In this document: piece after piece, positions 1 through 64,000 of the stretch
Position numbering within the stretch: the first letter of the stretch is position 1
How the letters are laid out: each line of letters starts with the position of its first letter
NCBI GenBank assembly: GCA_009103225.1
Contig: RHPI01003369.1
Location: forward strand, 208,911-272,910
DNA length: 64,000 bases
Direction: 5' to 3'
Origin: Chlorokybus atmophyticus
Lineage: Eukaryota > Plantae > Mesostigma and Chlorokybus algae
Notes under the pieces: model-generated
The model's database searches: none
What the model saw: only the letters and a program-made list of their open reading frames with translations
Told to the model about the DNA's origin: nothing
Position numbers and translations under genes: made by a program

Positions 1-3000
1 TCCCGCACCCATGTCTTCCCGCACCCCGCCACTCCCAACACAACCACAACGGCAGCCTCTCCCCATCTCCTCTTGCCACTCTCAATCATGTCGTACAACA
101 TCAGCGCCCGCTCTGACACAGCCATTCCTCCTTCACCGCCGTCCAACTTCATCGCTATGAGCTGTCTGACTTCATTAGTGCCAGGATGTGGTGATGTGGG
201 TATCAATGAACCCCTTCTGGAAGGAGTGACACAACTCTCTTTACTCCCCGCATCGCAAAAGGTGTCTTGAGCGAGCGCGGTGAAGAGATAAATATCTTTC
301 TCATTAAAACGTGGGGATAGCGCCGCAATGCACGCAGAGAGCATCACGCTGTCAGATGATGGTGGTATGTCCGACAACAATTTGTTGTTAATAGTTTTGC
401 TGTTGAAGTTGTTGCTAAGTCGAGTGGTAAGTATCTCCTCCGTGCAGGCAGCAACTGCTTTGACCTCTCTCAGACCAAAGTCATGCACACCCGGCCGGTG
501 CGACAGCCTTGCTTTCAGAGCCTGAGTGAATGCAGCTGGTAAACATGTGTGGATGTGAGCGCAGAGGTGCGGGCGTGTGTGTATATGTGTGTGTGGGTGG
601 TTACACGCGCATATGTTGGCATGCATGTGTACACGTGTGCTTTCTCTTGCCTTGAATAGGCAAGCACATTTGCGAGCGGCATCATGGGCTTGCGGAAGGC
701 CGACGGACGCAAGCCGAAGCTCCAAAGCAACCTGTTGAGCGTGAGCAATGAGACACAAACCAACATAACGTCACACACAACTGCTTACCTGCATGTCTAA
801 GGCTGGCAGGGCGACGCGTCTTCCGAGCCACTGGACAGTGCGGTGTATGTGTGTTTGTGCATTACTATTATTATTGTGGCTGTCAACATCAGCAATGAAG
901 CAAGCGAATCCCGGCAAGACCGTGAGAGGGGCCATCTGATCCCCACGGGATCTGTATCGGTCCTTGCCCGCAGCCATGGCCTCATACGCAGCACGAAGGT
1001 GGTTCACCACGCCGCTCGGTACACTCTCACTCACACCCTCCAACACAACCCATGCCGCACATGCCGCCGCCCCCGCCACGCGCATTGCGAGCGACAACGC
1101 TGATGACGACGAGGACGGGAGCGATAGCACCCAGCGGCCACACGCTGCGGCAACCTCGCGGACGGTCTCAATATCAACACCGGCGCACATGCGGCCCGAG
1201 GCCACGCAGGAGAGGACGGCGTGAAGGGTGACAGGAGAAACCGGGTGAAGACCCCTCACCTGGTGTTACGTTGGGTTGGAGTTGTTTGACTGAAAACTGT
1301 CAATGGTAAGCACGGAATACTTACCTCTCCTCCAGTGTACTCCCACCCGTACTCTACACGCGCATCCAGCGCAGATACCATGCATCCGTCGATATCTGGC
1401 TCCCACATGCACTGCAATGAGGAGCATATTGGTCAGTATAGAACTGCTACTGTTGGCAACGCATGCAAGACACTGATTGTGGTTTTCACCTGCATTTTGG
1501 AGGCCCAGTCATACTCGTCCGTGCGCCCAACATTCTTCTCCACAAGCTCCTCCACAACAAGTTGATGCGCGGCCGTGAGAGCCGCCAGCTGTCCGTACAC
1601 CAACACGCCCTGGGTGTCCCCCACGTCACGTGCACGCTTCTTCCCGAACGCGGCCAACGTCCTCGTCGTGCTCTCAAGCAAGTCCCGCAAAGCCCTCCTG
1701 TGGCCTTTTCGCCTCGCCTCGAAGGCCGAAGCCACGGCGTCGGTCCACACGATCTCGTGCACGAGGGCGATCGATTGCAGCGGGAATGACGTCACCCACT
1801 CGTCCTGAGGCGTGGACAACACGGACCCGAGACACTCGCGCGTCTTCGCCTTGAACGTGCCGTTGATCTCACGGGTCAACCGACCGATCCATTCGTCAGG
1901 AGCGGTTTGGATCGAGTCGGACACAACAACGGGAGAGCCGAAGAGAAGCTCCTCGCCATGACGGGAGCATACGCCGACGATGGAGAGATTTGTGTATGAG
2001 GAGGAGGAGGAGGAGATGGCTGTTGTGGTGGTGGTGGTTGGAGACGGGTCGAGAATCAAGGTGCTCACGCTGGGGCAGACTCTTGAAAGATGCGACTCTA
2101 ACTCTGCTATCTGACAAGTATGTGCACGACAACGAGTGAGTGCTTGAGAATCGATGAGGCAGGCTAGCCAGTGAGCACATGAGTGAGTGAGCAAGTAGGC
2201 GCGTGCTCATAAAGGAAAAGAGTGGGTGACTGAGCAAGACAATGTGCATGTAAGTGTAGTGACATTCGAGCGTGCATGTCAGTGGGTGAGTGAATGACTG
2301 AGTGTGTGAGGGAGTGCGCGCACTCACGCACTGCTTCCCACATGGTGAACACATCTCCACACATCACCATCTCACCGTGTTGACCGTAAGTATGTTGATG
2401 AGCTCCTTGTCGTCAGCGGCGGCGGCGGCGAGGCGCGGTGCGGCGGAGCGTGCGCGTTCGAGGCGGGTAGCGAGGGCGCGGGGTGCCAGTAGGTCACGCA
2501 GGGGCGCGAGCGGGAGCACGCTGCTGAACGAGGCGGACGCCATGCTTGCAAGCACCTGAGCCTCCCGGTGAAGGAAGGCCAGAAGCTTCAGGAACTCCAC
2601 GTGCACGATCTGCGCGTAGTGACAGCGGCACAGTGTTGGTTGCTAGTGAGGTACATATCATAGGGTGGCGTAAATTGGCTTTGCGTCGATAAATGGAAAA
2701 TACACTAGATTGGTACAGCGCTAGCGTATGGGATGTAGACTCTGCAAGCTGTAGCTGGCCTTTTCGCCACACTGTAGTGTGCAGCTGCAGTGGCTTGTGT
2801 GCTCTGTATTGCAATGTGTGGGTGTTGTGGTAATGTGTACGAACAAGCAAAGCACAGTGCACTCAGACTACATTGACTGCAGCATGCGTAGTGCATGCTG
2901 TACAAACTGTGCTGTAGTGCACACTTCTGTGGTAAAACACATTGCGATTGAGAGAGCCATGCAACACCAACAACAGGTCCAACCCTTCTTGCCTTGTACT

Positions 3001-3907
3001 GGCGGTCCTCCATTGGCAGGAGGCTCCTTGCCGCACGGCTTCCAAACAGCCGGCCCGAACGAAGCCACAAGTCCTGTGCTTCAACCACGTCCTGCACGCC
3101 TCGGGCGGCCATGCGCACACGCTCCCAGCTTGTCGCTGGCTCCTCGCTGCTGCTGGACGGTGGTGACATTATTGGTGCGAAGGTCGAGGAGGCAGCACTG
3201 GATGAGGAAGTGGCAGCGGGGCAGTTAGCCAGAAGACGCTGCACAAGAAGCGTAATGTGTGGGCTACTGCGCGGGCGTGTGTAGATGCATATGTACATAT
3301 GCATGGGCATGTGCGTGTGGGTGGGTAGTGGGAAGGGGGGGGGGAGGGGGGGAATTTTGCATGCATGCTTGCGTGCGTGTGCGTGTGAACGTGCGTGTCC
3401 GCTCGCATGCTGTCGTGCGTGCATGCGTGCACATTGCACACTCATGTTGAGAATGCATGATTGGGCCGTGCTGCTGCTCAAACGCCTGCGAACTTGAGCT
3501 GCTGCTGCTGGTGCTTCAGCTTAGGACAAGCAGCTACAAGTAGACCGCATTGACGCTACTGAACTTACCAAACACTACCTGTTGTAACCTATTCCACAGT
3601 GAATAATAACCAGGTCTACCCAAACTCCCATCTGTCATTGTGGAGCATCAAGCTGAACCAAACGGACCAAACAAACAACGGAGTCGGCCAACTCCGCAAG
3701 CATCCTATTATGTGAATTAGATTTAGCTACTCGACAATGATTCAAACTATGTTTGCAGTTTGCAACCCCGGTCTACCAGGCACTTGTCGAGCTGCTCTTT
3801 GATCTCCTCCAAGTTCACCAGCTGGGCGTCATGCGCCTCCGTGGCAAACTGGAACCGCAGCGCGGTAGCCATAGCCATGATCTCGCTGTCCGTGAGCCCC
3901 ATCTTGC
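1..3907 (-). CDS. Divergent dynein heavy chain-like protein (DHC_N2/linker, AAA1, start of AAA2); continues beyond the left edge; 5' end uncertain
   Basis: Hand-traced exons at approx. 3777-3907, 2985-3237, 2386-2607, 1490-2110, 1325-1411, 789-1259, 651-731 and 1-521. They are colinear with dynein motifs: WERVRMAARGVQDVVEAQDLWLRSGRLFGS (W..l..w..vQ..W.yle.IF), LERARSAAPRLAAAAADDKELINILT (KR..FPRFYFLSNDELLEILS), DEWVTSFPLQSIALVHEIVWT, EYDWASKMQ, EYGWEYTG, VHDFGLREVK (HYDFGLR), PRFNEKDIYLFTALAQDTF and Walker A GVAGCGKT. Confidence 0.8.
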
Positions 3908-3983
3908 CTAGCCTACCTCTACCACCAGGCCAGGCTCACCGGCGCGGCCTGGCCTGGCCTAGCCTGGTGGCCTGATGGCCTGG

Positions 3984-4044
3984 TTGTTAGCACTGCGCAC
4001 AAGGTGCACAAAGGCTTTGTGCGCCTTGTGCGCAGTGCTAACAA
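3984..4044. repeat. 61-nt near-perfect palindrome (30-bp arms, 1-nt centre)
   Basis: TTGTTAGCACTGCGCACAAGGTGCACAAAG-G-CTTTGTGCGCCTTGTGCGCAGTGCTAACAA; one T/G mismatch. Confidence 0.95.
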
Positions 4045-5658
4045 TTGACCTGGATCGAGTAGTTTTGAATCAGCTCGACCCTGTTCTTGAGACCCCCATC
4101 TCTGTTCGGCCTTATCCGCTAGCATGGTTGGCAGGCTCGACAGATCGCTCTGACCCGTACCGGTCAAAACGGCATGGCTAACGTGGCCATTTAAGCTGCG
4201 AACTCCAGCGGCAGGCCCTGAGGTCCGGCTATAAGTTAGCCAAAATGTTTTAACCGCACGCAGTCAAACAAGGGGTAAGTTCTTCATTGTGGTTAAGATT
4301 GGCTTGATGATCTGGCCAGTTGTCTCTGACTGCCGGCTGACAGCGCAGATGCAGATCGGGTTACGTTAGCGTGCAGTTAAAAACAGCCTGGGGCAATAGC
4401 GTTTTGCCCGTTAAGGCTTAACTGAGATGACGTGCACTTCGGTGCCGCATGTTGTTGCTGACAATTATAAAAGTGCCAAAAAAGTGTCCCAAAAGGAGCC
4501 AACGCGAGGCGCACGGTAATCATGTACAATCCCAAATGCATGTTACCAAAGTCCACCACAAAAACGGCCAACTTTTAAGACGTGGCGGGTGCGGCGGCGG
4601 CGGCGGGAAGGGGAAGCTGCCACGTGGCCTAGGCCGGCGGGAAGGTGGTTCGTGTGTGCGATGTCTTGGACCGCGCTGGCTCTGTAAGGTGAGCTGTATG
4701 AACAGTGCGTGCAGCATGCCTTGAGCTTGCGGTTTGGTTGATTGGCCTGGCCATGGTGGCCTGGTGGAGGGTCACTGGGCCATGCTTGCTTGCTGCGTGC
4801 AGAAGGTTTGAAATGGCATGGAACTACTCGTGTAAGGCATTTGTTTTTCTGTGTTGCCCAGTGGCTGCTGTGTCGTTGGATCAGCTTGCATTTGCAGCAA
4901 GCGTGCTGCTGATCAGCTGCTTGCTTTGGTCAGTCAGCCTTGTAACCCAAGACAAACGTCGAAAACCTGAACTCCTAGCTGTGGTGTCGTTAGCCGTGCA
5001 CAATCAAGGTGTTTGAAGGACTTGCTCAGCTTAGTTAAGGCGCTATACTTGTGTGCTGTGTCACGCTCATTTGGCGCACGGTATGTGTACCTGTGTTGCT
5101 CTGGATGGTGAAGCTGCCTCGCTGTGTGCACCGGCTACTACTGTGCTTTGCTACTGCCGTGGCACGCAGGACTAGGTCTTGTGCTGCTGAACCTATTGTG
5201 TGCACTTAGACTGGTGTGGCAGGCCCACTGCACCCCCCCCCTTGCGAGGTTGGTGCAGTGGGGTACCCTTTGCTACACTGGTATGCGTTGTGCAGACTGG
5301 GGCACACGAGAGCTGAAGCACAAGTATGAACGCAGCAACAATTACACGTCGTGTGCATGGTTGGCGGAGCCCAATGCATACTTGGCACTCAACGAGTGTA
5401 CTTGGTTCCATCATGTCAGTCACCTTGTTGGCTACTTCAGTCTGGTTGGCACACAGCTTTGCACTCAGCATTCACACTCTTGTGTGCATGCGGCTGTTGT
5501 ATACATTGAATCTGCTCCTCTGCAGTGTCACTGCATGTTGTGTTTGACATTTCACCAACTCAACATTGCTGTCATCGTGACGCTTCTGTGTGCCAGGCAT
5601 CAGTGCCACTCGCAAGGTATCGTATTGAGACGATAGGAGTTGAGCATCTGGACACAGG

Positions 5659-8935
<3,277 letters not shown>

Positions 8936-11203
8936 GAGCCAAAGAGCAAGCATATCGGGTACGTCACATGTATGTTGCTGTGATGCAAATATGCATGACC
9001 CTGCGGATGCTAACTTGGCCCCTTTCCTTGTGCAGCTGGCAATGTCTTATTTTTGTAGGGTGGAAAGCGACATGTGCAATCCAAGAATACTACTACTACT
9101 TTTTCATCTCGTGTGTCAAGCAATGTGTCTGCACGCCTGCTCTTCCGACAGGCTCTTTTTGTATCTTAGAACATGACCCATAAGTGCACTGTTAAACTTC
9201 ACACACGAGGTTCCTCCCGCGCACCTCGCAAAGACACACGCACAAGTGTGCTTTGCCTTCCATCATCTACTGTGATATAGTGTTGGACAGAAGGCCCTTT
9301 TATGCAATCACTGTTCATTGCTGTCTGTTCTGCTAAAATCAGCCACACAGTGGACTGTATGCGATTACTTGCTGTCACACGCGCTCACAATTTGCGTCAT
9401 CGACAATGCGCCCGGCAGTCATACACTGTTGCAAAAGACTAGCGGCAGTACTACTATTTCAGAAGCGCTCTGTTGCACTCTACACATGGTGCGTAATGTT
9501 CAGCTGTATGATGTGATAGGCATGCTCTGAGCTGTTCTGCGCAGCTGAGTGATAACTTAACCTAACGGCTCTCAAGGTGAGGGTGATCAGCAAAATATGT
9601 CACTGCTGGCTGCGCAAAGGAACTCAGCTGGCGGTAGTGTACAGAATATGCACGTGATGTATAGTGTACAACCAATCAGCATAGAACTGTGCTTGTGGGT
9701 AGGCCTATTGCGTAGCAGTGTTTGCTGCTCGTGCAAGAGACCGAACTTGTTGGTTTACACACTATCACATGAACATGGACATGGACATACCCTCAACGTC
9801 TTTGTACACACATATCGCATGCTTTACTATACAAGTGTAACTGTACAATCATCATCGCACATTCAGAACTTAACCTCGCTTAACACCACACACACGGCTG
9901 CTGCACACACCAGCTGGACAACCGCAGCAAGCAGCACACTGCTCCTCTTTATCCACGCTGGCCCGTGGATGAGGGTTACAGCTGCGGAGGGAGGGGGGGG
10001 GGGGNGGGGGGGGGGGGGTTAACCGACAGGTTCAGATCAGAGCGTGCGTGCATGTGTACGTGCATGGGCATTGGTGGATGCAGGTATGAAGACACATGCA
10101 CGCATGTGTGTGCGCACGCATGTGTACGTGTCTGCGTATGTCGTGGGTGGAGCTGGGGGGGTAAGCGATGGGTATTTGTGTGTGCATGTGCGTGCACTGT
10201 ACAACATACAATTATCTGTTGCACATGGCTGTATGGTGCACATTGCGTGTGCACAAGTGCACATGCACGCATGCAGATTAAATGTGTTGAAGGCTCACCT
10301 TGTGGATTGGATTTCACTTCCCCCATCCCAAGGATGCGGGGAATGCCAATCAAGCCACCACGGATGTTGATTTCCAGGATAGCGACAGGGCTCATGCCGA
10401 GCCGTCAATCGCATTGAAGATCGCAGCTATGATGCCCGGCCCCTCGCCGTGCACCATTGCACCATTGCATTAAAACCGAACAATGTCCACGGGTGACAAG
10501 TGTGCATGCATGTGCTTATGTGCACGCGTGTGTTAATGCAACCATCTGTGTGTGCACGCGCGCACGAGTGCGTGTAGCTGCACGCGCGCGCGAAAGTACG
10601 CGTGTGTGTGCGCATGCACACGTATGTAAGGTCTTAACAATATTATTGGTGCTATTTGTTATGGCAAGTTAGGATGCAGCCAACCTTACTGAAGCCACGT
10701 GCTAATAACCGAAAGGGGTGCAGCGAATGCCATACAGAAGAAGGTCTTCATATCCGTGGAAGTAGGTATTGACCGCCGTCTTTTACTCCTCCATTAACGC
10801 ATTGCAATGCGCTATGCACCTTGGATAGTTCATGGCCATCTTGTGTTCTTTTGTTTTCCTAATCAACCAATACTTGTTTTTATTTACATGTCAAATGGCA
10901 TGTTTTATGGTTACGGGCAAAAACGCTTTTAATATTTGCAGTCAACACATGCACAAACACATGTTCATGTTACATTTCATTAACATCACTAGAACCAAAA
11001 ATAACCCACCTCATCTTTGTGGCCTTTTACTATTGCAAATGCATCTGCATGCAAAACGTCTTGCGCTTAACACCTTGGTGCGTCATGCATGGACTCGAAT
11101 AAAACGCTGTAAAAGACCGTTTTAACAATGTTGCAAGCAAGCAAGCAAGCAAGCATAAACCAATGGCCACTTGGCCATCATCGAGGAAAAAAAAAACGGG
11201 TGT

Positions 11204-11358
11204 GCGTTAGGCGCTCCAATGTGGAACCTGAGATACTCAGCATCTGCGCTTGGGTGGTGCCCTTGTTTCTCAATTGCTATTGTAGCAATACAAAAAACAA
11301 GGGCATACTCAAGCGCAGATGCTGAGTATTTCAAGAGCCATAGTGGAGCGCCTAGCGC
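11204..11358. repeat. About 155-nt fold-back hairpin (MITE-like or pre-miRNA-like)
   Basis: Paired arm segments: TAGGCGCTCCA/TGGAGCGCCTA, TGAGATACTCAGCATCTGCGCTTGGGT/ACTCAAGCGCAGATGCTGAGTATTTCA, TGCCCTTGTTT/AAACAAGGGCA and ATTGCTA/TAGCAAT. Confidence 0.85.
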
Positions 11359-11586
11359 GCAACGTGGCAAGTAATCTTTGTAACTGAGAAAATTATTCTT
11401 GTCACATTTCTGTTATTCGCCATGCACCAAAACAACCCTATTCACCAAGCATATAAATTATTATTATCAAGCTATATCAATTATCAGCTCAATATCAGCT
11501 CAAGAGATGCATTGCATGGCCTGTGAAGGAAACAACATGTGACTGACTCCGGCTTGCACACCGGCTCTGTCTCTAATGTGAGCGTT

Positions 11587-11622
11587 GTCAATCGATGTAT
11601 AAGTGGGTATACATCGATTGAC
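11587..11622. repeat. Perfect 15-bp hairpin with 6-nt loop
   Basis: GTCAATCGATGTATA-AGTGGG-TATACATCGATTGAC. Confidence 0.9.
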
Positions 11623-13601
11623 TGCCTGGACGGGCACAAGGTCGAGCGAACAGCAACCAGTTACTACGCCGTTAAACAATACGCTTGCTGAGCACAGACC
11701 TTGCCCCTTCTATGTTTCCCTAAAACTTGTGCATTGACTGTGCGGTAACCCCCACGCCCCTTGCGATGGTGCCAATAATAAACACCCTTATGCGGTCTGC
11801 ACACTTCGGGGTAGCCAAGCAGCAGCTAGCGCTCCGTCTGCACAGTACGAGTTTTATTTTAAAAATGCCAACATGCGGGTCGCATACAAACATTTTATCA
11901 ATCACAATGTATCTGACAATGCAAATGTAGTGCCACTCGCAATGCACCCTCCCACCCACATGATGGTCTTGATGATGCTTAATTTTGAAGCTAATCGCAA
12001 TTGCTCACAAAGGTTGCGCATTAAAACATATCAAAATCGGTTTAAGGTGCGTTTTATGCCGAAGGGCAAGTAGTCTTCAACCTCTTAGTAGTGTCCCTTA
12101 GCTGCCGTGGCCAGTGCCTTTGAGAATGCACTTCTGAGAAATGCAAATTGCACCTAGCTTCAATTTAATGCTAAAAATCCGCTGATTTTTCTCTTTAAAG
12201 TTCCGTCTTTGGTTGTCTTACATGCCCCATGACAATGTCCTTAATTATGGGCAAAATGCTTAAAAACGACCAAAGAAGGCATGCTGGGCATGCACACTTG
12301 CATCAAGCAACTTATCCATTTGCATAAACAACACCTCTGCCAAGCAGACATGCTGCACATACAAACTATAACCAATCGACACGCTACATGTGCGTAAGCA
12401 GCAAATCAAGGGCATTATTTGCGCCTTCAAGCTCATCGCTAATGCTGACACGTCTTTTATGTCACTGAGATCAGGGGCATATCAAGCAATTGTGTTTAGA
12501 ATACTTTGAGATTTAGCACTGGTACAAAATACTTCATTCGAAACATTGCAAAGAAGACAATGCTTTGGACAAACCGATTCTTCGCTGATTGCTTACTCAT
12601 TGAACGTTTGGATGGTGTGAATTCAACCTACTTGCTGCTGCATCCGAAAACTCTCTGCTTTGTCTTTGGGCCTTATGGATGTTCATCGATTCCTCGCTAG
12701 TCGCTAACCAAAGTCAGAATGGTGTGAATCTGACCTAGCTGCGGCCGCATCTGAACATTCGCTGCCTTGTCTGCTTCCCTTCATATGCGAAACCAAACCC
12801 ACTTTAATTGAAATATATGAATAACATGACATAGTTGTGACTGAGCTCAGAAAACTGAAAACAACATGTGCCCACCGGCTCGCTGTCACTGTCTTGTTCC
12901 CTGGCTGGTCATGTGATTTGGTGGTGAATAAGGCCTAGTGCTCACTTTGCTAGAAGGCAATGCATCAAACGCAGGTAGCAATCTCCTCCAATCTCCTCTG
13001 GCAAGTAGGGACCTGGTCGCCTGCACGCCCCGCCCCCCCGCCCCNACAATCCGCTTGCACCACTTTGCAGTTGCAAGTGCGAGACACACATGGCACAACC
13101 ATGCCACCATTCAACCATATTGTCCATTGGTGTGCCTCAGTTGCGTCGGCTCCTCATACTAACAGCAACGCGTATAGCACAGTACAGAGTTGCAGCACAA
13201 ACAGGTACTGTCTTTTAACCACTAGGCCACAAGGCTTGCAAGGTTCACTGCCAAAGCAAAGAAACACGCAGCTACATGATTCATGTGAATACTGTCATGA
13301 AGGGTTGTAGCTTGTATACGTCATTATCCTCTGCCAGCTACTGCATTGAAGCTTGGGAAGGCCTGTCATGCCTGGCCAGGCTGGGGTGACAAGATTTGTT
13401 GCGTGGAGAACACGCACAGCGCGTTGGTTGTGCAGGGGCAGGGGTTGGGCAGGAGAGGCCAAAGGCACAAGAATTTTCCAGCTGGCGCCCAGTTCTGGCA
13501 GGAAAGCTCTTCTTTAAGCGCTCGAGTTAGTTTATGTACAAGTTTGGCACTCTGTCCTGTTGTGCCCCTATTCCCGATCCCTCCCCAATAATTGACGTAC
13601 T

Positions 13602-14493
<892 letters not shown>

Positions 14494-14790
14494 CGCTCCA
14501 CACACACACTCACTCTTGCCGCCACACCCACCTACCCGACAGACTGTTGGCAGCAGTACAGATGCAAAGACTGCACACAGACTTCACATATGGCGCCACC
14601 GAACGCTGGAGCAGCGATGCCCGCCTGTGACATTTAGCCGTCAACTCGCAGCGCGCGACGGCGTGGAAAAGCGCGGGCATCAACGTGTGTTTTGAATTGT
14701 TGACAGTATCCACTCCGTCGACAGTCGACGCTTGTTGTCGGTATTTGGCATCGGCTGTCGAACGCATGCACTGACAATGCCGGCAACAAC

Positions 14791-16283
14791 ATGGCGGCGA
14801 CGGCGGTGGCGGCGGCGAGCGGGGTGCAGCTCGCCCCCGCCGCCGCCACATGCAGGCGGTGTCCACCTACGCACCGACGAGCATACCTGAGGCGGCGGGG
14901 CCGGACGCGGTGCTGTCTTGGGGGCGGGGCAGAGGGGGAGAGGAGAACGCAAGCAGGCGGAGCAAGAGGAGTAAACCCTAGCACAGGCTTGGACTCTAAC
15001 CCTAGCACAAGCTATGAGGTGAGATTACCTGTCTGATCGTATGCAGAAGTCAATCAGTTCCCTTGTGCAGGACAGTGTGCGGCCTCCAAAACGTGTTCAC
15101 TTGCAGTGGATGCTGCACACAATTGCGGTCAGGAGATCAACTAATACATAGTATCATTGTTGTTAATCTTTAACAATAGCATTGAGTGCTATTGCTGCAA
15201 CAGCCAGCCTCAGCTGTACTTGTGTGACCATACACATGCTGATACCAGTTTTTGCTCAATGAAACAGAGCACGTGCAGTGCACACAACCTTCCGTTGGTG
15301 TCGTATTGCTTCGTCGCAATGGTGGATCACTGATTCACAGTACAGTGTCATTCTTCTTGCAGCAGTCGGGCACGAGTCTTGCAGCAGATGGCATCGGGCG
15401 TGGCGGCGAGCAGCGAGGCAAGCATGTGTACATGCAAGACTTTTATGGAGAGGATGTGCGTGCGCAAGGGTGCGTGCACGTGAGACCAGTGTTGGGTGCA
15501 TTGGTTCATGTTTGCTGGCAAACGCATACGCAGGTGGCGTGGCCGGTTGGTGGCGAGGCTTGCGAGCAGAGAACGCGCGACTGGTGGCGCAGCTGCGCGG
15601 TTTGGGCCTCGCGGGCGTGCTGTCGTACGGTCTCTTAAACACTCTCTACTACACCGTGGCGTTCCTCGTCGTCTGGTACACATACTGATATCATAGTCAT
15701 TGTAGGCCCACCATCATGGCAAACTCATACATAAACACATCTGCAGGACGACTGTGGTCAAAGTGCCTCGCTCACTCGGGCTTGCCGGCGCAGCACAACG
15801 GTAAGTGCTCTTGACTCAACAATGTCAACAGTATGTCTAATGAGACGCGCACACAGCATGTCTCGTCATCGTTTCATTGCTCGCCTGTATGTAGGTTTGT
15901 GCAAGTTATGGCTATGGTATGGGCAGGCAGCCAGATCACAAAGCTCCCGCGTGCAGCCGGGTAAAATGTGGCTCGTCCATAGGTGTGCTGAGTTATGGGT
16001 TCTGCAATTCCCTGCATGAATACTCACTCGTGTTTATGCCCCGTAGTGCTGTAGTGTTGGCACCATTTGTAGATGGTGCCCTCACGGTATTCATGGAGCG
16101 TTGTAAGTTACCCTCCAGATCCCAGGCAAGTGTCTGTTAGACACAGCACACCCACATCTTGTTAACACCTTGCATGTTTGAGACAAGAGTGGTCTTGCTT
16201 TGCAGGCGTTTGGAGTAATAGTTGCCGGGTGTTTTGGGCTGGCTGCGATCTTGTTCTGTGTCATTGTGGCATTGTGGGCTTGA
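14791..16283 (+). CDS. Conserved green-lineage membrane protein of unknown function, probably plastid-targeted
   Basis: Ala/Arg-rich N-terminal exon 14791-15018. Later exons give LRGLGLAGVLSYGLLNTLYYTVAFLVVW / RFVQVMAMVWAGSQITKLPRAAG / AVVLAPFVDGAL / AFGVIVAGCFGLAAILF*, matching a recalled plant family of unknown function. The middle exons are uncertain. The last intron (16126-16205) is GC-AG. Confidence 0.8.
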
Positions 16284-16837
16284 CCATAGTTTGTGAGTAT
16301 CCAGTAGCTGCAGTAGAAATGTTAGTTGACATAGAGGATGTGGTAGGCATTGAGTATGTGCAAATTAGGGAGATGGTACACATTGCTGATGTGTAAAGAC
16401 ACGGGTATCAATGTGTACATGATGTGTATATTTGATCACCAGGTAAGCTGCAATTTCTGATGTAGTGACTGATGCGATATAGTGTGTTGACCAATCATGT
16501 CGCAACTGCGGTTAAAGCAACTCATGGGTGGGTAGGAGCAAGAGGCAAGCATCATCAGGACTCAGGTTTCTATCATAAACTATGCTATATTACATTTCTG
16601 CGTCCAACCCTACAGTTACACCTGCAGCATGTACATGCCTAACACCAATCCACCGCCGACCGGGAAAATAAATGTATCCACACGCACACCCGATCGTGCG
16701 ACACTAACTAGCCCTAACACACACTCCTCTCTCTACACACAACCTTCCTCGGGGACACGTAATGTACATCGGGAAGGGGTGGAATAAGTACAACACCACT
16801 CGTTTCTCCTTTACAGGTTATTCAATTCACCAGAGCA

Positions 16838-18207
16838 TCACCAGTCAGGGCTCTCAGGTGCACGTGAAGGCGTGCTGCGCTTGCGCTTATGCGCGGGTGA
16901 CCTCAAGCTCCACGGGTCATACGTGACGCCACTCTTGGCTGAGTTGGGTGGAGACACGGGGCAACACGCATCGGATGAAAGTGCCGGAGATGCGGGATGA
17001 TTTGGGATGGAAAGAGGGCTGATAGGTGGTCTTTGTCTCTTGGAGTACAGGGTGTTGGACTTGTAGTTGTTGTGTCGTGCGAAGTTGGGTGTGCTCCGCC
17101 TGTGTCGGGGCGGACGCGGGTGTTGCTGCCACATGGAGCCCTCGTCCTCATCATCTTCAATGTTGTTGTCGTGCGAGTGGCTCCCGCACTCCTCATCGCG
17201 GCTCACGCTGGACTCGCAAAGACTCGGGACCTCGCCGTCGTGTTGATCATCCTTTGCGGTGGGTGCCAGGGACACATGCTGCTCATCGTAGCTGGGACAC
17301 GCAGCCATGTGGGTAATCTTGCACCCTATCGAACAGTACTTGAAGTTGTCTTGCAGCGACCGGTCGCACACCACGCAAGATGACTGGAACGCCTTGCTTG
17401 TTGTGGGCACCTGTGGGTTTACACACATGTCAGCAACACAACATGTGTACTTCAAACCAACATTGGATGCAAGGTTGAGGTTCCCACAGCTCAAGTGCAC
17501 CAGCAAGGGTCCCAGATTGGGCCCAAGAGCTCAAATGGGACCCAATGCCAACATGAACAACATGTGCGAAATGTTTACTCCTCACACATACGGACCTGAG
17601 CGTGAGGGCGGGCGCGCAGGAAGATGATGCGGGCGGAGTTGATAACATAAGTCTGGATGCTAGACAGGTCCAGCTGGTGCTGGATGTCCAACAGCCGCAC
17701 CGCGTCGTGGTAGCTGGACTTGCGCACCTGAATCACCTTGTGTCCCCTGTCAACAGGCCACCATGTTGGTTTGTTGACCCACATACACGCGAGCGCGCGC
17801 ACACACACACACACACAATGTTGGTATGATGACTTGTAGCTCAGAGTCCAGGTCAAGCATTGCCACTTAAGAAGCATTGGAAGGCTTGCATGAGATGACA
17901 AGAGTTCAGCAGGTTAAAGGGAGAAACGTGAAGGTACACATTGCAAGGAGCTGTACCTGTGTGCTGAGAGGCATAGTGGGCATAGTGCAGCGTCCGGGCA
18001 TTGCATGCAGAAGAAGTTCCGCTCGCCCTTGACGCCTCCTCCGGCGGCTGCCACGTGTTCAGGGCAGGGCACAAAGAACGTCCCGCCTATCAGGCCGGCC
18101 AGCCACGCCGGCTCCAAACCCATCCCAGCCATCACCTTCTTCGTCAACGCCACCTGCATGATGCCGCTCACAGCGCCGCCTGCTTCTGTAGAGTCTCTCT
18201 TGCCCAT
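16838..18207 (-). CDS. PLATZ: PLATZ zinc-dependent DNA-binding transcription factor
   Basis: Exons 17957-18207, 17596-17746 and 16838-17410. Motifs: PAWL...FFVPCPEH, ERNFFCMQC...CPLCLSAHRGHKVIQVRKSSYHDAVR, IQTYVINSARIIFLRARP, CVVCDRSLQDNFKYCSIGCK and the C-terminal HKRKRSTPSRAP. Confidence 0.92.
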
Positions 18208-19724
18208 TGCACACCAGACCAGAACCACCAGACCAGAAACCAGGCCAGTAACAGACCAGGCCGGAGCTGCAGGAGACCAATGCTGGGGTGGAACCGAGGC
18301 GGAAAGCGCGCTACCTCTCTGGAGGAGATGACTGCAGCAATGTCGCCACTAACAACAACGACGGCGATGCCGACTATGACAACAATGAGACAGTTGCCTC
18401 TGTGTGGAAGCTACTGCCGCATTTAGCCAAGGCAGCAATCAGCGAAACACTGAGTTGTTGCGAGAGAGAAGGCAGGCAAGTCTCTCTCAAGTCCTTTGTG
18501 ACGTGGCAGGTACCTACATCATACGGACCGGCTGACGAGTGCAGGATACAGGATACCCAGGGGGTACACCCATGCATGATCGTCATGAGTTACATGGCAG
18601 GCCAGTAGGCTCAGCGCTGAGCCCCGTAATCAGCCCTCTAGCTAGCTAAGTGAGTAGCCCCTGATTACGGCCAAAGCTGAAATGAACTGTTTGCAATTCG
18701 TTTGTGCTCATGTTCTGGATCACTGCAATATACACAGCGGGCACTTTACCGCCAATCAAGATATGCGCTCCATTGTTAGTAGGTGAAAACGTAGCCTTGG
18801 GCAGAGTGACATTGAGCAAACAAACAGAGCACGCCTGCAGTTTGTGCGTGTGCAGTTATTGAGAGCCCTTGGACGCGTATTCTGCTGCGTGTCTTGGGCG
18901 TGTTTTATGCAATCTCGTCCCTCTGGATTCATGGCTCAAAGGGACGTGCTGACGGGTATGTCGCAGGTGACGAATGATTGTCTCAGACTTTGAGTTGCGA
19001 GCCAATCGATCGCACGTTTGCGTTCATCATTGCGCGCAGCCGTGTGGCCGCATGGCAGGGGAGATCCTGCCATGGGTGTCAGAGATGGGGTGCGGACGTG
19101 TCGTCGCGCGCGCCCGAGATCAAGCATGAGTGGGAACGAAGCGATGAGGACGGGGTTGAAGCCTACGACTCTGCGTTAATCATATGGTGGCGGCAGGCCC
19201 ACAATGCCAGCCACATGCGCAGGAAAAGCGCGCAAAAGGCGTGGAGAGAGATCTGATCCGAGCATATCTACTGCGGTGTGGCTGGACAGGTCAGCGACAA
19301 GGCTGCCACATGGTCACTGCCGTTTGCGGGCTGCGGTGCAAACCTCACGAGGGCAAAACCATTGGGGCAATGCTGCTCATGCAGCATGAGTCATGCTGCA
19401 CTAGGCCTACAAGTAGTGATCTCAACGCCATGACTGTATTTAAGTAACCTACCGGTATTGCTACATTGTAGCTGCACTATGTTTCTTGAGAAATAAGGAA
19501 GGAATACTTTAAGCGGTTTATGAAGTGTAATGCTCATAGAGATGATAGGTGACGAGCAGCATCTGATATGGTGCATTTAAGTATAACATGCGATTGTCTG
19601 TTGTATTACAACTTATACCGTATGCAAACCCCGTAACACATATCGATATTCGCTGCTGTAAAAGGTTGCATTTTATTGACGCAAAGGTGTGTATTCAAAA
19701 CATACTACATGTGTTATAGTTGTC

Positions 19725-19908
19725 ATCATATTTATGTAAACACAAGCCCCCACTTGAAACATAAGCCCCCCACCCTTTTTTTCTTGAAAGGGGCCTCTAA
19801 TCGAGCCCATTTTTGCCCGTTAAAACGCATTTTTAACGAAGGCCCCTCACCCTTTTTTTGCTTAAGGGGCTTGTTCACGGGGCTTTTATTCAAGTAAAAA
19901 CGGTATGC
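19725..19908. mobile_element. Possible degenerate MITE
   Basis: The left end has (A/T)AAGCCCCC twice and the right end reads GGGGCTTTTATTCAAGTAAAAACGGTA. This resembles short TIR-type MITE ends, but the left TIR is poorly preserved. Confidence 0.3.
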
Positions 19909-22900
19909 ATCTTGTAGGTAAACATGTGTTTATCGTAATAGATTTATTGTTACATTTATTTTTAATATGCATATAAACATATAGATTATAGCATGCTATC
20001 AATCTCTTGCAATAATGGAGTTTTTCTCAAAACATGATGCAAATTTAGGGCTGAGCGATTAAGAGCCGCTGAAATTAAATATATTAAAAATGCGTGTAAT
20101 ATCGCATATTTAAGTAATTATGACGTGATATTGCTATACTGAACGTATGGTGTGTATAGTCCACATATAATATAAATAAAAAGTCACATACAATATGCGA
20201 AAGTTCAATGCATATATGCACTTGCTAAGATCTGTGACAATGTGTACCCTCATTTGATGCATACATTACCTTGCAATGCAAGTGCACTGTACATCACATA
20301 CAGCACATCAAATGTGCTCCGCGTCGGCATGTATAACATAAAGCAAAGATCATATCCTTTACCGTACGTGCTCAACATGCCGTTAAGTACGCGAGCTATT
20401 TGGATACAGTGTAGCTGGGTTGCATCGTCTCAGACGAATCGTCGATTCGTCTGTCATAACGTATAGGGTAAGTGTAGTATTCTTCGGACGCTTTTTGCCG
20501 ATAAGCGTCGACTGAACGGTATACGCCACCATTTAGGGTGGTGCCGTCACATCAAAAAATCATCTACATGAAACGGCGCAACTTTCTGTCCAATTTATGG
20601 TTCATGTGTAGCGCCGGCTATGGCCTGGCACAGAACGACGGTAGCACAGCCGGGCATCAGCCGTACTGTTTCTCAATTTCGGACGACCGATGCCCACCTG
20701 CAAGAATGGCCGCCGGTTGCAACGCACGAACAGAAAAGTGCTCTTCCCATCAAGTTAGGTACGGCGGCGTCACCTGCAGGTCACAAAAACAGTGTCGCGC
20801 ACTGCTAACGGGCATGGCCGAGCCCGGTCGGGCAGCATCGTCCGGAATCATGAAATGACCGAAGTTAGGTACACTTACCCTACATTGCATTTACAAAGTG
20901 TCTTGTATGTTGAGGTCGATATCATTTGTTCACTATGCGACATGAACACGGCATTGTCACGATGACTGCCCTCGGCACGCACTTACCCCTCGTACCCCTT
21001 GTGCGCCCCCACCAGCAACATGGTTGGTCGATCCGGTTCACGCGGTAGCCGACAGCGTGACAAGAGTCTTGAAGACCCATCGACACCACCTCCGTTGTCA
21101 GCCAATGAGGCAAGAATTGTTGCGGCGATTGTCGAAATCCATGTAAGCGATATAGATACAAAAGCTCATCAGACTAAGTGTAGTATACTTTATTCAGACC
21201 ACAACGTTATTGCAAGAAGACAACATTGTCACTAACAGACACGGCGTGTTTAAGATCATCAACGCTTAGTTCAAGTTTGCACAAAAAATGGAAAGTATAT
21301 ATGATATAATTCATATCATTCATATATTAGTGCACAAAGAGTAACCTATCGAATAAGGGTTAGGCGTATGACTTGGCCCTTAATTGCATGTCAACGACAG
21401 TCACAACCATTTTAAGAAGCATGCAAAGCAAGTGCAGGTTGCAAGCTAGCACGCGGATTGCATGTGTCGTGCATGAGCAGTCCTGTTGTGCATTTTATGT
21501 ACACCCGAAGCACAAGCGCCCACATATCCGCAACTGCCAAGTGTGCTTAGTATAGATGATGCATGCTCTGGCCATCTATCATTATCATACACTAGCACCT
21601 ACCCACAATATTTGCAACAATTATACCAAATATGCCACACGTATTGGTACCACACCAATGATGGACAGAATGTGTGCAAAGCTAAAGCATGGGTACGAAC
21701 TGATCCGTCTCCCAAACACATGATGCGGATGCAAATCCTAGCGTGCAATTCAATAGGGAGTCACCATGCTAGGCCCCGGGAATGGCTCTTACTGCCCGTA
21801 CGACATATAGCAACATACCATGATGAGTAGTACTCACGTAAAGCATTGACTTGATTTCTACGACAGCTGCTGCACGGCGCAAGTTTCGCAATGGCACCCT
21901 AATGATCCTCATCAAGCCCGTCAAATGCGCAGTGAGCAAGCAGCCATTGCGAAAGGTACGCTGGAAGTACTACTACAACTCGCTAACACCCTCCTTGCTA
22001 TCATGTTGTATCGCTTTGTCCACAACAACTATCGCAAACTTTGCCGCCGCCACCTCCCCTTAAATAGCCTGACGACCCCTCCTGCCAAGATAGTGTTCAA
22101 CGCATGCGCTGCGCGCCGTATCTGCTATCAACCTCCACACCGCACTGCCGGATGACAGCAACAAATCGTTGCAAAATGTTTCCCTTGTCGGCTGATTATG
22201 TCGCAAGTTTTACATGAAAACTGCCAAGGGATTGAGAGATTGACGGGTGCCTGACCCTGCCTAATCCTACCTGACGTAACAGATTGGTTTATAAAGGGAC
22301 TTTTTGACGGCCGTTACTACTAAGCAACATATATCGACGGCAAGCGGTCGGCCGATAGGTACAATCGACGGCGGCCTGCCTGTGACGGCAACACCGCATT
22401 TTAAGGTTCCGGCCGATTGTCGGTCGTCTCATTTGCGCGATGGCAATCTATCTGTATAGCAAATAAGTCACGTTTTGGTCATATACAGTGACGGCCGACC
22501 GTCGGTCGTACCCTGACCGTCGGAAGTATGCGCGACGGCCTGCCTACTATGGCAAGCAAATCACCGTTAATCCCTATCAGGTGAGCTTATCGCGTTTATT
22601 AAGTGACGGCCGACCGCCGGTCGTGCACTTAACACGGCGGCGACCAAACGGTGATGCAAGCAACTTACCGCCCGTTCTATATGTCGGCGAGTAATGCCGG
22701 TAAATTGAACACAATGCAATTATCGTACCATACCAATGGTACAAAATTTCCACTGCTATAATGACATAATCGTACCATTTGAATGGTGCCACGGTGCCAT
22801 TGTACCGTTAAACGTTTGAATGACTTGGGCTGCCCAACGGCTTTTAAACGCTTAACGGCTTGAAGTGTTGAACAGGTGAGCGCTGGGCGGCGGCGGTGAC

Positions 22901-23493
22901 GGCCCACAGGAAGTAAGCTTGTATGCTGACGTTGTTATGCGCACGCAAGCTAATTGTCGTTCTTGTCTTAGGGTGGCCCTGGCCAGACCAAACTAGGCCA
23001 CACCAGGCCAAACCAGGCCAGGCCAGGCCAAGCTAGGCCAGGCGGCGGCGGTATGGTAAGCGACAGCATGCGAGTGTGAAGGTTGTGTATTTTGCCGTTG
23101 ACTGCGCTTGATTAATTGCCTTGTGCTTTGCAAGAGCGGCGGTGGATAAGGAGCGACGGCGGAGGTGGAGCGCGGTGCAGGAGCGCCGATTTTTATTAAG
23201 CCTTAGATGAGGGTAGTAGTAATGGTAGTAGTAGCTCACAATATGTAGTTTAGATTATGCATACATCGTAGTACTTTTGTCACTTGCAATGTATATTGTG
23301 TTTTTTTATTTCAGTCGCCGTCTTGCTTGTCACGCATTTGAGTATCCAATCATGACCAAAACGGTACTCACATGTACCTTTAGACGAATCTATCAATAAC
23401 GGTCGTTAGGGAAAAGGTACCATTAGGTACTTGTTAGTCACATTGAGTAGTGTACAGTTACCGGTACATTAACTGTACCTGATTAACAGGTAC

Positions 23494-23910
23494 TGTTGAA
23501 GGTATCACATGGGTTATGCTTGTATCCGGTCAGCTTGCCCTCCATACAGGAGTCGAGAGTCGAAGGTATGGGCTGAGCACGTGGACTCCGGGCTTAGCAA
23601 GACGGTCGAGTCAGGACGGACTCCAGACCAGATGCTGAGTAGAGCGTTGGGAAAAACCGCGTAGCGTTGTGGATACGTAAGCTTAGCAGGCGTGGCTTAG
23701 CTTGTTGAAAAGCTCTGGTCGTGAGCTAAATAGCGCAACTTAGAGCGCATTGAAAGGCTGCGTATTGTGCACGCGGTGCTTGCAAATGCACACGTGTGTA
23801 GAAACTGGCTGGGTATAAAACCCCTGGACTTGTATGGCATTAATGGCAGTAGCAGTCATGCTCTTGTGTTGATGTTGTTGGCGTGTCACTTGCACGTGTG
23901 TATGTCAACA
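23494..23910 (+). repeat. 5' LTR of the copia-derived element
   Basis: TGTTGAAGG...GTCAACA, a direct repeat of 25598-26014. Confidence 0.95.
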
Positions 23911-24039
23911 GGTTATGGGGCAACACATGCTGATGTAGGTTGATGGAGTGTGTTACAATTGTGTGAGTAGCTGTAGTTGCTTGGTGTGGAGTAGGTTGTA
24001 AGGTCTGCAAGTAGCAGAGGGGCAACCACGGCCACAAGC

Positions 24040-25464
24040 ATGAATGGCTTGAAGTTCACAATTGAACCACTCGACGTTGACAACTACAACATATGGAGCG
24101 TGAAGATGGAGCTACTACTGGCCCACAAGGAGGTGTGGAAGTATGTGAATCCGGCGGAGGCAGTCCCTGTAGGCGAAGCGAGAGTCCGGGCAACACAATG
24201 GAGAAAAGCTTTATCTTTGATAGGCTTGCACATGGCTGATCATCACCAGGTGCTGGTGAAGGAGTGCACGAGTGCACAGGAGCTTTGGATGAAGTTGAAT
24301 AGCCACTTCAAGTCGCGCAACATGGCGAGGAGACTGCAGCTGAGGCAGGAGCTCAACTCATTGCGCAAGGAGAGCGGGGAGCCCATTGTTAAGTTCATGG
24401 CGCGAGCAAAGGCGTTGTGGAGGGACTTGCTGGGTGTTGGCCACGAGCTCAAGGAAGTTGAGGTGGTGTGGGCTGTGCTCTCAGGTTTGCCCAAAGAGTA
24501 CAGGGTTGTTGTCACTATCTTGGAGTCTGGGAAGGAAAACTTGTCAATGGATGGGGTGACACCAATGCTTCTTCAAGAAGAGCAGCGCTTGTAGAAGGAG
24601 GACGATGATGGAGAGGGAGCACCTGGAGGTGCTATGGCATTCACGTCATCAACGAAGCATTATGTGAGGAAGGGCGTTCGAGGCATCAACGTGGAGTGTT
24701 GGCACTGCGGGGAGCGTGGTCACATAAAGATGAAGTGTCCCAAGTTGAAGAAGGCTGATGGTGAGCATCGAGCGGTTGCTTTCCATGCATTGGATGAGGG
24801 AGCGGAGTATCCTGGGTGGGTGCTGGACACGGGAGCGAACAGGCATCTCACAAGCGATAGGAGCAAGCTTGCCAACCTCACTCCTTTGACTGAGCCAGTT
24901 ACGGCGGATTTTGGGAACCGGCAGATGCTGGAAGCTGTTGCAAAGGGAGATGCCAATCTAAGGTGCAAGGTTGGTTGTATGGTGAAGGAGGTTGTGCTTA
25001 GGGATCAACTGTATGTGCCAGGTGCATGTGCTAATTTGTTCTCAGTACGTAGAGCCACGATAGTTGGTGCAAGGGCTATGTTTGATGCGGACAAGGCTCG
25101 TATAGAGCTTGGCGGTGTCACGCATGTAGTAGGCATCAACAGGAGTGGACTCTACTATATGGAGGAGGACGGTGCGCACAAGGTTGTTGCAAAGACAAGG
25201 GTGGTCGAGAAGACAGCGTTTAAGACACCACAAGGTCATGGCAACAAGGAGGAGGCACAAAAGGTTGCTGTCACAAGGAGCTCGGAGACCGTGGGAGCTG
25301 CAAAGAGCTACAAGGAAGCGCTGGCGAGCAAGGTGCAGCAAGTAAAGGTTAGCAAGGAGCATGTGCATCAAGAGCATCACAGAGACAAGGGCAAGAAGTT
25401 GAAGGCCAACCAAGGGGCCCAAGTTGCTGTGAAGGACAAGGTGTTCTCTATAAATAAATTTTAA
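24040..25464 (+). pseudogene. Copia gag-CCHC-protease ORF with one in-frame stop (TAG 24592-24594); no integrase, RT or RNase H
   Basis: NYNIWSVKMELLL, LWMKLNSHF...RRLQLRQELNSLRKESGEPI, VLSGLPKEYRVVVTILES (UBN2-type gag), CWHCGERGHIKMKCP, WVLDTGANRHL (protease), LYVPGACANLFSV and GLYYM. The same frame continues across the stop. Confidence 0.9.
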
Positions 25465-25597
25465 GCTTTGGTGGGAAACGTGGAGGAGCTGGAGCAAGAG
25501 GAGGTAAAGACCTTCTGTGCCATCGTTCGGAAGAAGAAGAGAAGCAAGGATTGCCAACATGTTGGAGGTGTTTAAGACCAAGCTGCCTGCGTGAGAG

Positions 25598-26014
25598 TGT
25601 TGAAGGTATCACATGGGTGATGCTTGTATCCGGTCAGCTTGCCCTCCATACATGAGTCGAGAGTCGATGGTATGGGCTGAGCACGTGGACTCCGGACTTA
25701 GCAAGACGGTCGAGCCAGGACGGACTCCGGATCAGATGCTGAGTAGAGCATTGGGAGAAACCGCGTAGCGTTATGAATACGTAAGCTTAGCAGGCGTGGC
25801 TTAGCTTGTTGGAAAGCTCTAGTCGTGAGCTAAATAGCGCAACTTAGAGCGCGTTGAAAATTTGCGTATTGTGCACGCGGTGCTTGCAAATGTAGACGTG
25901 TGTACAAAATGGCGGGGTATAAAACCCCTGGACTTGTATGGCATTAATGACAGTAGCAGTCATGCTCTTGTGTTGATGTTGTTGGCGTGTCACTTGCATG
26001 TGTGTATGTCAGCA
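25598..26014 (+). repeat. 3' LTR of the copia-derived element
   Basis: TGTTGAAGG...GTCAGCA followed by TSD GGTAC. Confidence 0.95.
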
Positions 26015-26568
26015 GGTACAGGTTGGTTAGGTTAAGTCTTTTTTGCCTAATGGGTATGTAACTGACAGATACCTGTCCGTCCAAGTCAATCTCTTTGCGT
26101 AAACGGCCGGGGACGGCCGTGTATATTCAGGCACGTGTAACGAGATTACAGGTGGACTGAGCCACGACAGTTCAAATAAGTATCCTCAGGTGCAAGGCCG
26201 TGGCCGATATTTAGTCGCCCGTGCACCTGAGGATACCCATTTAGGCTCTCGTGGATCAGTCCACTTATAATCTCCATACAGAGACCTGAGTATAATAGCC
26301 GTCACCATTGGTCGGTGGCCGTCTGCATAAAGGGACTGACCCTAACTGATGGGTACCTGTAAGGTACTGATCAGTTGAGCAAAGGGCACTTGCTCTAGGT
26401 AACTGATACCCAACAGTTAGGCACAGGCGACTTTACGTAAAAAGTATTTAACTGTCAGGTACTTGTACAGTATCTTATAGGATCTGACATTACTTTTGAA
26501 GGTACTAACTGTAACGAGAAGGTACATTAAATTACTATAAATCGATCTTAAAAGCACCAAGTCTTTTG

Positions 26569-26623
26569 TGGTCGAGTGGGCCGTGACATTGGTCATCGGA
26601 GCTTGAGACCCGGGTTCGATTCC
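26569..26623 (+). promoter_or_regulatory. Type 2 Pol III internal promoter: A box TGGTCGAGTGG (26569-26579) and B box GGTTCGATTCC (26613-26623)
   Basis: Both boxes match consensus and start 44 nt apart, as in tRNA genes. TATAAA lies about 30 nt upstream and CAA lies just before the predicted start. Confidence 0.75.
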
Positions 26624-26799
26624 TGCCTTGCACACGAATTCCATGGTTGTTGTTTCTCAGTCCAGTAACATCGTAAATGGTCACCTCATAAGTGCCATCC
26701 TTGATGGGTTGCGACACCTGATGGCATTCGTGCCGGCAGGGCGCGACCTGCCTGTCGCGATGCAACCTGTGGGGCCGGCAGCGGTGCGCTATGCGCGCG

Positions 26800-26835
26800 T
26801 TGACCGGTATGGGCCTTTAGGCCCATACCGGTCAA
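26800..26835. repeat. Perfect 17-bp inverted repeat inside the TRIM
   Basis: TTGACCGGTATGGGCCT-TT-AGGCCCATACCGGTCAA. Confidence 0.95.
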
Positions 26836-27147
26836 AATTAGCCGGTTCTTGGGCGGTGGGGCCGGTGACCGACCCTAATCAGACCCCTGGGATGATTCCC
26901 CAGCTGATGGGAGCCAGCTGCCGAGGACGTCAGCGTTCTTAAGTGGGGGGGAATGTAACGGGAAGGTACATTAAACTACCATAAATCGACCATAAAAGCA
27001 CCAAGTCTTTTGTGGTCGAGTGGGCTGTGACATTAACAGATACCGTTCATACTGTGAGAGAGAGACGGCATGTCACAAGCAGAATTGCCATTTAAAAGGA
27101 TAAACATCAATTAACACATTACATGCTGTTGCTATAGTATACTGTGA

Positions 27148-27181
<34 letters not shown>

Positions 27182-27192
27182 GTACTACTACT
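27148..27192. repeat. (TAC)n microsatellite
   Basis: Direct reading. Confidence 0.9.
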
Positions 27193-27355
27193 CCACTACC
27201 CTCCACCACTTACACTAAGTCCTCAACTAAGTCGCCGCTCCTCCGCTTCTGCGCCGTCGCTTCTCCTCCGCCTCCGCCGCCTTGTCGTCGCTCTAGCACC
27301 TGCGCCTGGCCTGCTCAGCAAGCAGAGCGATTAGGCTGTTACACAACACAACGGC

Positions 27356-27358
<3 letters not shown>

Positions 27359-27409
<51 letters not shown>
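27359..27409. repeat. (CA)n microsatellite
   Basis: Direct reading, about 25 units. Confidence 0.95.
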
Positions 27410-27411
<2 letters not shown>

Positions 27412-29682
27412 TTCACCTACTATGCCATTGCCGCCGCCGCCGCCCCCTAGCCTGGGCTGGCCTGATCGGCCTGATTTGCTCGGCAAGAAGAGCAGTATGA
27501 CGCTACGCTATTGCGCTCAACACAACGGCATTCACATGTATACAAACGCAAAACGTCACCTACCGTGCCATGGTCGCTGGAGCCGCCGCACACCTGCCCA
27601 ACTTGCTTAAAGCCGTTGTGCGTTTGAAGCACTGCTACTTGGCAGCAGCAGTGTGTAAACGTGCAACGACTTCAATGGCGCTATTGCACAATGAAATGTA
27701 AAACTGTGCCATCGTACTTGTATCCACATAAACTTATGGTACCATCGCAATTGTACCATAATTCCATTAAGTGTTTCAGTTAACTGTTCCAGACTGATAT
27801 GTTATTGTCCCACCTTGCCGCCATCGCTCGTCCCTTAATTTAGGACTAAGCTGAGACTTGCTTACCAATAAAGGCATGTCGCCGCCGCGGGCTTTGTACG
27901 GTTGGTGGCCGGCCGCCAGTAAAAGAGGACTGACGGGTATCATTAGTCGCCATAAGGGGCCCGAGAGGTCACCTAATTGCTACCATAAGTAAGTCGCCGC
28001 CGCGGGTCCTGTATAATCGGCGGTTAGCCGTCATCACAATTTGCTCAAAGATCATCAACGACAAGCAATAGTCCGATATCAAGTACGACAAGCGGCCAGC
28101 CATTACGAATTTGTCCATTATATGCATTGGCAGTCCACTCAGTCTCTTTATGGCCCAAGTCGTTAGGGTCCGCTACGGTCAGGTTGGGTCAGTCCCTCAG
28201 TCCCTAAGCAGTCATGCCGAAAGATTTGCAACGATAAGCACTTGAATGAAAGAACAACAACAATAAGAGAGCTGTGTTGCACTTGCTGTTGCAAGGTGTT
28301 CTACTGTGCTGCATATTTGGGAAGCGTTTCGCCAAAGGCTTTGCAAGTGACCGCGAGCTAGAGGCAGCCAAGGCAAGCTCAGCGTGTAAAGCTCGATAGT
28401 GCTTTATGCCATCTGTCAAGCGCGTAGTCGTTTGGACGCTATGGTCACTCAACCCAACTGCGCGCACATTGACGTCATGCAGGGCAGTAAGAGTGCGTGC
28501 CATTGCTGCGAGCACTACATGCCCTCTTATGTGGCTCATATCCCTACAAGTCACACAATCAGAGATACGGACACTGATTGCCAATATGTGCTGTCTGTGC
28601 AATTGCACTTACTGGCATCTATGCTTTGGGGAATATATGTCCCTAAACTTACACTATGATGTAGAAAGGTGTGCCGATCGCGCTTTCACCTGTCCGAAGG
28701 CAGTACACCTTGAGCAAATTGTTGCCCTGCAAATGCACACAAAGACTACAATTACTCCCTAAGGCCAATGCTTGATGTGCATGCGTGCAGAGCAACACGC
28801 AACCAACCTGAGTGCAGCCAGCAGGTGATTCTCGCGCTCTACACCATGTGCGGAATGGAGCAGACAGAAAGCGAGCTTCTTGCACATAATGTAACGCTAT
28901 TACTTGCAATTGTCCTTCTCAAGCAGGACTGGCGTGTTACATTGGCAATGTGAAGCAGACGGCCAGCAGGCTTCCAACGCAAGGCGGAACGCTGTCAATT
29001 GTCCATTAAGCGGGATTGGTGTGTTAAATTGGCCATGTGAAAATCATAGTTGCACCATACGGCATACGGTATGCATTGCAAATTAGTGTATGGTATATAC
29101 GGGGATGCATTATAGGCCGTCTTTGCATACGGCAATTATACGTGCACATAATGCTGTTACATATATGGTAATCCACTTTTTTTGCACTTTCCCACCGCCA
29201 GAAAGATGCCCTTGCCCCGAGTTTGAGGCTATTGCGCAACGCGCGCCACCGGCAATTCACAATTTGGTGACACGCGGTGTAAATGGCTTGAAACACGGAT
29301 TTTCTGGTTGTGGATCAGTAAAAGGCCTTGAAATACGCGCATGCAATCAGTATGCATTACAGTTTCTGTAATGCGTGTATGTACGCGTATGCAATGAACT
29401 TGTAAGCCGTATGGTGCAATTATGGCGAAAACTGCAATGCAATGGCAAGCGTTGGCAACGAGCTTGCATGCACAGTTAACAGCATTCGTTTGCATTACTG
29501 TTGTCATGATTCGCGTTGCACAAACAGGTCCATCCATAATAGGGTTCAACTGACAACCCTAGCAGAAGAAGCTAGTGCTAACATACAGTGCAAGCAGCTT
29601 ACTCGCTTCACCTCACTTTGCTCATTTCCGAAGCTACTATTGTGACAGTCAACTTGACCAGGAACGTTGTTTAGTAGCGTCT

Positions 29683-30650
29683 TTATGATATTGGAGCTGA
29701 AACTCTGTCTTGGTAGCAGGCAAAGCCGCTAACGGCTGCGCCAGGACGCCCGGTACGTCGCATGTACTCCGCAAGCGCTTGCTGTCGTCGAAGCCATGGC
29801 GGGCGGCAGCTGGCGCATGCGGCAATGGCGATGCTGTGTGCTGACAGCGTCGCAGACCGTTCGTTTACCACCACCACCTGCCGTGCTGTCCGCAACAACC
29901 ACCACACTTGCACTGTCAACAACTACATCGACGCCGACATTATCGTGCGCACCAGGGAGCAAAACGACTTCCGTAGCAGCTTCCCTTATTCTCTCAACAC
30001 GTCCACCGGAAGTGTTGACGCTACTGGCAGTGATTGCGTGATTGCGTCACACAAACGGTGCGGCACATCACGCATGACAACAACAAATTGGGCCTACGAT
30101 TCCTAATCATGTGATGTTTTTGTGTGGGTTACAAACTTTCTCAGGTGGACACGTCCAATGCAGCACCGGACTTGTCCGGTACTCATGGCCCGTTGTCAAC
30201 AGGACCTCAGCCTTGGGCCTGTCCTGCACCGGCCATCTACGACAGTCCACCCAACGAATCACACATACAATAAGATGATACCCAGGGAGGATCGATGGTG
30301 ACCTCGCCGCATCTGTAGAATCTGAAGTGCGGCTCTGAATGCAAGGCTTGTGGCATGCGTCTGCCACAAGCTGCTTTGCCACGCAAGGCGTGTGCTGTAT
30401 TGTGAACTGACCAGTGGGCGGCGGCCTCGTCGCCAGCGGCAACGGCGACGAGGAGGACGAGGAGGACGAGGCTGAGAGCGCGGCTGTGGACAGTTTGCTG
30501 CGGCCAGGTGAGCTGGGCTGGTGCTAGGGCCAGTGGTTGTGGGCATGGTGCATGGTGTTTAGCGGCAGGGTGGAGGCTGCGTCTGTCTGTGTGTTGTTCT
30601 GTCTTGTGCTGTGGATGGCTTGGTGGATTTGCTAATTGAGTTGCTGGCAT
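29683..30650 (-). CDS. Putative small protein with a hydrophobic N-terminal segment and weak PEBP (phosphatidylethanolamine-binding)-like pattern; model incomplete
   Basis: ALSLVLLVLLVAVAAG, then spliceable segments HFRFYRCGEVTIDPPW / DRPKAEVLLTTGHEYRTSPVLHWTCPPEK / AQFVVVMRDVP and a C-terminal GRPGAAVSGFACYQD. The canonical DPDxP and GxHR motifs were not found. Confidence 0.3.
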
Positions 30651-31510
30651 GGAATGTGTTTCGATCTCCAAGCTTCCGAAATCACCTTGCTTTGGCATGC
30701 AAGCAGTCTGCGGCCAGTGGCAGTGGGCTAACGCAGCCAATCTGCAGCTTGCTGGCAATTGGTCTTGTTGACGCTCTGCGCCGCTGATCAGCGGCGTGCG
30801 GACATACTGCGAGGCTTGACTTTGCATCGTTAGATGGCAAGCAAGCAGTAACATCTGTGTATAGCTGTCCGCAGTGGGCCGGCATAGTGCATGTTGCTGA
30901 GCAGCTCCAGGCAGTCATTGTGGAGCGTTGGCGTCGAGAGGCGGCAGCTGCCGCCTCAGCGAAGGTCCTTTTTGCCAGCTGAGCAGCCGCAGCTTACAAG
31001 GAAAGCAGTGCGCCAAGCAGCGCATGTTGCAGCTGCTATCAACGATCGCAACCAGCAGGTAGCTTGCGGCCATGGCATCATACATTCGATCTTTGCCTAC
31101 ATTTACAAAGCTTTTACGTTGAGTAGGATGACGCAAAGTGGTACACTCAAGCATGTTTTCGGCTGAGAAGAGAACACACATCTCCGTGCATGCTGTCGAC
31201 AACTACACTCAGTGACATTGTTACCATCATCTGTGTGCTCAACAGCAAGCCTATTCATAATCTTTCTTGGTAGCGGCGTTCGCCTAGTTCCGTTTATTTC
31301 CACAATGCGTCTTGTTGTATGCAAGACACTAGCAATGTTAGCCTTGAACTTTCAGCGCAGCTTGCTGGCAGCCACCTGTGGTGTCAATGAGCTTGCACTG
31401 GAGCTTTACCGGCAGTGTACAAAGGCTAATGCATTACACATAAGGTTGATGAAACGAGCTAACGTTGTGCTGTTTGGGTTGCAAAGACTGATAGTTCATC
31501 ACCGTCAAGC

Positions 31511-34121
31511 ATGGAGGAGGTGGCTGTCAACAATCGCAATGACCGGCTTCGCGATTTGGTTGACAAGATGACGGGAACTAACCTGGACAATCTAGAGGAA
31601 ATCGAGCGCCCAGATGCGCCTGCCAGTGATGGAGAATCTGACCACCACACGCATCATCATAAGCGGAAACATGATAAGCATCCTGATGACGCCGCACGCC
31701 AGAAAGAGATCGCCAGACAAAGCATTCACAGGTAATGCAGCAGTTATGCTATGCCAGTTAGTATAATAGCCTTTTCATGGATTGGTGTGAAGCTTACGAT
31801 GCTGCGACCAGATGGCGGGAGCAAATGCGCTTTGAGCGTGGCTACCATCCAGAGAGCAAGCGTCTGGTACAGTTTGAGGGCATCGACAACTTTCGCGATT
31901 TCAGTGGTACGTTACCACCCTACTACAAGCATATTGTTGCATATTGAAGCCGTGCGTCTGTAGGTGGTGCTTGATCTGCATTGCTTACTTCAATCTGCAG
32001 GTGCATTGAAGGGCAAAATTGCCCCTGGGAAGCTCTTTCGTTCAGGGAACCCTGGAGGTGCAACAGATGCTGACATCCAGCGCCTGATGTACGATTTTCG
32101 CATTATGGAACTGGTAGGTAAAATGCTGTCAGTGTTACCATGTTAATCAGACTGAGTTTCTGTGGGTAATGTGGAGGCAACGTACGGCCATACTGCTGTG
32201 ATGCGTGTCAACAAAGACTGTGACTGCATTAGTGTTCCCTTCTGGTTGAGCAGCTGGACTTGCGCAATCCTGAGGAGATCAAGGATGACGCTAAGTTCGT
32301 CAGCGGTGAATTATTCAAGTACTTCCATCTCATGGTAAGCTGAGGGCATTCAGAGCCAGAGCCTGACTACATGTGCAAATATTCAGAAGTTGCATCCCAA
32401 AGGTGAGGTAGTGTAACAAATGGTGCTTTGGTAGGTGTTCTCTAAGGACCGCTTTGGTTCTGAAGGCATACATCCGGACCTTAAACTTGAAGACATTTAT
32501 AAGCCTATGCATGAGCCGTTCTACCGCTTTGGCAGGTACCGCCGCATCATCATTATCAGGTAGTACCCAGGTAGAACTGGATGCATGTTACACAGCCAGG
32601 CACAGTCAGGCAGCACTTGTGGATGCACACCGTGTTATAGGCTCAGCTATGATGTCCATGTTTGACGCATAAACTTGTGTAGCAACTGACTGGCCCGAGA
32701 CGCATGACACCCTTTTGTGTCTTGATTTGCTGCTGGCAAACAATAGTGAGCACCTTTTGCGTGTGGTTTGTTGCATCACAGGCGACGCAAGCAGCGACGC
32801 TCGTTTGAAGAGCAGGAAGTTCAGCTGAACCTGCCAGAGCCTGTTCGGCGAGTTGTAAGCGTGACTGACATCAATGACAGTGGGTATGGCACTGATGACT
32901 CTATCAACAGCGCGGTACGTCATGGCGTTGCCGTAATTGTTTTTATAACTGTCATCTACTTGTGAATGTCTACAACTCATGTACAGCATTACAGCGGTGG
33001 TGAACATTGCAACTGTTTGCACACACAGGTGGAGCGTCTTCCCCCGCCACAAAACCCATACCGCAAGGATGGGGCGCGCATTCGGCATGCAGTGTCCATG
33101 TTGGACAAGGCCAAGTACACGCAGGGCATGATGAAGCGCCTGAGCGTCCGCAAGCTGGCACTGTCAGGACTCTACTATCTGTACTCGGAACAGAAGGCCA
33201 AGTCAGTGGTGCTGGAAGAGGTATGAGTGCAATGGTTTAGATAGCGCTTGCTTGTGCTTCATGGCCATGGTCATGTTCGTAACTGTGTGCAATATTCATT
33301 CTGTTTTACGATTGAACATGCGGCAACTTTCTGCGTTCCCTAGCTATGATGCATGTGACAGGGCAGATTTGATGCTGGATTTCTACCTATCCTCTGAGCA
33401 GCAATTGAGTTGTGCTTTGGTATGGTTGGGCTTCAGGTGAACAAGGGTGGGCTCACGCTGCTCAATGAGCTCATTGTTGACACAGCAAAGACGGAGGTTT
33501 GCGCGGCGCTGCGTGTTGTGTGCTCCGCACTGGAGAGAAACAATCCGCTACTGCTCTACTGCAAAGCTGGCAAAGACCGGACAGGTAATAGCACTGCATC
33601 ACCAAGTGTCTAAATAGCACTTCAAACGCATATGTGGTGCTGGTTGTGGGCTTACATGTGGGGGACACATGCAGGATTCACCTCCATGCTCATCTTGTCC
33701 ATACTGGGCGCAAGCGATGAAGAGATTCTCGCGGACTACACCCTGAGCAATGAGAGCGAGGCGGCTTGGAAAACGGACCACACTGGAGGTGGTCCCAAGG
33801 TTGAGGGCCTGGACATGGCCGGCTTCACCGGTGCACCTCCACAGGTAACAGAGAGAAAGGACATGGCAATCTTGTTGCATGTATGTGCGCTGGCACAAGT
33901 GGTGTGCATGTGCGCGAGCATGTGCATGTGCGTGTGTGGTTGTGCACCGCATGTCACATGCAGTGCGCATACTGAACAGTTTTGTTGGCTTGCCCCAGGT
34001 CATGCAAAATACCCTGCAGTATATGCGGAAACAGTACGGCTCGGTTATGGGCTACCTTGATGCGATTGGGTTCAACTCGTCATGGCGAGAGCGACTGCGC
34101 AAGAATCTGCTTAAAAGTTAG
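31511..34121 (+). CDS. Protein tyrosine/serine phosphatase-like (IphP / Y_phosphatase3 type)
   Basis: Spliced motifs FEGIDNFRDFSG, GKLFRSG, LDLRNPEEI, LLLYCKAGKDRTG (CX5R), LGASDEEILADYTLS and YGSVMGYLDAIGF; stop at 34119-34121. One internal junction is uncertain. Confidence 0.88.
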
Positions 34122-34541
34122 CTAATCAGTCGCATGGCTACATTTACCAGGTTAGTAAGTAGCAGCTACAGCTATAGTTGCTAACCTATTGCTTTGAACA
34201 CGCGCCTGTGTCAGTGACCATCCCTCATCACCAAAGAATGGTTGCTGTTTCCTCCTTTTGTGACTAGCACATCATGCTCAGGATTACAACCACACTGCCC
34301 TGCCGCTTGGATATGGCATATCATATGTTGTTATGTGTAAGCGTGTCAACACGCATGGATATATGTGGTGATGACGCAAGAACAATGAAGAGAGTATACG
34401 TGAGAGTACAGGCATTGGACTTGGTGCAGGGCGCTGCGACTGGTGTGTCATTGGTTTTAACACCGGTTACACTCATCAATAGTGGATGTGCACACTGCAT
34501 ATCAACTATAGTGTGGCACAACACGCCAGCTGTTGTTTAGG

Positions 34542-36076
34542 CTACAGCACCAAGTTTGCAAGAATGGTGCAAACTAGAACCGTCACTATGGAAGCAGGAA
34601 CCATGTGCCCGTCGTTGAACTTGAACTGAGCCTGCCATTCGTAATTTGGCTTGGGTCCTGTTGTGTTACCTTGTGCCTGCAAGAGATTGTGCATTCGCTG
34701 TGTGTTGGTCCACATATGTACAACATTGCCAAAGCGCATCAAACAGAAAAATGTTTGTTTCAAAAGCAGAGAGACAGATACGCCTAAACTTGCGAACCGA
34801 GTATATGGGGATGAATGCCAATGCCATGCAAGCAGCACGTGCAACATGACGCATGTTTTCCCCGTGTGTTGTGCTAAAAGTAGAAGAAGATCAGCTGCGT
34901 ACCTGAGGCTCTATACCCCAAACAAGAGTGCCGTCGTACTTGACTAGGATCTTTGGGTTGAGGGTGTAGTCTGCCGCAGACAATGCAAGGGAATACCTGC
35001 ACAGGTTGTCAGCCCACATCACATCCCATGATGCTTGCTGTGACATGCTCACTCACTCGCGGTTGTCGCCACCGATCAAGCCGTACTGCGCGTCATTTGC
35101 TGTCCTGAGAGCACACAAGGCAGTGTTTGCAACTGCATACTCTGCCAAGTAGTAAAAACATGAGGTACAATACGCTTACACCATACGTTTTGATGATGAA
35201 GCCTGAGATGGCACCCGCCTCGGTGCTTTTGTTCGAATTGAGCTGGCTTGTGAGACTCAGACCGTAGGGGCTGGACACCTGTATGATGCATACAACTGCG
35301 GCGCCATTCGCACCTGCTCGCAGCTTACTTGATGACGTCTCTGATAATGCGGGAACGATGCAAAATCGCATATTCAAGACTTGCCTGTTACACCGATTGC
35401 GAAGTTGACTGTTGTTGGAATGCCCCTTCCCGTGCCATCGTAAGTGAAGCTGTACACCCCACAACCTCCTCGTCAGCATTGGAACGATGGTTATGACATT
35501 GTATGTGGTTGAAACTGCCCAACACACCTGTAGTCCTGCGGCCTTGCGTCACTGCCCCAAGGCCCTCCACTGCCCTGATTCACATTGCCTTGGAATAACA
35601 CCTTGTGCGTGTTTGCGTACAAAACATAGTAGCACTGACAAACCACTATGAGTAGTCATCAGCATGCACAACAGCAACAACAAAGAACACCTCAAAGAAG
35701 TAGCTGAAGGTGAACAAGGTGTAGTCAACAGCGGGCCCAAGGTTGGACAGCACTAGGTCCACGCCGACCGTGTTGGAGCCTTGTGCAGGGACATGCTGCC
35801 TCGAGAGCACTTGTACCTGTCATTGGAAGTGGCTCTGTGACTGACGCATTGACACTGTTGCACCGCCACACACAGCTGCTTCAACAGAATGGCATTACCT
35901 TCACATCTGAGGCTGAAAGTGTGGTATCACTCTGAGCGCCTGATTTCTGCGTGCCAAATCCACACAGCGCAATGACAGCAGTGACCATAAGCGTGCAGAG
36001 GCATCAAGCGCAATGACAAACAGCACTCTTAACTTACCTGAAGGCACAGCACTGCCACCATCAACCACACATGCAT
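34542..36076 (-). CDS. Secreted, membrane-anchored CBM3-like (family 3 cellulose-binding module) protein, 242 aa, 9 exons
   Basis: Exons 36038-36076, 35899-35946, 35691-35816, 35528-35574, 35385-35449, 35187-35313, 35057-35104, 34903-34996 and 34542-34676 total 729 nt with all phases compatible (one GC-AG intron). Signal peptide MHVWLMVAVLCLQKSGA; CBM3-like DVKVQ..SNTV..SNLGPAVDYTLFTFSYFF ... NREYSL..NPKILVKYDGTLVWGIEP; hydrophobic tail MVPASIVTVLVCTILANLVL*. Confidence 0.8.
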
Positions 36077-36601
36077 TCTGCAAGGCATACTTGTTCCTGA
36101 ACCTCCACGTGAGTCTGGCCTGGTGGCAGCCTAACCAAAGTCTGGCTTCCGCCCTGGCCTCCACTGGTAGGTAACCCGGTGGCTGCCACTGTGGTGGCCA
36201 CTGCAAGCAACAGGTTGTGCCACAGATCTCTTAGCGTCATGCCTTTCTTGAAGTCTTTCTTGCAGGGCATGCACTGTCACGAGCAGGGACAATGCAAGCG
36301 CAGGCACTATCTACAGGCAACGTGTTCAATTTGTTGGTTCCGAGGATGCCCCCATTGTACAAAAAATGCAATGAGGTGTTGGTGACATGCACGAACATGC
36401 GACTGATGTGACAGATCGCACTCCAATGGGTGTAAGTCATATCAGTGCTTGGAGCTTGCTGTATGTAAGCAAACTTTGGGTTATGTTGCCACTGCACTAC
36501 CACACGTAGTCACAGTTATGTGCTTTACTGTGCAGAGTATTCACCACAGACTACAAAGCCTGTCTCGGAATAACTATGAGAAGATTCTATGTCCTGTGTA
36601 G

Positions 36602-39440
36602 TTACTGTGGGCCAGTGTCTTCTGGCGCAGGTATGGTCACCTGAGAAACCACTCCGTCAGAAGACAAACATCCGACACAAAAACCTGTTGTTAGCATATT
36701 TTGTGCAAAACACAACGGGGTGTAAATGCTCATTTCCAGCACAGTAATGCTCAGATGCTGTATGAAGTGCCAGGCATTTCAGGAGCACCAACCAACCAAC
36801 ACCACGCACGTACCCCTGCATTGGCAGCCATAGCGCGCATAATCATAAGCGCCGCATTGCGCTCCCTCGCATTATCGCACACGAGCATGAGCACGACCGA
36901 CGGCTTCAGCGCGAGGAACATGCCTTGCGCGGCAGCATCACCGCCACCTCGCGCTCCGCATACCTAAAGAGCAGCAGGAGCATCACTTGAGAACTGTTGC
37001 AGCATTGCATTGGTGGCTTACAACATCCAAACTGTTTAGTACAGCATACCAACATGGAGCTGCTGTACGCCTCTTTGTACTTGGTGCTCTTGCCCTTTTT
37101 AATCTTGATTTTGCCTGGTTCCAGGCAAAGCATGTAACGGTCTCTCGTGTTGTACGCCTCGCTGTTCAGTCGCACAATGATGACCTGTGTCCAATAATGG
37201 CAGCATTGAATAACTTGCACACAACAATGTGTGTCCAAAGGTGCAAAAGGTCAACACATGCACCTGGAAGCTAGCTGACCCTTGCGTCAACATGCTGTGC
37301 ACGTCCTCTTGCAAGCCAGGGACTGCACAACAAGTCAGCAACATGAGCTATGCACCGTCACCGCAACATTGTTTGTCAACATGCAACAGCAGCAACCCAC
37401 TTGAGGCTATTGGAAGTGATGTAGTCGCCTGAAACTCTTGACCGAAAGGGGATTGCATCCTGCAGCTTACAATGTAGCCGAGGTCCAGCGGTTCTGGTGC
37501 ATAAACGGGTCGCATTGCACCTGCGCAACATGAGGTTGATACAGCAAAGGCCAAGATGGATACATGCTCAACGGCATTTGCGTTTCACCACTGCATGCCT
37601 CACCTGCAATAATATGTGCTGACCCATCCCCGGCCAGCCGGTACCACTGGAATTGCCAGTTGTCAATGGGGGTCTTGCCAGCATTTACTTCCAGCACACC
37701 ACCAAGCGTAGGTTCTCCCCGCAACATAACATCACCAGGCACTTCCTTGATCGGCTCCATAGACTGGTACTTTGCAAGCTGCATACAGTAAACATGAAGT
37801 TGCGCATCACTTAGCAAGAGGTAATAGTATGTACACATGACCAACGTATCTGATGGATACACGACGGCCACATACCTGCTGCCTCAAAGCAGCATTCTCT
37901 TCGTTACAAGTCTGTAATGCATGGCGCAGACCGCTGAGCTCTAACTCCACTTCCACTGGCAGTGAATGAAACACAGTTGCGCCTGCACCCGCGCTTGCAG
38001 CCTAGGGCCAGTCAGAACAAAACAGTTGCAGTTGTGTTGTGGTGCGTCGCGCTGCATTGTGTTCAAAGCGTTACGAGCTGCATAGCATCGCTTGCACGGT
38101 ACTGAAACTAAAAGATACAGCTACATGCGAACGACGTGTTTGCAAGTTTATCCCTTACCACGGCGGCGGGGCTTTCGAGCATGCGTTGATGAAGTTCCGT
38201 ATCAGCCTGAACCATCTCCTCCCTGAGCTCTGCCGCCTCCTGTTCCGCTAAGGCCAGCTCGTTGCCACATTCTTTGGCGGCCTGGAATCACGTTAACCCT
38301 TAAAACACTGCGAGCAACATCCCAGCTATAGCTTGCCAGTATATCAATACGTAGAAGTATGTTCCTCGCTAACACATAAAACTAGGTGTTGCTGTACAAG
38401 CATATACATGTACCTGTACAAAAGTCTGGCCCATCTGGCGAAGGTTGTCTTGCTCATCCTGCATCTGCTTCTCTTGCATTTTCCACTGGTTCTCCAGCGC
38501 TTCCAGCTGCATGGGTTAAATATGTTGATAGGTTGATGAACACTGCTGTTGCTGGCGACAGTTGCAATGAGAAGTTCAGTCGCATACCATAACGACAAGC
38601 TCCTCCACTTGGTCCCGAGTGCGACCAAAACTGCGATTTTTCAGATCCGCCAGCTGCGCACTTATCGCCGATATCAAACCCTGCCCACTCTCTTTACCTT
38701 TTCCATTTTGCGCCTGGCAAATGCAAGCAAATTAGCTTTGCTCAGAATCGCACACAAAGCAACTTTGTTGCAGTGGGTTCGCTTGAACTTGGTCTGTCGG
38801 AAGGAAGCATGAGGCAAACAACAACAAAGCCACTGCATGTTACCTTTTCAGGTGTGCATTCAAAGTTGGCAAGCCCATCTTCCCACCGCTTTGCCATTGC
38901 CTGAAAGTGGACAGATTGTGCACTCAAAGTCCGCAACATCTTGAGGTGAATTTGCAAGCAACCTTTCCCTTGTCTACGCTTTCTGCCTTTTCAACAAGTG
39001 ACGTGACTTGGGCGTGAAGTACAGCTGCAACAACAGCTTGCTGCAGGCTTCAAGCCGCTTATGCAACACGCAACTCGTGCTGTCACGCGCTTACCCAATA
39101 CAATGCCTGTGCGCAAAAGCGAATAGCAAGCCAAGCCGCGGCATGCAAAAATCCTCAGACGGACTCTACTGACAAGACAGGCAGCGGAGCCAATAACTGA
39201 TGGCGGATGCTCCTGTGCATGCAAGGATTACTTGTCTTCTATTTCGCACAACAGTACAATGCAAAAGACTCGCACCTGTACGTTGAGGCGGCGCTGTTGA
39301 ATGACTACAGTGGCCTGGTCGACATGCTCGCCGGCAATAGCGAGCCTGCCGTCAGGGCTACGTCCAACCCTATCAAAAGACCACCTCAGCGACCTCGGCG
39401 GCGTCATCGTCGTGGAAGATGGCTCCATCATTCCTGGCAT
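36602..39440 (-). CDS. SCAB: SCAB-family actin-binding/bundling protein (coiled coil, Ig-like, PH); 5' end uncertain (38.9-39.44 kb)
   Basis: Exons give AMAKRWEDGL, LADLKNRSFGRTRDQVEELVVM, VELELSGLRHAL, LRGEPTLGGVL..FQWYRLAGDGSAHIIAGAMRPVYAPEPLDLG, KIKIKKGKSTKYKEAYSSSMLVCGARGGGDAAAQGMF and RERNAALMIMR. These are colinear with recalled plant SCAB1. Last exon 36602-36640. Confidence 0.88.
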
Positions 39441-39919
39441 CGTCAGCAACCACCCTGCGGCATGCGCCCCTCCTCCTGCTCCAGATCCACCTCCTTGCCC
39501 TCTTGCTCTCAACAAACAATACAATTGCAGTCAATGCCCTTGTTACACTGCATGCAAAAGTTGGTTACACGCTTGACAGCCCCCTCAGCACCATAGCGCC
39601 CCCGACGACGACGACGACGACGTCCCCGCCGCCGCTGCCACTAACCCTAATTCTTATCCTCAAGCACGCAGGATGTTCACATTTTCTGTCTGTTCGCATG
39701 TTTGAATGTTTCAGAGCGCGAAACTTTTGCTGCGAGCGCGGCTGCTTCGTGATCCGAGATCACTGATCCCCATAAGACGGATCACGGAAACGCCTCGTTG
39801 CTGATCAGCGCGATCACTGAGCATGGTGATGACACTGTAGCGGCGGCGAGGAGGAGGAGGAGAAGGAGGAGGAGGAGGAGGAGGGCAAGGAGCAGGAGGT
39901 CTTGGTGAGGGAGGCAGGC

Positions 39920-41700
<1,781 letters not shown>

Positions 41701-41866
41701 TGCAAAGTGTTGTGGCTTATTCCTTGGTGTTTGTATGCTGTACTTGCCATTGCACTTCACCCGTAAGCAATCCAGCTTGGCTGTTGCAACTGATGGTCTG
41801 GTCCATATGTGTGCACATAAACGCTTGCATCTGCCCTATTGGAAAGCCTACACCCCGCACATATGG

Positions 41867-41968
41867 AATATACGCAGTGCATAATTATGTGCGTGCACAA
41901 TTATGCACTGCGTATATTACGGGCACGTAGAGCATAATTGTGCGTGCACAATTATGCTCTACGTGCCC
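41867..41968. repeat. Two adjacent palindromes sharing one core
   Basis: 41867-41918 has 20-bp outer arms and 41921-41968 has perfect 23-bp arms. Both are built on GCATAATT(AT)GTGC-GT-GCACAATTATGC. Confidence 0.92.
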
Positions 41969-42564
41969 TTGATTATAAAATTCTCGACGTTCAATGGCAG
42001 TCCAAACTCTGTGCTCTTCCAAGCGAATACAGCCAGACACGCATGCACACTAGGTTTGTATAGATAGCCCGGTGGTAATCATGATGTTGTTGGTGAGTAT
42101 GTGGTTTGTCGATGGCTGGTGCATGTGTCGTGTGTGTAGTGTTGGTCACATGCACAGCATTGCATATGTTCTACACTCAAACTCATGCTTGTGCCCATGC
42201 GATTGCTGAGACTGCATCTTTATGTCAAACAATCACGGTGTAGTGTAAGAAAGCAAGTTGAGCACACGACAGTTATAATCAGCTGACATCCCGTCACAAT
42301 TGTCATCTGGCCACAACCAAAAGCCATGTGCTGCTATGAATGAAACCTTATGTACACAACCCCAACATGGAGTGCGCTAGTAGTATACAAGTCCCTAGTA
42401 GCAATAACCCGTCTACATCCACCACTCCACTGTTCAACATCACTAAACTGCACCACCCTTCAGACCCCAAACCCACTAAGTCGACACAAAGAAATCAGAT
42501 CAAAAAGAATGACGTGCAGTGCACACCTTCAAGGCACATGATGTTGACGGTGCCCACCCAACAT

Positions 42565-45500
42565 TCATCCTGGCAACGCGGCGTGTCCCTCCAACCCGAC
42601 GGACACATGATTGTCAGGTACCGCGGTGTCAAGAGCCTCCCTTATGGTTGCACATGGGATCACCTCGATGCCTAAATCCCTGGTCGGCTGTACGCCCGCT
42701 TGCGGCACGATGCAGCGCGCAAAGCCCAGCTTCGCGGCCTCCAACAAACGCCTCTCTAAGTTCGCAACAGGCCTAAGCTCCCCACCCAAACCAACCTGTC
42801 ACAACCAACAAGAGTTTTCTGGGCTTGTCTGCAATGTTATCCTATCTTGTCTACAGTTACCAAAATGTTTTTTGGTAACTGTAGACAAGATAGGATCTCG
42901 CAGTGTAAGACTAGATAGGTACCAAAATCGCTGAGTAGTTGTACATATACACCACCGCGTAACACAGAAAAACCTGATAAAGATACACAGGAAGAGAAGT
43001 ACACTCACTGTTATCAAACACTTGATGGTCATGTGCTCAACCCACCTCGCCAACAAAGGCCATGTCGTGCGGCACGGGCACGTCTCGAAGGCTGCTCGCC
43101 ACAGCGACGACCAGCGCCAAGTCTGTCGCTGGTTCAGTCAGCTTCATGCCCGCCACAACATTGACGTACACATCCTGTTGGGATATCAGTGATAAGTGGC
43201 AGACTGACTACTCTAATAGAAGGTCAGTCAAGGTGGGCGTCACCTGTCCGGCCATGTTCACCCTGGCACACTTGCTCAGCACAGCCAGCAGCAGGTGCAA
43301 CCTGTTCCCGTCCACGCCTGTGGCAGTTCGTCGCGGGTGTTGCGAGCTCGCACAAAGCGCCTGCAGGCGTACGTCTTGCGACATCAGCGTATGCAGAAAA
43401 GCAATGCTGGGGTAAACAAACTGAGAGCGGCGCAAGAGGTTGCAAGCACTATTGACATTGCCGTGACAATATATACACGAAGAATGATTGAACTATTGTT
43501 GGTACATTACCTGGACTTCTAGCAGAAACGGGCGCGTGCCATTCATTGTGATGGCGACCGCTGATGCAGCCGGGCTCATGCCGAGCTGGGAGCGCTCGGA
43601 GAGAAACAGTTCACTTGGATTTGCCACTTCCACCAAACCTTGCTGACACATGTTGAACACTCCAACCTGCCATACCAGCTGAGACTTCGACATGTACTCT
43701 TCAAGCCAAGCCGTCACTTGAATAAGACTTTGACCAATGGGAATGTGACTTGCCACGCAATGCAACGACAAGCTTTCCTCGCATTGCTTGCAAGCAGCTG
43801 ACACAGATAAGATACCTTTGATGAGGAGCCTTACCTCATCCGTGGCGCCATATCGATTTTTAACAGCCCGTAGAAGCCTGTGGGACTTCCCATCTTCACC
43901 CTCCATGTACAAGACAACATCCACTATGTGCTCCAATACCCGTGGACCAGCAATGTCGCCAGTCTTCGTGACATGTCCAATCTGCGAGGGATACATGAGT
44001 GTGCTGGGGCGCAGTCTGATTGTCCAAAGGTTGACCACATGACGCTATAGTGCGACTTACCAGGAAAATAGGGGGACCTTGGCGCTTAGCTGCATGCAGC
44101 AGGGCGGTAGCGCACTCCCGCACTTGACTCACACTGCCAGCACTGCCCGTGACCTGCAAACGAAAGCGCTTCTGCGCACGGGAGCCAATGCACAAAACGT
44201 ATCAGCTGCATAAAGTCTTGGCCGTGTTCCCACCTCATCAAGATAGACTGTTTGAATCGAGTCAATCACAACTGCGCGAGGCTGCATGCGTTGGATGGCC
44301 TCGAGGATGAGCTCCACGTTGGTTTCGCTGTACAAGTAGAGCGCTGGTTGCTAGCAGGAGAGCAAAACGAGTCAGTGCTGATCAAGTCAAACCAAGGCTA
44401 TGCCATTTTGGAGACCTACCTTGATTCCCATGCGCTCTGCCCGGCTTTTGACCTGTTCAACACTCTCTTCTCCAGACACATACAACACCGGACTGCTTTC
44501 CTCGCTCGCATCTGAAGCAAGCAAGGCTGCAACCTGCATGAGCTGCGTGAGCTGACTTAGTATGCTGAAAGGCAACGACCCACATCCTGCCATGCATGGC
44601 TCCCAATGTCGTGTTGCGCACAAGTATCACCTGCAGGAGAAGGGTTGACTTGCCTACTCCCGGGTCACCGCCAACAAGCAGTAAGGACCCTGCCATGACG
44701 ACCAGTAATTACACAGATGCGAACACAACGATTCATCACACTTCAACAGCTGATGTTGGCTCACCTGGAACAACACCTCCCCCTAGCACTCGTGACATCT
44801 CGTTACCGCCAAGTCCATTGCTGTCATGGAAAAGAGCACAATGATGCAGATGAGCTGCATAAACATGTTGCCGAAGTCAACAAAACAGTGTTGACGCATG
44901 TAACTGCACGCTACCTCGCAAGCAATAGCACTTACAGTTGCAATCGCCACGAGCCGTTGATGTCTGTATGGTTAATCTCATCCAGTCGCTGCGGCCCAGC
45001 CTGGTTGGTGTCCACCCATGTGGAGCGCCTGCTGCTGCCATTGATGCTGCCTATGTCATCGAATGACGCGCTTGAGCCAGGTCTGTGCAACAATCGTGCG
45101 GAGGCTCTTGTAGCTGCACCACCACCTCCAGTTGAAGATGGAGGCGGAGCCTCGTACCTCTCCTCCATTGTGTTGAAAGAGTTGCAACTTGGACATCTTC
45201 CATACCACTACAGTTGCCGCAATGTTGCGATCAGTGTTGCACAACCAACAAACATGATCAGGTCAGTATTGTAACATGAGTACCTGTGATTTTATGGTGT
45301 TGCATTCTTTGCATATGAAAGTGACGCGGCCCTTCTTCTTGCTGCTGAGACTGCTGTTGTATCGCACAAAACTGCCACCTAAAATAGACAGGTAGGAAGT
45401 TGTGGCAACATTACAGTATACAAAACGCAGAGGACATGCGGTTTGACTTCACATACTTGTGGATCTGTAGCCGTTCAACTCGGCAACGACCGGTGTGGTG

Positions 45501-46292
45501 TGAGGGCCAAAGCCTTGACGTGAGCGTGCATGAGTGGTCGTGGATGCTGCGCTTAGAAGCGCAGTTTCGTTTTCGCTTGCCTGTTGCGACCAACAAAACG
45601 GCTCTGGTCACTTGCCAATGAGCACTTTGCAAAAAAGCATGCAGCAAGGCATGCAACAGCAACACTGCATGCAACACTGAACAACGCTTGTGCCTGCCAA
45701 GGGAGGCTACAGGAAAGAGTGCACGCGACCACAAACTAGTGTACAACAAGGGCTGAAGTGTGCACACCTTCTCCCAGTTGGCATTACTGTGAACCTCATA
45801 CTGCAGCTGATTGCAATGCTGCAGCTAATCCTAGCGCTCTGTGCTGCTTACCATCCTTCCTATGACTTATAAAAGTCGAACTCGGCATCACTTATTCAAC
45901 ACGACAAGCATTTGTCCAAGACGTGAGAAATACAACCCACGCACTGTACTGCAGCACAGGCCCAGCGCAACCAAAACACCTGCACAGTAGTGCTATGTAC
46001 ATACTTGCTTTATGCTTACCCCACATGCTGCAACAGCTTGATCAACAGCATTGGCACCCAAACAGTTCAATTCAAGCAGGCGTCACCTTTGTACGTTCCC
46101 TCAAACGACTACCTTCTGAGCAGCATAATACACATGACCTAAGTTAACAACTGAAAGCACAAGTTGTGAGGCGTGGTTTGTCGGCAGCGGCAAACTTGTT
46201 TCACATGTCAGCTCTCTCACCCTCTGTGCGAGGGACCAGCCCAGGCGGCGGCGGACGCAGCTGCTCCACAGCGACGACGACGCTCGTCTCAT
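42565..46292 (-). CDS. RADA: Organellar DNA repair protein RadA/Sms
   Basis: Zn finger [107 protein letters not shown] and EVGLGGELRPVANLERRLLEAAKLGF. The Arg/Ser-rich presequence MRRASSSLWSSCVRRRL gives an inferred start. Confidence 0.93.
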
Positions 46293-46657
46293 CCGCGAGG
46301 CAAAGGAGGGCGCTTGACTCTGTCCTCTGCTTCCCAAACCTACCACCAGCTCCACCTCCGCCGCCGCCGCCGTCCCATGGGCATACATAGCAAACCGCAA
46401 AGCCCGGCACACAGCTGTGTTTGTATGCGAGTGTCAGAGTCTGGCTCACCACTCGCGCCGACACATGCCCGTTTAACCGTCAATGAATGCAATGTGCGAC
46501 AAGAACACTAGCACGCTCATACACTGACAAGTGGTGTCGTCTCTGACGACGGTCGGCGTTGTGCATGAGCGTAGCAGCTTAGGCATTATAGGTTTCAGCT
46601 GTCAGCTTGTAGTGGGCAGCTGGGGTCGTTGTCGCCGTCGTCGTCGTTGGCGGCGTC

Positions 46658-49600
46658 ATGGCGGGGGTGTTGGCGCGGGCGGCTGCGGGTCGTAGCGGAG
46701 GGCTGCGGCGAGTCTGCGCTGGCGCTGTAAGCTGAAACACGGCTTGGTGTCGCATAGCATGCTGGCTAGCTGCTCGGTTGTTTGGCGTTCACTTTCACCT
46801 CTTTCACACGTTGCTCTTGTCAGCCGTCTGTCTCCAGCTTCCATATTAGTGTGTGCTTGCGCTTGTCTTTCCCTTGCATGCTTTCCGTGTGCATGGTGTG
46901 CGTTGGGTGCATGCAGCGCCTTTTGCTTGGAGGTTGCAGTTCGCATGCGCAGGTTGTGAGCGTGTGAAGTGCAACATGCAAGAGCTTTGGAACGTTTCTG
47001 AGTAACCGGACGTCACATTGCATGCATGACAGCAGCTTGTTCTGCGCCATGACTTCCTTTGCATGGGCGGCACCTGACTGTTGCGTACCTGTGTCATACT
47101 TGTAGTGGCAAGCGTTGACAGAGGCTCAGACAACTACAGCACCGTTTGGTGTGAGGCACAAGAGTGATGCTACGGTGAGTTGAGTTCAGTGGGTATGAAC
47201 TTCCACAAGAGCGGGTGTTCCTTTGCATCTCACCTTTGCATTTCACATTGTTGGCGGCTTCCAAACATGGCGAAGCCACGCACAAAGCATTCATGTCAGA
47301 TGGGAACATGTCAATAAACCAACAACTCCGTGGCTGCAGGACCTGTATAGCAAACTAGAGGAGATCATACCAAAGGAACAGGTATGCGTTTTCGCCAATG
47401 CTCCTTCGTTCAATTGCTCTTGACTAATGTTGCGCTTGCATTACAGGAACGACTTGTGGATCTCAAAAAGACACATGGCCATAAAGTCCTAGGCAAGGTC
47501 ACAATCGAGCAGGCAAGTTGATGGTTATGCATACACAGCCTTCGACATCGTAGTTACAAAGTTGTCAGGTTGAGTGTGCACATCTGTGCAGGCGCATTGC
47601 TCTATCCACTTGGCTGATGGTGCCATACTACTTCTCAATGCAGGTCATTGGAGGCATGCGGGGTATCAAGGGACTACTATGGGAGCCTTCGCTGTTAGAT
47701 GAGGAAGAGGTCAGGTCACACAACCGCCAATAGACAGTCATTTATGACTGCCGTTTCTCAAGTTGCTCGTTGCCGGTTGGCATGCCTTTGGCTCTGCATC
47801 TGAGTATGTCTGCTTACTTCAACAGGGCATCCGGTTCAGAGGCTTCTCGATACCAGAGTGCCAGGTACGTAGCACTGGTTGTTTGATCGCAAGCTGTTAT
47901 GTGCTATGTGTTCGAGCTACAGTCATGCACGCAAGTTTCGGGCTCTAGGTTTCCTTGTTAACTACATGAAGAAGTGCATGCGGGTACATACATAAATGCA
48001 CGGCACACATCGAGTTGCTTGTACACATGCAGGCCCAGTTGCCAAGCGCAGTGCAGAACGGGGAGCCTATACCCGAAGGTCTGTTCTGGCTCCTAGTGAC
48101 TGGAGAAGTCCCCACCAAGGAACAGGCTGCGAGTGTTACCGCAGAGTTTCAGCGGCGCGCAGGGCTGCCGAGTAAGTGAAAAAGAGTTGTGGACGCTAAC
48201 AGACAATCGGCTGAAAGCTTTCTTTACTGCGATGGCTGACTTGATCGCTGCTAACAGGCTATGTCCATGACGTGCTGAATGCCCTGCCCGATGATGCGCA
48301 TCCAATGACTCAGCTGGTGACTGGCGTGATGGCCCTGCAAACCAAGTCCAAGTTTTCTGCCGCCTATGCCAAAGGCATGAACAAAAAGCTGTTCTGGCAG
48401 CCTGTGTACGAAGACAGCCTCGACCTCATTGCAAAGCTGCCAGGTTTGTTGTGTGGTAATCCAGTCATTTCCCGTGTCACGAGTCTTGCAGCACACGCTC
48501 ACAACACGTAACGCAAAAGGCATTGTGAGTGAAAGGTTAGTCTCATTGTTGTGCAGAGCTGGCTGCTACAATCTATCGCAAGACATTCAAGGGCGGCAAA
48601 TACATCTCCTCAGATCCGAACCTGGACTGGTCTGCAAACTATGCACACATGATGGGTTACGACTCTGAAGAGGTCAGTTTGCATCATCTTCGTGCTACGT
48701 GCTACAACGCAGCTCACTAACCAAACCTGCTAACATCCAAACCAAAGCACCATCATGCAGCTTGTAGATTGAACTACCAACTTGCTTCATGCTGTGCCGC
48801 GCATGATCCATGGACATCATGCAGGTCAAAGAGCTATTAAGACTTTACCTCACGATACACGCCGATCATGAAGGCGGCAATGTCTCAGCCCATGCAACCC
48901 ACTTGGTTGGCTCCGCGCTAGCAGATCCCTACTTGTCATATGCTGCTGGGATGAATGGCCTGGCTGGACCCCTGCACGGGCTGGCAAACCAGGAGGTACC
49001 TCAGTCAACAGCTTGATATCCCGTTTGTTTGTGTTCTAATCTGGAGTTGTGTCACTTCAGGTGTTGGGCTGGTTGAAGCAAATCAACTCACAACTCGGCT
49101 CTGATGTTAGTAAAGAGCAGCTGACCAACTTTATTGAAGACACACTCAAAGCGGGCAAGGTGGTGCCTGGTTATGGACATGCCGTGTTGCGAAAAACAGA
49201 CCCCAGGTGAGTTGTTACTCCCAATGATGCGTTGTGTGTTAATAATCTGAGCATGTTTGCCATGTGTTCGCTCATGAGTTGAATGATGTGTGCTTCAGGT
49301 ACACATGCCAGCGTGAGTTTGCCCTCAAGCATCTTCCTGAGGACCCGATGTTCCGCGTCGTGAGCCTCTTGTATGAAGTTGTCCCGGACATTCTTATTAA
49401 GACAGGAAAGGTCAAGAACCCATGGCCGAATGTTGATGCGCACTCTGGCGTTCTCCTTACGGTGAGTTACACCGCGCGCACGCACATGCATGCGTGCACA
49501 CACACACGCACGCGCTCTCTGTGCACACTAGTACAACGCTCAGCATCAGCAATATGTTTGTCTCACCAGACATCTACGTGATGCTGCCCCTTGCTTGCAG

Positions 49601-49768
49601 CATTATGGTATCACGGAGGAGCGCTACTACACCGTCATGTTTGGGGTTTCTCGGGCACTTGGCGTGCTCGCGCAGCTCATTTGGGATCGCGCGCTAGGCT
49701 TGCCGATTGAGCGCCCCAAGAGTCTCACGTCCGCGTGGCTACGGAAGCACGCGCAGCATACAGAGTGA
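46658..49768 (+). CDS. CS: Mitochondrial citrate synthase
   Basis: Presequence [18 protein letters not shown]; [103 protein letters not shown] and [10 protein letters not shown]. One GC-AG intron at 47513. Confidence 0.97.
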
Positions 49769-50561
49769 TTGCATAAACATATCAGCGTGTTGTAATTAAG
49801 CATTCGACTAGTCAACACTGAGTAGTTCTAGGTAAAAGTGTGCGTTATGCTGAGTTCTGCTCTGCCATGTGTGGTCATCAGCACTTGTCGTTATTGATCG
49901 GAGAGTGCATAACTTGGCATGCAGCAATATTGTCCGAGCATCTGCATTCAGCTTGATTAAGGTCTGCCAGATTGGCATGCAATGAATGTGTACAACATAT
50001 CGGATGCAGGGATTGTATCATGCATGAGCGTGTCATACACATGCATGTGCACAGTGTGCACTTAGTCACATAGTTAGAGAGTAACATGCGCAGGTTGTTG
50101 GGATACATGTCGACACTCTTGTGATCCGGGCCTGTATAGCACAGCCACATGCGAGTTGTTTCCATATGTGCCAAAGGGTTCTGCCGTTCAACTCTGTATA
50201 TACTGCAAATGTACCAGTTGCAGCGGGAAAGGGACATCCAGGTGTTGCAGTCTGCAACGTGGCCATTGCGAACCTGCAAGTCGAGCATTGGCTGTGACAC
50301 CGTGCATGTGACCATTACAGCGTACCATCTCCTGTACACCCCCGTTGAGCGGAGGCCTGCATGGAGCAGCCCTTCAGAACTACTGAATGCGCTTAATGAA
50401 ACCAACACGCAGCGTTCCGTTCTTACATCGAGGGCGCGGCTGCCTCCAACAACAGCAGTCTGCCAAATTGAACGTAAATTCTCGCCCGGCGGCGGCGGCG
50501 ATGCCTTTAGTAGCCGTGTGAGACGAGCATTTCACCCCATCACCCCATTCTCCACGTAGCA

Positions 50562-52955
50562 ATGACCAGTCTACAAGCAGCGGCGGTTGACTTGCCCACC
50601 TGTGGGCGGACGCAGGCGTCAAGCAGTAGCAGCAGCAGCAGCGGCGGCGGCGGCGGCGTTTGGAGGCATCCTCAGCAACATCTTCAGCAGAAGCGCAAAG
50701 GGCTTAGGGCTTGTAGCCATAAAAGCGTAGGGTTCCTTTGCACAGCTGCTTCTGCTGCTGCTGCTGCTTCTGCTGCTGCTGGTGCTGGTGCTGGTGCTTC
50801 CGTTCAGCCTAGCAATAAGCTGCTGCATGCACGCATAGCGCAGCGCGGCTCAACTTTGGTATGCGCAGCTAAGGGAAAACGACGAGGCGGGAAAGGTATG
50901 CACACACGCACACATGTATACACAAGCACACCAGAGCGCGAATACACGCGCATTGTGTCCAATTATCACCTTTCTAAGACATTGGCGCAACATATCTATA
51001 GGTTGTTGATCGCATTGTTTGAGTGGTCCTGGATGAGTGTTTGCCTGCTGACGTAGCTCATTTAATGGAATTGACGCATGTTACTAAGCCAGCATTAGTG
51101 CTGTTGGGCTGTGCCAGTCAGCTATTGATGCATGCTATAGCCTGCCTCGTTGCACAACATATGTGTATACAATGTAGTGACTGGTTCACACGGTTGCAAA
51201 CACCACAATCCTGTGACCACCCTCTGACCATATTAGTTCTTCAACACCAACAACAACATGAGTTGAAAAAGCACATACATGCTCCAGCAGGCAAGAAAGG
51301 AGGGCGACAGGGTGAGGAAGAGGGCCAGGAGACAGAGGAAGAAATCTATTCCATCGACTCAGGCTGGCTCATTGATCAAGACAGCGTGCTCCCTCCCAAC
51401 ATCAACACCAACAACACCAACAACAACGTCACCACCACCAACAACAACAACAACAACAGCAGCCTCTCGCTCAATGTGGCGCGGCTGCAGGAGCATTTCA
51501 ACAGCAAGCAGCGGGTTGTCACGGATGAGGAGGGGCATGAGGGAGATGAGGAGTGGGGTGATGGCGAGTGGGGTGATGAGGAGGATGAGGAGGATGGGGA
51601 TGAGAATGAGAATGGGGAGGATGGGCTCTCTGGTATCAGCATTCATATCTCAGAAGAGGTGCGGTTTCTTTTTGTTTTATTGTTTTTGAGTTGCTTTGTA
51701 TGCACACGTGCGACTTGCACGTCTGAATGCAAAGCAACTTACGTGTAAGCCCGTGTGCGTGCGTGTGCGTGCGTGTGGGTGGGTGTGCATGCGCCTAATT
51801 ATGTGTGTGCTCAGGCGCTGTGTGTAGATGTGCTTGTGCTTGTGCTTGTGTTTGTGTAAGTGTACGTGTTTGTGTGCTCATTTGCACGATTTGTGCGTGC
51901 TCGCGTTCTTGCGTGCACAATGCGCGTATGCACACTTGATCCTGCATCTCTTGGCGTGTTCACTCATGATCCTGTCTCTACGTTGATATCGTCACCCAAC
52001 CCAACACCTCTTTCCCCCTCTCCCTGACTTGCAGGCACTGAAGCAAATGGAGAAAGAGGCAGGCTTGACAGACATACTCAACGCCGCCGATGACGACTTC
52101 CTCGACGATGAGGAAGATGACGATGATGTCCACGAGGACGATTTGGACGACGCGGAGAAGGCCGAGCGCGCGCGCCAGTTCGTGGCGGCGAAGCTGACGC
52201 CACGGCTGCGGCGCAAGCTGGGCGGGGGAGTGGACGACGACGGTGGCGTGTTGGTGGGAGGAGATGTCATGGAGGCGGCGCCGACCAAGGCTAGACGCAC
52301 GCAGAAACTACTGCGGGTACGCTCCTCATGTGGGTGGGAGTGGTTGGGTGCATGGGTGAGAGTTGGAGTGTATGAGGATCTGTGTTGTGTGCAGAGTGGT
52401 GTCGTGCATGTTATTGTGGAACGGGAAGTTGGTATTGATTGTCATTGGCCACACGCGCAGATCATCGCGGGGTCGGCGGGCGGGACCAGGCTCCTCTCCC
52501 CGCAGGACCTGAACGTGCGGCCGATGATGGAGCTCGTGCGCGGGGCCGTCTTCAGCATGCTGCAGGTCACACAAGCAGTGTTGTTGTTGTTGTACTATTG
52601 TTGTTGTCCTCTTACCTACTTTTGTGCTGATACGGGTGTTTTGTTAATGGCAGTCTCTCTCAGGCCACTACGGCTCAATGATGCCGGAAGGCCGGTGGCT
52701 TGACCTCTACTCTGGCACGGGCGCTGTTGGGTTGGAAGCCTTGAGCAGGGGCTGCACTGAGGTAGAGCGTGCATGCATCACAGTGTTGATTATCGTGTGG
52801 TGTGGTGTTATTGTCTGGTCAGTGCGCAACGCAGTCGACTGAGGCACAGTGGGATATGTGATAGTTGTGCGTTGCCACGTATCTGCTCCACAAGTTGTTT
52901 GTATGTGTGTGCGCGCGCGTGCACGCAAGTGCATGCATGGGTGCGGGTGCGGGTG

Positions 52956-53000
<45 letters not shown>

Positions 53001-53632
53001 ATCCGTCTGCACATGTATTCTCTCCTCATACCAACACCTCATGACGCAATATCAGGCACACTTTGTGGAGCTGGACCGATGGGTGTTGACCAACGTGCTG
53101 TCGCCGAACGTGACCAGCGCCCATTTTGAGCAGTCTGTCACTCTGCACGCGCAGGCCGTTGAAACGTTCCTTGAGAAGGCCAAACTAATGCGTACGTCAT
53201 ACACACATACACATACACACATTCACACCACTACACTCTTGTCCGACCAGCCGCACAATGATGATTCATTACCAACATAACAACCCTTTGCAGCCAAGTT
53301 TGCGGGAGGACCCTTTGATTTCATCAGCGTGACTCCCCCGTATGAAGCCGTTGTATACTCGGAGCTTATGGCGCAGCTGGCCGAGTCGCCCCTTGTGCAC
53401 GAAGACACGTACATGGTGAGTTGTGGCTTACAAACTTATTGTACTACCGACACAACACCCTGCCTGTGTGTTCAAGTCCGTCATGTTGTCTCACGGTTCC
53501 ACCCGCCTTCAGATTGTGGAGTATCCGAGGCAGTCCCAACGTGAGCTTGGCGACGTGTGCGGGCCGCTGCATAAGTTGAGAGATAGAAAATACGGCAGGA
53601 CAAATATCGCTCTGTATGGGCCGCTCGACTGA
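50562..53632 (+). CDS. RSMD: Plastid 16S rRNA m2G966 methyltransferase RsmD-like, with a long acidic N-terminal extension
   Basis: IIAGSAGGTRLLSPQDLNVRPMMELVRGAVFSML, WLDLYSGTGAVGLEALSRG, AHFVELD, FDFISVTPPY, IVEYP and RKYGRTNIALY; transit-peptide-like first exon. Confidence 0.92.
52968..52999. repeat. (TG)n microsatellite in an RsmD intron
   Basis: Direct reading. Confidence 0.9.
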
Positions 53633-54044
53633 TACAATATGCAAGATTGATAGCGATAGCATGCATTGATGGCACATTCCACAGCGTGTAACCCATGAGC
53701 ATCTATGCAGCCGGGCAACTTGGGTTGTCCACCAAACCCACTGGCTGCAACAGCAGTCATTCACTGCAACTCAGGTCGACTTTGACCATGACACGAGTGA
53801 TGGCAATCACCCTGTGCTTGAATCTGACACACAACATTCTTCAGGAGTGCATTGACCGCCTAACCAATCTCCCGCACAACAGCGGCAACCAATGCGAATG
53901 AATTCCCAAACCAAAACTAACTAAAGCGAGCCTACCTACCCAGTCACACCCTCTAGCCCTCGCAACAACAAACACCAACAACATCGCTATGCACACTCCA
54001 ACACACCCCACTCACCATCAATGAACGATGTACTCACTCAACCG

Positions 54045-54306
54045 CTACCTCCTCCCGTTGCTTGTAGTCCCCCCCACCCTCTCCTCTATCTTCGCCAGCC
54101 TCTTCTCCATCTCCGCCATCTGTTTGAGGACAGCGAGGTGGTTGGCCCGCATCGTCTCGGCGATCTTGTGCAGCTGCGAGTCGGGCCAGGGGTCGTTGAC
54201 CACGACGCGCCAGCCGAACACGTGCTCCATCTGGAGAGCCGCCATCGCCTCCTTGAGAGCGGGGAGGTAGATCTCGTAGCCGAAACGGACGATGAGGCGA
54301 CGGAAC

Positions 54307-54376
<70 letters not shown>

Positions 54377-55089
54377 GTGAGTGCTAAAGGTCCTTTATTC
54401 GTGCTTGCTCGCGCGTGTGTGTTCTTGCGTGTGTTTGTGCTCACCTCGAGCATGACACGCAAGGGTGAGAGTGTGCAACGCGTTGTGCAAGAGCGTTTGC
54501 AAGTTGTGCTGATCATTAAATGCATGGTGTTGGCATAGGCGGACTTGGTGACAACAACTCATCAGTGTAATAGTTATGGTGAACAGTCGTGATCTGTCAA
54601 ACCAGACACGCATGCAACATGCGCACAGTTGCACGCAGCTGCTCGTACTGCATGTGCAACTGACAAATGCAGTGCTTGCGCATTTACATGTGCTACTCAG
54701 CACCTCCCACGCACCCATGCACGCATGCACTATTGCTCGCACACACACACACACACACCACTTAGATAAGCCCACCTGTCTTGGTGCAGCACCGCCAGCA
54801 CATTCTTGAAATGCTGCACGCTCGCCTCCCCGAGCCTATTCCCATCCAAATCAATGGCGCACGTGGTCTTGAGCACGATCTTGCTCCCGTGTATGAGTCT
54901 GAACAGCTGCTGCATGACGTGCGGCCCGATCCCATGGTTGGCCAGGTTCCAGCTGCGGACCTGATGGTCGTCAGAGGGTGCAGCCGCCAACATCTCAAAC
55001 TCCTCGAAAAGCTGCTCGGCGGTCAGGTGCATCACCTGACCGCCGGGCATGCGACGCACGGCCGCGTTCTCACGCAACTCCCCTGACAT
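54045..55089 (-). CDS. Unknown protein with RNI-like leucine-rich-repeat character and a C-terminal coiled coil; 5' end uncertain
   Basis: Exons 54776 to about 55089 and 54045-54306 splice in frame (QDR|FRRL). WNLANHGIG and IDLDGNRLG fit LxLxxNxl; LKQMAEMEKRLAKIEERV is heptad-like. Confidence 0.55.
54309..54372. repeat. (GA)n microsatellite, forming the (TC)n polypyrimidine tract of the minus-strand acceptor at 54307
   Basis: Direct reading; it abuts the CTCAG acceptor on the minus strand. Confidence 0.9.
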
Positions 55090-55987
55090 GTTTAGTCCGA
55101 GCTGTGTTGTTGTAGTTGTGGTGGTCGTGGTGGGTGGTGGTGTATTGGATTCGGTTGTGAATTGGTGTTCTTGTTGTTGTTGCTATCGAAGTGGTGGTGG
55201 ATGGTGTTGTTGCCGCAACAGTAGCTATGGCTTTGCTGTTGCTGTTGCTGTTGCTGCCCTCTCCTCTCACGCAAGAGGTGAAGTCTTCCCTGCATTAACA
55301 AAGAATAATGACATGCGCACTTGCACGAATAGCATTGCAGACTCAACCGCATGTTTCTTATTTGTTATTTTCCTTAAGTATCTTGAAGTCGTTTTTACCA
55401 AGTTAATACACACACTGCTGCTGTGAGAGTATAAAATTGACACTCAGGTGCAACAGGCTCAAGTGGTATAACTGGCAAAACAACGACAATCGCCAATAAC
55501 CATCACAGTAATAACAACAGCAGGCACTGCCATAATGAAAACCAGAACAGTAACCTGCAGCAATGGACACAAGGCACAACCAGAACAGGTTGAGCTATGC
55601 AGAAAGCGGCATAAGACTTGATGACAATTGCTTGAGAATGCTTAGCAGGGCGCACATACGAACAATCGCTCACAAGTCGACTGGGAAAATAACTTGATTG
55701 CCTGAGGCTCTCTGTTGTGATGTTGTACTGTAACATTGTAAAACCTGCATGATAATCTACGTTGCCTAGTTGTTTGAGGGCATCATCACGCACGATTACA
55801 ACAACACTTGCATGCTTTGTAAAATTGTACACAACTACCTGAAACTCTCTCTCAGCTTAGCTGCACTTTCTCAACTGCATCCTTCATTGATCGCCGCGCA
55901 GAAGAACACCGTTAACGACATTCAACCCGGACCACGACGACGACCGCCACCCCCCTCCGCAGCGTCACCCGCCGCCCCCCAGCCAAG

Positions 55988-56338
55988 TTAAGCACAATAT
56001 TCAATCCAGCCTCCGCCGCCGCTTTTCTCGTGTTTCTGTGCAGCGCTGGGTGCTGCTCTTAGCATGCGCAGCGCTGCTCTGTGCTCGGCGGCGGCGGCGG
56101 CGATGGAGGCAGCAGATTGATTTTTAATGTCACGCAGCCAGTCAGGCGCTTCCTCGTCGAGCTTGTCGTCCTCGTCGTTTGTCGTGTCGTGTCGTTCGAT
56201 GGCGGCAAAAACGGTCAGTGCCTTGCTTGCGGCGCGCGACGAGCACACGTCGACTGCGCGAAACGTTGGCAGCGGCGGCTGCGCATGCTCTGCAGCACAT
56301 GGCTTGAGTGTCTCACGAATGTGTGAGGCATGAGTCAT
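55988..56338 (-). CDS. GC-rich ORF, possibly an upstream exon of the LRR-like gene or a small orphan
   Basis: 116-aa ORF in coding-like composition next to an AT-rich upstream region; no homology recognised. Confidence 0.3.
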   Translation of the reverse strand: MTHASHIRETLKPCAAEHAQPPLPTFRAVDVCSSRAASKALTVFAAIERHDTTNDEDDKLDEEAPDWLRDIKNQSAASIAAAAAEHRAALRMLRAAPSAAQKHEKSGGGGWIEYCA

Positions 56339-59300
56339 GGCTCAAGACTCATGGGACATTCACAAGCTTGCGCGTCATCACATCCGACTCATGTGATGAA
56401 CACCCCCTCCCCACTTACCTCCCCTATGAAATGCACTCCCAACCCCTTTCCGCTACAGGAGCTCTATAACAAGAAAATGGGCTGTAAGTTTGCACTTACA
56501 TGTAAGCGAACTTGCATGTTTATGAGAGAGGGGGAGAGAGAGAGAGATTATCATTAATAAGGCCCATTGAAATGTGTTTAATGTACAGTTGCATGCGAGG
56601 GCCTTATGGTCGAGCTTGCTTGTCATAGTACAAATGCAACGAATTGCGCATGTATGGCTTGAAGTATTTGACGTGGCTTGTCAATTTGTAACTTCGATAT
56701 TGTGTTTCAGATAATACAGCTATAAAAAATCACCTGATCCATGTACATCATGCACGCGCTGCATATGTGCCACAACATTATACGTTAATTGTTACATCTT
56801 CTACATTTACAAACTCGCATACTTTAGCAATCGCTAGTGATTGTAATAAGCTTAAGCAGGTATATGCCAATTATCAAGTTGTGCTTGCAATACTGTGAAA
56901 CAATATGTAGCTGCTTTATGCATATGACAATTTGTACACCCGTATATGTGATGTGACCTCACAATCTATTTACAATAGTGCCATAATGCGTGTCGTGCCC
57001 GTATCGATCTCTGATATGTTGCTCTTATTGTTATTTGCATAACAGTGTGTCATGTTACAAACTGAAACGCATGTTTCGAGTGCATGATTTAATTCAAATA
57101 ATTAATGACTGCGAATGCCGCTGATGTTGATAAGGCGTAGCATCTTCATTACGTATTATACTCATGTTGGCTGGCAATGCGCGTTATAAACACGTTCGCA
57201 ATTGAAAATGCATAACCACTAACCACTTTTAGTCGTTCATTATGATTCACACAATCATATCGAGTGACTGTCTTTCCACTTCTGCAAAACACTCAATTAA
57301 TTGTGTACAGAGAATCGTAATCATATACACTTGTACCAACTTGTGTAATTTACGTATGTAATGTAATAAATTTTTCATTCATGATGTATTCACTCTCGAA
57401 TAATAGACGAGCGCAAGCACGCGATAATCGACAATGCCATTCTCTTAGCTACATTTAAAGCTAAGACATACCATGTTTAAGTAAAAGGCAACTTGACATC
57501 CTACTTGGCTTTGGCGTAAACACAGTGAACATCGCATGCATACATGGTTGATGAACTACATACATGCCAACTCAGCATCAGCGCAAGCATCAATTGTAGA
57601 TAAAGCCGTAAGCACAAAGTTGACATAGTCTGACAAAGCTATCATAAGCCTCGTCTTGATCTCGCATCACTGTGGAACCATCAGGGGTTGGTTGACACGC
57701 CCAGAGCTCAGATTAGAGTTAGTGGCGCGTCAAAACCATTGCTCGCATTAATCAACATGCATTGAGTGTTACTGTTATTGTTCGTGTGTGTGCATAGACT
57801 GCATGTGTGCAATATGACTTCTCTCATGGCGCTAGCCTTCTTGTTCAGGTCGCTTGTGCTACTTGCTGCCGTGTGCCTTGCCATGCCTCGCCTACCCGCC
57901 CTGCATTGCACATAGGTTGCAAGCACATAGCTTAGCTAGTGGCCCCAGCCTATTGTAATTGTAACCTGCTTGTGTTGCCTGCGTATGCTTGCTAAGCTTG
58001 CAGTGTGCTGTGTGCTCTCCCTTGCATCAGACCTACAAGAATGCCTATACCCTATGCATGGCATATGCAACAGCGATGCTGACATGGGCTGAGGCAAGTG
58101 CCATGCGTCTCAGCCCTAACCCAAGCTTCTAACATTGTCTGCAATGGTGTCACGAGCCCTTGCTGCTGCTGCTATACGGTACCATTTTAGATAAGCCAAT
58201 GTACTAGAAGGGAGCTTGCGGATGTACCGACAGCACATGGCCTGTGCCCTGCAATGCGCCCAAGCGCTGGCAATTGAGGAGCTGGGCGCAGTTATGGTCG
58301 TGACCGCTGGGCACCCGTGGCTCTGGCCCCGCAATGCAAATGCAGGAACAGAGCACTGATGCGAACAGGCCGGGCCATGGTAAAATGCTGCCAGCAGGCG
58401 GCATGCTGCCAGCATTGTACTCACACACATATAGGCATGCTGCAGGCCTATGTGTAGCGTATATGCAATGCTATGCATGTGACCCCATTGCATTGTGCAC
58501 ATGCATGACACATGCAAACACAAGCGCACTCGCACACGCCAGCAAACAACAACTTGTTACACCACCGGGCTACCTATACATACTAGGAAGCTACCTTCGC
58601 TAAGCCCTTGCCCCGTTAGTCAACATGCATGCGTAGTTACCTGTACACAATGGCGATTCAAACAGTTAGGCACCGGGTGAGGCTGAGCGGTAGCAGTAGC
58701 AGACAGCAGACGGACTCCCCCTTCTCTGTCTCCCTCTCTCTCCGCCTCTTTCCTGCCGCCTCCCTGCTTGCAGTACGTGCGCTCCTTGCACTACGTGCTG
58801 CTGTTGACGCAGCCAGGGTTGCATCGCCTACGTCAGCAGTATGCTACTGCTGGCATGCCTGCCGCGACTCGCCCTCACGGGCAGTAGTGGTTCAATGCCG
58901 CTAGTCCTGCCAGTGCAGTGTGCTAGGGGTTGGGGTGCCAGTGGCAGTCAGGTGCTGCGGTGGGGTTGGGTGGTGGGGTTGTGTGTGAAGTGGGCTTGCA
59001 TGGTGCAAGAGCATTTGTGAGTTTGAGGTGAGGCATGCGCGCATGCCAATGTGAGGTGACCGAGTGTACAACGACTGCAATGCACTACTGTGTGCGAAGC
59101 GGTGGCGTGCACGTTAGCAAGCAACAGGCGCGGAACTGAGGCAGTAACTCACCAAACGAGCTCAATGACGTATAATTGCACTCGGAGCGTCATTTGGTAC
59201 TACGATATGCTATACTGTAACTGACTCTGAGACAGTACCACGTGCTACCCTGCTGATGCAGCACTACTCAAAGTAACCATCTCAGCTACAGCTTGCACCG

Positions 59301-60827
59301 AATGGCTAGAGGGCTGCATGTCACAGGGCACACTCAGCAAACGCTACGTGGCCATTGGCGTGCGCCCAAAGCAACGATGCGGCCGCTTCTTTGCGTTCTT
59401 GCATGAAACTACAGGCGCAGCACGTCCTTCCCTCTGCACAGTTGCAATTCGCAGTCAGCCACTAGCAAAGGGCAGTGCTGGTAGACACATCGAATGTTTG
59501 GTGGCTTTCCCGGCAACAAAGGGACCATATAGTATGCCCAGTGCTCCAGAATGACCACCAACATGCTGTTGCATCAGGGCCATTACAACCCCGTGGTATG
59601 GAATTGACCTAGGGTATTGGTAGTTGATGCACAAAAACGACCGTACAAACAACACATCATGACCAGACTGTCATTCCGCTCAGACAGCCAAGGGTGGAAT
59701 CGTCACCGGCCCCGAAAGGCTCAGATACTCTAGTCCGAATACCTGGATTTCATCACCGCGAAAGAACATGCAGGACCCACGCAGACCATGCGTACAAATC
59801 CCCAAAGGCCTCAGGCAGCCTTAGTTGTCACCATAGAGCTCGATTGAGAACTCAGCCGGTAATTCCAATGTTTGATCATCTTTGGCCAGGGACAGGACTG
59901 ACCACTCGACACAGAAGAAACTCAGATTCTGACCTGCTGTGCTCGTCTAGTTGCCAAAGACACCATCCATCTCTTGCCTCATGCTGCAGGCACTGTCCGC
60001 AGGCACATGGAGTCGTCAGCGGCAGCAATGCAAGGAAAATACAAGCAGACTGTGACACAAGACTGGGAAGATCAGCTAGGAGCGAAAGAATAGTCCTCAG
60101 GCACAAAAGTGCTCAGATGAGCAGGACGAAGTCCGTAGTCATCATCTCTTCCCTTAAGCACAAGTAGCAGACAAGCAACTCCTACGACATATAGCCAGTT
60201 GTTCTCTCAGGACTTCTTAGAGGTAAATACGTTCAACAAGGGTGTTCAGTGGATTGACAGATAAACTGTTTCATCATGGAGAACAGCCAAAGCGCTATCA
60301 CACAAAACGGAACTCTCAGAGACCCGTGCTAAATCTTATGCATGGACGCAGCAGCGCCTGGTGCAACCGAAGAAGCGGGACAGGCGCTGCTGGCGCCCAT
60401 TTGCATTGCATCATACGGCACTTCCTAAAAGGTTGTTTTCGTCATCGAGTTCCACTACCATCACCATAGCATATGCACTGCAGATTGTACCTTGTCATCT
60501 TCCTGTCATTGCTTGGAGTTTTCCTTCTTTCGGCAAGCCAGACTTTTGTTTTCCTGCACAGCCAAAGCTACGCATCAGAGCACCAATCTTGCTACAAGCA
60601 GTAGGGTGCTCATAATGCAGGTGAGCAAATATTATCACCCGAAATGGCACCAGTTGGCCAAGCCTGTTAGGCAACGACCACTGGCTTCCTATCAGAAGGT
60701 GAAGGTTGATCTGAGCCGACCACTGACAAAAAGGGTCCGAGCAGATAATGCTGCCCTTCCTGTGGCAGGAAGGCTCCCTAATCCTATCCTAACATGCAAT
60801 GAGTTGCAGGCCATCTCATGAGCTCAC

Positions 60828-61804
60828 CTTTGGTTAAGGTCCTTGAAGGAACTCTGGCCAGACTGCTGAACTTGAAGCTCAGCTCGCGAGCATCAACATG
60901 CTTTAACTGCAAAAAGCATCAGCCAATGTCAGCATACCTGCCAAGGCATTACTGTGATGCCTTGGAGCCTAGGTAGAAGGCAGTTCATAGAGACAATGCT
61001 GCAGTCTGCCAGCTGAACATATGCAAACCAAAACACGGCAGGATGGTTTCACAGCGAAGACTGCCAGCTCAAGCCAAAGCTGGCAGCGAACACAACACAG
61101 ACAAGGACCACTAGCAGCTCATTTGCTAGACCAGGCATTGCATTGTGCTTGAACCTAGCACATACCATCCAGTTGACTCAGCGGCGGCGACTCTCGTCAA
61201 CGTCTTGTGCGCCGCATAGCTCAACTCATGCTTCATGGCGTCGGCGATGTCAACCAGATGGGCTCGTCGAGGTGGTTGGCCCGCCGTTGCGGTGCAGCCC
61301 GCCGCAGCAGACCATCGAGGCAGCCTGTAACTTTGGCCGTGAGATGCTGCATGGCCTCCAGCGCTGTCTGTCGTTGCTCGAGACGATCTACAGGCACGGC
61401 CGCCCCAAGCAGGAGGTGAGGCGGCCGCCGCCGCCGCCGCCGCCGCCAACTGGTTACAGCAATGCCTATCTCAACTGTAGTGGCGGCGCCTTATGGACCC
61501 CTCTACGCTGATCCGGGATCAGCGACCTGGGTTACCACACATCGATGATGATCAGTGATCTCGATAAGCACGCTGTGAGCCACTCATGACCTGTTACGCA
61601 GGTGTAAATGCTTGGTACAACAGTCTCCCCACTTCACCCTCATCACTGAGCGTGCATCTGGAACTTGTACATGAACGCTGCACAATCTGAAGCTGTGGCG
61701 GCGCTGGCGGCACTCACGCGCGGTTGTCGCTGCTGCACACGTCTTTGCGCGCGGCCTCGAGTGCCACCCCTGCACCGTGCTGCGCGTTCATGCACGCACC
61801 ATTT

Positions 61805-61838
<34 letters not shown>

Positions 61839-63460
61839 CGTATGCCACGTCGTCGACCTCCCCGGTTGTCTGCTGGCTTCGCAGGCATGCACGAGGGCAC
61901 CAGCAACTCTGTGCAAAGAAGTTTGGGTTGTTATGCAAACCTCTGTTTGCTGCTGTTGTCGTCGTTGTTGTTGTTGTTGTTGCTTGAGGTCGTGGTAGCA
62001 TTCGGGGTTAAATGCGGGTGTGTGCACCCAGCGCACACGCCTGCACCTTCAATGGAGCGCCACAGGCCGTGGCTCTCAACCAAGATGTCACCGCCTTGTT
62101 GTTCATCCAAGTGCAAGGCGTTGTCGCTGTCTCTGCGCTGTTCGCCCTCTTTCAAACTGAGCAATAGACCTGCCGCTCCTCATCCGCGCAGCAGCAGAAC
62201 CCAACATGAGTGTGGAACCATGCAAAGCACTCAACATATTCTGGGAACAAGTTGTGTGGCAATATACTCACCCCATAGTGCATGCGAATGAGGCGTCTGT
62301 GAGGCTTCATCACGGATGCGTTGCAGCTATGAGCCCTCCTCCTCCTCGACGCCAGTCTCAGCCGGTAACGGGTTTACGTGGCGGTCCAATGCTGGCGCCA
62401 CAAACGATGGCCTCCAGGTCCGGTAGCGACCAGGCCTCATCACAATCCAATGCACATATCATTGTGTCGACGAAGTGGCGCAGTACCAGGTAGTAGTGCC
62501 TATGTTGGGACGGTCCCAATAGTAGCCACATGACAACATGGCGGTAACGCCAAGCATCACTACTTGCTCATGGTTGTGCGCTTGTTCTTAGACCTGAGGC
62601 TGAGATGCGGGTACACGTGGGTAGCCTTGTTCTAGATGAATATCATCTTCGCTGACACACAGCACCGAGGCTCTCTCCGCTCCTGTTCTTCGTGCTGCGG
62701 TTGCCGGCATGCACGTCATTTGGCCTGGCAGCCCTGCAGGCTTCCTGGCTGCTGCTCGCACGTTTCCGTTTGCACTGTCATGGTTGTCGCTGGCGTCATC
62801 GCCGGCGGCGCCAAGGTTGCGGCTGTCACCATTCATGGCAGCGGCGGGCCTGGACCCGTCGGGGTTTTGTCAAACAAGTCTTGGCCCTGGAGTCCCTTGG
62901 TTGGATGCAGGGAGTGAAGACTGTTGTGCATGATGCCGGTGACATCAAGGTGCTGCTGGGGACCAGCGCATGCTGGGTGACACGGTGAGGATGCGCGGTA
63001 CTGTATGCACAAAACAGTGTCAGCTTGCAGGTGGTTCACAATGATGACCAGTCATTGCGAATAGTACTCGCAGAGTTTTCTTCCCTTTTGCTCACCTGCA
63101 TGCAAGTGGACGGGTGGCCAGAGCGTCTCATTGGCGATGCCGTCTTCCTCAGGCGGAGAGAAATCTTGACTTGTATCGTCAGACTGCGTGCAACACATAC
63201 ATTTTGTTGACACATCAGCTCAGGTCACGCTATTGCCTCGCGCTGGAACAACAACAGCAACAGCAGCAGCACTACTTGAATGGTGAGGTGGATGTGGACG
63301 GTGGGGCCATGCTGGACGTCCAGGCAGCTGTCGGCCGAGGAGACGGTGGCATCGTGCACCTCCTTCAGGTTGCAAATTATGCTTGCCATTTTAAACCCCA
63401 GCATCGCCGCACGATAACGGGGCGAGCGGGAGTGAAACGACTCAACAGCACCACGACTTG
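60828..63460 (-). CDS. Probable fragmented minus-strand gene with low-complexity (Asn/Gln/Thr) segments; no coherent model
   Basis: Exon-like blocks with good splice sites: 61167-61449 ending TG|GTATGT, about 60828-60906 ending G|GTGAG and about 63095-63185 ending G|GTGAGC. They could not be joined into one ORF. Confidence 0.25.
61805..61837. repeat. (TTG)n microsatellite
   Basis: Direct reading. Confidence 0.9.
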
Positions 63461-64000
63461 AACACTTGCACATGCATGTGTGTATGCACAATTACAAGCA
63501 CACGCACATGTGCACGCACGTGCGCATGCGCGAACGTGCTCACATACTCAGAGAGAATCACGCCCTCGCATGCATACGCGCACACCCATCCCAACGCGCA
63601 CAAACGTACGCACCCACATATACGTCGTGGCGCGTGACATAGTGGAGTGTATGGCTATTCTGCAGCACCGCAACGGTGCTGGTGGGGCGGCTTTGCGAGC
63701 TCAGGGCGAGAGAGTCGCACGCAAACGCGCATGTGCATTGACCTCACCCTCAGGGTCAAAGACAGATGTCACGGTGGGTATGGTGGCACCCCGCATGCGC
63801 CACACGCTCTCGAGCTGGCTTGTGTGTGTGCGTGTGTGCGGCTGCATGCGTGTGCATTGCATTGCGTGCACGTGCGTGCGTGCCTGCTTGCGTGTGTTTG
63901 TGGCTGCGAGTGCACGCATGCTTGCGCGCACATACTCTGTGCGGGTACACACGTGCATAGGCGTATGCGTTTGCCCTGATTGCTCAGCCAGCATGCAGTT

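Follow-up and report, generated by a model that had tools for sequence, protein, structure and literature searches.

Does an alga from the first branch of the line that led to land plants carry a cellulose-binding module of a bacterial type at its cell surface? The question is raised by a locus of Chlorokybus atmophyticus, an alga of this branch, which lies in a 64,000-nucleotide stretch of DNA (hereafter the window). An earlier note on this DNA had proposed that nine short exons encode a surface protein composed of a signal peptide, a family 3 carbohydrate-binding module (CBM3) and a C-terminal GPI-type or transmembrane tail. The Chlorokybus genome paper describes CESA/CSLD-like synthases and cellulases in this organism. 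It also counts 22 CBM-containing proteins, among which CBM3 is not named in the part of the paper examined (PMC7027972). One survey places CBM3 under bacteria only (PMC5977491), and the portions of the literature that were searched yielded no description of a stand-alone CBM3 from an alga or another eukaryote.

A nine-exon gene and its transcript

Splice paths were searched exhaustively from the ATG at 36076, with every GT/GC..AG intron allowed. One path alone, on the minus strand from 36076 to 34542, reproduces the protein of 242 amino acids proposed in the earlier note, and it has nine exons. The note had also stated that no single open reading frame reveals the gene, and the stop-free stretches at the locus bear this out: none spans it, and the longest that hold an exon, of 144 amino acids (exon 6) and 101 amino acids (exon 9), are mostly intron read-through.

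The eight introns are 60–226 nt long. Seven begin with GT in a context near the consensus (gtaagt, gtaatg, gtgttc, gtgtgt, gtatgg, gtgagt and gtacgc), the fifth is a GC-AG intron whose donor, CAG/gcaagt, is canonical for that class, and cag closes all eight acceptors. GC content at third codon positions is 0.63 in the spliced coding sequence, compared with a GC content of 0.42–0.53 in the introns.

The frame contains an ATG upstream of the one from which the search began. It lies at 36088, 12 nt or four codons before 36076, and the frame has no earlier ATG. Because this ATG opens the frame and is itself preceded by an in-frame stop, the product is probably 246 rather than 242 amino acids long. 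The additional residues, Met-Pro-Cys-Arg, bring a charge (Arg) to the n-region of the predicted signal peptide.

All exons lie on the minus strand. Exon 1 (36038..36088, counted from the upstream ATG) holds the start codon and the n- and h-regions of the putative signal peptide, and ends at the donor CAG/gtaagt. Exon 2 (35899..35946) lies between a cag acceptor and the donor AAG/gtaatg. It is followed by exon 3 (35691..35816), exon 4 (35528..35574) and exon 5 (35385..35449), the last of which precedes the GC-AG intron. These are followed by exon 6 (35187..35313), exon 7 (35057..35104), exon 8 (34903..34996) and exon 9 (34542..34676), which ends with the stop codon.

Evidence from RNA comes from one small public run of 44 million letters, the contigs of which were placed on positions 34300-36400. 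A contig of 203 nt joins 35227-35186, 35103-35055, 34994-34902 and 34675-34657. It matches introns 6, 7 and 8 exactly, given an ambiguity of 1–2 nt at the cuts, and the ends of these introns read CT..AC on the plus strand, which is GT..AG on the minus strand. The 3' junction of exon 6 and both junctions of exons 7 and 8 are thereby confirmed. A second contig, of 154 nt, spans 34477-34630 and covers the last codons of exon 9, the stop codon and a 3' untranslated region of 65 nt or more (34477..34541 as a minimum extent). The proposed splice model was thus confirmed by RNA at introns 6, 7 and 8, and its transcript was seen; exons 1 to 5 have no coverage in this run, and are supported by the quality of their splice sites, by the continuity of the frame and by a colinear domain alignment. 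This is a separate, expressed nuclear gene of C. atmophyticus, and the gene as modelled is almost certainly real.

Putative signals at the two ends of the protein

Inspection and hydropathy support the claim, made in the earlier note, of a signal peptide together with a C-terminus that resembles a GPI signal. The N-terminus has a hydrophobic core of 10 residues, and Ser-Gly-Ala stands before a likely cleavage site after residue 17; the end of the signal peptide and the start of the mature protein fall within exon 2. A standard GPI signal consists of small omega residues, a polar spacer of 5–10 residues and a hydrophobic segment reaching the C-terminus. In exon 9, after a linker of about 20 residues, rule-based inspection finds Asn219-Asp220-Gly221 as candidate omega residues, followed by the six-residue spacer His-Met-Val-Pro-Ala-Ser and a hydrophobic run of 15 residues up to the end of the protein (34545-34616, minus strand). 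Two N-glycosylation sequons are present, NKS at 136 in exon 6 and NTT at 202 in the linker. The protein has three cysteines in all, of which two lie within the predicted cleaved signals.

GPI anchoring is the likely outcome of such an arrangement. An alternative, compatible with a CBM3 domain, is that the protein is not GPI-anchored and is instead either soluble in the wall or the medium, or a single-pass membrane protein that is held by its tail and lacks a cytoplasmic part. The GPI call is rule-based and the 15-residue tail, which contains Asn and Thr, is short, as this alternative would have it. However, 15 residues are also short for a stable transmembrane helix, and the combination of signal peptide, Asn-Asp-Gly, polar spacer and terminal hydrophobic stretch follows the standard GPI pattern. 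We therefore regard an unanchored or tail-held protein as unlikely, and continue with GPI anchoring as the preferred reading.

Similarity to bacterial CBM3 modules

The claim that the protein resembles CBM3 at both of its ends was examined with single exons and with the spliced protein. Exon 8, which would encode the last strands of the module, was searched as a 31-residue sequence against all PDB sequences. Three matches were returned at E ≤10, and CBM3 structures were the top two: 4b9p_A (E 0.017), described as a 'type 3a cellulose-binding domain protein', and 6d5b_A (E 0.17). In each case exon 8 falls on the last 25–30 residues of the module, at its last strand. Metagenome searches with exons 3 and 8 used the surrounding stop-free stretches as queries. 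The exon 8 stretch found a single relative, a bacterial CBM3-CBM3-GH18 protein that it matches at the last strand with 47% identity, and the exon 3 stretch found nothing.

A set of bacterial modules was collected with a degenerate DNA pattern of the C-terminal strand, which gave 120 loci from which 115 modules were excised; three of the excised modules were verified as Pfam CBM_3. The query was the spliced protein rebuilt from the exon coordinates. It scores 25.0 bits (P 9e-10) against a local profile of 83 non-redundant modules, in an alignment of profile positions 9-164 with protein residues 23-197. Against a broader profile of 93 modules, which includes every CBM3 in the loci, it scores 28.6 bits (P 8e-11). 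The N-terminal part contributes 13.8 bits and the C-terminal part 17.3 bits when scored separately with the 93-module profile; with the 83-module profile the C-terminal part alone gives 17.7 bits. The first 100 residues score 10–12 bits even against a profile that lacks the C-terminal strand. Residues 72-168 score 0 bits, the middle of about 100 residues contributing nothing; exon 6, which lies in this middle, has no detectable CBM3 similarity. Comparison by hhalign gives a probability of 96.4% and a score of 61.

Several controls bear on these scores. Against the CBM3 profile, none of a thousand shuffled versions of the N-terminal part scores above 7.7 bits. In hhalign, residue shuffles reach 18.9, compared with 61 for the spliced protein, and shuffles of 10-residue blocks that keep the C-terminal motif retain 40–45 of the 61 points. 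Without the last strand the hhalign score is 23.6 and the probability 12%. Pfam searches with exons 3, 6, 8 and 9 taken singly gave no match even at E 10. The Pfam CBM_3 model, 83 positions long, spans just the N-terminal half of the module, where the similarity is weaker, so that a score below its gathering threshold of 22.4 bits would decide nothing either way.

Exon 3 alone finds other proteins. Its phmmer matches were three giant bacterial adhesins and one repetitive fish protein, which were rejected as relatives because a generic strand motif of about 29 residues recurs many times in each of them. Its PDB search returned monobodies and not CBM3, and the PDB search with exon 6 found nothing. 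Fragments from exons 3 and 8 gave scores of at most 0.73 in the ESM Atlas, which is uninformative at this length.

These results allow a second alternative, in which the gene is real and encodes a beta-rich surface glycoprotein that is specific to the lineage and has no relation to CBM3. On this view, chance or convergence would have produced the beta-sandwich motifs at the two ends, namely the strand G-x-LVWG-x-EP at the C-terminus and the strands 'x-V-x-N-x-G ... Y-F-F' at the N-terminus. The concentration of profile signal in about 30 residues, the unmatched middle, the monobodies and adhesin repeats found with exon 3, the lack of Pfam matches for single exons and the replacement of key family residues are all in its favour. 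It has more difficulty with the order of the matches: the N- and C-terminal segments fit the proper ends of the profile, in sequence and correctly spaced (P of about 3e-6 and 2e-7 respectively). An unbiased search of the PDB also puts CBM3 in both top places and at the same structural position. The control sequences score lower against the CBM3 profile: the best of 132 segments from real beta-rich adhesins has 4.5 bits, and the best of the 532 stop-free stretches of at least 60 amino acids in the window has 6.5 bits. We consider an unrelated protein improbable.

Homology to CBM3 is, on the profile evidence, highly probable. A fair reading is that there is one strong C-terminal match and a modest, independently significant N-terminal match, with a middle that cannot be recognised. 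The proposed match at both ends is upheld in that it is colinear over the module; it is lopsided, most of it coming from the last 30 residues or so.

Conserved residues and the possible ligand

In the profile alignment several near-invariant residues of the family are kept. Exon 3 would supply the N-terminal strands, with the conserved Asn54, Gly56 and Tyr68, and the conserved Gly directly after the junction of exons 3 and 4, where the module would continue, fits the profile. Exon 5 falls in the middle of the module. Towards the C-terminus Tyr168-Ser169 are retained, and in exon 8 the terminal signature G-x-L-V-W-G-x-E-P, part of the family pattern Y-x-x-G-x-L-V-W-G-x-E-P, is present as Gly189, Leu191, Val192, Trp193, Gly194, Glu196 and Pro197. 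The near-invariant Arg that precedes Tyr in the family is replaced by Ser67, and a near-invariant Phe is also replaced.

In CBM3a and CBM3b, a planar strip formed by Asp56, His57, Tyr67, Arg112 and Trp118 stacks on crystalline cellulose, and the structural calcium site of CipA is formed by Thr44, Asp46, Thr122, Asn125 and Asp126. We assume here the CipA residue numbering of the 1NBC literature, and used as a ruler the CipA-like module of one of the collected loci (L019). Thr89 takes the place of CipA Asp56 in the alignment, and in exon 7 Thr152 and Tyr158 take those of Arg112 and Trp118; these assignments are tentative, as residues in the middle of the module cannot be aligned reliably. Tyr90 also stands at an aligned strip position, and of the strip only the aromatic character is partly kept. 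In an alignment of low confidence, CipA Thr44, Asp46, Asn125 and Asp126 correspond to Glu71, Ser73, Arg166 and Glu167, which leaves acidic side chains at two of the calcium-site positions and the ligands largely replaced.

The earlier note had cautioned that the planar cellulose-binding residues are not obviously retained, and the Thr, Thr and Tyr found at these positions agree with it. The crystalline-cellulose strip of CBM3a/b appears, tentatively, to be mostly replaced. Since this flat strip would be largely missing, the ligand is less likely to be crystalline cellulose than glucan in single or disordered chains or a different polymer of the wall. That the protein binds a wall glycan at all is a tentative proposal, to which we give at best an even chance.

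Annotation status and genomic neighbourhood

A PLATZ-type open reading frame at 16841-17506 of the window is 100% identical to the 324-residue protein jgi/Chlat1/5833/Chrsp4S06226 in eukprot. By this match the window belongs to scaffold Chrsp4 of the JGI genome Chlat1, and the collection searched includes the annotated proteome of that genome. A phmmer search of 1.84 billion representatives of any length with exon 3 found no protein that contains this exon, and an identical stretch of 42 residues would score far above the phmmer threshold. Exon 6, scored within its 144-residue stop-free stretch, found no candidate of 79–252 amino acids in a collection of 5.8 billion proteins. As no predicted protein holds exon 3 or exon 6, the gene is either unannotated in the Chlat1 annotation searched or drawn there without these two exons. 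Short, many-exon secreted proteins of this kind can thus be missing from the reference annotation of a key Chlorokybus genome.

The 64-kb window contains no paralogue of the CBM3-like gene. The next gene upstream on the same strand encodes an actin-binding protein of the SCAB type, with a SCAB-PH match in Pfam at 36909-37238 (35.6 bits) and a weak match to SCAB-Ig at 37470-37871. On the downstream side lies a convergent Y_phosphatase3 gene, the end of which is near 34121. Nothing in the neighbourhood points to a cluster of wall-related genes. That the nine exons form only the 3' end of a longer gene, such as one joining a CBM to a catalytic domain, or that the 5' exons are misdrawn, is very unlikely: exons 1 to 5 lack RNA coverage and the cag just before the ATG at 36076 is a conceivable acceptor, but a typical signal peptide opens the frame after an in-frame stop, the nearest upstream coding sequence encodes the C-terminal PH domain of a different protein, the cytosolic one of the SCAB-type gene, the 1.4 kb between that gene and the ATG holds no Pfam-recognisable open reading frame, and the CBM3 profile alignment is colinear through exons 2–8.

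Discussion

The account given here starts from the modelled gene with its three confirmed introns, its expression, its absence from the annotation and its profile similarity to CBM3, from which we infer a fold, GPI anchoring, a ligand and a role at the wall. The signal peptide of a pre-protein of about 246 residues would direct it into the secretory pathway and would then be cleaved. The mature part, approximately residues 18-219, would consist almost entirely of a single, highly divergent module of the CBM3 type (residues 23-197). A glycosylated linker of about 20 residues would follow, and the module would sit close to the membrane. The Asn-Asp-Gly, the spacer and the 15-residue hydrophobic tail would most likely be exchanged for a GPI anchor, and the module would thereby be kept at the outside of the plasma membrane, directly under the wall. 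There the tethered module would most likely bind a wall glycan without catalysis. We think it somewhat more probable than its negation that this whole chain holds, that is, that the protein is a secreted, GPI-tethered, non-catalytic wall-glycan binder of the CBM3 type.

The closest likeness is to the bacterial CBM3 modules themselves (CAZy CBM3, PF00942), such as CBM3a of CipA, the scaffoldin of Acetivibrio/Clostridium thermocellum, and those of 4b9p_A and 6d5b_A. The match to the profile is colinear from the first strand to the last, and the Asn, the Tyr, the Tyr-Ser pair and the G-x-LVWG-x-EP strand are kept. The length of the module is also similar, about 175 residues in the alga and about 155–165 in bacteria. 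The algal module differs in its identity of only about 20%, in its unmatched middle and in the replacement of the near-invariant Arg. Whereas the bacterial modules accompany enzymes or scaffoldins, the algal one stands alone, in a eukaryotic gene of nine exons, and is probably GPI-anchored.

Extracellular CBM3 modules also serve as polysaccharide sensors in the RsgI anti-sigma factors of Clostridium thermocellum (PMC4711584, PMC10328401). As in RsgI, the algal CBM3 is proposed to lie at the outer face of the membrane and to contact or report polysaccharide rather than to target an enzyme. RsgI combines a transmembrane segment with a cytoplasmic anti-sigma domain that relays the signal, and the algal protein has no cytoplasmic part. 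It would therefore need a partner for any sensing.

The COBRA and COBRA-like proteins of land plants, for example rice BC1, are GPI-anchored (PMC3749933). They share with the algal protein a signal peptide, a non-catalytic glycan-binding module (predicted in the alga), a GPI signal and a proposed position at the interface of membrane and wall. COBRA proteins (PF04833) have about 430–670 residues, in contrast to 242–246 here, and the algal protein has neither a COBRA domain nor the Cys-rich CCVS motif; Pfam searches with exons 3, 6, 8 and 9 gave no COBRA match. The parallel with COBRA that the earlier note drew is therefore one of architecture and does not extend to membership of the family, the module being matched by CBM3. 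The algal protein is a member of neither the RsgI sensors nor the COBRA family.

Protein and metagenome searches with single exons and stop-free stretches found no close relative, no donor and no eukaryotic homologue. No bacterial module is close: taken pairwise, they score 13–18 bits only. An origin of the module in bacteria would imply an old transfer, which the eight introns would fit. One possible history begins with the capture of a bacterial CBM3 by an early member of the streptophyte lineage, close to its root; the module then gained eight introns together with signals for secretion and GPI anchoring, and became a stand-alone protein of the plasma membrane in contact with the wall. We put this forward as speculation, and think it rather unlikely. 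If it were true, the alga would have invented independently the design of a GPI-anchored glycan binder that land plants realise with COBRA. The ligand would possibly have changed in the course of this, and the protein would represent an undescribed class of algal proteins that organise or sense the wall.

In such algae the protein would be a concrete candidate for a linker of membrane and wall that predates COBRA-type biology. For the CBM3 family, a GPI-tethered module of this type without an enzyme would be a new architecture.

Start codon and exon 3 of the CBM3-like gene

The nine-exon CBM3-like gene lies on the minus strand, and its start had been placed by the earlier note at the ATG at 36076. 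Another ATG, at 36088, lies in frame four codons 5' of that position, and it is the earliest ATG downstream of the in-frame stop. Judged from the residues it would add, a start at 36088 gives the protein a better predicted signal-peptide n-region. The ATG at 36088 is likely to be the true start of the gene.

The generic beta-strand motif encoded by exon 3 (35691..35816) is weakly matched by repeats of two proteins from the fish Archocentrus centrarchus, XP_030575032.1 and XP_030575031.1. These are huge, strongly repetitive, uncharacterised proteins, and their own Pfam matches look spurious.

Genomic context

Several other features were found in the window. A cytochrome P450 exon is present at 7586-8200 (100 bits), and a homopolymer of about 310 G, including one N, occupies 7205-7518, within or adjoining the P450 gene; this run appears to be an artefact of sequencing or assembly, not biology. 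The PLATZ / B-box transcription-factor gene at 16841-17506 (minus strand) is identical to the JGI model Chlat1 5833 (Chrsp4S06226). The plus strand carries a gag-like retroelement ORF with a zinc knuckle and Pol_BBD at 24634-25464.

The CBM3-like gene has a convergent neighbour on the plus strand, in which the Pfam domain Y_phosphatase3 is matched in two exon pieces (33632-34121, 27-28 bits). About 350 nt separate the 3' end of this gene from the one mapped for the CBM3-like transcript (34477, a minimum extent).

The upstream neighbour, at 36909-37871 on the minus strand, codes for an actin-binding protein of the SCAB type, with a SCAB-PH match of 35.6 bits and a weak match to SCAB-Ig. The SCAB family is described in Pfam as plant-specific, and this gene occurs in Chlorokybus, which is among the earliest-branching streptophyte algae.
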